Below, in pieces: positions 1 to 64,000 of a stretch of DNA of 64,000 bases. The position numbers were made by a program, and so were the translations under genes. The stretch comes from Planctomycetota bacterium (GTDB lineage Bacteria; Planctomycetota; UBA1135; UBA2386): positions 6,656,001 through 6,720,000 of the forward strand of contig OZ245006.1 in assembly GCA_965223545.1 (NCBI GenBank). Direction: 5' to 3'. A model generated the notes under the pieces. The model was not told the DNA's origin and searched no databases. It worked only from the letters and a program-made list of their open reading frames with translations. Positions within the stretch are counted from its first letter, which is position 1. Every line of letters starts with the position of its first letter.

Positions 1-1156
1 GCGCCCCGCGCTGCACGGCGCGCACGTACTCGCCGAAGCCGGCGCGGTACTTGCCCTGCAGGCCGTGGCGGAGGAAGTGCACGGCGACGCTTGCCTGGGC
101 GTAGAACACCGCCAGCGCGGACTCGATGAACACCTTCGTGTCCGCCGGTCGGCCGCCCAACCGCGCCTGCGCGTAGCGAAACACGTTGGTGTAGCCCGGG
201 CCCTCGATCGCGACGAGGTCGGCCATGCCGGCGACGTAGCCCACCGCCTTCGAGTGCATGACTTCGGCGAGCAGCGCGACTTGCTCGGCGTCGATCTTGT
301 GCTCACCGAGCACCGCCGGCGTCGAGCCGTCCTGCACGGCCAGATAGTCGGCGAGTCCTTCGTTGAACCACACCGGCCGCGGCATCACGCCAGGACCGGA
401 ATAGTGGCCCTTCTGCAGGGCGTGCACGGCCTCGTGCAGGATCGCGCGCAGGGCCTCGGCGTGCTCCTCGCGCACGAACGGGTCCTCGTAGGTGACCGAC
501 AGCTCCTGCCGTGCGTCGAAGTGTGCCCGCGCCCAGCGCAGCGACTGGCTCGGCACCGCGCGCGAGAAGTTCTGGTAGCTGCCCTTGTCCGACAGGATGG
601 CGATCGGGTAGCAGCGCACCGTGCCCTCGTGCGCCAGCTGCAACGGGCTGGCGAACTCGCGGACGAAGACCTGCTCCAGCGCGTTCAACCAGGGGTGGAA
701 CTTCCGTTTCAGCCGGTCGTGGTAGCGCGGGTTGGTCTTGCGCGGCCGCTCGACGAAGAACGGAAACACCTCGTCCTCGCCGATGAGCTCGTAGTCGATC
801 TCCTTGAAGAAGGGGTGCACCATGACCCGGTGCTCGATCCGGTAGAGCTGACGGGCCGCCGGATCGCTCTCGATGCGATCGACGCGCTTTGCGACGCGGT
901 CGCGCTCGGCCTGCCATTGCGCCCGGAGTTGCGCCAGCTCCTCCGCGGTGACGCGCTCGCCGGCCCGCGCCTCGAATGGATCGAAGTCGTAGAGCCTGCT
1001 GTAGTCCCCGAAGTAGCACTGCTCGTAGTCCGCCAGCAGGGCGTGCGGGCTGAAGGGAACGCGGTCCTGCGCCGCGCACGGGCGGGCGAGCAGGGTGGCG
1101 GTGCAAACGGCCATTGCCGTCGAGACAAGGACGCCGGATCGATGGGGGTGCCGCAT
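1..1156 (-). CDS. Secreted HEXXH zinc-metallopeptidase-like protein (gluzincin/DUF1570-like); partial, runs off the window edge
   Basis: Manual minus-strand translation from ATG 1156: signal peptide MRHPHRSGVLVSTAMAVCTATLLARPCAAQ, then ILHEAVHALQ...WFNEGLADYL. SD-like CAGGAG upstream. Absent from the ORF track because no stop lies in the window. Confidence 0.75.
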   Translation of the reverse strand, partial: MRHPHRSGVLVSTAMAVCTATLLARPCAAQDRVPFSPHALLADYEQCYFGDYSRLYDFDPFEARAGERVTAEELAQLRAQWQAERDRVAKRVDRIESDPAARQLYRIEHRVMVHPFFKEIDYELIGEDEVFPFFVERPRKTNPRYHDRLKRKFHPWLNALEQVFVREFASPLQLAHEGTVRCYPIAILSDKGSYQNFSRAVPSQSLRWARAHFDARQELSVTYEDPFVREEHAEALRAILHEAVHALQKGHYSGPGVMPRPVWFNEGLADYLAVQDGSTPAVLGEHKIDAEQVALLAEVMHSKAVGYVAGMADLVAIEGPGYTNVFRYAQARLGGRPADTKVFIESALAVFYAQASVAVHFLRHGLQGKYRAGFGEYVRAVQRGA

Positions 1157-1343
1157 GCCGGGGCTCGGGAATCTCCTGATCAGGAGGTTTAGCACAGCCG
1201 GTCCCGGGCGACAATCACGGCGACCGCGCGGTGGTTTCTGCGCGGCGTGCCGGCGCGCCGGTGCGGTTTGGCGCGTAGGCTTCTGCGCGCGGATCGTCCT
1301 TTGGGCACCGAAGCCCCCAGGCCCAGAACCCCCGTCCTCCTCG

Positions 1344-2537
1344 ATGCCCGATCGCAGCGCGATCATCACCTATCCCTTTCCCATCGGCCGGGCGACCGGT
1401 GGTGCGCGGATGACGCGCGAGATCGCCGCCGGCCTCGGCCGTGCGGGGGTGCGCGTGCGCATCGTCACGGTGTCGTCGGATCTGTCGGCGGGGCGGCCGC
1501 GCCGGGCCGCCGCCGCCGAGCACCTGGGCCACGAGTTCGACGAAGAGCTCGCCGCGGTCGGGGTCACGGTGCACCGCGTCGATCCCCACCGCTGGCACTG
1601 GCTGTTGGACGGGCTGCCGGTCAAGCGCGCGGTCGTGCGGCTGTTGCGCGAAGAGCCCGCTGACATCGTGCTGAGCTACCACCACGAGGGCGCGTTCTTG
1701 GTCAAGGTGTGCGCGGAGGCCGGGGCCCGGCGCGGCATCATCGCGACCTGGCAATCGTATGCCGCCTTTCTCGACGCCAAGCTGGCGCCGGGACCGCTCG
1801 ACGGAATGGCCAACGAGCGCCTGATCCGGCGGCCGTTTCGCTCGGCGGACGTCCTGTTCGCGACCTCGCGCTACACCCGGGGGGAGCTGGTCGACGCGGT
1901 CGGAGTTGCGCCAGAACGCGTGCGGCTGATGCCGCTCGGCGTGCGGGAGGACTTCTTCTCCATCCCGCGCGAGCGCGAGGATCGCATCGAGCGCCTGCTG
2001 TTCTTCGGTCGGGTGATCGAGTCCAAAGGCGTGTTCGACCTGCTCGAGGCGCTGGCGCGCGTGCAGCGAGACGGCGTGGACCACTGGACCCTTCGGGTCG
2101 TCGGCTTGGGTCGGCACGAGGCGGTCCGCGACGCCGCCCGCCGCCTCGGCATCGCCGACCGGGTCGAGGTGCGCGACGCGGTCGACGACCAGGGCCTGCG
2201 CCACGAGCTCGAGCGTGCCCAGCTGGTGGCGTTGCCCAGCCACTTCGAGGCGTTCGGGCTGGCGTTCGCCGAGGCGCAGGCGGCGGCGTTGCCAGTGGTC
2301 GCCTACCGCGCCGGGTCGGTGCCGGAGGTCGTGCAGGACGGGACCACGGGCTGGCTGGCGCCGTTGCGAGACATCGATGGCTTGACGGCGTGCCTGCAGC
2401 AAGCGCTGACCGATGCCGCGGCGACGCAGGCGGCCGGGCGGGCGGCGCGGGAGCGAATGCAGCGCGAGTTCACTTGGCAGCGCACGGCGACGGTCGTCCT
2501 CGACGGCATCGAGGCGGTGTGCGGAGTGTCGGTATGA
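1344..2537 (+). CDS. Glycosyltransferase family 4 (GT-B)
   Basis: FFGRVIESKG and PSHFEAFGLAFAEAQAA motifs; start at ATG 1344 inferred. Confidence 0.9.
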   Translation: MPDRSAIITYPFPIGRATGGARMTREIAAGLGRAGVRVRIVTVSSDLSAGRPRRAAAAEHLGHEFDEELAAVGVTVHRVDPHRWHWLLDGLPVKRAVVRLLREEPADIVLSYHHEGAFLVKVCAEAGARRGIIATWQSYAAFLDAKLAPGPLDGMANERLIRRPFRSADVLFATSRYTRGELVDAVGVAPERVRLMPLGVREDFFSIPREREDRIERLLFFGRVIESKGVFDLLEALARVQRDGVDHWTLRVVGLGRHEAVRDAARRLGIADRVEVRDAVDDQGLRHELERAQLVALPSHFEAFGLAFAEAQAAALPVVAYRAGSVPEVVQDGTTGWLAPLRDIDGLTACLQQALTDAAATQAAGRAARERMQREFTWQRTATVVLDGIEAVCGVSV

Positions 2538-3115
2538 AGGTCTTCGGCACCGGCTTCCAGCGCACCGGCACGACTTCGCTGGCGCGCGCCCTGCGCGCCC
2601 TCGGCATCGCCACGCGCGACTGTCCGGCCGAGCTCTGGCGCGATCTCGACGACGACTGCATCCGGCGGCACGATGGCTTCACCGACAACCCGATCCCGCT
2701 GGTCTACCGCGAGCTCGACGCGCGCCACCCGGGCGCCAAGTTCGTCCACACCGAGCGCGATGAAGAGGCCTGGCTGAAGAGCGTGGAGTGGCTGTTCACG
2801 GTGGGGGCGGTCAAGTTCCGCTGGGACAGCAATCCCCACTTCCACGAGTTCCACCAAGCGCTCTACGGCACCACGCGGTTCGAACCCGAGGTGTTCCGGC
2901 AGCGGTATCGCCGGCACAACCTCGAGGTGCGGGAGTACTTCGCGGCGCGGCCCGATGACTTGTTGGTGATGGACATCTCCCGCGGCCAGGGCTTCGAACT
3001 GCTGTGTCCGTTCTTGGGCGTGCCGATCCCGGCGGAGCCCTTTCCCCACGGCAACCAGCGCGAACCGGCGTGGCGCGTCCGGCTGCGGCGCCTGCGGTCG
3101 CGGATCGGTCTGTGA
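2534..3115 (+). CDS. Sulfotransferase-family protein (Sulfotransfer_4-like)
   Basis: MKVFGTGFQRTGTTSLARAL 5'-PSB-like loop, KFVHTERD..WLKS, LCPFLG...PFPH.N; ATGA overlap with the GT4 stop. Confidence 0.85.
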   Translation: MKVFGTGFQRTGTTSLARALRALGIATRDCPAELWRDLDDDCIRRHDGFTDNPIPLVYRELDARHPGAKFVHTERDEEAWLKSVEWLFTVGAVKFRWDSNPHFHEFHQALYGTTRFEPEVFRQRYRRHNLEVREYFAARPDDLLVMDISRGQGFELLCPFLGVPIPAEPFPHGNQREPAWRVRLRRLRSRIGL

Positions 3116-3200
3116 AAGGTCGTTGCACCGAACCTCGTGGCGTACCCGTGCTTTTCTGGTCGAGGGGCGCGCCTGGCGCAGCGACTATCGGCCCGCTCAA

Positions 3201-3235
3201 GTGACCTTGACACCGCGCCCGAGCCAGGTCACGGT
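3201..3235 (+). promoter_or_regulatory. Candidate sigma70 promoter with overlapping inverted repeat
   Basis: TTGACA (3207-3212), 17 nt, CACGGT; overlapped by the GTGACCT-N18-AGGTCAC dyad. Confidence 0.3.
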
Positions 3236-3274
3236 GAAGTGTGTCCGCAGACCGTGAGAATGGAGCCGAGGTAG

Positions 3275-4750
3275 ATGGAGGGTTTTCGACTGCCCAAGCT
3301 CACCGCGATCGCCGGGGCGGCCGTTGTTCTAGGTCTCACCTCATGCGCAGGAGTGAAGACGATGCTCGACGCAAGCACCGTTGCCGAAGTCGTCAACGCG
3401 ATGAACCGGGTCGGTTTGATGGTCGACCAACGTCAATGGGAATCTCTCGAGACCGAGGCTTTCGCGGATCGCGTCCACGTCGACTACACGTCGCTTGTCG
3501 GTGGGGACCCCCAGGACAACATCTCTCCGGCCGACCTGATCGCCGGCTGGCGAGCCGCTCTCGGGCCGCTCAAGTCCACCCAGCATCTCGTCGGGAGCCA
3601 TCGCGTCACCTTCGATGACGCCGGCGAGGCGATGGTCTTCAGCACGTTTATCGCCACTCACGTCGCGCACCAAGCTCCTGGCGGCACCATGTGGACTCTG
3701 GGCGGCGACTACGAGCACCGCTTGCGCAGAATCGAGGGTCAGTGGCGGGTCACCTCCATCAAGATGATGGCGAAGTGGTCCACCGGGAACGATGCGCTGT
3801 TGCAGGAGGTCGGAGGGCTGGCGGCAGCGACGGCTCCGAGCCGTCTAAACCTGCAGAATACGCCGGCTCGCGAAGGGGTCGAACGCCTCGACGTCACGTT
3901 CAAGAGCGGTGCGGCCACACTCGTCGGTCACCTCTACCGGCCGAGGGGTTCCAGCGGGCCTCTCCAGGCGGTCATCGTCACCGGCGCGTGGACGTCCGTG
4001 AAGGAGCAGATGTCCGGCACCTACGCCCGCGAGCTCGCAGCGCGAGGCTTTGCAGCGCTGGCCTTCGACTTCGCTGGCTGGGGCCAATCCGAGGGCGATC
4101 ACCGTTTCGAAGAAGACCCCGCTCGCAAGACCGCCGACATCCTCGCCGCGGCGGACTTCATGACCGGCCGTGATGACATCGATCCGAAGAACATCTCTGG
4201 CCTCGGCATTTGCGCCTCCTCGGGGTACATGGCCGAAGCCGTCTCCAAGAGCGATAAGCTGAGGAAGCTGGCCCTCGTCGCGGCCTGGCTCCACGACGAG
4301 GAGCTCGTCGAGCAGGTCTACGGCGGAGCCGAGACGGTCAAGAGCCTCGTCGAGGCCAGCCGCGCCGCAGAGAAGGAGGCCCAGCCGCTTGTTCTCGTCG
4401 CCGCGAGTACGACTGACAACACCTCGCCGATGTTTCAGGCGCCGTACTACACCGAGTCCGATCGCGGTCTCATCCCCGAGTACGACAACAAGTTCAGTAT
4501 CACTACCTGGGAGCCCTGGCTTAGCTACGACGGCTTGGCCTCCGCCGCCTCGCTCACCAAGCCCGTGCTCATGGTGTGCTCTGATGCTGCGGCTTTGCCT
4601 GCGGGCGCCCGCCGCTACACCGAACGCACGAAGGCACCCGTGACCGAGCTCTGGCTCGATGACGTCTACCAGTTTGACTTCTATGATCGCGAGGACGTCG
4701 TCCTGAAGGTCTCCGACGCGATCGCGGCTCACCTGTCGAAGCCCGAGTGA
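3275..4750 (+). CDS. Putative lipoprotein: SnoaL/NTF2-like domain fused to alpha/beta hydrolase (YcjY-like)
   Basis: Lipobox LTSC; VDYTSL..G, TQHLVG and GGDYEHRL are SnoaL_4-like; VKEQM, FDFAGWGQSEG and GICASSG mark the hydrolase domain. Confidence 0.8.
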   Translation: MEGFRLPKLTAIAGAAVVLGLTSCAGVKTMLDASTVAEVVNAMNRVGLMVDQRQWESLETEAFADRVHVDYTSLVGGDPQDNISPADLIAGWRAALGPLKSTQHLVGSHRVTFDDAGEAMVFSTFIATHVAHQAPGGTMWTLGGDYEHRLRRIEGQWRVTSIKMMAKWSTGNDALLQEVGGLAAATAPSRLNLQNTPAREGVERLDVTFKSGAATLVGHLYRPRGSSGPLQAVIVTGAWTSVKEQMSGTYARELAARGFAALAFDFAGWGQSEGDHRFEEDPARKTADILAAADFMTGRDDIDPKNISGLGICASSGYMAEAVSKSDKLRKLALVAAWLHDEELVEQVYGGAETVKSLVEASRAAEKEAQPLVLVAASTTDNTSPMFQAPYYTESDRGLIPEYDNKFSITTWEPWLSYDGLASAASLTKPVLMVCSDAAALPAGARRYTERTKAPVTELWLDDVYQFDFYDREDVVLKVSDAIAAHLSKPE

Positions 4751-5112
4751 TTCCGCGAGCACTCAAGAGGTGCATCAGCACCGGCTACCGGCACCCTCGG
4801 CCGGATGCTCCGGTCGCTCGACGACCGAACCTAGCGGCGTGACTCAGACAGATGGGGATCATCCGAGAGGCGGCCGCGGATGGCCTCGGAGAATGGCGCA
4901 GATTTCTGATTCACACCACTAGACTAAGACTAGAGGGGGAGCTTTGCGGGTCTCAGTCCTGTGGAGCCACGCTGCAGAAGCTCGCCGCTCCCGTCGCGCG
5001 CACATCGTCAAGAGAGCCAAGAAGAGGGCCGCCGATAATATTTGTCCGGTCCACCCTCGACGCCGGTCGATGCGGTCGCTAACCTCTCGGCCCCTCATTT
5101 TCGACTCGCCGT

Positions 5113-5343
5113 ATGGAATCGACCCTCCCTCAGCAGCTGGTCCGCCAGGTCGGTGGCTCCTTCCGGCTCACCGCTCTGTTGCAAAAGCGCGTGCGTGAGC
5201 TGGTGCGTGGCCAGCGCCCGCTGTTCGAGACGCGCGAACGCAACTACATCCGGATCGCGGCCGAGGAGCTGCAGCGCGGCCTGATCGAGCTGGCGCCCGA
5301 GGAAGAGGGCGACGCCGAGGCGGCGGAGACGCCGTCCGCCTGA
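5113..5343 (+). CDS. rpoZ: RNA polymerase omega subunit
   Basis: VGGSFRLTALLQKRVREL..G.RPL...IAAEEL, the planctomycete-type omega pattern. Confidence 0.8.
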   Translation: MESTLPQQLVRQVGGSFRLTALLQKRVRELVRGQRPLFETRERNYIRIAAEELQRGLIELAPEEEGDAEAAETPSA

Positions 5344-5388
5344 GCCCGTCCGGCTGAGTCCGTCCGCCTGGGGCCCGTCCGCCGGAGC
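5332..5388 (+). repeat. Four degenerate 14-15-nt tandem repeats (CCGTCCGCCTGAGC) starting in the rpoZ 3' end
   Basis: Units at 5332, 5346, 5360 and 5375, read directly. Confidence 0.7.
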
Positions 5389-5501
5389 CCCGGCGGCGCG
5401 GCCCGGCCGCGTCGCGATTTGAGACAGCCCGCCACCGGGTTGCCGGCGCACTCGAGGTCTGCCGCGGCGATGCCGATAGGGACGTCGGAGGACTGCCGTT
5501 C

Positions 5502-6281
5502 ATGAACCGACCCCTCGCCGCCGCCATCGTCGCGGCCTCGATCAGCGTCTGCGCTCCCGCGCAGAACGAGGTGCTGCGCGAAGAGATCCGCTCGCGCATC
5601 CACGAGATGCGCAACGCCATCAAGGAGGGCGTGCCGGTGGTCACCAACGTGCGCGTCAAAGTGCGGCTGCGCAACCGGCACAAGATCCAGGGCGTGGTCA
5701 AGCAGGGCCGCTTCATCGAGAAGCTCAGCCGCCTCGACTTCGCCCCGGCCGACACGCAGACCGCCGGCGCCGGCATCCGCATCTGGTACTACAACAAGAC
5801 CAACAGCTACGTCTTCCTGCCCTTCGAGGCGATCGAGTCGTACCGCATCGGCGAACGGCTGACCGACGAAGAGGTGCAGCGCATCGAGGCGGAGATCGAG
5901 GCCGAGCGCGAGCGGTCGGCGAGCGCGCGGGCGCAGCTGCTGGCGGAGCGCGCGGCGCAGGTTAACGCGGAGCAAGCGCCTGAGAGCAGCGAGAAGCCGC
6001 CGACCGGGGAGCACCCCGCCGAGGGCGAGGAGGCCGCGGAGGCCGCGGGCGATGCCGCGCTGCTGGCCCTGCTCGACGAGTACCCACCCACGGCGGGCTG
6101 GGGCCAGGACCGCATGCACGAGATCCAGATGCGCAAGATCACCGTCGGTGTCTACCCCGACGAGAAGAGCCGCCGCTTCGTCGAGGTGTTCTCCGACTGG
6201 CAGAAGGCGATGCAGCTGAAGAAGCAGCGCGAAGCCGAAGAGGCGCCGCCGCCCGCGCCGCAGCCGCCGGCCGGCAAGTAG
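5502..6281 (+). CDS. Secreted hypothetical protein
   Basis: Signal peptide ending APA|Q, strong GC3 codon bias, GGAGG SD; no family recognised. Confidence 0.75.
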   Translation: MNRPLAAAIVAASISVCAPAQNEVLREEIRSRIHEMRNAIKEGVPVVTNVRVKVRLRNRHKIQGVVKQGRFIEKLSRLDFAPADTQTAGAGIRIWYYNKTNSYVFLPFEAIESYRIGERLTDEEVQRIEAEIEAERERSASARAQLLAERAAQVNAEQAPESSEKPPTGEHPAEGEEAAEAAGDAALLALLDEYPPTAGWGQDRMHEIQMRKITVGVYPDEKSRRFVEVFSDWQKAMQLKKQREAEEAPPPAPQPPAGK

Positions 6282-6399
6282 CGCCTAGGTTCGCATGGAG
6301 AGTCGGCGCCCCTGGACGCCGCTCGCTGCGCTGCGCCTCCTCGTGTTGCCGATCACTCGGCCCCGGAGGCCTTCCGTCTCACGGTTGCCGTGGCGTACC

Positions 6400-6885
6400 A
6401 TGAGCTCGAGCATTGCCCTGCCGGTGCAAGAGGAGGCGCCGTTGAGTAGCGAGGTCACGATTCGACAGGCTCTGGGGCCCGACTTCGACGCCATCGCGTC
6501 TCTCGAGCCGATCGCCCGGGACGATCCTCGATGGGCGGCCTTCGTGCGGACCGCGATCGCCCGGGAAGAGTGCTTCGTGGCCACGAGAGGCGACTCGGTG
6601 CTGGGCTGCGCGATCCTGGACTACTCCTTCTTCACGAACGGCTTCATTCCTCTCGTGAGCGTCGATGCGGAATCGCGGCGCCAGGGCATCGCGACCGCCT
6701 TGATCCGGTACCTCGAGACGCACTGCCGGACCCCGAAGCTGTTCACATCCACCAACGTGTCCAACTCCGGAATGCAGGAACTGCTGCGCAAGCTCGGGTT
6801 CGTGGCCACGGGATTCGTGGACAACCTCGATCCCGGTGACCCGGAGCTGGTGTTCTTCAAGGTCGCGAAGTCCGCTCGCGGGTGA
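6400..6885 (+). CDS. GNAT family N-acetyltransferase
   Basis: V...RRQGIATALI acetyl-CoA motif; KLFTSTNVSN..MQ.LL.KLGF. Confidence 0.85.
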   Translation: MSSSIALPVQEEAPLSSEVTIRQALGPDFDAIASLEPIARDDPRWAAFVRTAIAREECFVATRGDSVLGCAILDYSFFTNGFIPLVSVDAESRRQGIATALIRYLETHCRTPKLFTSTNVSNSGMQELLRKLGFVATGFVDNLDPGDPELVFFKVAKSARG

Positions 6886-6967
6886 TCGAGGAAGGCGCTG
6901 CTCTTCGCCACGACTCGAAGCATGCGCGGACGAGGCGCCGTCGCCGGTAGACCTGCGAAACACGAGA

Positions 6968-9268
6968 CTAGCCGCGCGGCCGCCGCTGCAGCCAACGCGG
7001 CAACAGATAGAAGTCGAACCAGAGCGCGGCGCCGATCGCCAGCGGCGCGGTCCACGCCAGCTGGCGGTAGTCGGCCAGGCCGCTGAGGGCAAAGGTGGCA
7101 AAGCCTGCGGCCAGCGCCACCGAGCTCAGCAGGATCGAGCCGCCGACCGCGGCGACTCCGGCGCTGACCGGATCGGGGTGGCGGTTGCGCTGCGCGCGCC
7201 GCACCGCGAGCAGCAGGTGCACGGTGTCATCGACCAGGACGCCCAGCAGTGCGGCGGTCAACACGGCGGAGTAGACGCTGACCGACGCCCCCGTCAGCAC
7301 CAGTAGATTGGCGATGGCGACCACCGTGAGGCCGTTGGCGAGCAGGGCGGCCCACCATGCCCGCAGGCTGGGGGCGGCGGCGGCCAGCAGCAGCGCCAGC
7401 AGGCCGCCGATCGCGACCACCGACCGCAGCTGCGTGTTGCGTGCCGCCACCGAGGCCTCGGCGACCAGCACTGCGTAGCCGGTCGTGTAGATGCGGCGGG
7501 CGCCGAGTGTTGCGCGAAACGGGGTCAGGACTTCGCGCTCGAGCTTCGCCGTCAGCGCCAGCAGCGCGCCGGGAGCCAGCGCCGGCACGCGGCAGCCGAA
7601 GCGCAGGCGATCGCCGTCCGCCGACACCAGCTCGGCCATCGCATCGGCGAACTGCGCGACCACCGGCGACGCCGACGCCGCGCCGGAGGCGGAGATGCGC
7701 AAGTACGGCTCCAGCAGATGGCGGGCGGCGTACTCCGCCGTCGCCGGCTGCAGCGGCAGCGCGGCTTCCGCCGCCGGCAGCAGCCGGTGCTGCAGTCCGC
7801 GCAGCAGGGTCGCCGGGCCGAGGACGAACGGCAGGCTGGCTCCGCCACTGGCGCGCAGCGCCTGCTCGAACGCCTCGAGCTCGAGCAGGGTCGACGGTTG
7901 TAGAAGTCGGTCGCGGTCGAGATCGACCACGACCTCGAGCGTGGTCGGCGCGCCGAACAACGCCTGCGCGTGCCGGGCGTCGGCGACCCGCGGATGGGCG
8001 GCGGGCAGCTGCTGCAAGGGGTCGTCGAGGGGCAGCAGCGCGCGGTCGACGAGTAAGAACCAGGGCGCGCCGAGGAGGACCGCCACGGCGATGGCGCCGC
8101 GGCCGGTAGCGCGCAGCGGCGCTCCGGACCGCGACCCGGCCGGTATCGCGGCGGCCGCTGGTGGCCCGCAGCAGAACCGCATCGCGGCGCTGGCGATCGC
8201 GAAGGCGAGCGCACTGCCGGCGGCCACTTCGACGCCGAGCGCGCGCAGTGGACGGAGGTCGCTCAGTGTGAGCGCGGCGAAGCCGGCAGCGGTGGTCGCG
8301 GTGGCCAGAGCGCACGCCAGCCAGACCGAGCGGCGGGTTGCCGCACCGCGGCGCAGGGCGCGGCCGAAGTGGACATACGTGGCGCCGGCGGTGACCAACA
8401 GCAGGGGAGCCAGCGCGTGGCTGAAGCCGTGCAGCGGTCGGCCGGCCGCCACCGCTCCCCACGCCAGGGCCGCGGTCACGATCGGCCACGCGGCGGTGAA
8501 GCCGACCGCGGCGCGCGCCGGGACGCCGCCGGCCGCGCCGAAGGCGATGACCACGAGCAGCGCTGCGAGCGCGCCCCAGAGAGCGTCGCGCTGCAGCTGC
8601 TCGATCGCCGTCGCGCGCAGCAGCGCCGCGCCCGTGGCCCACGCGCGGATCGTGGGGTCGGCCGGCGCCGGCAGCCCGTCGGCGATGGCGAGCGCGCGCG
8701 CCGCGTAGTCCGCCGTGTCGCGCATCGCCGGCTCCAGCAGCACCCAGATCGCGATCGCCCGCCCGTCGGCGCTGATCAGGTGGCGCAGCAGCGGATCGCC
8801 CGTGATCCGCGCGCGCAGGTCCTCGGCTTCGTCACCGATCGCCTCGCGGTCGGCCGGCAGCAGCGCGCGCGGCAGTGGGGGCAGGCCCGGGTCGAGCACG
8901 GCATAGTCGGCCGTGTTGGCCAGGCTGACGACCTTGGCGACCTCGGCGCGCGGCTCGAGCCAGGCGACGATGCGGTCGACGGCGGCGAAGAACCCGGGCC
9001 GGAACACCGGATCGGCAGCCGCGTCGCGGACCGTCACCAGCAGCGTGTCGTCGGTGCCGAAGGTGGCGTCGAAGTCGGCGAACGTGGCCGCCGTCGGGCT
9101 GTCGTCGGCGAACAGCTGGCCGAGCGAGGTGTCGAACGAGAGCCGCGGCATGGCCGCCATCAGCGCCGCCACGCCGGCCGCGGCCGCTGTTGCGGCCACG
9201 CCGAGCCGCCCGCGCCCGGCCCGCGGGCGGCCCGATCGGCGCGCCGGCTGCGCGGAAACCACGTCCAT
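6968..9268 (-). CDS. MMPL/RND-family transporter (divergent)
   Basis: Two repeats of a periplasmic loop plus TM bundle; ATTAAGFAAL and GVLVDDTVH motifs. Confidence 0.75.
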   Translation of the reverse strand: MDVVSAQPARRSGRPRAGRGRLGVAATAAAAGVAALMAAMPRLSFDTSLGQLFADDSPTAATFADFDATFGTDDTLLVTVRDAAADPVFRPGFFAAVDRIVAWLEPRAEVAKVVSLANTADYAVLDPGLPPLPRALLPADREAIGDEAEDLRARITGDPLLRHLISADGRAIAIWVLLEPAMRDTADYAARALAIADGLPAPADPTIRAWATGAALLRATAIEQLQRDALWGALAALLVVIAFGAAGGVPARAAVGFTAAWPIVTAALAWGAVAAGRPLHGFSHALAPLLLVTAGATYVHFGRALRRGAATRRSVWLACALATATTAAGFAALTLSDLRPLRALGVEVAAGSALAFAIASAAMRFCCGPPAAAAIPAGSRSGAPLRATGRGAIAVAVLLGAPWFLLVDRALLPLDDPLQQLPAAHPRVADARHAQALFGAPTTLEVVVDLDRDRLLQPSTLLELEAFEQALRASGGASLPFVLGPATLLRGLQHRLLPAAEAALPLQPATAEYAARHLLEPYLRISASGAASASPVVAQFADAMAELVSADGDRLRFGCRVPALAPGALLALTAKLEREVLTPFRATLGARRIYTTGYAVLVAEASVAARNTQLRSVVAIGGLLALLLAAAAPSLRAWWAALLANGLTVVAIANLLVLTGASVSVYSAVLTAALLGVLVDDTVHLLLAVRRAQRNRHPDPVSAGVAAVGGSILLSSVALAAGFATFALSGLADYRQLAWTAPLAIGAALWFDFYLLPRWLQRRPRG

Positions 9269-9306
9269 CGTGCGCCGCGGATGATACCGCGCTACGCTCT
9301 CGGCCC

Positions 9307-10224
9307 ATGAAGCTGGCGATGTTGTTCACCGGGCAGGGCTCGCAGTTCGCGGGCATGGGCGCGGACTTGGCCGACCGCTTCGCCGCGGCGCGCGAGGTGT
9401 TCGACCTCGCCGACGAGGTGCTGGACGCACCGCTCTCCAAGCTCTGCTTCGAGGGGCCGGACGAGGAGCTCGCCCTCACCGAGAACACGCAGCCGGCGAC
9501 GTTGGCGGTGTCGCTGGCGGCGTACCGTGCCCTCGGCCGCGTGCCGGATCTCGCCGCGGGCCACTCGCTCGGCGAGTACAGCGCGTTGACCGCCGCCGGC
9601 GCGCTCGATCTCGGCGACGCCCTGCGGCTGGTGCGCGAGCGCGCCCGCCGCATGCAGCGCGCGGTGCCGCGCGGCGTCGGCGGCATGGTCGTGCTGCGCA
9701 AGATGGCGCGCTCGGAGGTCGAGGACCTGGTGCAGCGCGTCGACCGTGGCGTCTGCGAGATCGCCAACTACAACTCGCCGGCGCAGTACGTGGTCTCGGG
9801 CGAGACCGCCGCGCTCGAGCAGGTGATCGAGCTGGCCGGCGCGCGCAAGGCGATGCAGCTGCCGGTCTCCGTGCCGTTCCACTGCTCGCTCCTCGCCGCC
9901 GCGGCCCGCGAGTTCGCCGAGGTCCTCGACGCGGTCGAGATGCGCGACCCGGCGTTCCCGATCTACACCAACGTCGATGCCGCGCCGGTGACCACCGCCG
10001 CCGCGGCGCGCGATGCGCTGGCGCGCCAGTTCGCCGGCGCCGTCCGCTGGGAGGGGAGTGTGCGCCGCATCTTACTCGACGAGAGCACGCGGCGGTTCGT
10101 CGAGTGCGGGCCGAAAGCCCCGCTGCTGCGGATGGTGACGCAGATCGCCGCGGCGATCGACGCCGAGGGCGTCGAGACCTACTCGGCGACCACCGCCGAC
10201 GAGGTGGAGTCGCTGCGTTCGTGA
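9307..10224 (+). CDS. fabD: Malonyl-CoA:ACP transacylase
   Basis: FTGQGSQ, TENTQP, GHSLGEY, VSVPFH. Confidence 0.95.
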   Translation: MKLAMLFTGQGSQFAGMGADLADRFAAAREVFDLADEVLDAPLSKLCFEGPDEELALTENTQPATLAVSLAAYRALGRVPDLAAGHSLGEYSALTAAGALDLGDALRLVRERARRMQRAVPRGVGGMVVLRKMARSEVEDLVQRVDRGVCEIANYNSPAQYVVSGETAALEQVIELAGARKAMQLPVSVPFHCSLLAAAAREFAEVLDAVEMRDPAFPIYTNVDAAPVTTAAAARDALARQFAGAVRWEGSVRRILLDESTRRFVECGPKAPLLRMVTQIAAAIDAEGVETYSATTADEVESLRS

Positions 10225-11225
10225 CCGGCGCGCGCCTGCGGACCGCGCGGCGCGGGCTTTGGCCGCTGTCGTGCATCTACGGGGGCGCGATTCGCCTGCG
10301 CAACGCGCTGTTCGACGCTGGCTGGCGTCGCATCGGTCGGCTGCCGGTGCCGGTGATCTCGGTCGGCAACCTGAGCGTCGGCGGCACCGGCAAGACGCCG
10401 CTGGTGCTGTGGCTGGTCGAGGCCTTGGCCGGTGCCGGTCATCGGCCCGGGGTGCTGGCGCGGGGCTACGGCCGCGCGCCGGGTGCGGCCCTCAACGACG
10501 AGGGCATGCTGCTGGCGGGTCGCCACCCCGAGCTGCTGCAGGTGCAGAACCCCGACCGGGTCGCCGGCGGCCAGCGACTGGTCGAGCTCGGCGCCGATGT
10601 GGTGGTCCTCGACGACGGTTTCCAGCACCGCCGCCTGCACCGCGATTGCGATCTGGTCTGCGCCGACGCCGCCGCGCCGTTCGCCGACCGCCGGCTGCTG
10701 CCGGCGGGGGACTTGCGCGAGCCGGCGCGGGCGTTGACCCGCGCCGACGCCGTCGTGCTAACCCGCGCCGCCGGCCTCGACGAGGGCCGCCGGGCGGCGG
10801 CGCGCATCGCGGTGCAGCGCGCGGCGGGACGCGAGCTGCAGGTGTTCTACACCGAGCACCGGGCGCGCGATGTGCTGGCGCGGCCGAGCGACGAGGTGTT
10901 GCCGCTGTCGGCATTGCGCGGCCGGCGCGTGGCGCTGCTGTCGGCAATCGCGCGGCCGCAGTCGTTCGAGGCATCGGTCGCGGCACTCGGCGCCGAGATC
11001 GTGCTGCGCGAGCGCTGTCGTGACCACCACCGCTTCACCGCGGCGGAGCTCAGCGCGGTGCGCGCCCGGGTCGAGGAGCGCGACTGCGTGCTCGTGGTCA
11101 CCGAGAAGGACGACCCCAAGCTGCCGATCGACCTGCCGCGCTGGGTGCTGCGCATCGACTTGGCGTTCGACGGCGAATCGCCCCATCGGCTGTTGGCGCG
11201 AGTCTTACCTGAGAGGCCACGGTGA
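10221..11225 (+). CDS. lpxK: Tetraacyldisaccharide 4'-kinase
   Basis: PVISVGNLSVGGTGKTP, LDDGFQH, LLPAG.LRE, TEKD; GTG overlaps the fabD stop. Confidence 0.95.
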   Translation: MTGARLRTARRGLWPLSCIYGGAIRLRNALFDAGWRRIGRLPVPVISVGNLSVGGTGKTPLVLWLVEALAGAGHRPGVLARGYGRAPGAALNDEGMLLAGRHPELLQVQNPDRVAGGQRLVELGADVVVLDDGFQHRRLHRDCDLVCADAAAPFADRRLLPAGDLREPARALTRADAVVLTRAAGLDEGRRAAARIAVQRAAGRELQVFYTEHRARDVLARPSDEVLPLSALRGRRVALLSAIARPQSFEASVAALGAEIVLRERCRDHHRFTAAELSAVRARVEERDCVLVVTEKDDPKLPIDLPRWVLRIDLAFDGESPHRLLARVLPERPR

Positions 11226-12121
11226 GCCGGCCGCGGTCGCGAGTGCGCATTCTGCTCGAGTACGGCCTGGCGCGCGCCGGCCTGTGGTTCGTCGGCATCC
11301 TGCCCGAGCGCCCCGCGTACGCGGTCGTCGGCGGCATCGGCCGGCTGTTCTTTCGCCTCTCGAAGCGACGGCAGGAGTACGCCCTGCGCTTCTTGCGCGC
11401 GGCCTATCCGGAGGGCAAGTCGGACGCCGAGCTGTTGGCGCTGGCCAGGGTGGCGACCGGCAACATCTTCAAGGTGTCGCTGGACATGGTGCGTTCGACC
11501 AAGCTGATCCGTCAGGGCAAGATGCGCGAGCGCGTCGACATCGCCGAGTTCCGCCACGCCATCGAGCGCGGGCCGGTGTTGATCGTCGCCGCGCACTTGG
11601 GCTCGTGGGAGGTCGGTGCGATGACCGTCGGCCTGCACACCGGCGAGGCCCACGCCATCGCGCGCGAGTTCAAGAACCCCCTGCTGCAACGCTTTCTGCT
11701 CGACAGTCGGCGGGCGGCGGGACTGCACGTGCACCCCAAGCGCGGCGGCATCCGCCCGCTGACGCGGGCTCTCGAGGCCGGCGGCAAGTGCATGACGGTG
11801 GTCGACCAGCACCAGCGCCTGCGCGGAGTGCAGGTGCCGTTCTTCGGCCGCACCGCCAGCACCGAACGCTCGGCGGCCAAGCTCGCGCTGCGCCTCGGCT
11901 GCCCGGTCATCGTCGCCAGCTGCGTCCGCGTCGGGCCGGGCTTCGAGTTTGCCATGACCGCCAGCGAGCCGCTGCCGATCCGGGCGACCGGCGACCGGGA
12001 CGCGGACGTGGCGGCGGCCGCCGCGGTGGTGAACCGCGGCCTCGAGGAGCATATCCTGCGGCATCCCGACCAGTATCTCTGGATCCATAACCGCTACCGC
12101 GACGCCGAGCAGAGCGCATGA
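11222..12121 (+). CDS. Lipid A late acyltransferase (LpxL/HtrB family)
   Basis: AHLGSWE, VDQ, VPFFG, PDQYLWIHNRY. Confidence 0.9.
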   Translation: MSRPRSRVRILLEYGLARAGLWFVGILPERPAYAVVGGIGRLFFRLSKRRQEYALRFLRAAYPEGKSDAELLALARVATGNIFKVSLDMVRSTKLIRQGKMRERVDIAEFRHAIERGPVLIVAAHLGSWEVGAMTVGLHTGEAHAIAREFKNPLLQRFLLDSRRAAGLHVHPKRGGIRPLTRALEAGGKCMTVVDQHQRLRGVQVPFFGRTASTERSAAKLALRLGCPVIVASCVRVGPGFEFAMTASEPLPIRATGDRDADVAAAAAVVNRGLEEHILRHPDQYLWIHNRYRDAEQSA

Positions 12122-13074
12122 CCGACAGACCCGACGACCTGCGCATCCCGTCGGTGCGCACGCGCCGCAATTTGGTGCGCCGCGCCGACTTCGCGGTGCC
12201 GATGGCGCCGGTCGCCGGGTTCGCCGACTGGTTCGGCAAGCTGCCCGACATCTACGGCGGGGTCGCCCTCAAGCGCGTCGTCGAGCTGATCGTCGACGCC
12301 AAGCGCGACGGCAAGGTGGTCGGCTTGGCGCTCGGCGCCCACGTGCTCAAGGTCGGTTTGTCGCCGCTGCTCATCGACCTGATGCGGCGCGGATTCATCG
12401 GCCACGTCGCCACCAACGGCGCCGGCGCGATCCACGACTGGGAAGTCGCCTTCATGGGCGAGACCTCGGAGGACGTCGCCGAGAATTTGACCGACGGCCG
12501 CTTCGGCTTTTGGCGCGAGACCTTCGACGCGCTCAACGGCGCCGCGGTGCGCGCCGCGAAGACCACCGACGAGGGCTATGGATTGGCGCTGGGACGCGCG
12601 ATCCGCGAGGACGGCCTGCCGCACGCCGAGCTGTCGGTGTTCGCCGAGGCGGCGCGCTTGGGCATTCCGGCCACCGTCCACGTCGCCTTCGGCTGCGACA
12701 TCACCCACATGGACCCGGCGCTCGACGCCGGCGCGCTCGGCGTCGCAACCCAGCGCGATTTCTGGTCGCTGGTCGATACCGTCGAGCGGCTCGACGGCGG
12801 AGTGTGGCTCAACGTGGGCTCGGCGGTGATCATGCCGGAGATCTTCTTGAAGGCGGTCTCGATCGGTCGCAACCGCGGCCGGCTGGGCGCCGACTTCGCC
12901 ACCTGCAACTTCGACATGCTGCAGCAGTACCGAGCCCTCACCAACGTCGTGCGACGGCCGCCGCGCGAGGGGCTGTCGGTGCTGGCGCAGCACGAGATCG
13001 CGCTGCCGCTGCTGCACCAGGCGGTGCTCGCGGTGGCCCAGCAGCGCGGGGTCGCGTTCGAGGAGGAGTCGTGA
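12118..13074 (+). CDS. Deoxyhypusine-synthase-like (DHS-fold) conserved protein
   Basis: LGAHVLKVGLSP, ATNGAGAIHDWE, GETSEDV, GSAVIMPEIFLKA; translationally coupled on both sides. Confidence 0.7.
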   Translation: MTDRPDDLRIPSVRTRRNLVRRADFAVPMAPVAGFADWFGKLPDIYGGVALKRVVELIVDAKRDGKVVGLALGAHVLKVGLSPLLIDLMRRGFIGHVATNGAGAIHDWEVAFMGETSEDVAENLTDGRFGFWRETFDALNGAAVRAAKTTDEGYGLALGRAIREDGLPHAELSVFAEAARLGIPATVHVAFGCDITHMDPALDAGALGVATQRDFWSLVDTVERLDGGVWLNVGSAVIMPEIFLKAVSIGRNRGRLGADFATCNFDMLQQYRALTNVVRRPPREGLSVLAQHEIALPLLHQAVLAVAQQRGVAFEEES

Positions 13075-14552
13075 GCCGACAGGAGCCGCGGCTGGCGTCG
13101 CCCGACGAGCTGGGCCAGCTGGTGCACCAGCTGGGCAACGGTCCGGTGCTGGTGATCGGCGACTTGATCCTCGATGGCTACATCGAGGGCTCGGCGCGGC
13201 GCGTCTCGCCGGAGGCGCCGGTGCTGGTCTTCGAGACCGAGGCGCAGCGCCACCTGCTGGGGGGTGCGTGCAACGTCGCGGCCAACCTGGTGTCGCTCGG
13301 CGCGCAGGCGTCGGTGCTGGGGGTGATCGGCGAGGACGTGCCCGGCCAGCAGCTGGTCGATCTGCTCGTCGCCGAGGGCATCGACGTCGACCCGGTGGTC
13401 CGCGATCCGTCGCGGCCGACCACCCGCAAGACGCGCTACGTGAGCAAGACCGCGCAGGTGTTGCGCGTCGATCAGGAGCGCCGCCATCCGCTGGAAGGTG
13501 CCGCCGAGGAGCACGCCTTGGCGGTGCTGGCGCAGCGGCCGTTCCCCTTTCCCGCGGTGTTGTTGAGCGACTACGGCAAGGGCATGCTGACCCGTCGAGT
13601 CATCCAGGCGGCGATCGAGGCGGCGCACTCGGCGGGCGGCATCGTCGTCGTCGATCCCAAGGGGACCGACTACACGATCTACCGCGGCGTCGATCTGCTG
13701 ACGCCCAACCGCGAGGAGGCCGAGGCGGCGACCGGCGTGCGCATCGATGGCGTGCACGATCTGCCGCGGGTGGCGGAGGTCTTGCGGCAGCACACCGGGG
13801 TGCGCACCGCGACCATCACGCTCGGCAAGGACGGGATCTACTTCGAGACCGAGGCGGGCGCCGGGCGGACCATTCCGACGGTGGCCAAGGCGGTGTTCGA
13901 CGTCACCGGCGCCGGCGACACGGTGGTCGCCGTGCTCACGCTGGCGCGCGCCAGCGGTCTGTCGCTGCCGCACGCGCTGCAGCTCGCCAACCTCGCCGCC
14001 GGCGTCGTCGTCGGCCGCTTCGGCACCTGGGCGGTGTCGCGCAGCGAGCTGCTGTCGGTGCTGGGCCAGGCCGACCCCGGCAAGATCTTGACGCGGCCGG
14101 AGGCGGTGTCGATCGCCGCACGGCTCAACGCCGAGGGGCGGCGGCTGGCGTTCACCAACGGGTGCTTCGACCTCCTGCACCCCGGCCACACCGAGTACTT
14201 GGCGCGGGCGCGGAGCTACGGCGACGCGCTGATGGTCGGCGTCAACACCGACGCCAGCGTGCGGCGGCAGAACAAGGGCGATGACCGGCCGATCGTCGGT
14301 CTGCCGGACCGCATGGCGGTGTTGGCCGCCCTGGCGGCGGTCGACTACGTGGTGCCGTTCGACGAGGACACGCCGCTGGACTTGATCCGCGAGGTGACCC
14401 CGCGGGTCCTGATCAAGGGCGAGGACTGGCGCGACAAGGGGGTCGTCGGCGGCGATTGGGTCGAGGCGCACGGCGGCCAGGTGGTGCTCGTTCCGCTGCG
14501 GGAGGGCTGCTCGACCACCGCGATCATCGAGCGCATCCGCCGCGGCGGCTGA
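13071..14552 (+). CDS. hldE: Bifunctional heptose-7-phosphate kinase / heptose-1-phosphate adenylyltransferase
   Basis: SPEAPV, GGACNVA, SDYGKG, DVTGAGDT (PfkB) plus FTNGCFDLLHPGH and KGEDW. Confidence 0.95.
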   Translation: MSRQEPRLASPDELGQLVHQLGNGPVLVIGDLILDGYIEGSARRVSPEAPVLVFETEAQRHLLGGACNVAANLVSLGAQASVLGVIGEDVPGQQLVDLLVAEGIDVDPVVRDPSRPTTRKTRYVSKTAQVLRVDQERRHPLEGAAEEHALAVLAQRPFPFPAVLLSDYGKGMLTRRVIQAAIEAAHSAGGIVVVDPKGTDYTIYRGVDLLTPNREEAEAATGVRIDGVHDLPRVAEVLRQHTGVRTATITLGKDGIYFETEAGAGRTIPTVAKAVFDVTGAGDTVVAVLTLARASGLSLPHALQLANLAAGVVVGRFGTWAVSRSELLSVLGQADPGKILTRPEAVSIAARLNAEGRRLAFTNGCFDLLHPGHTEYLARARSYGDALMVGVNTDASVRRQNKGDDRPIVGLPDRMAVLAALAAVDYVVPFDEDTPLDLIREVTPRVLIKGEDWRDKGVVGGDWVEAHGGQVVLVPLREGCSTTAIIERIRRGG

Positions 14553-14674
14553 CGCGCGGCGGGCGGCGCGGTTCGACCAAATGTGTGCGGCGCCACCGTA
14601 ACGGTGGGGCCGTTTTGGTTCCTCTGCAGGAAAGGGGCTGCTCGTTGCCCCGAACCTCCAAGGGAGAACACTCG

Positions 14675-17600
14675 ATGCAAGCCTCGCTCCGTACGCGTTG
14701 CGGCGCGCTGTGTGTCTCGGCCGCCTTCGTCGCGGTCGTTGATGTCGCGGCGATGCAGCCGAACAACCTCGTGCCCTATCCCGCGGTGACCACCACGCCC
14801 GCGGATGTTCCCAATCTGTTCGCCGAGCCGTTCACCGGCATGGCGCTCGACAGTCAGAACCGGCTGTTCGCGGTCAACACGCACGGCAGCACGCTGGTGC
14901 GGGTCGACTCCAGCGGCACGGTGTCCTTCGGCACCGGCCTCAACCCTGTCTCGGTCGCGGTCGTCGAGCGCCTGGGCGAGATCAAGGTGGCGGTGGTCTG
15001 CGCCGGCACGCACGCGATGTTGTTGCACGACGCGGCGAGTGGACGGATCGAGAACGTTCGCAGGCTCGACTCCGAGCCAGCGGACATCGTCTACGACGAC
15101 GAGCGCGAGCTGGCGTTCGTCACCTGCCGCGGCGAGAACACCGTGCTGCAGTTCGATCCGCTGAGCTTCGGCGCCGCGCCCGTGTCCTACAGCATCGAGT
15201 GTGGCCAGCGGCCGGGGTTTCTGTACTTGGACCGCGGCGATCCCGGGGTCGCCGACAACCGCGTGCTGTTCGCCGCGTCGGTAACCGGCAACAACACCAC
15301 CAACATGGTGCCCGCCGGAGAGGACCCGAACGACGGCATCGTCTTCGATCTGACCGGCAACCCCGGCGGTGAGCTCGACGATTTCGATATCTACCGGATC
15401 GATCCGGGGTCCGGGACGGTGGAGCCGGCGGTGACGGGCGTCGGCAGCCTGATCTTCGATTTCGCGCGCGCGCCGCAGCCGCCACACGGTCTCTGGGTGT
15501 TGAGTACGGACAGTCTGAACGCCGACCCCGCGCGGCAGAGCGAACCGGCGTTGCGCGGCAACTTCGTCATCAACCAGCTCGTCGTGGTGCCGGGAATCCT
15601 GCCGGTCGGGCCGGTGGCCGCCCCGCCGGGCGTCGACCTCGACGACACCCAGCCCGGCGTGTCGGGTCCGCAGTACGACGCGTGCCAGGCGATCAATCAG
15701 GCGCGGGCGCTGGAGTTCTTCGAGGGCGGCGCGTTGGTCGCCAGTCCGTTCCAAGATCGCATCTACCGGATCGCCGCCGACGGCAGCCGCAGCTTCACCT
15801 ACTACCTGCAGCCGGGATCGCAGTGCTACGACGTGCTGGATGTCGGCAACGGCTTCTTCGCCGCGCTGTGCCTCGGCACGCAGAACATCGAGATCTTCAA
15901 GTGGGATCAAGTGTGGCGCGTGCTCAGCTACCCGCTGGGCTACGACCCGACGCCGGAGCAGATCCGGCGGGGCCGCGACGTGTTTCTAGATGGCCGGATC
16001 TCGCAGGACGGTCGCTCCAGCTGCGCGTCGTGCCACGCCGGCGGTGGCTCGGACCAGCTCGGCTGGCAGCTGTCGAGCCCGCCCAACGACACCAAGGACG
16101 TGATGGTGACGCAGAGCCTGTTCGGCATCGCCGACACGTTTCCACACCACTGGCGCGGGGAGCGCGACCTGGCCGACTTCCAGGGCGCGTTCCAAGGGCT
16201 GTTGGGAGCTCCGGCGACGGCACAGCCCGGGTCGTGCGAGCAGCCCCTCTCCGACCAGAACATGATCGACGTGATCGCGTTCATGCAGTCTCTGACCGCG
16301 CCGGCCAGTCCGTACCAACACCCGACGCGCCAGGTCGACGGCGATGTCGTGACGCCGCCGATCGACGGCAACGACCCCTTGCCGGCCGGTGACCCGGTGC
16401 AGGGTGTGATCGACTTCCTCACGGTGCCGATCCCGGGTGAGGACAACATCACTTGCGCCGATTGCCATCACATCAAGACCGGGAGTGACGGCAACGCGTT
16501 CGATGTCAATGGTGGCGCGATCCCGCGTTCGACGACCACGGAGGTCGCGCACTTGCGGCAGATGCAGAACAAGGGCCGCCGCATGAAGGTGATCGGGTTG
16601 CCGTTGGCAGGCGGGGCGATGGTTCCGACCGACGTCAATGACAACGGCTTCGGCTTCGGCCACGGCGGTGAGTTCGGCACTCTGCGGACCTTCGTCGAGG
16701 CGTTCAGCCTGTCGCCGTCCGCGACGGCGAACATCATCGCCTTCCTCGAGCAGTTCGACCAAGGCCTGTCGGCCGCCGCGCACTGGGTCGAGTGGTTCGA
16801 CGCGCCGGCGGCGGCGGCGGGTCCCGCGGTGCGCGATCGCATCGAGGACTTTCTCATCGACGGAGCCGATCTCGACTGGAGCGACTTGGCGGTCGTCGGC
16901 CGCACGATGATCAGTGGCTCGATGCAGTCGATGCGCTGGTGGTTCGATCCGAACGCGGGAGCCAACGGGGAGTTCGTGCCGGAAACCACCGCGCAGCCGT
17001 CGATCACTTGGGGACAGATGGAGGCGGACGTGGCCGCGGGGACGACCGAGGCCGCGTTCATCGGGCTGCCACCGGGAGCCGGTCCGCGATTCGCGATCGA
17101 CTACGACGGCGACGGCGTGCGCAACGGCGATGACAGCCTGCCGTACGAGCCGACCTACGGGGGGCCGAGTGCTCTCCCCGCGCTCTTGTCCTGGAAGGTC
17201 GATCTGGAGACTGCGCGGCTCGGCAAGCTGCACCTCGAGTTCAGTGAGGAGGTGACCTACTCGATCGACTACCGGGCGCGGGCCAAGGGGGCTGGCAGCC
17301 CCGGACCGCTGCGCACGGCTACGCGCGAGGACTACGTAGTGCGCGATGCCGCGCATCTGCAGCACGCCGAGCCCGGCTTCCCCGACATTGGCGGCCAGCA
17401 GAGCATCGTCGAGTTCGACGCGTGGATCACCTTCACCGACCGCGATGGCAATCAGGTCAGCGGGTTCAAGCTGGAGACCGCGCCGGGTCTACCGACGTTC
17501 GTGTCGCTGCCGTTCTTTCCGGTCGGCGACACCCAGCGCGAGCCCAAGCTGTACCACATCCAGGACATTTCCCTAGTCTCCGCGAATCGGCTTGGCAGTG

Positions 17601-18082
17601 GCGTCCGGGTCAAACTGGACGTCGAGGTGCGTATGCACCGTGGCGCGCCGGACTTCGACGTCCCCGCCGTGCCGCAGATGGTGTTCTTCACGCTGGCCCA
17701 CAATCAGACGCCCAGCGGCGACTTCGAGCAGTCGCAGGTCGGGATGGCCGGTGTCGGTAGCTACACGACACCGCACGCGACGCGCTTTCGGGTGAACTCC
17801 TCTGGACCGCCCTATCCGTACTACGACGAGACGCCCGGCGAGCCGTGGATCGTCTCCGAGTTCACCGGGGTCTTCGATCCCTTGCGGCCCGGGCTAACCC
17901 GTGTGGAGTTCAACATCTACAACCTCAACGCAGGCTCCGTAGCACGGTTGTCGGCGATGGGCATCTACCCGAACAGCGGCGTGCCCACGCTGCCGCCGAT
18001 CTACGACGCGACCCACCTGCAGGAGCCGTTTCAGATGCTGTTGACCGAGGAGCACTCGCAGATCGACGTGATCATGCCCTGA
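14675..18082 (+). CDS. Secreted YVTN/YncE-like beta-propeller plus di-heme cytochrome c (bCcP/MauG-superfamily-like) protein with a long unknown C-terminus
   Basis: Signal-like N-terminus and propeller repeats; CASCH (16022-16036) and CADCH (16454-16468); GR.VF...S..G..SCASCH, PHHWRGER, GFGFGHGG; GGGAGA SD. Confidence 0.75.
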   Translation: MQASLRTRCGALCVSAAFVAVVDVAAMQPNNLVPYPAVTTTPADVPNLFAEPFTGMALDSQNRLFAVNTHGSTLVRVDSSGTVSFGTGLNPVSVAVVERLGEIKVAVVCAGTHAMLLHDAASGRIENVRRLDSEPADIVYDDERELAFVTCRGENTVLQFDPLSFGAAPVSYSIECGQRPGFLYLDRGDPGVADNRVLFAASVTGNNTTNMVPAGEDPNDGIVFDLTGNPGGELDDFDIYRIDPGSGTVEPAVTGVGSLIFDFARAPQPPHGLWVLSTDSLNADPARQSEPALRGNFVINQLVVVPGILPVGPVAAPPGVDLDDTQPGVSGPQYDACQAINQARALEFFEGGALVASPFQDRIYRIAADGSRSFTYYLQPGSQCYDVLDVGNGFFAALCLGTQNIEIFKWDQVWRVLSYPLGYDPTPEQIRRGRDVFLDGRISQDGRSSCASCHAGGGSDQLGWQLSSPPNDTKDVMVTQSLFGIADTFPHHWRGERDLADFQGAFQGLLGAPATAQPGSCEQPLSDQNMIDVIAFMQSLTAPASPYQHPTRQVDGDVVTPPIDGNDPLPAGDPVQGVIDFLTVPIPGEDNITCADCHHIKTGSDGNAFDVNGGAIPRSTTTEVAHLRQMQNKGRRMKVIGLPLAGGAMVPTDVNDNGFGFGHGGEFGTLRTFVEAFSLSPSATANIIAFLEQFDQGLSAAAHWVEWFDAPAAAAGPAVRDRIEDFLIDGADLDWSDLAVVGRTMISGSMQSMRWWFDPNAGANGEFVPETTAQPSITWGQMEADVAAGTTEAAFIGLPPGAGPRFAIDYDGDGVRNGDDSLPYEPTYGGPSALPALLSWKVDLETARLGKLHLEFSEEVTYSIDYRARAKGAGSPGPLRTATREDYVVRDAAHLQHAEPGFPDIGGQQSIVEFDAWITFTDRDGNQVSGFKLETAPGLPTFVSLPFFPVGDTQREPKLYHIQDISLVSANRLGSGVRVKLDVEVRMHRGAPDFDVPAVPQMVFFTLAHNQTPSGDFEQSQVGMAGVGSYTTPHATRFRVNSSGPPYPYYDETPGEPWIVSEFTGVFDPLRPGLTRVEFNIYNLNAGSVARLSAMGIYPNSGVPTLPPIYDATHLQEPFQMLLTEEHSQIDVIMP

Positions 18083-18151
18083 AGGTGGTGTGACTCGGCG
18101 CCCGGGGCATTCTGCGAGGCGATCTGCGGCATCGCGGCGTTCCGGGGCGGC

Positions 18152-18747
18152 GAGCCTCCGGCGCCTCGAATCTTCGAGCTTCGACAACATTCTCGAGGCG
18201 ACGCCGCTGCCATGGCAACGGCGCCGCGGCGCCGGAGGCTCGGAGAGACAGTGCCTCCTGGCTCAGCGCGGCGGCGGATGGGGCAGGCCTTCCAAGCCGC
18301 CCCGGGAAAAGCGGCATCCGAGTTTGGTTGCGGCCGCGGCCGCGCTGAGCCTCCGGCGCCTCGAATCGTCGAGCTTCGACAACATTTTCGAGGCGACGTC
18401 GCTGCCATGGCGACAACGCCGCCGCGCCGGAGGCTCGGAGAGACAGTGCCTCCGGGCTCAGCGCGGCGGCGGATGTGTCGGACCTTCCAATCCGCTCCGG
18501 CGAGAGCGGCATCCGAGTTTGGTTGCGGCCGTGGCCGCGCTGAGCCTCGGGGTCCGAGAATGTTCGAGCGGCAACAACCTTTCGGAAGGCCCGTCGTCGC
18601 CGGGACTTCGATACCGCAACTCCCGGAGGCTCGAAGACAACACTGGCCTCCGGGCTCAGCGCGGCCGCCGGCGACCGCGGGACCCGCGACCGACGCTCGG
18701 GTCGCGGAATGCTCCGTGTTTGGTTGCGGCCTCGGCCGCGCTGAGCC
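18152..18747. repeat. Three tandem units (195, 195, 201 nt) of nested palindromes; BIME/REP-like array
   Basis: GAGCC anchors at 18152, 18347, 18542 and 18743; GGCTCAGCGCGGC...GCCGCGCTGAGCC inverted pair in every unit. Confidence 0.9.
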
Positions 18748-18907
18748 ATCCACCGATATGTCTGCCCGCACAGTGCCTTGCGCCGACCATCCCACCTGGC
18801 AGGCTGCCCCCGAACCTCGCTTGTCTGTCGCGGGGGGCGCACGCTATCCTAGCTCGCTCTCCGGTGTAACTCAGGTCGGTCGGCGCCACGCGCCGAGGAG
18901 GGCCCAA

Positions 18908-19420
18908 TTGGTCGTCGTTCCGCGGAAAGTCCGCTCCAAGGACAAGGTCATTCCCAACATGCGCAACCTGGCAGCGGTGCTGCACGGGCTGCAGTCGCAG
19001 GGCAAGGTCATCGTGCTGACCAACGGCGTGTTTGACTTGCTGCACGTCGGCCACGTTCGCTGTCTCGAGGACGCGCGCGCCCGCGGCGACTACCTCGTCG
19101 TCGCGGTCAACGACGACAAGTCCACCGAGCGCCTGAAGGGCAAGGGCCATCCGATCCTGCCGGTGGACCAGCGCATGGAGATGCTGTCGACGCTCTGGTT
19201 CGTCGACTACGTCACCTCGTTCAGCGAGGACACCGCCGAGGAGCTGCTGCGCACGGTGCAGCCCGACCTCTACGCCAAAGGCACCGACTACAACGCGCGC
19301 ACCCTGCCCGAGCGCGGCATCGTCAAAGAGCTCGGCATCAAGGCCGCCTTCGTCGGCGACAAGAAGGCGAACTCGACTTCCAAGATCATCCAGCGGATCC
19401 GGAAGAAGAAGTTCGCGTAG
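18908..19420 (+). CDS. Stand-alone RfaE domain II-type sugar-phosphate nucleotidyltransferase
   Basis: LTNGVFDLLHVGHVR, AVNDD.S...LKG, YAKGTDY, STSKII; TTG start after GAGGAGG. Confidence 0.9.
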   Translation: MVVVPRKVRSKDKVIPNMRNLAAVLHGLQSQGKVIVLTNGVFDLLHVGHVRCLEDARARGDYLVVAVNDDKSTERLKGKGHPILPVDQRMEMLSTLWFVDYVTSFSEDTAEELLRTVQPDLYAKGTDYNARTLPERGIVKELGIKAAFVGDKKANSTSKIIQRIRKKKFA

Positions 19421-19504
19421 GGTGAAGGTACGGAGCCAGGCTCCGATTCATCGCCGGCCGCCGGCGATGAATCGGAGCCTGGCTCCGTACCTTCACCCTA
19501 CGCG
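19414..19504. repeat. Perfect 91-nt palindrome (REP doublet/REPIN-like), probably also a bidirectional terminator
   Basis: 45-nt arms are exact reverse complements around C19459; each arm holds GTACGGAGCCAGGCTCCGATTCATC. Confidence 0.95.
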
Positions 19505-20763
19505 TACAAACCGCGCATCTTGGTGATCTCGGCGACGCGGTCGACGCCGAGCATGTAGGCCGCGATGCGGCTTGGCACCTCGAACCGGTCGGCCATGTTC
19601 ATGACGTCGTGGAACGACTGCACCATGATCGTCTCCATGCGCTGGTCGACTTCTTCTTGCGACCAGAACATGCCCATGCGGTCCTGCACCCACTCGAAGT
19701 AGGACACCGTGACTCCGCCGGCGTTGGCCAGGATGTCGGGGATCACCATCACGCCTTTTTGCTCGAGGATCTTGTCGGCGCCGGCGGTCACCGGGCCGTT
19801 GGCGCCCTCGACGATCATCCGCGCGCGCACGCGGTCGGCGTTCTTGCTGGTGACGACGTTTTCGGTCGCGGCCGGCACCAGGATGTCCACCGGCAGCTCG
19901 AGCAGCTCGGCGTTGGTGACGCGGTCGCCGTTGTCGAAACCATCCAGGCTCTTGTGGCGGTCGAGGTGGGCGACCAACGCCGGCACGTCGAAGCCCTCCA
20001 TGTTGACCACCGCGCCGTGGATGTCCGAGATCGCGACGACGCGCACGCCCATGCCGGCGAGCCGTTTGGCGCTGACCTTACCGACGTTGCCCGCGCCCTG
20101 CACGGCGGCGGTGCAGTCCGTGGGCGCGATCCCCATGCGCTGCAACGCTTCGCGCGTGCAGATCTGCAAGCCGTAGCCGGTGGCCTCGATGCGACCCTGC
20201 GAGCCGCCCAAACCGATCGGTTTGCCGGTGACGATCGCGGTGCAGTTCTGCCGCGCGTGCATGGAATAAGTGTCCATGATCCACGCCATGACCTGACCGT
20301 CGGTGCCCATGTCCGGTGCGGGGATGTCGCGGTCCGGGCCGAGGATGTCGATCAGGCCCGCGACGTAGCGCCGGGTGACGCGCTCGAGCTCGCCGAACGA
20401 CAGCCGGCTGCGATCGACGACCACGCCGCCCTTGCCGCCGCCGAACGGGACGTTGACGACGGCGCACTTCCAAGTCATCCACGCCGCCAGCGCGCGCACC
20501 TCGTCGAGCGTCACGTTCTTGTCGAAGCGCACGCCGCCCTTGGCCGGGCCGCGTGCCAGCGAGTGCTGCACGCGGTAGCCGGTGAACACCTGCAGGGTGC
20601 CGTCGTCCATGTTGACGGGCACGGCGACGGTGAGCTCGCGGTCGGGCGTGCGCAAGATCTCGTACAGCCCCGGGTCGAGCCCGAGCTTGGTCGCCGCCAG
20701 ATCGAAGCGAGCGTGCATCGCCTCGAATGGGTTTTCCTCTCCGAGGACTTGGTTGGGGTTCAT
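19498..20763 (-). CDS. gdhA: Glu/Leu/Phe/Val dehydrogenase (glutamate dehydrogenase)
   Basis: [53 protein letters not shown]. Confidence 0.93.
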
Positions 20764-20872
20764 GCGGCGGGGGGCGAGTCGTTAGTGCGCAGCAGCGAAA
20801 TCTACCTCGCCCGATTCCGGGCAACAAGCGAGGGGGGGCGACATTGCCGCTATCCTCGCCGCCCCGACCGCC

Positions 20873-21589
20873 ATGCAACTCGAGTTCGATCCCGGCGCCG
20901 GGGCGCCGCTGCGACGGGCGCTGGGCTACGCCGAAGCGCGCGACGTGATCTGCGACCGGCGCGGCCGGACCGTGCGGTGCACGCCGACGCGACGCACGGT
21001 GCGGCACGCCCTAGCGGCCGGCGCCGTGGTCTACCGCAAGCACTACGGCGACCGCGGCGCGCGCACCGAGTGGGCCAACCTGCTGGCGTTGCGCGCGGCC
21101 GGTTTCGCCGTCGCCGCTCCGGTGTGCGTCGCCGCGACCGGGGGGCGGTCGGCGGTCGTCTTCGAGCGCGTTCCCGGCCGCGCCGCCGACGCGGTGCTCG
21201 CCGCCGGTCCCGGCCAGCGCGGGCGCGTGCGCCGCGCGATCGCCGCCCTCGCTCCGGTGGTCCGGCGCCTACACCGCGAGGGCTGGTGCCACCGCGACCT
21301 CTACCTGGGCCACTGCTTTCTCGACGAGGCCGGTGACAACGTGGTGCTGATCGACGTGCAGCGCATCTTCCAGCCGCGGTGGCGGCGCCGGCGATGGCGG
21401 GTCAAGGACCTCGCCGCGCTGTGGTCGTCGGTGCCCGCCGGGGTGAGCCGCGCCGATGGGCTGCGCTTCTTGAAGCTCTACCTGAATGCGGAGCGCGGCC
21501 GCACGGGGCGGGTGCTCCGCCGCGGCTGGGCGCGCGCGATCACCGCCAAGGCGCGGCGCATCCGCCGCCACCGGCCCAAGTACGGCTGA
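20873..21589 (+). CDS. LPS kinase (Kdo/WaaP/InaA family)
   Basis: EWANL..L...G, LH..GWCHRDLYLGH, LIDVQR, RWRVKDLAAL. Confidence 0.8.
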   Translation: MQLEFDPGAGAPLRRALGYAEARDVICDRRGRTVRCTPTRRTVRHALAAGAVVYRKHYGDRGARTEWANLLALRAAGFAVAAPVCVAATGGRSAVVFERVPGRAADAVLAAGPGQRGRVRRAIAALAPVVRRLHREGWCHRDLYLGHCFLDEAGDNVVLIDVQRIFQPRWRRRRWRVKDLAALWSSVPAGVSRADGLRFLKLYLNAERGRTGRVLRRGWARAITAKARRIRRHRPKYG

Positions 21590-21616
21590 CCGGCAGCAGC
21601 CCACCGGGCAAAAAAG

Positions 21617-21985
21617 CGTCCGGTCCCCGTAAGCCGGGTTCTGATCCCGCCGCGAGGGCGGTGGCGATCATTTCTCGAGGCGCGCCCTCACGGGTGCGCT
21701 CCAACGACCAACCCGAAGGCCTGGGCGCGGGCCACGCGACCTTCCTACACGGTCTTTCTCCGGGTGGGGTTTGCCATGCCGGGGCGGTCGCCCGCCCCGC
21801 GGTGAGCTCTTACCTCGCCATTTCACCCTTACCGTCGCCCCTTGCGGGGCCGGCCGGCGGTGTCGTTTCTGTGGCACTTTCCCTGATCTCGCGATCGGTG
21901 GGCGTTACCCACCACCCTGCCCTGAGGAGCCCGGACTTTCCTCCCGCGGGGCCAGGCCCGCCGGCGATCGCCCGGGGACCGGACG
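21617..21985 (-). ncRNA. rnpB: RNase P RNA (type A)
   Basis: GAGGAAAGTCCGGGCTCC, AGTGCCACAGAAA and AGAACCCGGCTTA conserved blocks; P1 helix CGTCCGGTCCCC/GGGGACCGGACG closes the ends. Confidence 0.97.
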
Positions 21986-22167
21986 GGGGCGGAGCATAGT
22001 GGTCCGCCGGGGTCGGGCGACAAGTCGTCTCGGGAATCGCCCCCCTTGTTGGTGCGCGAGGGTCTGCTACTGTCCGTTGTGGTGGTCGTTCCGCCTGCCC
22101 ATCTCCGAATCGGAACGAGCGCCGCCCTCGAAGCTCGACCCCTGGGACTCGCACCCCTCGCTCGCCC

Positions 22168-22389
22168 GTGCTCAACATCCTTTCCGCGCCGCTGCTCTCG
22201 GTTCTCCTGATCAGCGCCAATCCCGATTTCTTGGAACGAGCCGGCGCCCAGGCGCGCGGCCCGTCCCCATCCGCCTCGCAGGCCGCCGGCGGTGATGGGG
22301 GGGTGCCCAGTCCGGGCCCTCTGCTGGCGGTGGGCGCCGGCTTGGTGCTGCTCGGCATGCACCTGGCGCGCCGCCGCCGCGCGGTCTGA
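22168..22389 (+). CDS. Small protein with a PEP-CTERM-like sorting tail
   Basis: Hydrophobic N-terminus, Ser/Gly/Ala linker, VPSPG + TM helix + RRRR. Confidence 0.6.
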   Translation: MLNILSAPLLSVLLISANPDFLERAGAQARGPSPSASQAAGGDGGVPSPGPLLAVGAGLVLLGMHLARRRRAV

Positions 22390-22398
22390 TCGCCCTCC

Positions 22399-22827
22399 TC
22401 AGCCGTTCTGCTCGGCGAGCCAGCGCTCGAGGATGATCTGCGCCGCGACGCTGTCGACCAGCGCGCCGCGCCGCGCTGCCCGCACGCCGCCCGCCGCCAG
22501 CCGCGCGTGCGCCTCGTCGGTGCTCCACCTCTCGTCGAACGCGCACACCGCGCAGGGAGCCACCGCCCGCAGTCGGCCGGCAAACGCCAGTGTGCGCTGG
22601 GCGCGCTCGCCGCGGCGGCCCTGACCGTCCAGCGGCAGGCCGACGACGATCTGTTGGCAGTCGCGCTCGGCGGCCAGCGCGGCGATCGCGGCGACGCATT
22701 CGGGTTGGCGCAAGCCGACCAACGCGGGCAGCGGCGTGATCACGCGGCCGCCGGTGTCGGTCGCCGCCAGGCCGGTGCGGCGGTCGCCGTAGTCGACGGC
22801 CAGCACCCGCGCCGGGGCGTCGTTCAC
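22399..22827 (-). CDS. ruvX: YqgF/RuvX nuclease
   Basis: LAVDYGDRRTGLA, IVVGLP, DERWST, VDSVAAQIIL; GTGA overlap with manC. Confidence 0.92.
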   Translation of the reverse strand: MNDAPARVLAVDYGDRRTGLAATDTGGRVITPLPALVGLRQPECVAAIAALAAERDCQQIVVGLPLDGQGRRGERAQRTLAFAGRLRAVAPCAVCAFDERWSTDEAHARLAAGGVRAARRGALVDSVAAQIILERWLAEQNG

Positions 22828-23903
22828 AGCAGGTCCTCGTGCCCCTCGTCGCGCAGTCGCCGCACCAGCTGCTTGAGGTCGTCGGTGCGATCCTTGGGGC
22901 AGACCAGGACGGCGTCGCCGACCGACACGACGACCAGGTCGCGCACCCCGAACAGCGCGACCATGCGGGGGCCTTCGCCGTAGATCACGCAATCGGCCGA
23001 GGCTTCGGTCACCGACCGCGTCCCGTCCGCCGTCAGCCGGACGTTGCCGTCGTCGTCGGGCGGGGCCACCGTCCCCAGCGCGTCGAATGAGCCGAGATCG
23101 CTCCATCGGAGGTCGGCCTCGACGACGATCACGCGCGGTGCGCGTTCCATCACCGCGTAGTCGATGCTGTTCTTCGGCGCGGCGCGGAACGCGCGTTCGA
23201 CCGCGGCGGTGTCCCCCGCCGCCGCCGCGCTGCGCATCTGCACCGCGCAGTCGGCGAGCGCGGCGTCGCCGGTGCGCATCGCCTCGAGCAGCACGTCCCA
23301 GGTCCAGACGAAGATGCCGCTGTTCCACGAGAAGCGGCCGCTTTGGACGAACTCCTCGGCGGTCTCGCGGTCGGGCTTCTCGCGAAACCGGTCACAGCGA
23401 AACGCCGGCGGCGTCATGTCGTCGATCGCTGCGCCGCGCTCGACGTAGCCGTAGCCGGTGGCGGCGTGCGTCGGCCGAATGCCGAACGTCACCAGCGCCT
23501 TCTGCGCCTCCGCCAGCGCCGCGCCGCGCCACAGCAGCGCCTTGAACGCGTCGTGGTCGTCGATGACGTGGTCGGCCGGCATGAAGGCGAGCGGGGCGGC
23601 CGGCTCGCGGGCCGCGATGTGCGCGCTCGCCAAGGCGACGCACGCGGCGGTGTCGCGCGCCTCCGGCTCGATCAAGATGCGGTCCTCGCGCAGTGCCGGC
23701 GCGGCGCGGGCGATGGCGGCCGCCTGGGCTGCGTTGGTGATCACCCACGTGCGCTCGATGCCGCACGCGTGCGCGGCGCGCTCGACCGCGGCCTCCACCA
23801 GGGCGCGGCCGTGGGCGAGCGGCAACAGCTGCTTGGGGCGCGCCGCACGGCTCGCCGGCCAGAAGCGCGTGCCGGATCCGCCGGCCATGATGATCGCGTG
23901 CAT
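22824..23903 (-). CDS. manC: Mannose-1-phosphate guanylyltransferase
   Basis: IMAGGSGTRFWP, PKQ, PADH, TGYGY, FREKP, WNSGIF, SIDYAVME, WSDLGS. Confidence 0.93.
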   Translation of the reverse strand: MHAIIMAGGSGTRFWPASRAARPKQLLPLAHGRALVEAAVERAAHACGIERTWVITNAAQAAAIARAAPALREDRILIEPEARDTAACVALASAHIAAREPAAPLAFMPADHVIDDHDAFKALLWRGAALAEAQKALVTFGIRPTHAATGYGYVERGAAIDDMTPPAFRCDRFREKPDRETAEEFVQSGRFSWNSGIFVWTWDVLLEAMRTGDAALADCAVQMRSAAAAGDTAAVERAFRAAPKNSIDYAVMERAPRVIVVEADLRWSDLGSFDALGTVAPPDDDGNVRLTADGTRSVTEASADCVIYGEGPRMVALFGVRDLVVVSVGDAVLVCPKDRTDDLKQLVRRLRDEGHEDLL

Positions 23904-23914
23904 GGGCGTCGGTC

Positions 23915-26900
23915 TCAGAAGTCCTTGGTCTTCGCCGGCGCGGTGTACGCCGGGATCGGGTCGATGCGGCGCCGATCGGGCCGGCCCTGGAACAGCCACC
24001 GCGGCCGCGCCTCCGGCGAGCGCAGATAGCCGAACACCTGGAAGCCGACGACTTGCGAGGTCAGCAGGTTGACCACGCGCGGCAGGATCAACCAGTCCGC
24101 GGTGCCGGCGAACAGGTCGGGAAACTCCAGGTCGATGTCGAGGTAGCCGTCGAACGTCAAGTTGCCGGCGCCGACCACCTTGACCTGGGGCGAGGTCACC
24201 TGCAGATCGTCGATCTGGATGCGTTGGTCGCCGATCGCGTAGCGCAGGCTCGCGCCGTCGAACTGGGGGCGATTGTTCGGGGCCAAGAACGCGTAGATCG
24301 CCGAGAAGATCGGCACCTCGCCGAGGCGGCCGTGGCTGATCTGCAGGTCACCCGTGGCGCGCATGTCGATCAGCTCGGTGCCGACCAGTCGCTCGAGCTG
24401 CAGCCTGCCGGCGAGGGTGCCGCGCGCGACCGGCGCGGCGGCGCCGAGGTCGCCCATCAGGTCGCGCAGCTGCACGCTGTCCCACTCGAGGCTCGCCGAC
24501 AGCGCCTCTTCGTCGAGCTGGTAGACGAGGCTGGGGGTGTCGTCGGTCGGTCCGCGCACCGCTCCGCCGTGCAGGTTGCCGATCAGTCGATGCAGCGCGA
24601 ACTGCGTCGGGGTCGCGCGCAGGCTGGCGCGGAAGCCGCGCAGTGGGTGGCCGAGGAGGTCGAACGACACGTCCTGCAGGTCGGCGTCGACCTGCCCGCC
24701 GGTCGGCATGATCTTGGCGTCGCGCAGCCGGACTGCTCCCGACAGCTGCCGGATCGGCACCACCAGCCGCATCTCGAGGCCGCGCGCCATCACCTCGCCG
24801 TCGAACTCGAGCGTGAAGTCCTCGCCGCCTTCCTCGAATGCGTAGTGCATCGCCAGACCGTCGATGCGCACCGGCCCGCGGATGCGACGGTCGAGGAACG
24901 TCTGCCGCAGCGGCCCGGTGATCAGGTTGGCAAACCGGTCGTCGACGACGAGGTGGTCCGCCGACAGAGTCGTGCGGATGTAGGACTTGCCGTCGGCACT
25001 GCCGAACGCGCCGCCGGTGAACAGCAGCGCCGCGTCGTCGAGCCGGCCGCGGACGTCCTCGAAGGAGCCGCGGCCGTCGGCGAAGTGGACCTCGCCGCGC
25101 AGTGCCGTGATCGGGCCCGGCAGGAACGCGGCGGCGGTTTGCACGTCGCGCAGGGCGATCCGCACCGTGTTCTGGGTCGCCTCGCTGCCGGCCTGCTTGA
25201 CGAAGTGGCTGACCAAGTCGATCGCGCCCGACGGCTGCAGCATGTCCCAGGTCTCGCGGTCGAGCAGGCCGGTCTTGACCAGGGTGTCGGCCAGGGCGGC
25301 GTTGAGCGGCAGATCGCGCAAGACGGTGGTGAGGTCGAGGGCCCGGTCGTCGGGGTCGGAGTCGATGCTGCCCTCGAGCAGAACTCCGGCGGTGGTTCCC
25401 TCGCCGGTGTCGAGCACGCCGCGCAGCATGCGGATGTCGACGTGGTTGTCGTTGCCCGAACCGCGGACGACGGCGGTCCCGTGCAGACTGTCGACGCGGC
25501 GCTCGAAGGTCGGCGCCAGCACCGAGCTGTCGGTGAAGTCGAGCTGCAGCTTGTGCTCGTATGCATCGCTGCCCACCGGCTGCCAGACGGTCACGGCGCA
25601 GCGCACCGTGCCGCGCGGATCGAAGTCTCGCCACAGCGCGCCGAGATCCGGGCTCAACGCGGTCACCGCGTCGTGCAGCGCGTCGTCGAGCGGGATGCGG
25701 TCGCCGGTGACCCAGAGTCGCGAGCGCAGGCCGTCCTCGGCGGAGTGCAGCTGGTAGCTGCCGCCGATATCGACGACGGCGCCGGCGCGCTGGCCGCTGA
25801 GCTCGAACGCGAGGTCGTCGGGGCCGATCTCGATCGAGCCGGTGATGCCCTCGAGGCGGTAGGGAAAGGCGTCGTAGCTGACGCTGCAGCCCAGCGGTTG
25901 CAGGGTGACGTGCACCTCGGTGGGGGCCGTGCCAGAATGGACGTCGATCGCCACCCTCGCGTCGCTGCGCCCTTGCGGCGAAAACCGGTCGTAGATCGCG
26001 GCCCCCTCGCCGCGCAGCACGGTGTCGACGGCGGTGCGCAGTTCGTCCGAGAACGCCAGGCCCGTGCCGTCGATCTCGAGCCGCATCGAGCGTTGGTCGG
26101 GGGCGTCGTCGACTCCTTCGATGGCGCCGTTGATGTGGACCGTGCCGCCATCGGCCCGCTTGCCCTCGAGGTCGGCGATGACGACGCGACTCGGGCGCAG
26201 ATGGATCGAGCCGCGGACGTCGTCGATGGCGAACGGGAAGCCGAGCGGCGCGCTGCCGTCACTCTGCTCGAAGCCGGTGAACGAGCCGCTGACGCCGTGC
26301 AGCACCAGATCCATCGACGGGGCGGGTGGCGCGCCGCCGCTGGCGGCCAGCGACAACACCGCGTCGATCCTTCCGTTGCGCGGCGAGAACGCGTTCCACA
26401 TCCGGCGCACTGGCGCCAGCTCGCCCAGGCTGCGCTGCAGGGTGTCGTCCACCGGGATCTGCTCGGCCTCGACCGACACGTCGAACGCCGGCACGTCGCC
26501 GAGCACGTCGGTGACCGCGCCGCGCACGCGGAGCTTCCCCTGGCCTTGGCGCGCGTGCGCGTCGAAGGTGATCGCGCCGCCACCGGCGGTGGTCGCCCCC
26601 AGCTTCGCCGTGGCACCGTCGATCGGATAGGGAACCTCGGGCGCGGTGATTGCGACGGCGGTGAGGTCGGCGTTCAGCCGTGCCGTCACCGCCGCATCGT
26701 CGCCGGCCTCGGCGGGGTACTGGATCCAGAGCGAGATGCGGTCGGCGTTGGCGGTGAAGCCCGCGCGCCGCAGATACTGCTCGAGGGCGCGGTGGTAGGG
26801 GCGCGCGGTGTCGGCCGAGAGCGGCACGTCGGCGGTTTCCAGCAGTGCGCGGAACTCGGAGCGCGCGAGATCGGCCGTTCCCCGCACGGTGATCTCGAAG

Positions 26901-27469
26901 CCCGCCGCGCTGCTCATCGAGCCGCTGAGCGCCATGCGCTGATCGTCCGCCGCATCGGGCAGCAGCTGCAGCGAGACGGCGTCGAACACGAGCTCGGGGG
27001 AGCCGGGGCGCAGCTGCAGCGATACTCGCGAATTCGTCACCGAGACCGCGGGATAGCCGCCGTCGCCGCCGGTCTCTTCGGGCAGCTGCAGGATGTCGCT
27101 CCAGTCGAGCTCACCGCTCTCGGTCAAGCTCAGCCGCAGGTCGAGGCCCTCGATGTGCACCTGCCGCAGCGTGCCGACCCCGGTGGCGTCGAGTGGGTTG
27201 GTGTTGACGTCGAGCTCGATGTTGCCGGCGCTCAACACCGGGGCCTCGCCGGGGTCGGGGTGGGCGATGCGCACGCCGGTGAGCCGGACGCGGCCGGTGG
27301 TCGGGTCGAGGTCGGCGTCGGCGAGGTCGAATTGGCCGCGGATGAACTTGGCCATGACCTGCTGGACGAACGCGCGGGTCGCGCCCGAGTGCCGCAAGAT
27401 GGCGTAGGTCGTCGTCAGCAGGACGGCGAAGAAGCCGACGAACAGCAGGATGATGGTCTTTCGGGACAC
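23915..27469 (-). CDS. AsmA-like (TamB/YhdP-type) envelope protein
   Basis: 1184 aa; single N-terminal TM, repeated beta-strand-rich segments, AsmA_2-like C-terminus (G.G.LTFDGYLD). Confidence 0.7.
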   Translation of the reverse strand: MSRKTIILLFVGFFAVLLTTTYAILRHSGATRAFVQQVMAKFIRGQFDLADADLDPTTGRVRLTGVRIAHPDPGEAPVLSAGNIELDVNTNPLDATGVGTLRQVHIEGLDLRLSLTESGELDWSDILQLPEETGGDGGYPAVSVTNSRVSLQLRPGSPELVFDAVSLQLLPDAADDQRMALSGSMSSAAGFEITVRGTADLARSEFRALLETADVPLSADTARPYHRALEQYLRRAGFTANADRISLWIQYPAEAGDDAAVTARLNADLTAVAITAPEVPYPIDGATAKLGATTAGGGAITFDAHARQGQGKLRVRGAVTDVLGDVPAFDVSVEAEQIPVDDTLQRSLGELAPVRRMWNAFSPRNGRIDAVLSLAASGGAPPAPSMDLVLHGVSGSFTGFEQSDGSAPLGFPFAIDDVRGSIHLRPSRVVIADLEGKRADGGTVHINGAIEGVDDAPDQRSMRLEIDGTGLAFSDELRTAVDTVLRGEGAAIYDRFSPQGRSDARVAIDVHSGTAPTEVHVTLQPLGCSVSYDAFPYRLEGITGSIEIGPDDLAFELSGQRAGAVVDIGGSYQLHSAEDGLRSRLWVTGDRIPLDDALHDAVTALSPDLGALWRDFDPRGTVRCAVTVWQPVGSDAYEHKLQLDFTDSSVLAPTFERRVDSLHGTAVVRGSGNDNHVDIRMLRGVLDTGEGTTAGVLLEGSIDSDPDDRALDLTTVLRDLPLNAALADTLVKTGLLDRETWDMLQPSGAIDLVSHFVKQAGSEATQNTVRIALRDVQTAAAFLPGPITALRGEVHFADGRGSFEDVRGRLDDAALLFTGGAFGSADGKSYIRTTLSADHLVVDDRFANLITGPLRQTFLDRRIRGPVRIDGLAMHYAFEEGGEDFTLEFDGEVMARGLEMRLVVPIRQLSGAVRLRDAKIMPTGGQVDADLQDVSFDLLGHPLRGFRASLRATPTQFALHRLIGNLHGGAVRGPTDDTPSLVYQLDEEALSASLEWDSVQLRDLMGDLGAAAPVARGTLAGRLQLERLVGTELIDMRATGDLQISHGRLGEVPIFSAIYAFLAPNNRPQFDGASLRYAIGDQRIQIDDLQVTSPQVKVVGAGNLTFDGYLDIDLEFPDLFAGTADWLILPRVVNLLTSQVVGFQVFGYLRSPEARPRWLFQGRPDRRRIDPIPAYTAPAKTKDF

Positions 27470-27620
27470 GGCTCGCTGGGGCGCTGAGTCAGTGGGGGCG
27501 TGGCGCGAGGCGGCGATCAGCGGCCGGTGCGGCCCGCCGGATTTGTCTCTCCAAGCGCGTCGAGATCAGGCTGATTTCGCTCCAGAATGGCGTTTTCGGC
27601 ACGGAAACGGGGGTTTTGCG

Positions 27621-27648
27621 TTGACACAAATGCGCCGCGAGCCAAACT
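27621..27648 (+). promoter_or_regulatory. Candidate sigma70 promoter for the histone gene
   Basis: Perfect TTGACA, 16-nt spacer, weak CAAACT. Confidence 0.35.
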
Positions 27649-27727
27649 CGCCAGCGCTAACGCGAGTGACACGCCGAGGGGGTGTGTCGCCGGCCCTACG
27701 ATCATCCACACAGAAGGATCGAAACCG

Positions 27728-27925
27728 ATGGCAGCCAGAAGAAAAAAGGCGGCGCCGCCAGAGCTCATCATCTCCAAGTCGCGCACCAAAAACGCGGTGA
27801 GGAAGTGCAACGTCTCCGGCGATTTCTACGGAGCTCTGGACGCGGCTGTGCGCAGCCTGATCAAGACGGCCGAGGGCCGCGCGCTCGAGAACAAGCGCAA
27901 GACCCTCAAGCCCTGCGATCTGTAG
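27728..27925 (+). CDS. Bacterial histone-fold protein (DUF1931/face-to-face type) with a basic N-terminal tail
   Basis: MAARRKKAAPPELIISKSRTKNAVRKCNVSGDFYGALDAAVRSLIKTAEGRALENKRKTLKPCDL; RA..N.RKT....DL histone signature; GAAGGA SD. Confidence 0.85.
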   Translation: MAARRKKAAPPELIISKSRTKNAVRKCNVSGDFYGALDAAVRSLIKTAEGRALENKRKTLKPCDL

Positions 27926-28017
27926 AGCGTCCGCTGCCGGCGGGTCGCCTCGGTGGCACGCCAGCCCGCCCTCTTAGGGGGCGGCCCTCTGCCGCGGCGC
28001 GTTCTGCGCGCCGCGTG

Positions 28018-28059
28018 AACACGCGAAGGACTCCCGCCTTCGCGTGTTTTTGTTTGTTT
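28018..28059 (+). terminator. Rho-independent terminator
   Basis: 12-bp stem AACACGCGAAGG/CCTTCGCGTGTT followed by a T-rich tract. Confidence 0.75.
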
Positions 28060-28081
28060 GGGAGCGTGGCGGCGTCGAGCG

Positions 28082-30187
28082 CTACAGACCGATCGTCAGA
28101 TCCACCGCGATCGTCGTAAGAAACCCTTGCACTGCGGTCGGGTCCAAGACCACGGCCTGCGTGTGGAGTTGGATTCCGCCGAGGGCCGCGGGCTCCGGAA
28201 TCGGCAGGGGCATGGTCGCAAAGCCACTCGTCCCGGTCACGGCGGGCAACGAGGTCGCCAGCGCCCCGGGATCGATCAAGAGCTGGCAGCCACCGGCAAG
28301 CGTGAGTTGCAGGGGCGCGGTCGAGATCAAGATCGCGGCAGCGCTCTGGCTGCTGCCGCGGAAGACATCGAATCCGAACGAGCGGTTACCCAAGTGGGGC
28401 TTGCCGAAGGACTCGAGCAAGGGCTGCGCCGAGGTGCTCATACAGCCGGCGCCGCGCCGCGCCACGGTAGCGATCGGCAACCTGGTCATCACTTGCGTGG
28501 TCGGATAGCGCTCGATGATCAAGCGCTTGCGAAACGAGTCGTATGCCGCGATGCCCGGTCCAACCGGTGGCGTCGAGACGGGCTGCCAGCCCGAAGTGCT
28601 CCAGCGCCAAACCGCGCTCCCGACCAGGAGCATCTCGTCGCGGTCCGCGTCCCAATGCAACTCGGTCCTCTCTTGGGTCGGTCCATTGTTCTGCAGTAGC
28701 GTCCAGCCGTCGCCGTCCCACTCCCAGGTATCGTCGAACCACTGCAGCGGAACCGATGGTTGGACAACGCCAGGGGAGCCATAGGTCGCCCCTCCGTGCA
28801 GCATGATCGTGCCGCGCTGCGGATGAAAGGCCATCGCTGCGGCAGATCGCGGCGACGGGCCCTGGCTCGCGGCGAGGCCCCACTGGCCGTCATCCCACCT
28901 CCACGTCTCGCCGTAGTTGGTCGTGACGTTGTATGAGCTGACTGCCCGCACTCGATAGCCACCGAACAGGATGGCGGCGCCGCTCGGCTCGTGGGCGAGG
29001 CCTGGCTCCACGTAGCCCGGCGCGCCTCCGAGACGCCGCCAGGCCGCTCCGTCGTAGGAGTACGTGTCACCGGTCCAAGGGGCGAACTCGCGCGCCGTCA
29101 CCACCCAGAGCTGCCGCAGCCGGTCGTTCCACATCGGAGAAAGCCGCGTGAAGACTCCGAAAGGGCTCGGCGCCGAGTCCTGTACCCACTCGATACCATT
29201 CCAGCTCCAAGCGCTTCCGATGCCGACGGCGATCGACTGGCGGCGCCGGGCATCGTAAGTGAGGTTGGAGACGAAAGGCCGCCGCAGAACGAGCTGCCAG
29301 CGCGTGCCGTCCCAGGAGGCGACATGGCCCTCGGTAGCGTGGGCGAGCAAGCCGCTGCGCGTCGACACCAGCCACCTTGACCCAGGTGCCGGCGGCAACG
29401 CGGCCCACTGGCTGCCATCCCAGCTCCACGCCTGGGTGGGCGTCGAGGACTTGGTTTCGAACAGAACGATGGTGGCCGTCGTCGGATCCCAAGCCATTGC
29501 CAGACCTGGGTTGATTTGCGTTGGGCCGCCGCTGGTCGTGCGTGCGCTCCATACCACGCCGTCCCACTCCCAAGTCGTCGCGTCAACGCCGTTGTGGAGC
29601 ACGATCACCTGGCGCAGTGGGTCGTACGCGAGTGCCACCGAGCCAGCGCGTCGCGTCGGCGCCATCGGTGCAGGCGCCTGCCGCCAACTGCTCCCGTCCC
29701 ATAGCCAGGTCTCGGCGTTGTAGCCCGAGGTGGATGGCGCCGATCCTCCGAACACCATGAGCTCGCCGCGGGCCGCGTCGTACGCCATGCGGTGTACGAG
29801 GCGCGGGCTGGGGCCGCCACCGTCGTCGAGCAGAGTCCAATCGACGCCGTCGAAGCTCCACAGCTCGGCATTGGGAGTACCTGAGCCATCGCTGCCCCCG
29901 AACAGCAACACGTTGCCAACCGCGTCGGCAGCGAGCGCGGAGCCGACGCGGTCGATCGGCATCGTCGATGGTTGGCGACTCACCCATCCACCGTTCCACT
30001 CCCACACGGCTTCCTGTCCGGGAGCGCCGACGTACGCCACGATCCGATCCCGAACCGGGTCGTAGGTCACTTCGGTGGAGGATACGGTCCTGGGTGCGAG
30101 TGTCCGTGATGACCAAGACGGCGGTTGGGCTACCAGGAGCCACGGCGCCCAGACTGCGACGACCACGGACGAAAGGGCTCGGGGCAT
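28082..30187 (-). CDS. Secreted kelch/galactose-oxidase-like beta-propeller repeat protein with a conserved C-terminal domain
   Basis: Repeats of the type AYD..R...VLFGG...TW.WDG..W; signal ending LVA|Q; GAGGAGG SD. Confidence 0.85.
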   Translation of the reverse strand: MPRALSSVVVAVWAPWLLVAQPPSWSSRTLAPRTVSSTEVTYDPVRDRIVAYVGAPGQEAVWEWNGGWVSRQPSTMPIDRVGSALAADAVGNVLLFGGSDGSGTPNAELWSFDGVDWTLLDDGGGPSPRLVHRMAYDAARGELMVFGGSAPSTSGYNAETWLWDGSSWRQAPAPMAPTRRAGSVALAYDPLRQVIVLHNGVDATTWEWDGVVWSARTTSGGPTQINPGLAMAWDPTTATIVLFETKSSTPTQAWSWDGSQWAALPPAPGSRWLVSTRSGLLAHATEGHVASWDGTRWQLVLRRPFVSNLTYDARRRQSIAVGIGSAWSWNGIEWVQDSAPSPFGVFTRLSPMWNDRLRQLWVVTAREFAPWTGDTYSYDGAAWRRLGGAPGYVEPGLAHEPSGAAILFGGYRVRAVSSYNVTTNYGETWRWDDGQWGLAASQGPSPRSAAAMAFHPQRGTIMLHGGATYGSPGVVQPSVPLQWFDDTWEWDGDGWTLLQNNGPTQERTELHWDADRDEMLLVGSAVWRWSTSGWQPVSTPPVGPGIAAYDSFRKRLIIERYPTTQVMTRLPIATVARRGAGCMSTSAQPLLESFGKPHLGNRSFGFDVFRGSSQSAAAILISTAPLQLTLAGGCQLLIDPGALATSLPAVTGTSGFATMPLPIPEPAALGGIQLHTQAVVLDPTAVQGFLTTIAVDLTIGL

Positions 30188-30503
30188 GTGTCCTCCTCGG
30201 GTTCGAATCCGGCGCTAGTATACGGCAGTGGTTTGGATCCCGGGGGGGAGGCCGGGTATCGAGCGTATCGGCCTCGAACACTCCGATGCGCCGGTATGAC
30301 GCGGCGACGATCGAGTATCGAGTGAGGATGCCCTCGGTGCTGCCGACCACTACCGAACCGCGGCCGAGCCGTCGCACTCGGTGACGACCAGAGAGTCGTC
30401 ATGGCCGAGCCAGGCTTCTTGACCGAGCGCTTGAACTCCGAGCTCACCGTCGAGGTCCCCAGCGTGCACGTCGCCTTGCTGGGGGTGCCGGTGGCTAATC
30501 GAG

Positions 30504-31637
30504 TCACTGGTTCGGCATGTTGAGGACGACGGTCGCGGCAGTCGACAGCTGGAGCGGCCCCGAGGGCGGCGCGACGACGGCCTGCAGTACCACGGGCAAC
30601 CGCTGGACCGACGGCGGCATGAACGCGGACACGGGCGTGGAGTGGAACAGGTAGCCCCGGTTGTCGAGTGTGCCGGTGAACGTGATGGCGAAGGCTGCCG
30701 GATCGATCCACAGCTCGGGCCATCCAAGTGACGGGAGGAAGGGGGGCGGTGGCTGCATGCGGGCGAAGCTGCCGAGCACGACGAAGAAGGCGTTGGCGGA
30801 GCCCCAGAGGCGGTACTCGAGGATGTCGAGGTACGCAAATACCGAGACCGCGGGGATCGGATTGGGGATGAGCTGGATGTTGCCGACGATGGTCTTGGGC
30901 GCTCGTTCGTACGTGAGCGTGCCGCCATTGGCGAGCACGTCGGGTGCGGTGCCGCACGGACCCGAGGCCCCGACGGGAAAGCTACTTGGACCGGCCAGCA
31001 GGATGTCGGAGTTTGTGGTGACCAGGCCGGGGTACGGGGTGGGGCAGAGGTGTGTGAACCAGCCCGAATCGATGATGGTGACGCGGGAGTTGATGCAGGT
31101 GAATGGCAGAGTGCTGGTCGGGAAGAAGGAAGAAGGAGCCGAAGGCCGTGTAGTTGATGACGACGTTGCTGTTCTCGATGTGCCAGCGCTCGGCTCCACT
31201 GCTGGTCACGGTGACGTTCTTGCAGTTCTTGATCTCGAGCAGCGAGTCGGTGTTGGCCGAGGTGGATACATCTTGCAGGTGCACGTGGCCATCGCAGTCG
31301 AGGACGTGTAGGTTTCCGACTCCCGTGATCAACCCGATCGCAGTCGAGTTAAGTACAGCGCGCTGGCCGACGGGCACGCCTTGGATGGTGGTTGTGCCCA
31401 ACGCGAGGCCCCTTACCACGGGGTAGATCTCGACCCCCTTGCGATCATCGGCGCGGTGTACGTGCCTCCGGGTGCACTGGTGCGGACGACGACGTGGTCA
31501 CCGGGTGCGGCGGCCTGGACCGCCGGTGGCAGGTCGGTGAAGTGTGTTCCCGGGCCGTTGAAGGCATCGACGATCCAGGTTTTTTGGGCCGGGGCGAAGC
31601 CGGCAATGACGCCGAGTGCGAGGAATGACAAGCGCAT
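30504..31637 (-). pseudogene. Secreted protein gene interrupted by two frameshifts (pseudogene or sequencing indels)
   Basis: MRLSFLALGVIAGFAPAQKTWIVDAFNGPGTHFTDLPPAV... joins the frame of ORF 30982-31419 near 31440 (one base missing) and the frame of ORF 30504-31199 near 31098 (one extra base). Confidence 0.7.
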
Positions 31638-31646
31638 GAGAGCTCC

Positions 31647-32600
31647 CTACGGTGAAGAGGCGCTGCACAGTTCGAAGCGGCGGATCCCGGTCGCTGTAGC
31701 GATGTAGAGCTCGGGCACCCCGTCAGGGCCGATGAGATCCTTGGCGTAGATCGAGTGGAATGCACCCGCCGAGCCTTCGACGAGGCCGCGGTAGATCGGC
31801 TGACCACTCTGAGTGAGTCCGCCGCCGGCGCCCACTGTTGGGTCCCAGCGGAATACGACGATCTCCCCGGCTGCGGTTGTGATCAGGATTTCGGTGTCGT
31901 TTGGGTTGCAGTCCAGGTCGGCGACCAAGGCTCCGGTAGCACCCCAGCCCGGGAAGTGCGGGTCGTAGGGGGTGCCGCCCAACGGCACCTGCTGTAACGT
32001 CGTCAGGCCTTGTGTGATCGGGTCGTAGTCGAGGATGGACAGTGACGCCCGCGCGTATTCACCGCCGTACCCGATCGGATCGAAGTACGGCGCGAACACG
32101 ATTTCGTCGCGTTCGTCGCCGTCCAGGTCGTGCAGTGCCAGCGCCAGGCCGCCGAGGCCGAGATCTGCACTCTGCGCCAGGATCGCAGATGTGGGCGAAG
32201 TGGGGGTTGTGCCACCGAAGTAGGCGTCGAGGACTTGCACTTTGCCGCCAAAGCCCGCGACCACGGGTCGGGGATGCTCCTGTCCTGATGTCTGTTGCGT
32301 GCGCACGGCGAGCAGGCCGAAGTGTGCCGGGTCACCCATGTACGTGTAAGGTTCGAGGTGCTTGTTCGCCGCGGCAGATCGCGTGCCGTGCATGCGGAAG
32401 AGCACGACGGCGGTCGGGCGTTCGAGAACCCTGTCGGCGGGGAGAGGGGCGACGATCTCGAACGAAGCGACGTTGGTTTCGCCCTTTGGCGTCCCCTGCA
32501 GCTCCCCGATCCAGTTCTGCAGGTTCTGGATGCGCGGCAATGGCAATGGCAAGATTGACTGGTCGCTTTCGTCGACGCCCTCGATCGGGGTCCACCCTCG
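31647..32600 (-). pseudogene. 5'-truncated FG-GAP/VCBS-repeat protein
   Basis: DLDGDERDEI, DLDCN..DTEI and DLIGPDGVPEL motifs; no start or signal peptide; upstream end abuts the IS66 remnant; boundary approximate. Confidence 0.6.
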
Positions 32601-32604
32601 ATGT

Positions 32605-32750
32605 TGGATCGCCACGGAGATCGAGGCCGTCCAACAAGAGCGCGAGTTCGCTATTCGCAATCTCGAATCGGCTGCTGTTCTCCGCGGAGCGATCGAATAC
32701 CGGAAAGCGGCCGCTCGTCAGTCGCTTCGCCAGCACCCAGTAACCGGACG
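32605..32750 (-). mobile_element. IS66-family accessory TnpB (Orf2) C-terminal remnant
   Basis: SGYWVLAKRLTSGRFP...EI...ELALLLDGLDLR matches the IS66 TnpB G.W...KRL..GRF...L..LL.G.DL pattern. Confidence 0.75.
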
Positions 32751-32752
32751 AC

Positions 32753-33802
32753 TCAATTCTTCCTCACTGTGATCCGCGCGATGATCTCCCCGAGGTTGGA
32801 GGAAGACATATTGCGATACGGCGACACGAACTTCTTCCTGAATTGGTCGTCGATATTGATCACCTCCTTCGGCTCGTATTTGATTACAGTGAACCCGCCA
32901 GACTCGAACTTAGCTATCCACTCACGCGGACGTACGCGATTCTGCCGCACTCGGCAGAGCTTGCCCGGCAAATCTGTAACATCTCCTGCGGCATTAGAAG
33001 CTTCATGAGACAGGTAGTCCAAGGGGTGTACGTCCTTGTCCTGGTATCGCCTGTGATCCGTAGCATCGACCAGGTGAACACCAAACCCACCCGCAGACGT
33101 CACTCGCGATAACTCTCCAACCACACTGTCTGGCTCGAGCACATGCTCCAAGAACGCGTGCGACACCGCCAAGTCCACCTCACCGTCACGTATCGGTAGG
33201 TCCGCGGCATCAGCACACCTCCAGCACAGCTTTTCCCCATCGATTCCAGCAACATCTCCTTGGGCAAGCCTGGCCACACCAAAGCTACGGAGGTTCTGCA
33301 AGACCTCTAACCGGCTTATTGCGTACCCACCCACAACCGATGTCGGGTGCAGCAGCATCGCGGCGATCAGGTCGGCTAGCGCTCGCGCTGCCCGAGGCTC
33401 GTGCTCTGGACGACTAGTATCCACAGCATACGCACGCGTTGCCCCCAACATAATGTGTAGCATTGACAGGCCTCCGGGGTTCCAGGACCCACACCCCAGG
33501 TCGAGAACTGTCTTCCCACTCAAAGAATAGTCGCTGTCCCCCAGGGCTTTGCACATTCCTCGAAAATCTCGACCAATTCGACGAGGAGAGAGTCGGTTTG
33601 TCGGTCGATCTAAGAAGGCAGCTGCAGTATCGATGAAGGGTTTCAGATCCCAAGCTACACCGCTCGTAACCTGCTTGCTGGAAAGCCGTGCGATGAGTTC
33701 ACCGCAGAGAGCTTCCGTAGAGACCTCCGAGAGGCGGGGATCGTCGTCGGGAATAGAACCGACGCCCCATGAAGGGAGTTGGCCAGACATCGCTCTACTC
33801 AT
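32753..33802 (-). CDS. Class I SAM-dependent methyltransferase (low-GC, likely horizontally acquired)
   Basis: VLDLGCG, DAADLP..DGEVDLAVSHAFLEHV, EL.RV...GG; visibly AT-richer codons; start at 33802 or 33790. Confidence 0.8.
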   Translation of the reverse strand: MSRAMSGQLPSWGVGSIPDDDPRLSEVSTEALCGELIARLSSKQVTSGVAWDLKPFIDTAAAFLDRPTNRLSPRRIGRDFRGMCKALGDSDYSLSGKTVLDLGCGSWNPGGLSMLHIMLGATRAYAVDTSRPEHEPRAARALADLIAAMLLHPTSVVGGYAISRLEVLQNLRSFGVARLAQGDVAGIDGEKLCWRCADAADLPIRDGEVDLAVSHAFLEHVLEPDSVVGELSRVTSAGGFGVHLVDATDHRRYQDKDVHPLDYLSHEASNAAGDVTDLPGKLCRVRQNRVRPREWIAKFESGGFTVIKYEPKEVINIDDQFRKKFVSPYRNMSSSNLGEIIARITVRKN

Positions 33803-34164
33803 AGAACGGGATAAGCCGATTGTCGCCGCCAAGAGGCGCAAACGGCGGTGCCGCTTCTCAGCGCCCGGGAGTTGCGGAATCGAACTCCTGACGGCAAACG
33901 GCCTTCGGAAATGTTGCCGCCGCGCGAAGGCTCTCGGCCCCGGACGCTCAGTCCGAAACCAGCCGCGATGATTGCGCAAAAGTGGTGCTGATCACGCATT
34001 TCGAGCGCCTCCTGGGTCTCCAACTCCGGTGTGGACAGCGTGGATCGTGCCGCTGCACGCTGCACGGGCTTGTAGCCTTGGAGACTAGCGTCCCGCGGCG
34101 ATCTGGTCGATCCCCTCGGCCGTTGGAGCGGCATCGTCGCCCGTCGCCGACGACGAGAGAGCCC

Positions 34165-34821
34165 TCAGTCCGCGTAACTCGCCATCAAGTACAACGGCTG
34201 CAACGCCTGGGCCGAAGCCGGAGTCGTCGCGATGCGCGGATCGAGCAGCAGCGCCGCGCGTTGCGCCGGCTCGGCGCGCGCAGTGACCCAGCCCACCACG
34301 CGCTCCTCCACCACGCCCCGCAAGGTCGGCTCGAGGCTCTCCTCGGCGAGCACCGTCTCGTCGTCGCGCATCGCCGCCGCGCACTCTTCCAGCGGCGTGG
34401 CCCGCGGTTTCTCGACGAGCACGACGTGCTGGCGCAGCTCGACGCGGGCGTGGTGCGCGCACCCGCGGCGCGCGTCGAGCAGGACGCGCACCGGGCCGCG
34501 GGCCCGCTCCACTGACCACGCGTGCAGGGCGAGTAGCTCGAGGCTGGTGGCGGTGTAGACCGCGACTCTGCCGAAGCGGTGTAGTGTGCGCGCGAACGTG
34601 GTGGCGACGCGCAAGCCGGTGTAGGAGCCGGGGCCGATGTCGACGTGCATTGCTTGGCAAGCGCGCGGGGGCAGGCCGGCTTGCGCAAACAGGGTGGCGA
34701 CGCCCTCGGCGAGGCCGTCGGGGCAGTCGGTCGTCTGTCGGGTGCCGTCGTCGCGCTGCAGGACGCAGCCGTAGCGGCCGGCGCTGGCGGAGATGGCGAG
34801 CGCGATCGGTGGGGTCGGCAT
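34165..34821 (-). CDS. tsaB: tRNA t6A biosynthesis protein TsaB
   Basis: VDIGPGSYTGLRV, LDARRG, terminal LQPLYL. Confidence 0.85.
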   Translation of the reverse strand: MPTPPIALAISASAGRYGCVLQRDDGTRQTTDCPDGLAEGVATLFAQAGLPPRACQAMHVDIGPGSYTGLRVATTFARTLHRFGRVAVYTATSLELLALHAWSVERARGPVRVLLDARRGCAHHARVELRQHVVLVEKPRATPLEECAAAMRDDETVLAEESLEPTLRGVVEERVVGWVTARAEPAQRAALLLDPRIATTPASAQALQPLYLMASYAD

Positions 34822-34827
34822 CTTGGC

Positions 34828-36177
34828 TCAGCTGCCGATCGCTGCGCGCACTGCGCTCGCGATGTGCTCGGTGTGGCGCTGCACGGCGTCGGCTGCCGGG
34901 CCCTCGACCATCACGCGGCAGAGGTTCTCGGTGCCCGAGTAGCGCAGCACCACGCGGCCGTCGCGGCCGAGGGCTTGCTCGACGTCGCGCACCGCCTGCT
35001 GCACGCCGTCGAGGTCTTCGAGCGCGGGCTTGTCGCGCACGGTGACGTTGACCAGCAGTTGGGGGAAGCGGTGGAACTCGGAGAATGCCGCAGCGCTGCC
35101 GCTGGCGATGTCGGGCAGCGACAGCAGCTCGAGCGCGGTCAGCAGGCCGTCGCCGGTGTAGTCGCCGCGCTCGGCGAAGATGATGTGGCCCGATTGCTCG
35201 CCGCCGAAGCCGAAGCCGTGCTCGCGCATCGCCTGCACGACCGAGCGGTCGCCGACCGGCGTGGTGTGCACGGCGATGCCGCGCGCCTCGAGGCAGCGGT
35301 GCAGGCCGAGGTTGCTCATCACCGTGGCGACCACGGTGTCGTGCGGCAGCGCGCCCTGCGCGCGCAGCTGAGGACCCAGCAGCGCCATCACCGCATCGCC
35401 GTCGCGCACCTCACCGCGGTCGTCGACGAAGATGCCGCGGTCGCCGTCGCCGTCCAGGCAGATGCCGAGCAGCGCCTTGGCCTCGAGGACCGCCGGCGCC
35501 AGCTTTGCGGCGTGCAGCGCGCCGACGTCCTTGTTGATGTTGTTGCCGTCGGGAGCGCAGCCGGTGACCACCACCTCGGCGCCGAAGCCGCGCAGCACCG
35601 CGGGCAGCACGTCGGAGCCGCCGCCGTGCGCGGCGTCGACAACCAGCACCTGGCCGCTCAGGTCGAGCTGCGGGAACTGGTTGGCGAGAAACTCCTGGTA
35701 GCGCGTCGTCAGCTCGGGGGCGTGCCGCGTGCGGGGTGCGTGGTCGGTGTCGAAGTCGACTTCCACCGCCAGCCGCTCGATCTCGCGCTCGGCGTCGTCG
35801 CCGAGCTTGCGCCCGGCGTGGTCGAAGATCTTGATGCCGTTGTCGGACGCCGGGTTGTGGGACGCGCTGATCATGATGCCGGCCGAAAACGGCTCGGTGC
35901 GGGCGGCAAACGCCAGCGCCGGCGTCGTCACCAGGCCGATGTCGACCGCGGTCGCCTCCGCCGCGGACAGCCCGCTGGTGAGCGCGCGTAGGATCCACTC
36001 GGCGGAGCCGCGGCCGTCGTTGCCCAGCACCACGCGCTTGTCCGCCGGCCCGGCGCGCTGCAGGTAGACGCCGAGCGCGGCACCGATCCGCGCCAGGGTA
36101 GTCGCGTCCATGGGCGGCACGCCGGCCTCGCCGCGCAGGCCGTCGGTGCCGAAACGAGGGGCCGTGGTGTCGTGCAT
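34828..36177 (-). CDS. glmM: Phosphoglucosamine mutase
   Basis: FGTDGLRG, MISASHNP, DGDGDR, GGEQSGH, RYSGTE. Confidence 0.95.
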   Translation of the reverse strand: MHDTTAPRFGTDGLRGEAGVPPMDATTLARIGAALGVYLQRAGPADKRVVLGNDGRGSAEWILRALTSGLSAAEATAVDIGLVTTPALAFAARTEPFSAGIMISASHNPASDNGIKIFDHAGRKLGDDAEREIERLAVEVDFDTDHAPRTRHAPELTTRYQEFLANQFPQLDLSGQVLVVDAAHGGGSDVLPAVLRGFGAEVVVTGCAPDGNNINKDVGALHAAKLAPAVLEAKALLGICLDGDGDRGIFVDDRGEVRDGDAVMALLGPQLRAQGALPHDTVVATVMSNLGLHRCLEARGIAVHTTPVGDRSVVQAMREHGFGFGGEQSGHIIFAERGDYTGDGLLTALELLSLPDIASGSAAAFSEFHRFPQLLVNVTVRDKPALEDLDGVQQAVRDVEQALGRDGRVVLRYSGTENLCRVMVEGPAADAVQRHTEHIASAVRAAIGS

Positions 36178-36189
36178 GGGTCTCTCAAG

Positions 36190-37371
36190 CTACTGGCCGC
36201 CGCTGTCCTTGAAGTGTGCCTCGAGCGGCACCACGGGGGAACGATAGTGGGTGCCCTCGACGAAGCGACCGTCGGGAAACCACAGCCTCCCCTGGATCAC
36301 CGTCGGCTGGCCAGGCGTCGCATCTGCAGGCAGAACGGCGAGAATGCACAGGTTGTGGCGCACCCACTCCTGCAGCGCCGCGCCCTGCTTGCCCGCGAGC
36401 TCGGCGTCCAGCGGGCTGGCGACCAGTAGGGTGATCTTGGCGTCCTCGATCGGCTCGAACTGGTCGGCGTCGTACTCGGTCTGGAAGGTCAGCAGCTCGA
36501 CCGGCACCGACAGCTCGAACGACTGATAGGCGGGGCGCACCGGAAACTCGACCTCGACGCGCGGCGGCTCGAAGCGCAGCCGGCGGGTCTGCGTCCAGTA
36601 GACGTGCACGGCGGCGACCTGCCGGATTGCGCGGTGCGTCGTGCCGGCCCAGCTGGTCAGGTCGACCGAGAACAGCGGCTCGGTGGGGGCGTCGGCTCGC
36701 GGGGTGTCCAGCTGGCGTTCGAGCGCGCGCACGTCGGAGGCCGACCCGGTCACGGTAATGCTCTCCGGCGAGAACGTCGCCGCCTGGCGGTCGAGCCGCG
36801 CGCTCAGCGAGGGATCGGACGCCGGGAAGAGGATCTGCAGGAGGTCCGGGGTTGGCTGTAGCTCGAAAGTCTCCAGCGGCTCGAGCTCGACGCGGATGCG
36901 CGCCGGCACCATGCGCACCGTGGCACGCTCGAGACCGTCACGCAGCTGTAGGTCGGCGGCCTCGAACTCGAAGAACGGCGTCGGCGTGTTGCGGTGCAGC
37001 CGGTCGCTCGGATCCACCGTGGCGCGCAGGATCGAGCCGAGGATGGCGATGGTGCTCTTGCCGCCCACGAAGCTGAGGCTGACCTGCGTCACCGGCGCCC
37101 CACTGCCGCTGGCGTCGAGGAACGACTTCACCGCGAACTCCTGCGGTGAGACCAAGATGTCGACCGACGAGCCGAGCGGGGCGTCGCCGGCGCGCACCCC
37201 GCCGGCCGGGTCGGCGAGCCGCAGGGCGCACGCGGGGAACTCCTTGGACTCGCTGACGTAGCCGTCCACCCAGTACCACAGGCCGACGGCGAGCGCGATC
37301 GACAGGAGCTTGCGCCATGGATCCGACCACAGCCCCGCCCAGAAACCGTCGTTGTCGCGCGCTCTGCTCAC
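36190..37371 (-). CDS. CdaR/YbbR-like membrane-anchored protein
   Basis: KLLSIALAVGLW anchor, P..ITVTGS segment, position between cdaA and glmM; GTGA overlap. Confidence 0.7.
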   Translation of the reverse strand: MSRARDNDGFWAGLWSDPWRKLLSIALAVGLWYWVDGYVSESKEFPACALRLADPAGGVRAGDAPLGSSVDILVSPQEFAVKSFLDASGSGAPVTQVSLSFVGGKSTIAILGSILRATVDPSDRLHRNTPTPFFEFEAADLQLRDGLERATVRMVPARIRVELEPLETFELQPTPDLLQILFPASDPSLSARLDRQAATFSPESITVTGSASDVRALERQLDTPRADAPTEPLFSVDLTSWAGTTHRAIRQVAAVHVYWTQTRRLRFEPPRVEVEFPVRPAYQSFELSVPVELLTFQTEYDADQFEPIEDAKITLLVASPLDAELAGKQGAALQEWVRHNLCILAVLPADATPGQPTVIQGRLWFPDGRFVEGTHYRSPVVPLEAHFKDSGGQ

Positions 37372-38171
37372 GATGTGGCCACCTCCGCCGCCGGCTCGCG
37401 GCGCGGCTTGCGGCCGGGGAGGCCCAGCGACGCCTCGATCGCCATCTCGAGCTGCTCGAGGGTGATGTTGTGCGTCAGCTTGCCGTTGAGCGCGTAGCTG
37501 ATCTTGCCGGTTTCCTCGGAGACGACGACCGCCAGTGCATCGCACTCCTCGGTGAGCCCGACCGCCGCGCGGTGCCGCGTGCCGAGCCGCTTGTCGATCG
37601 CCGGGTTCTCGCTCAGCGGCAGCACGCACTTGGCGGCGACGATGCGGTTGTCGCGCACCACGACCGCGCCGTCGTGCAGGGGGCTCGACTTGGAGAAGAT
37701 CGACTCGACCAAGTAGGAGTTGATCTCGGCGTCGAGCAGGATGCCCGACGCGGTGAAGTTGGCCAGCGAGCCCTCGCGCTCGATCGCGATCAGCGCGCCG
37801 ACGCGGTCCTTGGCGAGCCGGGCGACGCCGCGCAGCAGGCGCGGCACCGACCGCTCCTTGCGGCGGAAGGCGGCGAAGATCGGCGTCTCGCCCAGGTGCA
37901 CGATGGCGCGGCGGATCTCGGGCTGGAACACGACGATCAGGCCGAGGATGGCAAACTGGGTGATCTGCAATGCGACTTTCTCGAGGCGTCGCAGTTCGAA
38001 GGTGTTGATCAGCACGCTGAAGGTCACGATGCCGATCAGCAGCAGCAGCGACAGGCCGCGGATCACGCCCGCGCCGCGCGTCTCGCGCAGAAAGCGCATC
38101 ACCGCGTAGATGCCGACCGCGAACACCGACACCTCGAGCGCCATCTTGAGGTAGTCGCTGATCGGGTTCAT
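37368..38171 (-). CDS. cdaA: Diadenylate cyclase CdaA
   Basis: Three TMs, VVFQPEIRR, PLHDGAV, LGTRHRAA, VSEETG. Confidence 0.95.
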   Translation of the reverse strand: MNPISDYLKMALEVSVFAVGIYAVMRFLRETRGAGVIRGLSLLLLIGIVTFSVLINTFELRRLEKVALQITQFAILGLIVVFQPEIRRAIVHLGETPIFAAFRRKERSVPRLLRGVARLAKDRVGALIAIEREGSLANFTASGILLDAEINSYLVESIFSKSSPLHDGAVVVRDNRIVAAKCVLPLSENPAIDKRLGTRHRAAVGLTEECDALAVVVSEETGKISYALNGKLTHNITLEQLEMAIEASLGLPGRKPRREPAAEVATS

Positions 38172-39021
38172 CGCGCAGCCTCCGCAGTGCGCACCGCGTC
38201 GCTGACGGTCACCACGTCGCGCATCTCGGCGACATCGTGGACGCGGACGATCTCGACACCGCCCAGCGCCAGGCAGGCGACGGCGGCGGCCGTACCCGCC
38301 AACCGTGCCTCGACCTCCCGGCCGGTCAGCTGACCGAGAAACGACTTGCGCGAGGGGCCGACGACCAGCGGGAAGCCGGCCGCGCGCAGCGCGTCGACGT
38401 GCGCCAGCAGCGCGACGCAGTCCTCGGCCGTGGTGCCGAAGCCGATGCCCGGATCGAGCAGGATCGCCTCCTTGGCGATGCCGGCCGCCTGCGCCCGGTC
38501 CGCCGCCGCCGCCAGCTGCTGCGCGACGACCTCGGCCAGCCGGCGGCCGGCGGGCGGGGTCGCCGCCGGCGTGCGGGCGGGCGCGAAGCGGTGCATCAGC
38601 ACGACGGGACAGCGGTGCTCGGCGACCACCGCGGCCAAGTCGGCATCGGCCGAAAGGGCGGTGGTGTCGTTGATCCAGTCCGCACCGGCCGCCAGCGCGG
38701 TCGCGGCGACTTCGGCACGGGTCGTGTCGATCGAGATCGGCACGTCGATCCGCGGGCGCAGCGCGTCGAGCACCGGCATCAGCCGCTCGAGCTGCTGCGC
38801 GGCGGGAACCTCTGCGTGGCCCGGCCTGGTGCTCTCGGCGCCCAGGTCGAGGATCGATGCACCGGCCTCGACCATCGCCTCGGCGTGGGCCACGGCGACC
38901 TGCGAGTCGACGAAGCGGCCGCCGTCCGAGAACGAGTCCGGCGTCACGTTGAGCACGCCCATCAACTGCGTGCGACCGCCGCCCAGCGCTAGTGATCTAC
39001 CGTGGGGCGACGCGATCCGCA

Positions 39022-39022
<1 letters not shown>
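38168..39022 (-). CDS. folP: Dihydropteroate synthase
   Basis: MGVLNVTPDSFSDGG, ESTRPG, SIDT, DPGIGF, SRKSF, RVHDV. Confidence 0.95.
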
Positions 39023-41331
<2,309 letters not shown>

Positions 41332-41422
41332 GGCTCAGGGTGGGAGGCGGCGCTCGAGGTCCCCGCCGGGCGCATCGCGGAGCGCCCGGATCTCCGTGGG
41401 GGCGCGCCTTCTGTGTAGTTCG

Positions 41423-41914
41423 TCAGAATGCGGGCTCAAGCGCAAGGGCGATCTTGCGCGCCAGATCGGCGCTCATCTCGAGCACGACACTGTCCAGATT
41501 CTCGCCGATCGCGCTGCGGAATTCACCGATGTCGCGGATTCGCGCCCGCCGCACGGCGCGGCCGGTGCGCCGGTCGACCAGCACCACGTCCGCGGTGAGC
41601 ACCAGGCCGCCCTCCAGGACCGGGTGGGCCGGGCCTTGTAGGAGGGAGACGCCCTGAGCGTCGACGAGGTCGACGTGCAGCACTGCGTCCGCCCGCTCCG
41701 GCGAGGTCAGCGACAGGCCGGTGTGGGTCGGCAGGGTGCGCTGCAGATCCCGGGTCAGCGGCACCTCGAGGCGCTGGCGGAAGGTCTCGTTGCCGGCCAC
41801 GGCCAGGCCGATGCTGTGGATGCCGCGCTCGGCCAGGTCGAAGCCGGCGGTGTAGCCGCAGCCAGCCGCCAGGCCGGCGCACAGCGCGTTCAGCAGTACC
41901 GTCGCCAACCTCAT
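41423..41914 (-). CDS. lptE: LPS assembly lipoprotein LptE-like
   Basis: Lipobox AAGC-GY, NETF...LE..LT, ADAVL; follows bamD. Confidence 0.7.
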   Translation of the reverse strand: MRLATVLLNALCAGLAAGCGYTAGFDLAERGIHSIGLAVAGNETFRQRLEVPLTRDLQRTLPTHTGLSLTSPERADAVLHVDLVDAQGVSLLQGPAHPVLEGGLVLTADVVLVDRRTGRAVRRARIRDIGEFRSAIGENLDSVVLEMSADLARKIALALEPAF

Positions 41915-42852
41915 CGCGCGCTGGATCCCGTGCCCGCGGTGGAGGGTTGCGGCGTGCTGGGCTGCGCGGGCGCCAGCCGCTCGGCCGCCCGGCTGCCCGC
42001 TGCGGTGTCGCCGAAGTCGCCGACCGCCTGCTCGAGGTGCAGTTGCTCGCCGGCGGGGTTGCCGATGCGGCGGTAGAAGTCGGCGATCGCCACGTGCTTC
42101 TCGCCGAGCCACTCGCGCACCTGTGCCAGCGCCGCGCGTGCCCGCTCGGCGAACTGGGGGTTTTCCACCGGCGCAGCCAAGAAGTCCGCCAGCTCGCGGT
42201 GCGCCTGCTGCATCGCCGCGAGGTCGTAGCGCGGCCCGACCAGGACCTCGAAGCTCGCCATGGCGATGCGGAACTTCGCCAGCGCCACCCATTCGCTGCG
42301 CGGATGCTGCAGCACGAGCTCGCGGAAGCGGCGGTGCGCGGTGGCGTAGTCCCCCTCACTGAAGGCCTTCTCGCCGAGCAGGCGCAGCGCGTCCGGCGCG
42401 TTGGGGTGCTGCGGGTAGCGCACCACGAAGTGCTCGAGCACGAGCTGGCCGTCGTTGGCGTCGTTGGCGAAGAACCACAGCGACCAGTCGCTGTTGATCA
42501 GCGCCTCGCCGACGCGGAACTCGAGGTCTTGGATCGCACCGCGGTACGAGCTGAAGGGGTGCTCTTCTTCGAACGTCCGCGTCGCCCGAAACGCCTGCCA
42601 CAGCTGGCCGTCCGCCGCCAGCGCCTGCGCCAGCAGGGTCTTGTAGCGCTCCAGGGCGTCGCCGGCGAAGGCCTCGGGGCTCAGCCGCTGCAGCAGATCG
42701 AGCGCCGGGGCGACCTCGACGCGCTCGAGGTGGGCGGCGGCGGTGGCCAACGCCGCGTCGGGATCGGCCGGGGGCGCGCTCGCGCACGCCGCCAGCGCCG
42801 CGGCCAGAAGCGCGGTCGCGGCGCGGCGGGTCGGGCTGGCGAACGCGGCCAT
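41911..42852 (-). CDS. bamD: Outer-membrane assembly lipoprotein BamD-like (TPR)
   Basis: Lipobox LAAC, TPR repeats with YP/HP-S turns, K...IADFY.R motif. Confidence 0.75.
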   Translation of the reverse strand: MAAFASPTRRAATALLAAALAACASAPPADPDAALATAAAHLERVEVAPALDLLQRLSPEAFAGDALERYKTLLAQALAADGQLWQAFRATRTFEEEHPFSSYRGAIQDLEFRVGEALINSDWSLWFFANDANDGQLVLEHFVVRYPQHPNAPDALRLLGEKAFSEGDYATAHRRFRELVLQHPRSEWVALAKFRIAMASFEVLVGPRYDLAAMQQAHRELADFLAAPVENPQFAERARAALAQVREWLGEKHVAIADFYRRIGNPAGEQLHLEQAVGDFGDTAAGSRAAERLAPAQPSTPQPSTAGTGSSAR

Positions 42853-42879
42853 GTGGCAGGGGTACCACAAGTCGGCCAC

Positions 42880-43668
42880 TCAAGGAAACGGTCTTTGTCC
42901 CTCTGCGCCGGAAGCCGATGGACGGGAAGCGCGCAGCGCGGTCAGCGCGCGATAGACGCCGGCGCGGGAGGGAGTGCCGCTCTCGGTCGACGCCTCGATC
43001 CAGGTGCCGAGCGCGGCGATGGCGCTGCCATTGGGTGGCGCCATGCCCGGCCAGTCGCGGCCGCGGCTGTGGCGGAAGCGACGCAGTCCTGCCAGGTCCT
43101 CGCGCCGCACGATGCGACCGCGCTGTGGGCGGTGCCGCGCGCAGCCGAGACCCTCGCCGCGCAGGTCGAGCATCAAGCGGTCGTCGCGCGCGCCGCACGT
43201 CGAGCAGCCCTCGAGGTCGGGCAGCGCGCCGAGGTGCGCCAAGAAGGCGAGCTCGATGCCGGCGAGGGTCGATGCCAGGCCCGTCAGCGGACAGCGCTCG
43301 ACCAGCTGCAGGGCGCCGCACAGCAGGTCGAACAGCGCTGGGTCGGCGACGCCCTCGGGAAAGGCCCGGTCGAACACCTGGCCGATGTGCGCCGCCGCGC
43401 GAAACCGCGGCAGGCTGCGCAGGCCGCGGGGCTCGTGCAGCAGCTTGACGTCGCGCAGCACCGCCAGCTGGTCGCCGCGCTGGGCCGTGAACCGAGGGAT
43501 CACCAGATTGAGCTGGTCGAGCCGGCCCAAGAACGGGCTCTTGGCGCGGTGCGCGCCCTTCGCCAACGCGGTGATCCGGCCGTGGTCGCGGCTCAGCAGG
43601 GTGACGAGCCGACTGCTCTCGCTGAAGTCGTGCCGCCGCCAGATGAGTGCCCGGTCCGGCGCGCGCAT
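42880..43668 (-). CDS. recO: DNA repair protein RecO
   Basis: FSESSRLVTLLSRDHGRI..LAKGA.R.KS; CSTCG...C..H zinc site. Confidence 0.9.
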   Translation of the reverse strand: MRAPDRALIWRRHDFSESSRLVTLLSRDHGRITALAKGAHRAKSPFLGRLDQLNLVIPRFTAQRGDQLAVLRDVKLLHEPRGLRSLPRFRAAAHIGQVFDRAFPEGVADPALFDLLCGALQLVERCPLTGLASTLAGIELAFLAHLGALPDLEGCSTCGARDDRLMLDLRGEGLGCARHRPQRGRIVRREDLAGLRRFRHSRGRDWPGMAPPNGSAIAALGTWIEASTESGTPSRAGVYRALTALRASRPSASGAEGQRPFP

Positions 43669-43678
43669 CGCAACCGCG

Positions 43679-44938
43679 TCACTCGCGCGTCGCGGGCTCC
43701 GGCAGGCGCAACCGGAGGCGCGCGATGCGCCGGTCGTCGGCCTCCAACACCTCGAACTCGATGCCGTCGAGGTTGGTGGTCTCGCCGTTCTTGGGAATGC
43801 GGCCCAGGCGGGTGAAGAGATAGCCGGCGGCGGTGTCGTAGTCCTCGTTCTCGGGCAGCGCGCAGCCGAGCGCCTTGTTGATCTCGTCGATGCGCGCGCG
43901 GCCCGCCACCTCGACCACGCGGTCGTCATCGGTGGTGACGATCGCGTCCTCCTCGTCCGCTTCGAACTCGTCGGTGATGTCGCCGACGATCTCCTCGAGG
44001 ATGTCCTCGATCGAGATCAAGCCGGCGGTTCCGCCGTACTCGTCGAGCACCACCGCCAGCTGCACCTTGCCGGTCTTGAACTCGCGCAGCAGGGTGTTGA
44101 CGCCCATGGTCTCGGGCACGAACAGCGGCTGCCGCATCACTTGGCGCACGGCGACTTCCTTGCTGCTGCCGTTGCTCAGCCGCGCCAGGGCATCCTTGGC
44201 GTAGAACACGCCGATGACGTGGTCGACCTTGCCCTCGTACACGGGGTAGCGCGAGTGTCCCTTCTCGATCGCCTGCTGCACGGCGTCGGTCAACGGCAGG
44301 TCGGCCTCGAACGCGACGACGTCGGTGCGGGGCGTCATCACCTCGGAGACCCGCAGGTCCTTGAGCTCGACGATGTTCTCGATCCAGTTGCGCTCTTCTT
44401 CCTCGAGCTGGCTCTCCTGTGCCGAGTCGGTGACCGCCGCCATGATCTCGTCGGCGATGTCCTCCGGCCGGCGCGGCGCGTCCTCGTGGATGCGCGCCGC
44501 GCGCATCAGGCCGCGGGTGATGACCGACAGCAGCACCAGCGGATAGTGCAGCAGCACGCGCACGATGCGCAGCGCCGGCAAGAACGTCAGCACGATGCGC
44601 TCGGGGCGGTGCGGTGCGACGCCGCTGGGCAGGGCGGCGCACAACAGGCCGACGATCAGCACCGCGAGCACCGCCAGCGGCCAGCCGCCCGCCGCCGCCC
44701 ACTGCCAGAACAGCGGGGCACCGACGGCGATGCCGAACACCAGGGCGAGCCAGCCGAGCACCTCGTAGGTGCGCTCGTGCTCGGCGAGGTCCTTGTTGGT
44801 CGGCGAGTCGGCGCCGCGGATGCGGGCGATCTTGGTCGGCGAGTAGACCAGGATCGCGGCGCCGATCATCGCCCCGAGAATGGCGACGAAGAGGCCGGCG
44901 ATGGCGGCGAGCGCCGCGACGAGAGTGGCGGGCTCCAC
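43679..44938 (-). CDS. CNNM/hemolysin-family CBS-CorC protein
   Basis: TM domain, EVMTPRTD, HSRYPVY, LDEYGGTAGL.S.EDILEEIVG.I.DE. Confidence 0.92.
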   Translation of the reverse strand: MEPATLVAALAAIAGLFVAILGAMIGAAILVYSPTKIARIRGADSPTNKDLAEHERTYEVLGWLALVFGIAVGAPLFWQWAAAGGWPLAVLAVLIVGLLCAALPSGVAPHRPERIVLTFLPALRIVRVLLHYPLVLLSVITRGLMRAARIHEDAPRRPEDIADEIMAAVTDSAQESQLEEEERNWIENIVELKDLRVSEVMTPRTDVVAFEADLPLTDAVQQAIEKGHSRYPVYEGKVDHVIGVFYAKDALARLSNGSSKEVAVRQVMRQPLFVPETMGVNTLLREFKTGKVQLAVVLDEYGGTAGLISIEDILEEIVGDITDEFEADEEDAIVTTDDDRVVEVAGRARIDEINKALGCALPENEDYDTAAGYLFTRLGRIPKNGETTNLDGIEFEVLEADDRRIARLRLRLPEPATRE

Positions 44939-45328
44939 GCGCTATGACCTCGTGCCGATCGGTCGGGTGGTGCGGCGTGTCTGGCCGGTGCTTCCGCCGG
45001 GCTTGCTTTCGCCGGGCTTGCTTCCTCCGGGCTCCGGGTCTTCACCCGGATCGGAGCACGCGCTTTGGGTATCGGGATCGGCCGAGTGGGGTTCGTCCAT
45101 TTCAGGAAGCGCCCTCGCGGCCGGGACAACAATCGGAGTCCGACACGGTAGCTCGCAGCATAAGTCGAATCGGCGGTCGGCGGAAGATCCCGAAATCCAC
45201 CCGGCGGGACCGGATCTTCGGCCGCCGCACCGTCGGGTAGCCCGCCGGGCGCGGTCTCGCCACCGGCGGGCGTGGGGCGGGTTCGGGGCCCCGGGGGGCC
45301 CCCTCTGGGCGGCGCTGTAGGTGGGGCT

Positions 45329-47290
45329 TCACTCTTCGTCGATGGAGAAGCGGTTGCGGCCGCGCGACTTACTGGCGTAGAGCGCGCGATCGGCGCGCGA
45401 CAGCGCCGACTCGACGTCGTCGCGGTCGCCGCGCACCCGCGCCAGCCCGATCGAGATCGTCAGTGGCAGGTTGTGCTGGCGGCCGGCCTCCTCGACCGCG
45501 ACGAAGATGCGCGTCGCGGTGATCGACGCCTCGTCGATCGAGGTGTCCGGCAGGACGACCAAGAATTCCTCACCGCCGTAGCGGCAGACGATGTCGGACT
45601 TGCGCACGGTCTTGCGCAGCACGTCGGCGGTGACCCGCAGCGCCTGATCACCGGCCAGGTGGCCGCGGCTGTCGTTGAGCTGCTTGAAGTCGTCGAGGTC
45701 GAGCATCAACACCGTCAAGCTGGAGCCGCTGCGGCTGGTGCGCGACAGCTCTTGCTCGAGGCTGGTGATGCCGACGCTGCGGTTGTAGAGCCGGGTCAGG
45801 GGATCGGTCAGCGAGAACTTGCGGGCGCGGCTGCGCTGCCGCTTGAGCAGCAAGTTCTCGGTGAGCATCGAGGCGATGCCGGCCAGCGCCTGGGCGCCGA
45901 CGCGGTCCTGCGTCAAGCGGATCGGCGCGCCGGACAGGGCGCGGTCCATGACCAGGAAGGTGCTGATCTCGAAGTCGCGGTTGATCGGCACCACCAGGAC
46001 CTCGTCGGTGCCGAGGTAGCGCAGCAGGCCCGGGTCGCTGTGCCCCTCGTTGAGCAGGTGCTGCGCGTTGCCGCTCGCCAGCGTCAGCGACAGCAGCTCG
46101 AACTCGCGGTTGGTCGGCGTGAACGAGGTCGGCGCCAGCGGCTGCGGCGACAGGTCGGCTTTGGCGCGCACGTAGCAGCGGTGTGCGTTCTTGGAGAACT
46201 GCACGCTGTAGGCGCGTTCGAAGCCCAGGTGGCGCAGGCAGGACGCCGTCGTGATGGTGAGGATGCCGCGGTAGTCGGGCGAGTCGTTGCAGCCGAGCAG
46301 GCGCAGCACGAGATCGTTGACGTTGCTCTGCGCGCGCAGCGGAAACAGCTGCAGGTCGTCGGCCGGATGCGCGTCGAGGCGGGTGGGTTCGTCGGCGGAG
46401 CAGCCGAGGCCGAACGCGGCCAGCGCCACGCCCACTTCGTGCCGCAGCTGCTCGGCCGCGCGCAAGTCCTCGACGGCGACGACGGACTGCAGCATGTGGC
46501 GCGCGATCGGATCACCGTCGTCGGGGTGCCAGAAGCCGGCGAGCTCGGCGAGCAGCTCCGCGCCGGCCACCACCGACGCGGCGCCGGACTCGTCGAGGGC
46601 GTCGCGGCCGCCGCCCAGCATGGTGCGCTCGACCACGCGGCGCACCGCGGCCGGCAAGTGCCAATGCTCGATCCATGCGTCGACGCCGAGTGCCGGCGCC
46701 GAGCCGTCGCGACGCAGGCTCAAGTAGTGCAGCCACAGCGGCAAGTCGTGCAGCAGGCCCAGGACGTAGGCCTCCTCGGGATCGCACTCACCGCTGGCCA
46801 GCGCCAGGGTGCGGCTGGCGTGGGCCGTTGCCACGGCGTGCAGCCAGAGCTGGCGCAGCGGCGTGGTGCCGGCGACGTCGGCCGGCTTGGTGTTGAGCGC
46901 CCGCCGGACGATGGTCGAGCCGAGCGCTTGGCACAGGCCGCGGATCGTCAACAGCTCGCGTGGCAGCCCGTACACCGGCGCGTGCGCGACGCGCATGCAC
47001 CGCAGCAGCGTCAGCGGGTCGAGCGCCAGGAGCTGCTCCTCCCAGGACGAGTCGGCCGGCACCGACTGCAGCGAGCGCTGGACCTCGCCGCGCAGATCGC
47101 GCAGGGCGAGCGCGGACGGCAAGCCGTCGAGCGGGTTGCGGATGGTCTCGGTGCGGGTGCTCAAGGGCGTCCAGCGGGATGCGACCCCGGGGCGCGGATG
47201 CGGCCGGGGCGTATCCATGGGATCGGGTGTTGGGGGCAAATCGCTCAAACCCTGTTCGCTTTCCCACAGAGCGGACCCTGTGGGTGTCAC
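45329..47290 (-). CDS. HDOD + GGDEF diguanylate cyclase
   Basis: DP...LR..R.A, LWLHAVATA, AY.LGLLHDL (HDOD); TDPLTRLYN, DLDDFK.LND..GH, RKSD I-site, RYGGEEF; true start may be ATG 47218. Confidence 0.9.
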   Translation of the reverse strand: MTPTGSALWESEQGLSDLPPTPDPMDTPRPHPRPGVASRWTPLSTRTETIRNPLDGLPSALALRDLRGEVQRSLQSVPADSSWEEQLLALDPLTLLRCMRVAHAPVYGLPRELLTIRGLCQALGSTIVRRALNTKPADVAGTTPLRQLWLHAVATAHASRTLALASGECDPEEAYVLGLLHDLPLWLHYLSLRRDGSAPALGVDAWIEHWHLPAAVRRVVERTMLGGGRDALDESGAASVVAGAELLAELAGFWHPDDGDPIARHMLQSVVAVEDLRAAEQLRHEVGVALAAFGLGCSADEPTRLDAHPADDLQLFPLRAQSNVNDLVLRLLGCNDSPDYRGILTITTASCLRHLGFERAYSVQFSKNAHRCYVRAKADLSPQPLAPTSFTPTNREFELLSLTLASGNAQHLLNEGHSDPGLLRYLGTDEVLVVPINRDFEISTFLVMDRALSGAPIRLTQDRVGAQALAGIASMLTENLLLKRQRSRARKFSLTDPLTRLYNRSVGITSLEQELSRTSRSGSSLTVLMLDLDDFKQLNDSRGHLAGDQALRVTADVLRKTVRKSDIVCRYGGEEFLVVLPDTSIDEASITATRIFVAVEEAGRQHNLPLTISIGLARVRGDRDDVESALSRADRALYASKSRGRNRFSIDEE

Positions 47291-47404
47291 TGCCCGGTTC
47301 TTGAACAGTTTTGGCAGGAATGCCGTAAGTGGCCACGAGAAGGTCGTTTAGATCTTGTTGGTCGATGTCGGGCGGCGCCCGCGCGGCGCCCTTCTTCCGG
47401 CGTT

Positions 47405-47420
47405 TGGCCCGGGTTTCGCA
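47405..47420 (+). promoter_or_regulatory. Candidate sigma54 -24/-12 promoter upstream of the ECF gene
   Basis: TGGCCCGGGTTTCGCA, GG-N10-GC. Confidence 0.35.
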
Positions 47421-47433
47421 GTTCGCTGCACCC

Positions 47434-48189
47434 ATGAGCAGCCTGCCAACCGACGGCGTCGCGGTGCCGACCGCAGTGGCGCGGAGAGCCGAGGAACTCC
47501 TTCGCAGCCGAGGCGTCGTCTGGGCGCAGACATCCCGCTGTGCGCGGGAAGACGCGATGGCCACTGCACTGATGGACTGCTACCGCCGCACGGGCTGCCA
47601 GGAGGTGTTCGACGTGCTGGTGGCCCTGTCGCAGGGCAGGCTGCGTCGCCGTGTAGAGGCGCGCACGCGCTACCTCGGCGGCCGCGCCGACGTCGACGAG
47701 CTGCTGCAAGACACCTTCGTCAACATCTATCGCTACCCGGACAAGTTCGACGGCAGCCGGCCGGGGGCGTTCAGGGCGTGGTCGGCGACCATCGTCGACA
47801 ACGCGATCCGGCGCCACCTGCGGCGCCGGCAGGCCGGCCCGCAGATCAGTCTGCGACCGATCGAGCTGCTCGAGCAGGAAGCGGATGGCCGCCAGCGCGA
47901 ACCCTACGAGCGGGTCGGCGACGCCGAGGTCTGCCGGCGCACGGCGCGCGCCTACACGCTGCTGCTGGCGGCGTACTTGCGCGCATTCGAGGAGCTCAGC
48001 GAACGCGAGCGCTTCGTGCTACAGATGGTCGAGGTGCGCGGCCTGCGCTACGCGCAGGTCGCCAACCTCCTGGGGGCCCGCGCCGAGGCGCTCAAGATGG
48101 TGGTCTTTCGCGCCCGGCGCCGGGTCCTGGCCCGCGTCGCCGCGATGCTCCCCCCCGTCGAAAACACCGTAGCCCGCCTCGCCGGCTGA
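47434..48189 (+). CDS. ECF sigma-70 factor
   Basis: DELLQDTF, FRAW..TIVDN, LSERERFVL, Y..VA..LG, K..VFRARR; start uncertain (47434 or 47557). Confidence 0.85.
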   Translation: MSSLPTDGVAVPTAVARRAEELLRSRGVVWAQTSRCAREDAMATALMDCYRRTGCQEVFDVLVALSQGRLRRRVEARTRYLGGRADVDELLQDTFVNIYRYPDKFDGSRPGAFRAWSATIVDNAIRRHLRRRQAGPQISLRPIELLEQEADGRQREPYERVGDAEVCRRTARAYTLLLAAYLRAFEELSERERFVLQMVEVRGLRYAQVANLLGARAEALKMVVFRARRRVLARVAAMLPPVENTVARLAG

Positions 48190-48191
48190 AC

Positions 48192-48216
48192 GTACGGAGC
48201 CAGGCTCCGATTCATC
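48192..48216 (+). repeat. Single REP copy
   Basis: GTACGGAGCCAGGCTCCGATTCATC, identical to the core of the 19414-19504 arms; lies between convergent genes. Confidence 0.85.
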
Positions 48217-48217
48217 A

Positions 48218-48670
48218 CTACGCCTGCTGGCCGATCCGGATCTTCACCGGCTTGTGCTGCGGTGCTTTGGGCAGCGTCAGGTGCAGCACGCCGTCCGACA
48301 GATCGGCGGTCAGCTTGCCGGTGTCGACGTCGGTCGGCAGCTCGAACGTGCGCTCGAACTGCATCGGCGTGGTCTCGTCGCGGTGCACCGTCACCTTGTC
48401 GCGCTTCGTCGCGGGGCGCGCGCCCTTCAGCGAGACGCGGTTGCCGGTCACGGCGATGTCGAGATCGTCACTGCGGATGCCGGGCACGTGGGCCTCGAGG
48501 TGGAACGAGTCCTCGTCCTCCCAGATGACCACGGGGGGCACGGCAGTGCTGTAACGGGAGCCGTCGGTGACGCCCTCGAACATCCGGTCGAGCTCGCGGC
48601 TGAGGGACTGGAACGGCGACAAGACGGTGCCGTTGATGCGGTTTGCCAACATGGTGTGCCTCTCTTGCAT
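48218..48670 (-). CDS. Hsp20/alpha-crystallin small heat-shock protein
   Basis: PPV.I.ED....LEA.VPG, FERTFELP, A.L.DGVL.L.LPK, terminal IRI. Confidence 0.93.
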   Translation of the reverse strand: MQERHTMLANRINGTVLSPFQSLSRELDRMFEGVTDGSRYSTAVPPVVIWEDEDSFHLEAHVPGIRSDDLDIAVTGNRVSLKGARPATKRDKVTVHRDETTPMQFERTFELPTDVDTGKLTADLSDGVLHLTLPKAPQHKPVKIRIGQQA

Positions 48671-48722
48671 TGAAAACTGGTTCTATGGGCGCCCGGTATC
48701 GCTGGGCGCTGGGTTTTCGGTA

Positions 48723-48738
48723 AGCAGAAGGTGTGCCA
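48723..48738 (-). promoter_or_regulatory. sigma54 -24/-12 promoter for hsp20
   Basis: Minus strand TGGCACACCTTCTGCT (GG-N10-GC), about 50 nt upstream of the ATG. Confidence 0.65.
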
Positions 48739-48871
48739 AACCGGCGGTTTGCGCCTCAGTTTTATCTAAACTGCTAGCATCGCTTGGTTTGCGGAGATTC
48801 GAAGGACGGGTCTCGGCACTGGGCAAATGCCGAAACGGCAGTGTCTGGCACCGCGATGCCAACTTGGCAGT

Positions 48872-49999
48872 CTAGCGCCGCGCCTGCAGCATGACGGTCG
48901 CCGCCAAGCGCTGTTCGGCGTACGGCAGGCCGCGGGCGATCTCGACTTCCACCGTGTCGCCGGGCCGCTTCTCGCGCAGGTGATCCCACAGATCCTCGAT
49001 GGTGCTGATCGGCTGCGCATCGATCGACACCAGCAAATCGCCGGCGAGCCACCGCCCGGAGCCGTCGGTGCGCTCCCCGAGCAGCCCGGCCCGGTGTGCT
49101 CCGAGGCCGGGCGTCACGGTCTCCACCATCACTCGATTGCGGAAGTAGCCGACCTCGAACCCGAGCACCACCCGGGGCAGCACCAAGCCTTGGCCCTCGA
49201 TCAGCTGCGGCACGACCCGGTTGATGGTGTCGACCGGAATGGCGAAGCCAATGCCAGCGCTGCCGCCGCTCGTGCTCTTGATCGCCGTGTTCATGCCGAT
49301 CAGGTGGCCGGCGGAGTCCAGCAAGGGCCCGCCCGAGTTGCCGGGGTTGATCGAAGCGTCGGTCTGGATCACGCCGGGGATCTTGGTCTCGACCACCGAT
49401 TCGATGGTGCGGTCGAGGGCGCTGATGATGCCCGAGGTCATCGTCGCCGACAGGCCGTAGGGGCTGCCGATCGCCAGCACCGACTGGCCGACCTGCAGCT
49501 CCGCCGAGCTGCCCACGGTGATCGGCTGAAGGTCTCGCGGTGGGTCGACGAGGAGCACGACCGCGATGTCGAGATCGCTGCGCGCGCCGACCACGCGGGC
49601 CGCGTACTCGAAGTGATTGTCGAGCCGGACGGCGACGTGCTGCCGTTCGGCGACGACGTGGTAGTTGGTCACCACGTAGCCGCGGGCATCCCAGACGAAG
49701 CCGGAGCCGGTGCCCGGCGGCGCCACCTGCTGCAAACCGCGCCAGCTCTGCTGCACGATGCCCGGCGTCGTGATGTGCACGACCGCGCTGCGGGTCGCCT
49801 CGTAGACCGCGATCGTGCTCTGCTCGAGCTCGGTGAGCGAGCCGCGCGGCGTGACCGTGCGCGGCGCCGCGCCGCGGTGCAGCGGCGCCGGCGCGCAGCG
49901 ATCCCAGGTCGCGTACAGAGTCAGCACGAACGCCGCACCGGCGACGACCAGCGGCAGGCCGGCTCCGGCCCTGGGTGGCGCGGGTGCCTCGGTCCTCAT
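48872..49999 (-). CDS. HtrA/DegP-like trypsin serine protease with one PDZ domain
   Basis: GTGSGF, VTNYHVV, DIAV, IQTDASINPGNSGGPL; N-terminal TM. Confidence 0.93.
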   Translation of the reverse strand: MRTEAPAPPRAGAGLPLVVAGAAFVLTLYATWDRCAPAPLHRGAAPRTVTPRGSLTELEQSTIAVYEATRSAVVHITTPGIVQQSWRGLQQVAPPGTGSGFVWDARGYVVTNYHVVAERQHVAVRLDNHFEYAARVVGARSDLDIAVVLLVDPPRDLQPITVGSSAELQVGQSVLAIGSPYGLSATMTSGIISALDRTIESVVETKIPGVIQTDASINPGNSGGPLLDSAGHLIGMNTAIKSTSGGSAGIGFAIPVDTINRVVPQLIEGQGLVLPRVVLGFEVGYFRNRVMVETVTPGLGAHRAGLLGERTDGSGRWLAGDLLVSIDAQPISTIEDLWDHLREKRPGDTVEVEIARGLPYAEQRLAATVMLQARR

Positions 50000-50027
50000 C
50001 GACACCGCCTCATTCCGTGATCCTCCG

Positions 50028-52817
50028 CTACACCGGATCCGGCCACAGCTGCTTCCACGGCGGCGCCGGCGTCGCGGCCGACGCCTGCACCCGGGCCAGC
50101 GCGGCCGGGCCCAGCCGTACCCGCTCGAGCGCGGTCTCGGCCAATGCGCGCCCGCACGCTTGGCCGATGCTGTCCGCATCCAGGCCGTGATAGGCAAACA
50201 CGTCGGCCGGCGTCCCCGACTTGCTGAACTTGTGCACACCCAGCGTCACCTGCTGCGTGCCGGCGATCGAACCGATGTTGTCGAGCAGGCCGAGCTCGCC
50301 GTCGTGCACGCTGACCACCGGAATGCGGCGCCCGGCCAGGTCGATGGCATCGGCTTCCTCGACGCCGCGGTCGCCGACCGGCCGCAGGTGTAGGCTGCCA
50401 TCGACGCCGAGGCGCTGGCGCAAGGTGTGGTAATCGTCGCGCCGCGCCAGGATGCCGAGCAGCAGCTCGGGCGAGGTGACCGCGATGACGTTGGCGTAGA
50501 TGCCGCGCTCCAACAGCTGCTCGCTGGCCGCCGCGGCTTCGCGCACCAAGGCCCCCATGGCGAACACGTGTACGACGTTCTCGCCCGGCTCGTAGCCGCG
50601 ATAGCCGCGATAGTCGATCAGATAGTAGGCCCCGGCGAGCACGTCCTCCCGCAGCGCGTCCAGGATCTCGGCGTCGGGCAGCGCGGGCACCTCGGTCTCC
50701 GGCAGGCCGCCGTCGGCCGTGCTGGCGCCCAGCACGGCGCCGTCGGGCAGATCATTCTTGAACCGCACTTGCCGGCGCAGATTGTCGAGCAGGAGCCGCT
50801 GCTGCAGGCCGAGCGTGACGGCGCGGATGAGCACGCCGGTGCGGCCCGCGTTGTCGTCGGCGAAGTGCCGGCGGATCGCGTCGCACAAGATCCAGTCGAG
50901 CTCGATCGCGAACGCCGGCTCCCAAGTGATCAGGTTGGGGATCTGGATGTCGGACTTCCACGAGTGCTGGGCGCCCTCGGGCGCCAGGGTGACGCCCGAC
51001 GGCGTGCCCACCAGGACGAAGCTCGAGCCCCAGTACAGGTCGTAGTACAGCTGGTCGAGCGCGCGTTTGATGAAGAAGTCGTAGACCGTCATCATCGGCA
51101 GGAACGGGATGCCGATCAGATCGCGCATCGCGCCGAACGAGCCGGCCGCCGACATGCAGTTGGCCTCGGCGATCTCGAACCGGATGTGCCGGGTCCAGGC
51201 CTCGTCGGTCGGCGCCAGCTCCGGCCGCAGGCGCTCGTGCAGCTCGAGCTCCTTCTCCCAGTTCTGCTCGTGCTCCGGCCCGAAGATCTTCTCGTCCATG
51301 GCCGGGTTGATGTTGGTGCTGGTGCCGACGTCGGGCGCCATGGTCAGCAGCAGGTCGGCGACCGCGTTCCAGCGGCCCTCCTCGTCGGTCAGCGCGCGGC
51401 CGGGCTCGCGCCCCGCGCTGCGCAGCTCGTCGTGCACGCCGATGCGCACCAGCTTGGCCGCGAGCTGACCCCACATCCACTGGGTGTGCGCCATCGGCGC
51501 GAGCTTGAGGTTGATCTGCAGACTGTCGGGCAGGCCGCCGGCTTGCTGCAGAGCGTCGGCGACGCGCGCGCGGTTGGCCTCGGCCTGCGCCTCGAGCGCT
51601 TCGATGCCCTCGCGCAGCGCCGCGCTGCGCTGCGCGAGCCAGCGGCCTTCGTCGCTGTCGCCCGCGAACCGCGCGAACCGCCGCTCGTCGGTCAACCCTT
51701 CGCCGGCCAGCAGCTGCTCGACCTCGGCCTCGCGCGGCAGCGCCGAGTGATTGCCCGGCGCGGCGAAGCACTCGAGCCCGCGACCCTTGATGGTGTGCAC
51801 CACCAGCATGCACGGCTGCTGGGGATCGCGCTTGCTGTCCTCGAGCGCGGCGATCAAGACGTCGAGGTCGTGTCCGCCGAGGTCGCTGAACAGGCGCAGC
51901 ACGGCGTCGTCGTCGAGCTTGTCGAGGGCCTTGGCGCAGGCGCTGTCGGCCTCGAGCAGCGCGGTGCGCATCAGCGCGGCGTCGCGCTTCCACAACAGCA
52001 TCTGGAAGTGGTAGTCCGAGAAGTGCTGCTCGAAGACGCCGCGCAGCGCCTTGCCACCGGGGCCCTTGAACACCTTCTCGCGGAACGAGCCGTGCTGCAC
52101 CTGCACCACGCGCCAGCCGTTCGCCTCGCAGGTGCGCTGGATGCGGTGCGCGTCGGTGCCCTGCAGGCCGCGCTTGTTGGGGATCCGCGTGCCGTCGAGG
52201 TTCTGCCGGTTGTAGTCGACGATCCAGGTGACGTTGCCGAGCTCGCGTTCGGCGACCTCCGGCAGCACCTCGAGCAGCGACCCCTCGCGAAACTCGGAGT
52301 CGCCCATCATCGACCAGAAGTGCGGCTGCGGTGCGTCGGGCCAACCGTGCGCGCGGGCGTAGCGGTGAGCCAGGGCGAGGTAGACCGAGGCCACCGGCGG
52401 AATGCCCACCGATCCGGACGGCAGGAAGTGGAAGGAATCGGGGTCGGTCAGCGCGTGGTACGACTGGAACACCGGCTCGCCGTCTTTGGCGAACGCGCGC
52501 AGGCGGTGCATCGCCGCCTCGCTCTCCTCGTCGTCGAGCCAGCGTCCCGCCTGCCGCTGCAGGCCGAGCAGGTGCTGCAAGGCGTGGTCGGTGGGCGAGG
52601 CGTGTGGCTTGCAGCAGACGTAGTCGCCGGCATCGCGCACCACCAGGTGCAGTGCTGCGAGGATCTCCAGGCACGACGCGCACGCCGCCGGATGTCCGCC
52701 GACCTTGGGATCGCCGGTGGCCGCATCACTGCGGTTGTTGGCAGTGTCGATCATCGCCACCATGTGGACGAACGCCCGGCGCGTGATGCGCTGCAGCAGT
52801 TGAGTGTCGTGGGCCAT
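50028..52817 (-). CDS. Pyruvate/2-oxoacid dehydrogenase E1, AceE-like (TPP-dependent)
   Basis: KVGGH, KPHASP, GDSEFREG, DYNRQNLDG, IAEAN, TPSGVTLAPEGAQH. Confidence 0.85.
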   Translation of the reverse strand: MAHDTQLLQRITRRAFVHMVAMIDTANNRSDAATGDPKVGGHPAACASCLEILAALHLVVRDAGDYVCCKPHASPTDHALQHLLGLQRQAGRWLDDEESEAAMHRLRAFAKDGEPVFQSYHALTDPDSFHFLPSGSVGIPPVASVYLALAHRYARAHGWPDAPQPHFWSMMGDSEFREGSLLEVLPEVAERELGNVTWIVDYNRQNLDGTRIPNKRGLQGTDAHRIQRTCEANGWRVVQVQHGSFREKVFKGPGGKALRGVFEQHFSDYHFQMLLWKRDAALMRTALLEADSACAKALDKLDDDAVLRLFSDLGGHDLDVLIAALEDSKRDPQQPCMLVVHTIKGRGLECFAAPGNHSALPREAEVEQLLAGEGLTDERRFARFAGDSDEGRWLAQRSAALREGIEALEAQAEANRARVADALQQAGGLPDSLQINLKLAPMAHTQWMWGQLAAKLVRIGVHDELRSAGREPGRALTDEEGRWNAVADLLLTMAPDVGTSTNINPAMDEKIFGPEHEQNWEKELELHERLRPELAPTDEAWTRHIRFEIAEANCMSAAGSFGAMRDLIGIPFLPMMTVYDFFIKRALDQLYYDLYWGSSFVLVGTPSGVTLAPEGAQHSWKSDIQIPNLITWEPAFAIELDWILCDAIRRHFADDNAGRTGVLIRAVTLGLQQRLLLDNLRRQVRFKNDLPDGAVLGASTADGGLPETEVPALPDAEILDALREDVLAGAYYLIDYRGYRGYEPGENVVHVFAMGALVREAAAASEQLLERGIYANVIAVTSPELLLGILARRDDYHTLRQRLGVDGSLHLRPVGDRGVEEADAIDLAGRRIPVVSVHDGELGLLDNIGSIAGTQQVTLGVHKFSKSGTPADVFAYHGLDADSIGQACGRALAETALERVRLGPAALARVQASAATPAPPWKQLWPDPV

Positions 52818-52950
52818 GCGTCTTGTGCACCGTGCGTTGGCGAACCCGTGCCGGTTGGCGATCGCGACCGGCGTCGTCGGCGCGGGGCTCGAGGGCCGCC
52901 AAGAGTAGCCGAGGCGAGCCGCTCTTCCACCCCGCGGGCGGGTGCCAACG

Positions 52951-55674
52951 TCAGCGCGACCGGGGCCGGCGCGACGGGTCGCCGCGCTCGCGGCGGGCTT
53001 GGGCGCGGCGCTCGGCATGCGCTGCGGCTTCGCGCTCCGCCTGCTGCACACCGGCGTCATCGCCGAGCGCCCTGCAGGCGGCGGCCAGCGGGCGGTAGAT
53101 TCGGTCCCATGGTGCGGCGCGCCACGCCAGGTGGGGGCGCAGTGCGGTGAGGTCGGCGGCGCGGGCGAGTGCCGCCGTCAGGCGCTCGCGCGCAAGGGCG
53201 GGGTCGCCGCGCTCGAGGTCGTTGGCGGCGGCCGTGTGCAGCGCCTCGATCAGCCGCCAGAGCTGGTGCACCGCGCTGGGATACTCCTGCCACAGCGGCT
53301 CGAGCACATCGATGGCGGCGGCAAAATCGACATCCGCGCGCTGGCGCAGGTCGGTGGCCGTCGCGGCGTCGGCGGTGGCGCTGGCTTGCTCGGTGAGCAG
53401 TCGGCCGTGCAACAACCGCGCGCGGCCGTACAGCTCGCTGCAGCGCGGCAATGCCCGGTAGCGGTCGCGCAGCTGCCGGGCGCGATCGACCGCAGTCCTG
53501 CTGGCCGCGAGCGCCTCGTCGAGCAGCTGCTGATGGCTTGCCAGCATCAGATACGACTCGATCAGCTCGCATTCGTGATCGGGGATGTCCGGGTGGTTGG
53601 CGGCGAGCTCGTCCAAGGTGCGGATCGCGGTCGCGGCCTGCTCGCCGGCGGCGAGCACCTCGCCCGAGCGAAACAGCATGCGCGCCAGCAGTTGGCGGCT
53701 GCGCGCTTCCAGCATGCGGAACGCCGGGTTGTCCGGCTCGGCTTCGAGCAGGCCCTCGGCGAGCTGCAGGGCGCGCTCGTGCGGTGCCCCCATGCCGTGG
53801 CGCGGCTGGCGGTCGCGCCGGGCCCGCGGCAGCGTGTCGGGCAGGCGGCCGATGCGCTGCAACGCACCCAGATCGTTGAGCACCGCCGCCAGCTCGTAGC
53901 GGCCCTGCAGCTCTTCGGCGCCGCCGGTGGCTGCCAACAGCAGCCGCTCGAGCTGGTGGATCGCGGCGCGGAACTCCTCGCGCGCGCCAGAGCGGTCGCC
54001 GCGGTCCTCGAGCACGTGGCCGAGGCTGCGGCGGACGACCGCGCTGGCCAGCGCCGCCGCCGGGTCGCCGGCGTCTTGCCCGTGGATTGCCAGCGCGCGG
54101 CGGTAGGCGGTCTCGGCGTCGTCGTTGTGCCCGAGCCAGCGGTGGATGTCGCCGACCCGGCGCAGTGCGCGCGCGGTGTCCTGGTGCAGGCGTACATTGC
54201 CGTCGTTGTGCAGCGCAAACGCGTCGTAGAACGTGCAGAGACGTTCCAGTAGCTCGAGCTCGCGCGCAGAGACCACCGGTACCACCGGCACCGTTTCGCT
54301 CGCGTCGTCGAGCATCACCAATCCCCGGTCGCGGCCGGCGATCGCGTCGAACAGGTCGTCGAAGGCCTGCAGCGACAAGTCGAGGTTTTGTTCGGCGCGT
54401 GCGGTGGCGACGCGCTGACCGCGCAGACTGTTCTGCACCCGGTCGTTGGCGTCGCGCTCGCGTCGCAGGGATGCGTCGGCTTGTAGATAGGCGAGCCAAC
54501 CGACGGCGGCGGCGGTCAGCGTCGCGCCGATCGCAGTCGCCGCGCTGATCGCCTGGCCCGGGTTGCGTCGCGTCCAGCGCCATGCGCGTTCGAAGGCGCC
54601 GACGCGCCGCGCGCGCACGGGGACGCCGTCGAGGAAGCGCTGCAGATCGTCGGCCAACGCCGCGCAATCGGGATACCGGTGGGCCGCGTCGATCGACGTG
54701 GCGCGGGCGATCACGGTGCGCAGATCGCGGGGTGTTGCCGGGCGCTGCGCTGCTAGGTCGGGCACCCCCTGCGCACTGATCTGCTTGACCAGCGCGCCGC
54801 GGCCGCTGGCATGGAACGCGCGTTGACCGGTCAACAGCTCGAACAGCGTCACGCCGAGGCCGTACTGGTCGCTGCGCGCGTCGAAGCGGCCATCGAGAAC
54901 CTCCGGCGCGGCGTAGGCGAGCGAGCCGACGAAGTCGCGCGTGCGGGTCACCGCCTGCTGGTCGAGCAGCTTGCCGATGCCGAAGTCGGTGATCCAAACC
55001 GTGCCGTGGGGATCGAGCAACAGGTTGGCGGGCTTGACGTCGCGGTGCAGGACGCCCTGGGCATGGGCGTGGTGCAGGGCGCGCGCGGCTTGCACACCGA
55101 TGCGCGCGACCTCGTGCTCGAGCGCGCCGGCGCCGGTGGGGCGGCGGTCGGCGTAGTGGTCGAGCGCGCCGCCGTCGACGCGCTGCATGGCGTAGTAGTG
55201 CACGCCGTGGTCGAAGCCGGTGCCGTAGATCGGCACGATGTTGGCGTGGTGCAGGCGCGAGGCGATCTCGGCCTCGCGCTGAAAGCGCTCGACTTGTGCC
55301 GCCTCGGCGAACGCCGACGGCGGCAGCACCTTGACCGCGACACGGCGCGACAGCGACACCTGTACCGCGTCGTAGACGATGCCCATGCCACCGCGGCCGA
55401 TCTCGTCGAGCAGCCGGAAGTCGCCCAGGCGTTCGACCCGCTTCCAGTGTGGCCGGCTGAGGCGCTCCACCTTGAGCGCCTCCATCGCTGCGATCGGGGA
55501 CAGGAGCTCGCGCAGCGCTGCGCGGTACCGCGGGTGCCGATCGGCGAACTGGGTGGCGGTGAGCTGCTCGCCATCGCGCAGCTGGTCGGTGAATGCATCC
55601 ACCAGTGCCGCCAGCTCGGCTTCGGTGTCTGCCGCGGCGGGCTCCGGTCCTGGCGTTGCTCTCTCGTCGGTCAC
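52951..55674 (-). CDS. Hanks-type Ser/Thr kinase with TM and a helical/TPR-like C-terminus
   Basis: IGRGGMG, VAVK, HRDVKPAN, DFG, APE, W.RRNP; GTGA overlap with the ECF stop. Confidence 0.93.
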   Translation of the reverse strand: MTDERATPGPEPAAADTEAELAALVDAFTDQLRDGEQLTATQFADRHPRYRAALRELLSPIAAMEALKVERLSRPHWKRVERLGDFRLLDEIGRGGMGIVYDAVQVSLSRRVAVKVLPPSAFAEAAQVERFQREAEIASRLHHANIVPIYGTGFDHGVHYYAMQRVDGGALDHYADRRPTGAGALEHEVARIGVQAARALHHAHAQGVLHRDVKPANLLLDPHGTVWITDFGIGKLLDQQAVTRTRDFVGSLAYAAPEVLDGRFDARSDQYGLGVTLFELLTGQRAFHASGRGALVKQISAQGVPDLAAQRPATPRDLRTVIARATSIDAAHRYPDCAALADDLQRFLDGVPVRARRVGAFERAWRWTRRNPGQAISAATAIGATLTAAAVGWLAYLQADASLRRERDANDRVQNSLRGQRVATARAEQNLDLSLQAFDDLFDAIAGRDRGLVMLDDASETVPVVPVVSARELELLERLCTFYDAFALHNDGNVRLHQDTARALRRVGDIHRWLGHNDDAETAYRRALAIHGQDAGDPAAALASAVVRRSLGHVLEDRGDRSGAREEFRAAIHQLERLLLAATGGAEELQGRYELAAVLNDLGALQRIGRLPDTLPRARRDRQPRHGMGAPHERALQLAEGLLEAEPDNPAFRMLEARSRQLLARMLFRSGEVLAAGEQAATAIRTLDELAANHPDIPDHECELIESYLMLASHQQLLDEALAASRTAVDRARQLRDRYRALPRCSELYGRARLLHGRLLTEQASATADAATATDLRQRADVDFAAAIDVLEPLWQEYPSAVHQLWRLIEALHTAAANDLERGDPALARERLTAALARAADLTALRPHLAWRAAPWDRIYRPLAAACRALGDDAGVQQAEREAAAHAERRAQARRERGDPSRRPRSR

Positions 55675-56336
55675 GCGTCGGGCTCGAAGCCGGGAACGCC
55701 ATCCAGCGCCGCGCGCAGCCGGCGCAGCGCGCGCACGTAGCGGTTGGTCGACGCCGCCTTGTGCAGGCCCAGGACCTCGGCGGCTTGGTTGTTGGTGAGC
55801 TCTTCGAAATGACGCAGCACCAGGATCTCGCGGTCGGTCTCCGACAGCTCCTCGAGCACGAGCTGCAGGCGCTCGATCATCTCGGCGCGCACCGCGGCGC
55901 GCGTCGGCGTGGTCTGCGCGCCGAACAGCTGGTCGGCGAGGTGCGCCGCGGTGGCGTCGGGGCCGGGGCCGGCGATCTTGCGCTCGGCGCCGACACCGCG
56001 CTTGGCGGCGTGCAGGTGGTGTCGGGTGACGTCGACCAACGTCTGCATCGCGATGCCCCGCAGCCAGACGAACGTCGAGGCGTCGTTCTTGGCGAAGTGC
56101 TGCAGCCGCTGGGCGGCGGCGAAGAACGTGTCCTGCAGCACGTCCTCGGCGTCGACGCGGCCGTTGAGCCGGGGATCCATCCGCAGCCGAATCACGCGCG
56201 TCAAGCGCTCACGGAAGCGGTCGAGGACCGTGCCGAGGGCTTGCTCGTCCGCCGCCCGCAGGCGGTGGAGCGTGTCCGGGTCCACATCCGGGTCTTCGGT
56301 CGCCGGCGGTCTGGTTTCACTCACCAAGGGGAGCAT
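55671..56336 (-). CDS. ECF sigma-70 factor (planctomycete kinase-associated type)
   Basis: RL...IRLRMDPRL.GRVDAEDVLQD, WLR.IA, DREIL.LRHFEELTN, RYVRALRRL; start at 56336 or 56324. Confidence 0.9.
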   Translation of the reverse strand: MLPLVSETRPPATEDPDVDPDTLHRLRAADEQALGTVLDRFRERLTRVIRLRMDPRLNGRVDAEDVLQDTFFAAAQRLQHFAKNDASTFVWLRGIAMQTLVDVTRHHLHAAKRGVGAERKIAGPGPDATAAHLADQLFGAQTTPTRAAVRAEMIERLQLVLEELSETDREILVLRHFEELTNNQAAEVLGLHKAASTNRYVRALRRLRAALDGVPGFEPDA

Positions 56337-56371
56337 ACCCGGTGGCGCGATCGCGCACGTGGGCGGTGGCG

Positions 56372-56728
56372 TCACCGGCGCCGGCGCGCATCGCCACGGC
56401 GACGGTCGCCACGGCGACGGTCGCCACGGCGATCCGGCGCCTTCCGCCCCGGGCCACCGCGCTTGCCGCGCTCGCCGCGGTTGCCGCGCTCGCCGCGGTG
56501 GTTGCGCCGGCCGCGTTCGCGCGCCGTGTCCCGGCGCTCGGCGCGGGCTGCGGCGAATTCCGTGGCGGTGATCACGCCGTCGCCGTTGGTGTCGATGCGC
56601 TGGAACGCGGCCGCCACGCGGTCGCGCGCGGCGTCGCCGCGGCGGCTCTTGCCGCGGTCGCCATCGGCTTGGGCGACGAGTGTCGCCGCCGCGCAGAGAA
56701 AGACGGAGATGCAGTGAATGAGTCGCAT
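56372..56728 (-). CDS. Small secreted EF-hand protein with an Arg/Gly-rich repetitive tail
   Basis: Signal peptide, FQRIDTNGDGVITATEF, RGE and RRGD repeats. Confidence 0.75.
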   Translation of the reverse strand: MRLIHCISVFLCAAATLVAQADGDRGKSRRGDAARDRVAAAFQRIDTNGDGVITATEFAAARAERRDTARERGRRNHRGERGNRGERGKRGGPGRKAPDRRGDRRRGDRRRGDARRRR

Positions 56729-56843
56729 GCCACGACAAACGCGCGCGCCGGCCGGCCGGAAACGCCCGACTCGGGGTTTCTCGGGCAACGACGGCGTATG
56801 GTGGCGATGTTTGCGTATCGGTTACAAATCGAAAGGACTTCGC

Positions 56844-57956
56844 ATGCGCATCACGGTGGTTTCGGCGGTCTTGCTGTGTGGTGTCGCTCCCGTGGCGGCG
56901 CAGCGCGGCGGCGACCCCGGCGCGGTTTGGCAGCACTTGGCCGAGCGTTACGACGCCGATGGCGACGGCGTCATCACGGCGGAGGAGCACGGCCGCGGCG
57001 AGCGGCAGTTCCGCAACCTCGACCGCGACGGCGATGGAACGATCACCGCCGCCGACTTCGAGCGGCGTGGACGGCGGCCGGGCCGCGGCGCGCGCGGCGA
57101 ACGCGGCGAGCGCCCCGCTCCGCGCGAGGTCGCGCGCCGGTTGGGCGACTTGTTCGGTTCGTTCCTCAACGTGGACGGTGAGCCCGGGCTGTCGGCGGTG
57201 GACTGGCAGCAGCTGCGCGAGCGCTTGGCGCCGGACGAGAACGGCGTGGTCGGCGACGGCGGCGTCGCCGCCGTGCTCGGCCTCGACGGCAAGACGCGCA
57301 TGGCGCGCATGGGCGGCTCGCTCAAGCCGCTGCTGGATCACGATGGAGATGGCGAGCTGCACGTCGACGACCTCGACGCCGTGTTCGCCGCGTTGGATCG
57401 CGACGGCGACGGCCTGATCGAGCAGGGCGACGAGATCGACATGCCGCCAGGGGTTGGCGAGATGGCGCCCGACTTCAGCCTGCCGTTCGCCGGCGACGCC
57501 GACCGCGAGTTGCGCCTGTCGAGCCATCGCGGCGAACGGCCGGTGGTGTTGATCTTCGGCTCCTACACTTGACCCCCGTTCCGCGCGTCAGCCGGTCGGC
57601 TGACAGAGCTGTACGAAGCCTACAAGGATCGCGTCGCGTTCTACCTGGTCTACATCCGCGAGGCGCACGCCCTCGACAGCCGTTCGCCGATGGCGTTCGG
57701 CATGGTCGAGGACCCGGTCGACGACGGTGAGCGTTCTGCCGTGGCGAAGCGGTGCGTCGACGACCTGGACTTGCCGATGCCGGCCTTGATCGACCGCATC
57801 GACGACGCGGTCAACCAGGCCTACAAGGGCTGGCCCGACCGGCTGTACTTGGTCGATCGCGAGGGCAAGATCGCCTACGCCGGCGGCCGCGGACCGTTCT
57901 TCTTCTCGACGGACGCGTTGGAGGAGCGGCTGCAGGCGGTGGTCGGGGAGCAGTAG
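56844..57956 (+). CDS. Secreted multi-EF-hand iodothyronine-deiodinase-like selenoprotein (Sec at TGA 57570-57572)
   Basis: ORFs 56718-57572 and 57690-57956 are in frame; readthrough gives RPVVLIFGSYT-U-PPFR...FYLVYIREAH...D.IDD.VN.AY.GWPDRLY. Confidence 0.88.
57587..57604 (+). promoter_or_regulatory. Putative bacterial SECIS hairpin
   Basis: GTCAGCC-GGTC-GGCTGAC; 21 nt separate the TGA from the loop, which begins with GG. Confidence 0.7.
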
Positions 57957-58067
57957 GGCCGGTTTGCCGGTTTCTTTCCGGCGAACGGCCCGGGGTCGGA
58001 CAACCACGGCCGCGGCGGATCGCCCTACTGTGGGGCAGCACGCCTCCCTCTCCTTCGGCTCACCTCC

Positions 58068-59105
58068 ATGAAGAATCTCCTCACCGTTTCCGTCGCAACG
58101 GCGCTCGCCGCGGCGCTTCCCGCCCAAGGTCTGACCACCGCCTCCGGCTACGCGGTGTCGGCGCACGCCGGCAACGGCAGCGTGCAGGGGGTCGCCGGCG
58201 GCACCTCGATCGGCGCCACCGGGCTGGCGATCCGCGCCGCGGACGGCACCCGTGGCGGCCCGTCGGCGTTGGCGTCGACCGATGTCGGCATCACCCGGCT
58301 GACCAGTACGTCGGGCTCCGGTGCGGCGGTGCACGTCTACGAGAGTGGCGTCGCCAACAGCGACGGCTCTCGCCGGGCCGGCGCCGGCACCAGCAACGAC
58401 CCGCGCGGTGGTGGCCGTGCGCCCCACGCGCTGGCCTGGGCGATCCCGGCCCCGGCGGGCACGGTTGCCGCGGTCACCGTCGCCTGGCGTGCTGGCGCGA
58501 GTGCGAATGCCTCGACCGGCGTTGCCGTCGACGTCGACGGTGATGGCGCCGCTGATTTCACGGGCCGCGTGTCGAACGGCAGCGACAGCCGGAGCCAGAC
58601 GTTCCGCGTCACCGCCGGCCGCGCCGGCTTCTCCATCGGCATCATCACCTCGGGCAACGCGGCCGTGCTCAACGGCAGTGAGCAGTACGCGGGGCGCCTC
58701 TCGGTGACTTGGTTGCAGCCGTCGACCACGCCGTCGTGCACGTTCACCGCGTTCGGTCGGCCGTGTGGCGGTACGTTGGCGGCGCAAGAAGGTCGCACGA
58801 CGTCGGGCGGCGTGGTGATCCAGTACCGCGTCAGTGGCGCGGCGGCGAACGCGGTCGCCGTCCTCGGCCTCGGCACTGCGCTGTCTTCACCGGTGACGCT
58901 GCCCGGCACTCGCTGCCCGTTGCTCGTCAACCCGCGTGCCCTGATCAATGGCTCCACCGACGCGAACGGGAACGCGGGCTGGCGGTTGCCGCTACCGGTC
59001 CGGGCCAGTGGCCTCAACGTCGACGCGCAGGTCGTCACCCTGACGCTTGGCGCGACCGGCGCGCAGCTCGCCGCCACCAACGGCGTCAACACGATGTGTC
59101 AGTGA
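58068..59105 (+). CDS. Secreted hypothetical protein with the shared C-terminal domain
   Basis: Signal ending LPA|Q, VDVDGDG..DF, C-terminal FG.PC...CPLLVNP...LPLP...AQ.V...TNG. Confidence 0.8.
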   Translation: MKNLLTVSVATALAAALPAQGLTTASGYAVSAHAGNGSVQGVAGGTSIGATGLAIRAADGTRGGPSALASTDVGITRLTSTSGSGAAVHVYESGVANSDGSRRAGAGTSNDPRGGGRAPHALAWAIPAPAGTVAAVTVAWRAGASANASTGVAVDVDGDGAADFTGRVSNGSDSRSQTFRVTAGRAGFSIGIITSGNAAVLNGSEQYAGRLSVTWLQPSTTPSCTFTAFGRPCGGTLAAQEGRTTSGGVVIQYRVSGAAANAVAVLGLGTALSSPVTLPGTRCPLLVNPRALINGSTDANGNAGWRLPLPVRASGLNVDAQVVTLTLGATGAQLAATNGVNTMCQ

Positions 59106-59150
59106 GTGCGGAGTCGCTGCGCGTCGCCTGGGCGGCGCGCGGCGCGACGT

Positions 59151-59180
59151 GATGAATCGGAGCCTGACCTGGCTCCGTAC
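59151..59180 (-). repeat. REP copy with a 5-nt internal insertion
   Basis: GATGAATCGGAGCCT-GACCT-GGCTCCGTAC; between convergent genes and overlapping the TAG of the ECF fusion. Confidence 0.75.
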
Positions 59181-62100
59181 TATCGGGGGCCGACGAAGAT
59201 GCGGGTGCGCAGGGTCTCGCCTTCGATGTTTAGGTCCGCGGTGCCGTGCCAGCCGAGGGCGCGCTCGGTGATCTCGACGCGGTAGTGGCCGGGGGCGAGG
59301 CCGAGGTGCTCGATGATCAGGCGCTCGGCGGGGACGTCGTAGGTGCGCGCGATCCAGCGTCGCACGGCTGCGTGGCGACCGTCTTGGGGCCGCACTTCGA
59401 TGGCGCAGAGGGCGACTTCGACGGCGTCGTCGCGGGGCGCGAACTGCAGCTCGAGGACGGCGTCGGCGGCGGGGTCGGCGACGACGCGCACGCTGCGTCG
59501 TTCGCCGGGGGTGAGCCGAAGGACTTGTTCGTGGACTGCGATGCCCGGGCCGCTGACCTGAAGGCGCCAGGATCCGGCGCCGAGCGCGGTTGCTGCGTAG
59601 CGACCCGCGCCGTCGCCAGTGGCGTCGATTCGGCTGCCGGAGTCGGGGTTGCGCAGCGTGACGTTGGCGTGCTCGCAGGGGGTGCCTTCTGCGGTTGTGA
59701 CCAGCACGGTGACCGCGGCCGGGGCCGCGAAGACGAGCGCTCCGAGGTCGACCGTTGGGCGGCCGCTGTCGAGCTGCAGCTCGAGCACGCGGGGCGCGCG
59801 ACCGCGAGGCTCGATGCGCAGGTGATACTCGCCGAGCGGCAGCCCGCCGAGTTCGAACGCGCCATCTTCGACCGAGGCGTGGGCGCCGCGCGCCACGGGC
59901 CAAGCCGTCTGCATCAGCGTCAACCGCGCGCCGCCGAGTGCCTGCCCGTGGTCGTCGATCGCGCGGCCGCGGATCGCGCCCCGCGGCTCGGAGACCCGTC
60001 GGGCGACCAGCTCGTGGCGTCGGTTCCCGCTGCGCAGCGGCCCGAACCGCTGTCCAGGGAAGACGTCCGCCTCCGCGCCGCGCCCATGCACCGTGATCAG
60101 ATACTCGCCCGTGGGAATGTCGCTGAAGGACACCACTCCGCTGGCGTCGGTTGCCGCCGTTTCGACGCGGGGCGGTTCGCCGCGGTGCGTGGCCCGCAGC
60201 CAGACGCGCGATAGCGGCGCACCACCTCGGTCGACGATGCGCACCGAGAGCTCGTCGCCGGTCCCCAGCCGCGCGTCCCAGCGCGCGGTGGCGCCGCACT
60301 CGAGGTCCAGGGCCGTGTGCGTCGTGTCGCGCGCGCGGCGCGCAGTCAGCCGCGCGCGCCCCGGCGGAAGGCCCGCCAGAGCGAAGCCGCCGGCGGCATC
60401 GGTTCGGGTCTCGGCTACACCGAGGTCCGACGCCAACGCCGCGAGGTCGAGGCCGGATACCGATAGTCGCACCGCCACGCCTTGGAGCGGCGCGCCGTCT
60501 GCACTCCGCACGGTTCCCGCCACTGCGGCGCCGTCACCGATCGCGAGCTCGAGCCACCGCGGTGCGTCCGGAGTGAGGCGCACGCGCCGTGCCGCGGCGG
60601 TGAACTCTCCACCGTCGGGCGCGCGGGCGATCGCGATGTAGTCGCCCGTCGTGACTTCGTCGGTGCGGAATCCACCGGCCGCATCGCACAGCAGGAGCGT
60701 TCCTCGAGTGGTGCCGTCGACGACCCTCGCCAACGCCACCAGGGCGCCCGGGACTGGTGCCCCGTCGTGCGTGACGCGGCCGGCGATCTCGACGCCGACC
60801 GCCCCGAGCTCGAGGTCGATGGCGACGCGATCCCCGGCCGCGCCGAACACCATCGCGGCGGCCGAGGGCGCCCGACCGGCGGCTCGGGCGCGCAGGCGGG
60901 CGCCCTGCGCGATCGCCGCGACCTCGTATCGGCCGTCGGCGGCGCTGGTCGCGACCAGCAATCCCCCGGGTGGCGATGTCGCGTGGCTGGCCCACACCGA
61001 GGCGCCCGGGACCGGGAGACCGTTGGGCGTCCGGATCGTGCCATGCGCGGTCGGCGCGCCTCGCAGCGTCAAGCTCACCTCGGTCGTGGCTCCGCCGCGC
61101 ACGTGTGCGTCGACAGTTTCCGGTTGGCGGTCCAGCCCCACCCGGTAGGCGCCCGCTGCGAGGTCCTCGAACACGGCGGGTCCGACGGTCGGGTCGAACA
61201 CCGCGGAGCGCGATGGTGCGCTGTTGTCGCCCTCCGTGCGCACGGCGAACACGCGGAGTGCGGACTCGGTCGGCGTTGCCCCGCGCACCGTGACGCGCAG
61301 CGCACCCACCGAGATCGGGGCCGCCGCCGGCGGAGAGGCCGTCGCCCGCGACGCCAGCGTCTCGTCGGCCGTGCCGCCCCGTCCCAAAGGTGCGGCGCGC
61401 AACGCGCGGGTCGCGACACTGGTCGGTGGTTGAGCCGAGGCTGGCCCCGGCGGATCTGCGCGGGTCACGAGCAGCAGCGCGAGCGCAACCAAGCCGAGGC
61501 CGGCACTGCCCGCCCACAGGGTGGTCGACGTCGCCCAGCGATGGGCGGCCACCCGACTGCCCCGTGCAACCTCCGTCGGAGTCGTCGCCAGCGGGGTCCC
61601 GCGGCCCGAGACCCGGGTCAGCAGGCGCGTGCGCACGGCATCGAGCGCGACGGGGGGCGGCCCCGTGTCGACCACCGCGATTCCCGCGAGGCCGGTCGGC
61701 AGCCGCGCCCGCAGCTGATCCAACCCCCGCACCAGTTGGGTCCGCACGGTGCCCGCCGGCCGATCGAGGGTGTCGGCGATCTCTCGACAGCTCAACCCGT
61801 GCTCGAAGTGGAGGACGATGACCTGCCGATAGTGCACGGGCAGCGCCGCCACCGCCTCACGACATACGGCGGCCCGCTCGCGATGCGCGGCATCGCTGGC
61901 CGGTTCCCTTCCTTGCCAAGGGCGGAGGGCGTCGGTCCAGCGCCGTGGGTCGACGCGCCGCCGCCTCCGCCTCCCCTCGTCCCGCGCCCGGTGGACGAGG
62001 ATGCCCAGCAGCCACGGCAGCAGGGGCATTCGCGGATCCCACTGTTCGGCCGTCTCGATCGCCGCCAGGTAGGTCGTCTGCAGCAGATCCTCGGCGCCAC

Positions 62101-62221
62101 CCGTTCCGGCCAGGTACCGGGCGACGCGGGCCAGTTCGGGCGCCGTCGCGTCGAACACCGCCGCCAGTGCGGCGGGGGCCTTGGTGTCGCGAAAGCGCTG
62201 GAAGTCTCGCTCTGGTGTCAT
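59180..62221 (-). CDS. ECF sigma factor fused to a TM helix and repeated carboxypeptidase-regulatory-like (beta-sandwich) domains
   Basis: AEDLLQTT, PWLLGIL, LP..YR.V..L, EIA..L..P.GTVRTQL.RGL; TM near residue 280; repeated G.V...G.P..GA.V...T...G.F. Confidence 0.85.
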   Translation of the reverse strand: MTPERDFQRFRDTKAPAALAAVFDATAPELARVARYLAGTGGAEDLLQTTYLAAIETAEQWDPRMPLLPWLLGILVHRARDEGRRRRRRVDPRRWTDALRPWQGREPASDAAHRERAAVCREAVAALPVHYRQVIVLHFEHGLSCREIADTLDRPAGTVRTQLVRGLDQLRARLPTGLAGIAVVDTGPPPVALDAVRTRLLTRVSGRGTPLATTPTEVARGSRVAAHRWATSTTLWAGSAGLGLVALALLLVTRADPPGPASAQPPTSVATRALRAAPLGRGGTADETLASRATASPPAAAPISVGALRVTVRGATPTESALRVFAVRTEGDNSAPSRSAVFDPTVGPAVFEDLAAGAYRVGLDRQPETVDAHVRGGATTEVSLTLRGAPTAHGTIRTPNGLPVPGASVWASHATSPPGGLLVATSAADGRYEVAAIAQGARLRARAAGRAPSAAAMVFGAAGDRVAIDLELGAVGVEIAGRVTHDGAPVPGALVALARVVDGTTRGTLLLCDAAGGFRTDEVTTGDYIAIARAPDGGEFTAAARRVRLTPDAPRWLELAIGDGAAVAGTVRSADGAPLQGVAVRLSVSGLDLAALASDLGVAETRTDAAGGFALAGLPPGRARLTARRARDTTHTALDLECGATARWDARLGTGDELSVRIVDRGGAPLSRVWLRATHRGEPPRVETAATDASGVVSFSDIPTGEYLITVHGRGAEADVFPGQRFGPLRSGNRRHELVARRVSEPRGAIRGRAIDDHGQALGGARLTLMQTAWPVARGAHASVEDGAFELGGLPLGEYHLRIEPRGRAPRVLELQLDSGRPTVDLGALVFAAPAAVTVLVTTAEGTPCEHANVTLRNPDSGSRIDATGDGAGRYAATALGAGSWRLQVSGPGIAVHEQVLRLTPGERRSVRVVADPAADAVLELQFAPRDDAVEVALCAIEVRPQDGRHAAVRRWIARTYDVPAERLIIEHLGLAPGHYRVEITERALGWHGTADLNIEGETLRTRIFVGPR

Positions 62222-62315
62222 CGCCCGTGCTGCGGGTGGGGCGTCGACAGTGCTACACCAAATCTCGGCGGGCGTGTCGGACAGTCGACCGGCCGCGGAC
62301 GTCGCCCTCCGGCGT

Positions 62316-63611
62316 TCAGCGTCCCCAGTGCTTCATCCAGCGCTCTTCGAGCTCGTCGAGGTCGACCTGATAGATCTCCTGCACCGCGGCCTCGATCGCC
62401 TTCAGGTCGCCGCGCTGGACCTTGCCCACCGCGTGCACGAAGTCGAGGAAGTGCTTCTTGCCAAACCGGCTCTCGCGCAAGAACGCGATGATCGACGCCG
62501 CCTGCAGATAGGCGTTGCCGGAGTTGCTGCCGCCGCGCACTGAGTCGCCGTCGATCGAGCCGAGCAGGCTGGGCACTACGATGAGCTTCTTCAGCGGCAT
62601 GTGCGCGTCCGCCTTGATCTGGTTCTTGACCGAGGCCTTGATCGTATTGGCGCGCTCCGACAGGTAGTCGGCGACGCCCTCCTGGAACCAGGAGCCACCG
62701 CCGCCCAGGCGCAGGCGGTTGCTGAAGATCTGGTGGGTCGCCTCGTGGATGTGTATTGGGTCGTTGGGGGCCTCGTAGTACGTGGCGTAGTAGTCGCGCC
62801 AGGCGTGGCCCTTGGAGCGCTCCGCTTGCTCGCGGTCGCGGCCGGCGACGCGCATGTAGTAGTCGTAGTACTCGTCCGGCAGTCGGAAGAGGAACACCGG
62901 CATCAACCGGCGGCCCTCGACTTCGGGGAAGGGGAACACCTTTTGGATCTCCCGGTAGCACTCCTCCATCTTCTTACCGAACAGCGCGCCGCCGCTGGCG
63001 TTGGTCAGGATGAGGTAGTGCTTCGTGCGCTGGATGCGCAGCTTGCCGTGCAGGTCCTCGGGCGTGTGCTCCTGCCAGCGCGCCCGCGCCTCCTCGTCGG
63101 TCCACACCGGGTCGATGGTCGGGCCCCCGTAGCGCACGCCTTGCTCGAAGAACGTGCGCAGCTGCTTCTCGCCCTTCTTGCCGAGCGCCGGCTTGCAGTG
63201 TGCGCGCAGCTCGTAGGCCCGATTGGCGGTCACTCCGCACAGCGCCCAGGTCTCGGCGTCGTCGGACCGCGCGCGCAGGAGTGCGGCGTACGGGAGCTCG
63301 CCGACCGGTCCGGACACGTACTCGGTGTCGTAGTCCTGCTCGCGGAACGTGTCGCCGCGTGCCACCCACCAGACGACGTCTTCGACCACCACGTCGTCGC
63401 CCCTCTTGTGCAGGATGAGGGTGATCTGCACTTGGGCGCCGTCGAGCTCTCCCGCGAACGTCAACGGGCCCTCGCCCGTGGACCGCTTCTCGAAGCCCTG
63501 CGGCGGCGTCAAGTCGAGCTGCACCGGCCCTGTCGCCGCGTATTGCGCCTTTGCAACGGGTATCGCGATGCACAGCAGAGCGGCAGACTCCAATAAGCGT
63601 TTCGATCTCAT
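62316..63611 (-). CDS. Secreted HEXXH peptidase-like protein (DUF1570/peptidase MA-like)
   Basis: Signal ending AKA|Q, TKHYLI.TN, HEATHQ...WFQEGVADY, Y.QAAS...FL. Confidence 0.78.
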   Translation of the reverse strand: MRSKRLLESAALLCIAIPVAKAQYAATGPVQLDLTPPQGFEKRSTGEGPLTFAGELDGAQVQITLILHKRGDDVVVEDVVWWVARGDTFREQDYDTEYVSGPVGELPYAALLRARSDDAETWALCGVTANRAYELRAHCKPALGKKGEKQLRTFFEQGVRYGGPTIDPVWTDEEARARWQEHTPEDLHGKLRIQRTKHYLILTNASGGALFGKKMEECYREIQKVFPFPEVEGRRLMPVFLFRLPDEYYDYYMRVAGRDREQAERSKGHAWRDYYATYYEAPNDPIHIHEATHQIFSNRLRLGGGGSWFQEGVADYLSERANTIKASVKNQIKADAHMPLKKLIVVPSLLGSIDGDSVRGGSNSGNAYLQAASIIAFLRESRFGKKHFLDFVHAVGKVQRGDLKAIEAAVQEIYQVDLDELEERWMKHWGR

Positions 63612-63844
63612 GGTTCGGTAGAAGGCGTCTCCATCGCGGTAGCGCGCGCGGTGCCGGACGGCGCACGCCGGCATTCTAGCTGGCCGGCGCTTCCCGGCCC
63701 ACCATGCCCTGCGCGTCACCGACTGGGAGTGCTGCTCGAGGCTGATTGTGCCTGGGGTTTCCGGCCGCGCTCGCGTTTCCAAGGGCGACGGGGACAACCA
63801 CGCCCCGTGCCGCCTCTTCCGCGAGCAACGTCGAGGAAAACGAC

Positions 63845-64000
63845 ATGAGCACCTCTTTCTGCCGGGTGCTTCCGCTGGTCGCCGCTCTATGGGCGAGTCC
63901 AACGGTGGCGCAGTCCTTCATCGCCTACCACGACGCCGACGGGAGCGAGCACGACGCTCAGTACCAGAAGTTGTCGAGCTCGGGCTACCGCCTGATCTCG
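63845..64000 (+). CDS. Secreted protein, partial; begins with a polyglycine-hydrolase-like (BTRD1) repeat
   Basis: MSTSFCRVLPLVAALWASPTVAQSFIAYHDADGSEHDAQYQKLSSSGYRLIS; GAGGA SD. Confidence 0.65.
   Translation, partial: MSTSFCRVLPLVAALWASPTVAQSFIAYHDADGSEHDAQYQKLSSSGYRLIS

What the first reader, a model, noticed from the sequence alone, without database searches (positions are those of the whole stretch)
27728..27925. Stand-alone bacterial histone with a Lys/Arg-rich N-terminal tail
Seen: a 65-aa basic protein with NVSGDFYGALD and RALENKRKTLKPCDL, an extra MAARRKKAAPP tail, an upstream TTGACA and its own terminator. Known: RA..N.RKT....DL is the prokaryotic histone-fold L2/alpha3 signature, and the NV..DFY.ALD segment recalls archaeal DUF1931/face-to-face histones. 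Inference: a likely abundant nucleoid protein whose tail and two Cys residues could be modification sites. The ORF track hides it behind a spurious N-terminal extension.
Basis: partly seen in the sequence, partly recalled or inferred. Interest (0 to 1): 0.72.

Follow-up and report, generated by a model that had tools for sequence, protein, structure and literature searches.

The report
Tailed bacterial histone with leader hairpin
This is a real, small DNA-packaging histone of an already described bacterial type (four copies form a ring that DNA wraps around); the one new detail is a conserved RNA hairpin at the front of its message that may control how much is made.

Summary
27728-27925 encodes a 65-aa, pI 10.4 histone-fold protein with its own promoter, ribosome-binding site and terminator. 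[quoted passage not shown] It carries the FtF tetramer signature R51/N55/R57/T59/D64 (120 of 120 close homologues). A tetramer model could not be run. One match per genome is found in 82 of 91 family genomes, in a conserved asmA-like / tsaB-glmM neighbourhood; the host is probably Planctomycetota. FtF histones in Planctomycetota and their basic tails are already published, so the tail is not new. The cysteines are poor modification candidates: C63 is kept in 6 of 34 family loci, and C27 aligns to a hydrophobic Met of HTkC. It is specific to the histone gene and has no Rfam match. Its partner is unknown. Verdict: new member of a known family, with one undescribed regulatory lead.

The parts
27621..27648 (+). 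sigma-70-type promoter: -35 TTGACA (27621-27626), 16-nt spacer, -10 CAAACT (27643-27648); start site inferred near 27654-27656
   Evidence: positions; matching arrangement upstream of homologues in 34 of 34 family loci by a loose pattern and in records of other phyla; not picked up by the strict consensus scan
27666..27690 (+). 5' leader hairpin, 10 bp, with conserved apex GCC-GAGGG-GGY (27673-27683; loop 27676-27680)
   Evidence: fold; alignment and covariation; 16 of 34 family loci, 0 of 14 other-family loci; only copy with a promoter among 50 matches in this genome; no Rfam match
27714..27719 (+). ribosome-binding site AAGGAT, 8 nt before the ATG
   Evidence: AGGAT is the most enriched 5-mer before starts in this genome (35 against 4, of 1541 starts) and pairs with the 16S 3' end found in the genome
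27728..27763 (+). basic N-terminal tail, residues 1-12
   Evidence: pLDDT 52 for residues 1-10; structural alignment to HLp and HTkC starts at residue 12
27764..27925 (+). alpha3-truncated histone fold of FtF type, residues 13-65 (helices 17-23, 31-54 and a one-turn helix 62-64); R51, N55, R57, T59, D64; predicted DNA-binding K17, S18, R19, K21, R57, K58, T59
   Evidence: residue mapping onto HTkC and HLp through the alignments and the residue lists
27926..28059 (+). 3' untranslated region with three predicted hairpins, then an intrinsic terminator (stem 28017-28049 and T-run)
   Evidence: hairpin-rich 3' regions in relatives but no shared sequence seen by eye
23915..27469 (-). divergent neighbour: 1184-aa AsmA-like protein (DUF748 below cut-off; the name AsmA-like is my recalled label)
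   Evidence: upstream and divergent in 34 of 48 loci
34165..36177 (-). tsaB-like (TsaD Pfam) and glmM-like (PGM/PMM) genes, the usual convergent downstream neighbours, here displaced by about 6 kb
   Evidence: tsaB hit 72-837 bp after the histone stop in 30 of 48 loci

Best explanation
A single-copy housekeeping face-to-face histone. Monomers form handshake dimers. Two dimers close into a ring through R51 (to the partner's C-terminal carboxylate), N55 and R57. About 50-60 bp of DNA wrap around the ring without sequence preference, through K17/S18/R19/K21 and R57/K58/T59. The K/R tail is a disordered, length-variable electrostatic extension that adds DNA contact or bridging. It works beside three HU/IHF proteins, not instead of them. 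It is made from its own monocistronic mRNA, whose leader hairpin most likely presents a fixed loop to a trans-acting partner (a protein or the 30S anti-SD) that tunes translation or mRNA stability. Shown here: gene, signals, fold model, signature residues, conservation, hairpin covariation. Inferred from HTkC and HLp: tetramer, wrapping, abundance. Inferred without direct precedent: tail role and hairpin function.
For: Profile search of PDB sequences returns only HTkC (E 3.1e-8) and HLp (E 3.3e-4) below E 0.26, of 9 listed. Model pLDDT 84.5; Foldseek ranks HTkC and HLp first at rmsd 1.5 A, ahead of HBb at 1.7-1.9 A; the wide search gives HLp Z 7.1, HTkC 6.9, HBb 6.8, then 5.2 or less. R-x3-N-x-R-x-T-x4-D-x-COOH in 120 of 120 close homologues. 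R51 aligns to HTkC R45, the residue that 10.64898/2025.12.06.692711 calls critical for the tetramer (passages). Bacterial dimer histones lack the R and N (PMC11390915 passage). One match per genome in 82 of 91 family genomes, 30 of 31 high-quality ones. No second histone found in this genome. Hairpin.
Against: Fold scores do not separate FtF from the dimer class: the three Z values lie within 1 and no Foldseek row reaches E 0.001; the class call rests on signature residues. N28 stands where HTkC has the minor-groove R22, so binding may be weaker or different. Three HU/IHF genes are present, unlike Leptospira, so 'principal' nucleoid protein is not established. The apex motif is missing in 18 of 34 family loci, so it is not required for the gene. 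No measurement of expression or DNA binding exists for this protein.
Confidence: 0.88

Rival explanations
1. It is a bacterial-dimer-type histone like HBb/Bd0055 that bends or coats DNA as a dimer.
For: HBb scores Z 6.8, within 1 of the FtF pair; bacterial dimers also occur in Planctomycetota (PMC11390915 passage); it keeps the full RKT motif.
Against: R51 and N55, which the dimer class lacks, are invariant in 120 of 120; identity is 32-37% to HLp and HTkC against 23% to HBb; HBb is not among the 9 sequence hits.
Confidence: 0.07
2. The tail and cysteines are regulated modification sites, giving this bacterium a eukaryote-like or redox-sensing chromatin switch.
For: A basic tail is kept in nearly all bacterial relatives. 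C27 is invariant in 120 of 120 close homologues. The genome has one HDAC-family gene and one small SET protein. Tail methylation is reported for Asgard histones (10.64898/2026.07.02.735847, passages).
Against: Tail length varies from 3 to 52 residues with no fixed lysine register. C63 is Cys in 61 of 120, 6 of 34 and 4 of 60; C27 is Cys in 24 of 34 and 43 of 60. The SET gene sits beside a PLP decarboxylase far from the histone. HDAC-family genes ring in 9 of 14 control genomes, so their presence says little.
Confidence: 0.15
3. The leader apex is a second, stronger Shine-Dalgarno-like site (standby or decoy for 30S subunits), not a protein-binding loop.
For: The leader pairs with the genome's own 16S 3' end at -10.7 to -14.1 kcal/mol in all 16 motif loci, against -3.3 to -6.5 for the true site. 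The one variant (L009) has GGAGG in the loop.
Against: Part of the match is buried in the stem. No conserved upstream start follows it (GTG at +9 or +10 in 2 of 16). The canonical A of the SD never appears at loop position 5. Three of 16 non-motif leaders besides L009 also reach -9 to -11, so G-runs give such energies easily.
Confidence: 0.25
4. The leader hairpin is only a generic 5' stabilising stem and the shared apex is inherited, not selected.
For: 33 of 34 family leaders fold a hairpin of 7 bp or more, most non-motif ones with other loops (no shuffle control). Motif bearers cluster on the tree (3 changes against 11.1 shuffled).
Against: Among the 16 bearers four-fold sites are 46% identical, 0 of 13 such columns are invariant and promoter spacers are 31% identical, while 10 apex positions are identical in all 16 and the flanking stem covaries.
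Confidence: 0.2

Closest known systems
HLp, FtF histone of Leptospira perolatii (PDB 9QT0-9QT2; PMC12701072)
   Same: Single short histone fold with one-turn alpha3; R49/N53/R55/D62 map to R51/N55/R57/D64; rmsd 1.5 A over 54 residues, 32% identity; short unresolved N-terminal extension.
   Different: Longer and more basic tail; host keeps three HU/IHF genes whereas the paper reports no HU in Leptospira; neighbours are asmA-like and tsaB-glmM, not smc and map; Asn at HLp M26; the leader hairpin is not mentioned in the sections I read.
HTkC, archaeal FtF histone of Thermococcus kodakarensis (PDB 9F2C; PMC11390915; 10.64898/2025.12.06.692711)
   Same: Best sequence hit (E 3.1e-8), 35-37% identity, rmsd 1.5-1.6 A; R45 maps to R51; K7/S8/K9/K11 map to K17/S18/R19/K21.
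   Different: HTkC has no tail and has R22 in the minor groove where this protein has N28; it has no Asn at the N55 position; alpha1-L1 is four residues longer in HTkC.
HBb/Bd0055, bacterial dimer histone (PDB 8CMP, 8FVX)
   Same: alpha3-truncated fold, Z 6.8, rmsd 1.7 A; S-K motif in alpha1.
   Different: The dimer class lacks the tetramer R and N; 23% identity.
DUF1931 pseudodimeric histones (PF09123; accession recalled)
   Same: NCBI labels close relatives and HLp 'DUF1931 domain-containing'; about 120-aa two-repeat proteins appear among distant hits.
   Different: This protein has one fold, not two, and no Pfam DUF1931 hit.
Metazoan histone mRNA 3' stem-loop bound by SLBP (seen only in a search listing; otherwise recalled)
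   Same: A histone-mRNA-specific hairpin with a fixed apex.
   Different: Here it is 5', bacterial, unrelated in sequence and limited to part of one family; an analogy only.

Membership tests
alpha3 histones | three-helix histone fold with alpha3 cut to 3-4 residues and a shortened alpha2 | tested here: met
[quoted passage not shown]
   R51, N55 and terminal L65; pattern in 120 of 120; mapping through
face-to-face (FtF) histones | RxTxxxxD motif (RD clamp) | tested here: met
   R57, T59, D64 invariant in alignment A1
face-to-face (FtF) histones | conserved alpha1 lysines (HMM K16; HTkC K7/K9/K11) | tested here: met
   K17, R19 and K21 invariant, aligned to HTkC
face-to-face (FtF) histones | ring-shaped homotetramer (the formal definition) | not tested
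   the complex-prediction job never entered the queue; no four-chain model exists
face-to-face (FtF) histones | wraps about 50-60 bp of DNA without sequence preference | not testable with these tools
   needs EMSA, MNase or TPM; inferred from HLp and HTkC papers
bacterial dimer histones (HBb type) | lack of the R48 and N52 residues | tested here: not met
   both are present and invariant
DUF1931 pseudodimeric histones | two tandem histone folds in one chain | tested here: not met
   65 aa, one fold; no Pfam hit
archaeal nucleosomal histones (HMf type) | full-length alpha3 of about 10 residues and sprocket arginine | tested here: not met
   chain ends one residue after the Asp; N28 at the arginine position; HPhA matches at Z 4.8, rmsd 2.8 A; no PF00808 hit
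known Rfam cis-regulatory RNAs (leader hairpin) | match to a curated family at its gathering score | tested here: not met
   9 matches at E<=10 in 27450-28100, all far below gathering and none covering the apex

The most novel reading that the evidence does not exclude
Bacterial histone dosage is controlled after transcription by a dedicated, sequence-specific stem-loop in the histone mRNA leader, read by an unknown RNA-binding protein or by the tailed histone itself (autoregulation). This would be a bacterial counterpart in logic to the eukaryotic histone stem-loop, on a histone subfamily that is 70-83% identical across several phyla and whose tail can grow to an H1-like 50 residues.
Probability: 0.3. 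Interest if true: 0.65.

Novelty: new member of a known kind. Interest (0 to 1): 0.36.

Why it matters
The protein adds one more member to a family described in 2023-2025, in a phylum where it was already reported, so by itself it changes little. Two things have some value. The two characterised FtF histones have no or short tails; this subfamily is a natural tail-length series (3-52 residues on an almost fixed core) in cells that also keep HU/IHF, which makes the role of bacterial histone tails directly testable. And I found no paper on how a bacterial histone gene is regulated; the conserved leader hairpin gives a 25-nt handle for a pull-down or reporter test.

Tried and rejected
Tetramer model: no job could be queued, so no verdict. 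Expression: no RNA holder listed among 4 runs of one study; codon usage of 65 codons was uninformative. Family HMMs: no histone family hit in Pfam or NCBIfam (two weak unrelated rows). Regulon idea for the apex: 50 matches in this genome (43.9 expected by a fifth-order Markov model), 1 with a promoter, 2 with 7 or more extra pairs; promoter-plus-apex pattern in 16 of 91 family genomes, 14 at the histone gene by coordinates, 2 elsewhere against 3 in the reversed control; 10 non-histone model hits inspected showed no common leader context; rejected. An order-wide apex-plus-ATG pattern was likewise too loose. Pseudoknot or switch between apex and the region before the start: mean z -0.03 in 16 motif loci; rejected, although L006 and L007 fold the apex into an alternative helix. 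5'-3' closure of the mRNA: predicted in this genome's full-length fold, but cognate pairs are no better than non-cognate (mean z -0.03, n 32); rejected. Upstream ORF from the apex: no conserved start. CsrA as reader: not found in this 91%-complete genome, and the loop lacks GGA in 16 of 17. The careful tree did not finish; the quick tree of 34 of 48 loci (those with the upstream neighbour) is used only to show clustering. Supplementary file 2 of PMC11390915 (a picture PDF) was unreadable and the supplementary figures on tails were not seen; bioRxiv supplements were not available; they may bear on how far long tails are already described.

Full report
Observation. It is basic (pI 10.35) and 7.1 kDa. 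TTGACA lies at 27621 and CAAACT 16 nt later; AAGGAT lies 8 nt before the ATG. A terminator-like stem with a T-run is at 28017-28049. The strict promoter scan found nothing, but the same -35/-10 layout recurs before homologues in 34 of 34 family loci by a loose pattern. The longer ORF from 27587 begins upstream of the -35 box and is not the gene. Flanking genes are divergent (27469, minus strand) and convergent (28082, minus strand), so the mRNA is monocistronic by inference.

What it is. Pfam and NCBIfam have no histone model that hits it. A single-sequence PDB search gives HTkC (E 0.002) and HLp (E 0.15) as the top two of 4 rows. With a 120-sequence profile these become E 3.1e-8 and 3.3e-4, and the next row is at 0.26. 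The AlphaFold2 monomer (pLDDT 84.5; 52 in the first ten residues) has helices 17-23 and 31-54 and a one-turn last helix. Foldseek ranks HTkC and HLp first at 1.5 A, though no row reaches E 0.001. The wide search gives HLp 7.1, HTkC 6.9, HBb 6.8 and everything else 5.2 or less. The fold alone therefore says alpha3 histone. The class comes from residues: R51, N55, R57, T59, D64 and a C-terminus one residue later occur in 120 of 120 close homologues. These map to the FtF tetramer residues named in PMC11390915 (section 7 read in full) and PMC12701072 (sections 6, 7, 13 read in full). Bacterial dimer histones lack the R and N (passage). R51 aligns to HTkC R45, reported as critical for the tetramer (10.64898/2025.12.06.692711, passages). 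The ring itself, which formally defines the class, was not modelled.

Distribution and context. There are 882 homologues at E<=0.001. One match per genome is found in 82 of 91 family genomes and 30 of 31 high-quality ones (one match, G013, is a distant type at E 1.7e-4). The profile hits 62 of 151 sampled genomes of the phylum, mostly weakly outside this order. The closest named relatives are titled Planctomycetota, and one of them shares the upstream neighbours (L033), so the host phylum is inferred. Records titled Myxococcota, Krumholzibacteria, Latescibacterota, Acidobacteriota, NC10 and Spirochaetales have cores 70-83% identical, and Thorarchaeota and other archaea 38-51%; this is either strong constraint or transfer between phyla, which I did not test. 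The gene lies between a divergent AsmA-like gene (34 of 48 loci) and convergent tsaB-glmM (tsaB in 30 of 48). In this window about 6 kb of lower-GC DNA (64%) separates it from tsaB. The genome has no second histone by two searches and three HU/IHF genes.

Tail and cysteines. [quoted passage not shown] PMC10627809 (passages) also notes persistence of histone genes in Planctomycetota. My data agree: tails run from 3 to 52 residues, the long ones made of K/A/P/T repeats. C63 is Cys in 61 of 120 close homologues, 6 of 34 family loci and 4 of 60 bacterial loci. C27 is Cys in 120 of 120, 24 of 34 and 43 of 60, with Ser, Ile, Leu or Tyr elsewhere, and it aligns to M21 of HTkC. I read C27 as a packing residue and C63 as incidental; burial was not measured. 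The one SET protein lies beside a PLP decarboxylase. The HDAC-family gene is of a kind found in 9 of 14 control genomes. Tail marks are reported for Asgard histones (10.64898/2026.07.02.735847, passages), so modification is possible but nothing here points to it.

The leader hairpin. Comparing upstream DNA showed a hairpin 51-64 nt before the start whose apex GCC-GAGGG-GGY is exact in 16 of 34 family loci (one per genus sampled) and 0 of 14 loci from other families; L009 has a variant loop. In an alignment of these 17, chosen because they carry the motif, 80.6% of cells pair against 64.9% in shuffles, with 31 two-sided changes against 14.3 (0 of 500 shuffles). Relatedness and a structure drawn from these sequences inflate such figures. 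The stronger argument is divergence: among the 16, four-fold sites are 46% identical, none of 13 columns is invariant and promoter spacers are 31% identical, yet the apex is unchanged. Fourteen of 16 leaders fold with GAGGG as the loop. The motif is tied to this gene: it is the only copy with a promoter among 50 in this genome, 14 of 16 family pattern hits are at the histone, and 16 of the 21 best covariance-model hits are histone leaders, 14 of them training sequences and 2 held out but from genera in the training set. Bearers cluster on a quick tree; the other branch has a hairpin at the same place, often with a pyrimidine loop. Rfam has no match. Three literature searches found no description (0 papers; two reviews, listing only). 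Pseudoknot, 5'-3' closure, uORF, regulon and CsrA explanations failed. What remains is a loop read in trans. The apex pairs with the genome's anti-SD about twice as strongly as the true site, which keeps a standby-site model open; a protein reader, possibly the histone itself, fits the invariance better.

Mechanism. Most likely a housekeeping FtF histone that forms a ring tetramer and wraps 50-60 bp of DNA, helped by a disordered basic tail, alongside HU/IHF (0.88). Gene, signals, fold model, signature and conservation are shown. Tetramer, wrapping and abundance are inferred from HLp and HTkC. Tail role and hairpin function are inference.

Verdict. New member of a known kind; interest 0.36, carried mainly by the undescribed leader hairpin and the tail-length series.

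Noticed in passing
window 28082-33979: About 6 kb of lower-GC DNA (64%, 61% in the distal part, against 71-73% around) sits between the histone terminator and tsaB: a 701-aa Kelch-like beta-propeller protein, two ORFs without Pfam hits and a methyltransferase. The propeller gene was found in no other fetched locus.
   Followed up: partly
L023, L044, L068, L069, L083, L086, L091: Relatives titled Planctomycetota, or from the same order, have 43-52-residue K/A/P/T-repeat tails resembling linker-histone tails on the same core, while L077 and L090 have almost none.
   Followed up: no
L026, L028, L032, L110, L111, L117, L118 leaders: The branch of the family without the GAGGG apex has a hairpin at the same place with a pyrimidine-rich loop of the form A-Y-T-T-(T)-C/G, perhaps a second motif.
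   Followed up: no
L034-L071, L087, L093-L105: Cores 70-83% identical in records of several bacterial phyla, and 38-51% in Thorarchaeota and other archaea that share the segment SGDFYGALD, which may reflect transfer between phyla or domains.
   Followed up: partly
P0144, P0154, P0164, P0174 and similar; P0185: About 120-aa proteins with two matching stretches (tandem folds) and a 260-aa protein with two stretches appear among distant hits.
   Followed up: no
L079: A homologue whose frame runs on past the usual stop into a long C-terminal extension, which would break the terminal salt bridge.
   Followed up: no
L126:1276-3020: A 165-aa SET-domain protein directly upstream of a PLP-dependent decarboxylase, overlapping its start.
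   Followed up: partly
G000:C1 16S rRNA 3' ends (two copies): The 16S end reads GGATTACCTCC, not the commonly recalled GGATCACCTCC.
   Followed up: no

Follow-up and report, generated by a model that had tools for sequence, protein, structure and literature searches.

Bacterial deiodinase-like selenoproteins, together with homologs carrying cysteine and with bacterial SECIS elements, were reported in 2005 (PMC1088965), and the family is also listed in reviews, which give its motif as UxxC (PMC9312934, PMC13188914). In 2021, a deiodinase-like selenoprotein that also contains an EF-hand domain was described (PMC9402790, Fig. 2B and section 10). This paper notes additional conserved Cys residues without a clear function; in the text compared here, it gives the fusion one sentence that mentions no signal peptide, SECIS or mechanism. 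A literature search for deiodinase and EF-hand jointly returned this paper alone. A search for work on the activity of any bacterial deiodinase-like protein, outside of which most subscription papers lay, returned none, and a 2026 review describes the functions of the group as largely unknown. Both parts of the fusion are also spanned by the NCBIfam model NF038285 (deiodinase_rel, 347 positions), whose N-terminal part (positions 37-129) is matched by the EF-hand regions of the gene described here and its paralog. It is matched by 42/42 aligned homologs and is the best NCBIfam match of the present protein; the score of 214.9 bits lies below the cut-off of 250, which points to a sister subgroup of NF038285 rather than a scored member. 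Thus, the family, the EF-hand fusion and a model covering both parts are already known. The earlier note on this DNA was right that bacterial deiodinase-like selenoproteins exist, but the novelty that it implied is not borne out, since family (PMC1088965) and fusion (PMC9402790) had been published. What is added here is the alignment of Cys304 with the resolving Cys of glutathione peroxidases (GPx), the list of missing deiodinase residues, a candidate electron donor resembling DsbD and how widely the family occurs in the phylum.

The present locus shares with the prokaryotic deiodinase-like family the PF00837 match, a Sec/Cys pair and a SECIS whose small apical loop contains a G (PMC1088965), and with the reported fusion the combination of a PF00837-type domain and an EF-hand (Pfam13499/PF13499) within one selenoprotein (PMC9402790). 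It differs from the UxxC motif of the reviews (PMC9312934, PMC13188914) by having U-P-P-F and a distant Cys304, and furthermore by probable export and by its EF-hands. A Phe at +3 from Sec, in place of the Cys of UxxC, is found in 19/19 close TGA loci; because the family is listed by Pfam match, we regard this as a subtype difference. The gene is located on the forward strand of the window, that is the whole 64-kb stretch of DNA that was analysed, and comprises the following features:

56832..56837, +, AAAGGA, Shine-Dalgarno-like, ending 6 nt upstream of the ATG (sequence; the public gene call uses the same ATG)
56844..57956, +, complete gene, 370 codons (UGA as Sec) followed by TAG
56844..56900, +, probable cleavable signal peptide, residues 1-19 (cleavage between V-A-A and Q), no twin-arginine, contains Cys12 (hydropathy and inspection)
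56952..57056, +, EF-hand pair 1 with loops 37-48 and 60-71, better conserved than the other pairs (Pfam, alignment)
57168..57266, +, EF-hand pair 2, residues 109-120 and 130-141, degenerate here (alignment)
57336..57431, +, EF-hand pair 3, residues 165-176 and 185-196 (Pfam, alignment)
57435..57953, +, deiodinase-like thioredoxin-fold catalytic domain, residues about 198-370 (PF00837, PDB 9H48/4TR3, Z 22.2 to 4TR4)
57570..57572, +, in-frame TGA, Sec243 within S-Y-T-U-P-P-F (homolog columns and translation)
57587..57604, +, SECIS-like hairpin, 7-bp stem, GGUC loop at 57594-57597 (conservation and covariation)
57651..57668, +, YIREAH, in which Tyr270, Glu273 and His275 correspond to Dio3 Tyr197, Glu200 and His202; start of the deiodinase-type loop
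57714..57716, +, Pro291 at the Dio3 His219 column, His absent (alignment)
57753..57755, +, Cys304, candidate resolving Cys (aligns with the second conserved Cys of bacterial GPx)
57831..57842, +, WPDR, corresponding to Dio3 Tyr257-Phe258-Glu259-Arg260; Trp330 also falls on the GPx catalytic Trp (alignment)

The ATG to TAG frame at 56844-57956 (+) contains a single internal stop, the TGA at 57570-57572, which is codon 243 of 370. Direct reading of the sequence agrees with the earlier note that two open reading frames in the same frame are parted by this TGA only, and that the codons between them are open and GC3-rich (GC3 of 0.90 5' of the TGA, 0.85 in the 39 codons from the TGA to the next ATG and 0.94 thereafter). 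The read-through motifs that it had named, FGSYT-U-PPF, YIREAH and WPDRLY, were all found, and its prediction that standard annotation overlooks the gene proved correct, as the pieces of 242 and 88 amino acids are separate products in public protein sets. An upstream ATG at 56718 was rejected as the start; no public call is placed there, and it would bury the signal peptide. Scanning the locus for promoters and terminators revealed nothing beyond chance, and no RNA dataset was listed as carrying the locus. The letters of the TGA are identical in contigs from three of four public runs; as these three belong to one study, possibly the source itself, the agreement counts only against a sequencing error.

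The earlier note had proposed to look for the Sec machinery in the genome and for Cys or TGA at the aligned site of homologs, and both were found. The host genome encodes selA (464 bits), selB (318 bits), selD (346 bits) and tRNA-Sec (selC; 74 bits, anticodon UCA), each exceeding its curated cut-off, and its SelD has an in-frame TGA of its own. Reading of UGA as a Trp codon is ruled out, because TGA is the main stop codon of this genome and terminates 2535 of 3395 long coding-like ORFs. One TGA is present in 25 of the 26 other matches (E<=1e-30) from 40 relatives, the exception spanning only residues 261-368, and selA is present in 41/41 genomes. The motif was read in 18 distinct loci and in locus L044, and in all of them (19/19 close loci) the TGA is located within FGSxT-TGA-PPF; it is found at the motif of the paralog (G000:C1:1874257-1875255) as well. 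A survey of the phylum detected the PF00837 family in 102 of 301 genomes, with a TGA in 128 of 136 matches (rows counted by hand); checking of its position in 29 of 30 fetched loci gave 28 TGA and one TGC. In 119 aligned database proteins, the Sec243 column is occupied by Cys (109), Trp (4), Ser (1) or a gap (5), one protein (P0007) with an unmatched anchor pattern being left out of the column counts. The four Trp may represent TGA codons translated by gene callers under another code. Several database homologs start directly past the Sec site, and the 39 codons following the TGA are conserved coding sequence among homologs. A pattern search of contigs used Cys codons and consequently returned mostly Cys forms, which is no gauge of Sec frequency.

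The 7-bp hairpin with GGUC loop that the earlier note had seen 3' of the TGA is present at 57587-57604, and its small apical loop with a G is as described for bacterial SECIS (PMC1088965). Its folding energy alone is ordinary (z of -1.29, +0.57 and -1.24 for three stretches), and support for the hairpin therefore comes from conservation and covariation. In an alignment of 18 loci, pairing is seen in 91.3% of 126 cells as compared to 15-52% in slid controls, and four of the seven pairs vary on both sides. The closing C-G pair is changed to U-A in three loci, all from one five-member clade, with an Arg to Gln change in the protein. The Gly codon of the loop is GGT in 16/16 loci having Gly, GGT accounting for 13.6% of the Gly codons in the genome. 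When a rule was applied that asks for a G-first loop at offsets 21-30 and a perfect stem of at least 6 pairs, and that was defined after this locus was seen, such a hairpin followed the TGA in 30/47 loci and the Cys codon (TGY) in 0/26; these counts refer to the 73 of 92 loci that could be parsed, which are related to one another, and include one place twice (L030 and L134; 29/46 without the duplicate). The background of this rule is 5.9% of 135,849 TGA triplets in the genome, and 8 of 17 other candidate Sec sites of the genome comply with it. A stricter genome scan for TGA plus GGT loop (168 matches in 135,852 TGA triplets, four past coding filters) was too narrow. GGUC also occurs in the SECIS loop of E. 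coli fdhF. Judged from sequence, SelB and tRNA-Sec almost certainly decode the UGA at 57570-57572 as selenocysteine, directed by the GGUC hairpin within the coding sequence, and the genomic machinery and the homolog columns support the one Sec-containing product of 370 amino acids that the earlier note had predicted.

Kinship of the C-terminal domain with animal deiodinases, likewise claimed before, is supported by PF00837 (79.2 bits, cut-off 27), by a sequence search for solved structures, which matched only mouse Dio2 and Dio3 (PDB 9H48, 4TR3), and by the ranking of folds. The predicted full-length model (pLDDT 86.5, pTM 0.82) places deiodinases first by Foldseek and VIA-align (4TR4: Z 22.2, rmsd 4.6, 181 aligned), followed by AhpE, Bcp1, DsbE and ResA (Z 17.6-18.3); the best peroxiredoxin match of the model has Z 18.3 and rmsd 1.9 over 143 aligned residues. 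For the active site, we aligned the protein sequence to Dio3 and took residue roles from PMC12025243 and PMC7506546. Kept are Ser167, Thr169, the Pro-Pro pair, Tyr197, Glu200, His202, Arg225, Arg260 and Arg275 of Dio3, and Tyr257 and Glu259 are substituted by Trp and Asp, respectively. Four residues are replaced, namely Cys168 by Tyr241, Trp207 by Arg280, His219 by Pro291 and Cys239 by Pro313. Hence, the bacterial protein resembles Dio2 and Dio3 (9H48, 4TR3, 4TR4) in its predicted fold, in S-x-T-U-P-P-F and Tyr-x-x-Glu-Ala-His and in Arg225, Arg260 and Arg275, but differs by lacking His219, Trp207, Cys168 and Cys239, by having no membrane anchor beyond the signal peptide, and by its EF-hands and a Cys in helix alpha-D. 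Tyr270, Glu273 and His275 are invariant in 138/138 aligned sequences. The loop past His275 is devoid of any His, Val292 facing His219 in an ungapped Dio3 alignment; the His219 column holds Pro in 19/19 close TGA loci, and His in 3/29 phylum loci and 2/119 proteins. The Arg275 column is variable, with Arg in 13/19 close TGA loci and 6/119 proteins. Dio2 naturally lacks the proximal Cys (Cys168 of Dio3), and His219 may be structural rather than catalytic (PMC7506546), so the losses weaken the case for a deiodinase but still allow dehalogenation.

The mature protein contains one Sec and a sole Cys, Cys304. Profile alignment to 19 bacterial GPx drawn from related genomes matches Cys304 to their second conserved Cys and Trp330 to the catalytic Trp (probability 95%, E 3.8e-8; 17% identity between profile representatives). 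The second conserved Cys of thioredoxin-dependent GPx is reported to be the resolving one (PMC10084747), and the helix carrying it is equivalent to Dio3 alpha-D (PMC7506546). By its position, Cys304 is a candidate resolving Cys as well. A Cys at or beside this column is present in 44/47 TGA loci and 18/26 Cys loci, and neither of the tested partner-Cys positions is occupied in 3/47 and 8/26, respectively. In ten homologs, a Cys precedes the active site by two residues, and none of them has a Cys at the Cys304 column; as these ten form one clade, this exclusion is a single event and carries little weight. From the GPx tetrad (Cys/Sec, Gln, Trp, Asn), Sec and Trp330 align, and Glu289 and Pro331 occupy the places of Gln and Asn; PF00255 is absent from the Pfam matches of the protein. 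In poplar GPX5, acidic residues at -7 and -3 from the Cys are said to unwind the helix (PMC7506546), and Arg297 and Ala301 are found at these places here. PF00578 is matched with 40.9 bits (cut-off 26). Peroxiredoxins (AhpC/TSA) carry the motif P-x-x-x-T/S-x-x-C, of which the present protein has the Ser at -3, but Leu236 instead of Pro at -7. In sum, thioredoxin-dependent GPx and atypical 2-Cys peroxiredoxins of the poplar GPX5 type are alike in the register of active residue and second Cys and in Trp330, but the bacterial protein has not kept Gln and Asn of the tetrad and possesses the deiodinase loop. The comparison with GPx is an analogy of how the protein may work, and not of family membership.

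A signal peptide, which the earlier note had also proposed, is probable as judged by eye and by hydropathy, with a hydrophobic stretch at residues 3-19. An N-terminal hydrophobic stretch is present in 16/16 aligned TGA-type proteins with intact start, including the present one, and a lipobox-like Cys in three of them. All five EF-hand-like loops quoted before were found, at residues 37, 60, 109, 165 and 185; four have D-x-D-x-D-G, loop 109 is degenerate, and a sixth, more degenerate site is located at 130-141. Ligands 1, 3, 5 and 12 of the 12-residue loop fit in four loops, with Glu12 in one and Asp12 in three. Pfam EF-hand_1 is above cut-off in three stretches, and PF13499 scores 34.9 bits (cut-off 30). 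Helix-loop-helix elements are visible in both predicted models, i.e. of the full-length protein and of the EF-hand region alone, and the nearest folds to the latter region are calmodulins with weak local likeness (E about 3e-4, TM 0.2-0.36). Matches to Lanmodulin (28 bits, cut-off 135) and XopAW (26 bits, cut-off 120) were dismissed as generic EF-hand likeness. The ligands of pair 1 are invariant or nearly invariant across 13 aligned homologs, and pair 2 is more canonical in the paralog and several homologs. The number of EF-hands per TGA-type homolog ranges from none to about six, and they occur on several branches of the tree, also C-terminal to the catalytic domain. Many Sec and Cys homologs lack EF-hands and others carry TPR or PF06439 domains instead, which suggests an accessory role.

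Inspection of 19 loci with about 1.5 kb of flanks (4 kb for L044) identified no generally shared flanking gene; exceptions are one common upstream gene in L023, L024 and L026 and another in L027 and L028, each a small group of close relatives. The neighbour genes offer no clue to the substrate. Upstream in the window, on the opposite strand, a small secreted EF-hand protein, an ECF sigma factor and a Ser/Thr kinase are encoded. A genome scan with a codon model returned 77 TGA flanked by coding-like codons, many of them merely adjacent genes, along with 103 TAG and 4 TAA cases. A further 16 TGA sites in 15 genes, whose surroundings looked redox-like, were selected by eye and scanned together with SelD and the paralog. 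One gene (G000:C1:4306330-4308645) comprises DsbD_N and DsbD_TM as well as a thioredoxin domain whose U-x-x-C includes a TGA. A VPGUxxT double selenoprotein and an ArsC-like selenoprotein score above NCBIfam cut-offs, and further TGA candidates are two AhpD-like and peroxiredoxin-, TlpA- and thioredoxin-like proteins. Most redox candidates have signal-peptide-like starts, as judged by eye. The presence of DsbD-like and exported thioredoxin-fold genes indicates that an envelope reducing relay able to recharge the enzyme exists; that it serves this enzyme would be our suggestion.

We give an even chance to the reading that the protein is an envelope reductase acting on peroxides or oxidised thiols via Sec243 and Cys304. 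The signal peptide would direct the protein to the periplasm or cell surface. There, Sec243 of the C-terminal domain, whose peroxiredoxin-like thioredoxin fold is of the deiodinase type, would attack an oxidised envelope substrate, which could be a peroxide or else an oxidised thiol of a protein or a small molecule. Cys304 would resolve the resulting state to an intramolecular selenenyl-sulfide, as in thioredoxin-dependent GPx, and an envelope thioredoxin/DsbD-type relay, for which donor genes are present, could re-reduce the enzyme. We infer export, this redox cycle, recharge by DsbD and the substrate class alike. The EF-hand lobe would bind Ca2+ and most likely stabilise or position the enzyme, being optional and unneeded for the chemistry. 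Against such a reductase stand the fold of the model, which is clearly nearer to deiodinases than to any peroxiredoxin, and the invariant Tyr-x-x-Glu-Ala-His, for which a generic reductase has no obvious need. These same observations, together with Dio2 and Dio3 as sole structures matched by sequence, the kept Dio3 residues, the Trp and Asp substitutions and the example of Dio2, which likewise manages without the proximal Cys, would be explained by a true reductive dehalogenase, one of the functions that the earlier note had proposed. In such an enzyme, a halogenated phenol or tyrosine derivative would bind in a pocket of the deiodinase type and lose its iodine or bromine to Sec243, and Cys304 would resolve the selenenyl halide. 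We consider it possible but rather unlikely, as His219 is replaced by Pro, neither Trp207 nor Cys168 or Cys239 is kept, and the Arg275 column varies. Moreover, the authors of the 2005 study favoured a redox role, thyroid hormones being unexpected in bacteria (PMC1088965), and a general envelope role would suit a family that occurs in one of three genomes searched in the phylum and has fusions to TPR and other domains. A literature search for a bacterial thiol-based debrominase as precedent returned only unrelated papers. Decidedly doubtful is an extended version, a Ca2+-tuned, exported, selenium-dependent reductive dehalogenase of iodo- and bromo-aromatics that is recharged by a Sec-DsbD and Sec-thioredoxin relay, is active in about a third of the phylum and would represent ancestral deiodinase chemistry with a peroxidase-type resolving Cys lost in animals.

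The EF-hands could alternatively have the leading part, if the protein were a Ca2+-switched redox regulator or disulfide isomerase of envelope proteins in which Ca2+ gates the active site or target binding. The pTM of 0.82 for the full-length model as compared to 0.52 for the EF-hand region alone hints at parts packing together, although the two models were built from different alignments, which makes the gap weak evidence. The near invariance of the pair 1 ligands and the recurrence of EF-hands in several branches and on either side of the domain also speak for a switch. Yet, many Sec and Cys homologs do without EF-hand, the middle pair is degenerate here, and a C-x-x-C or U-x-x-C motif typical of isomerases is missing. 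In addition, periplasmic Ca2+ tends to track the medium, and tight sites would remain filled. We regard a Ca2+ switch as unlikely. Finally, if the TGA were a real stop, the locus would make two products (242 and 88 aa) or be a pseudogene. The public gene calls are exactly these products, TGA is the commonest stop codon of the genome, and same-frame neighbours do occur, considering the 103 TAG and 4 TAA versus 77 TGA cases of the scan. Such a stop would, however, cut a single thioredoxin fold at its active-site residue, recur at the same codon in 19/19 close homologous loci and be followed by 39 codons of conserved coding sequence, and the hairpin follows TGA and not Cys codons; we judge it very improbable. 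The envelope reductase remains the reading that we prefer.

Taken together, the genomic data strongly support one gene with Sec at position 243, a deiodinase-type fold and EF-hand loops, and a real, unannotated selenoprotein gene is well supported by sequence. To the selenoprotein specialist, the finding itself will be no surprise. Standard gene callers break this gene and its relatives apart, though the family is present in 102/301 genomes of the phylum and nearly always with a TGA. Being probably soluble, containing one Sec and one Cys and having natural Cys homologs, the protein is an easy test object for non-animal relatives of deiodinases, and the added value lies in a testable mechanism involving a resolving Cys.

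A paralog of the gene under study was found in the source genome (contig G000:C1):

G000:C1:1874257-1875255, + strand: paralog L009, 49% identity

This paralog carries six EF-hand-like loops, and both the FGSYT-U-PPF motif and the GGUC hairpin of the gene under study are present at this locus as well. The closest database protein, P0001 (63% identity), reads G-S-Y-T-S-Q-P-F at the Sec site, which may reflect a real loss, an assembly error or a gene-caller artefact. Five further database proteins (P0025, P0069 and P0109; P0061 and P0112) start directly after the expected Sec site and are thus probably truncated selenoproteins; three of them are fused to PF06439 and two possess C-terminal EF-hands. 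Other homologs represent a Cys form, in which P-N-F or P-K-F follows the active Cys (proteins P0036 and P0049, which contain TPR domains, and DNA loci L045-L047, L050 and L051, whose titles name Bryobacteraceae or Terriglobales). A C-x-x-C motif ending at the active site occurs in the mostly EF-hand-bearing homologs P0006, P0007, P0012, P0014, P0016, P0018, P0019 and P0024, and animal-like S-C-T-C is seen in P0023, P0041, P0054 and seven further homologs.

Three genes on the opposite strand neighbour the gene under study:

window 56372-56725, - strand: small secreted protein, divergent from the gene under study; it carries a single EF-hand and ends in a tail rich in Arg and Gly
window about 55671-56300, - strand: ECF sigma factor, following the small secreted protein
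window 52951-55674, - strand: Ser/Thr kinase with TPR

Elsewhere in the source genome, a GTPase match, probably EF-Tu, adjoins a tRNA cluster, and one TAA is reported within the matched span:

L003, G000:C1:889915-891150, - strand: GTPase match

At G000:C1:2326454-2326528, ARAGORN listed a tRNA whose anticodon, given as two bases, is undetermined. In a relative, a glutathione peroxidase gene contains an in-frame TGA (L091, G013:C246:7997-8320), whereas the 19 other glutathione peroxidases read have Cys instead.

The source genome also harbours a large candidate selenoproteome (L108-L122), comprising 15 genes with 16 additional in-frame TGA sites that were chosen for their redox-like context. 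Many of these genes have a signal-peptide-like start. The candidates include DsbD-like, Prx, TlpA-like, thioredoxin-like, ArsC-like and two AhpD-like proteins, a VPGUxxT double selenoprotein, and the following:

L110, G000:C1:492560-493981, + strand: FG-GAP repeat protein with in-frame TGA, W-U-C
L111, G000:C1:7189340-7190482, - strand: DUF3179 protein with in-frame TGA, W-U-P
L122, G000:C1:3792637-3794940, - strand: carboxypeptidase-regulatory-like repeat protein with in-frame TGA, Y-U-P-S-C
L118, G000:C1:2579810-2580805, - strand: exported-looking protein with candidate U
L119, G000:C1:6246386-6247582, - strand: exported-looking protein with candidate U

In L118 and L119, neither of which matches Pfam or NCBIfam, the candidate U is set in L-G-D-x-D-x-x-x-(C)-U, and L119 displays a 7-bp GGUC hairpin resembling that of the gene under study. 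It is possible that these two proteins constitute an unlisted selenoprotein family.
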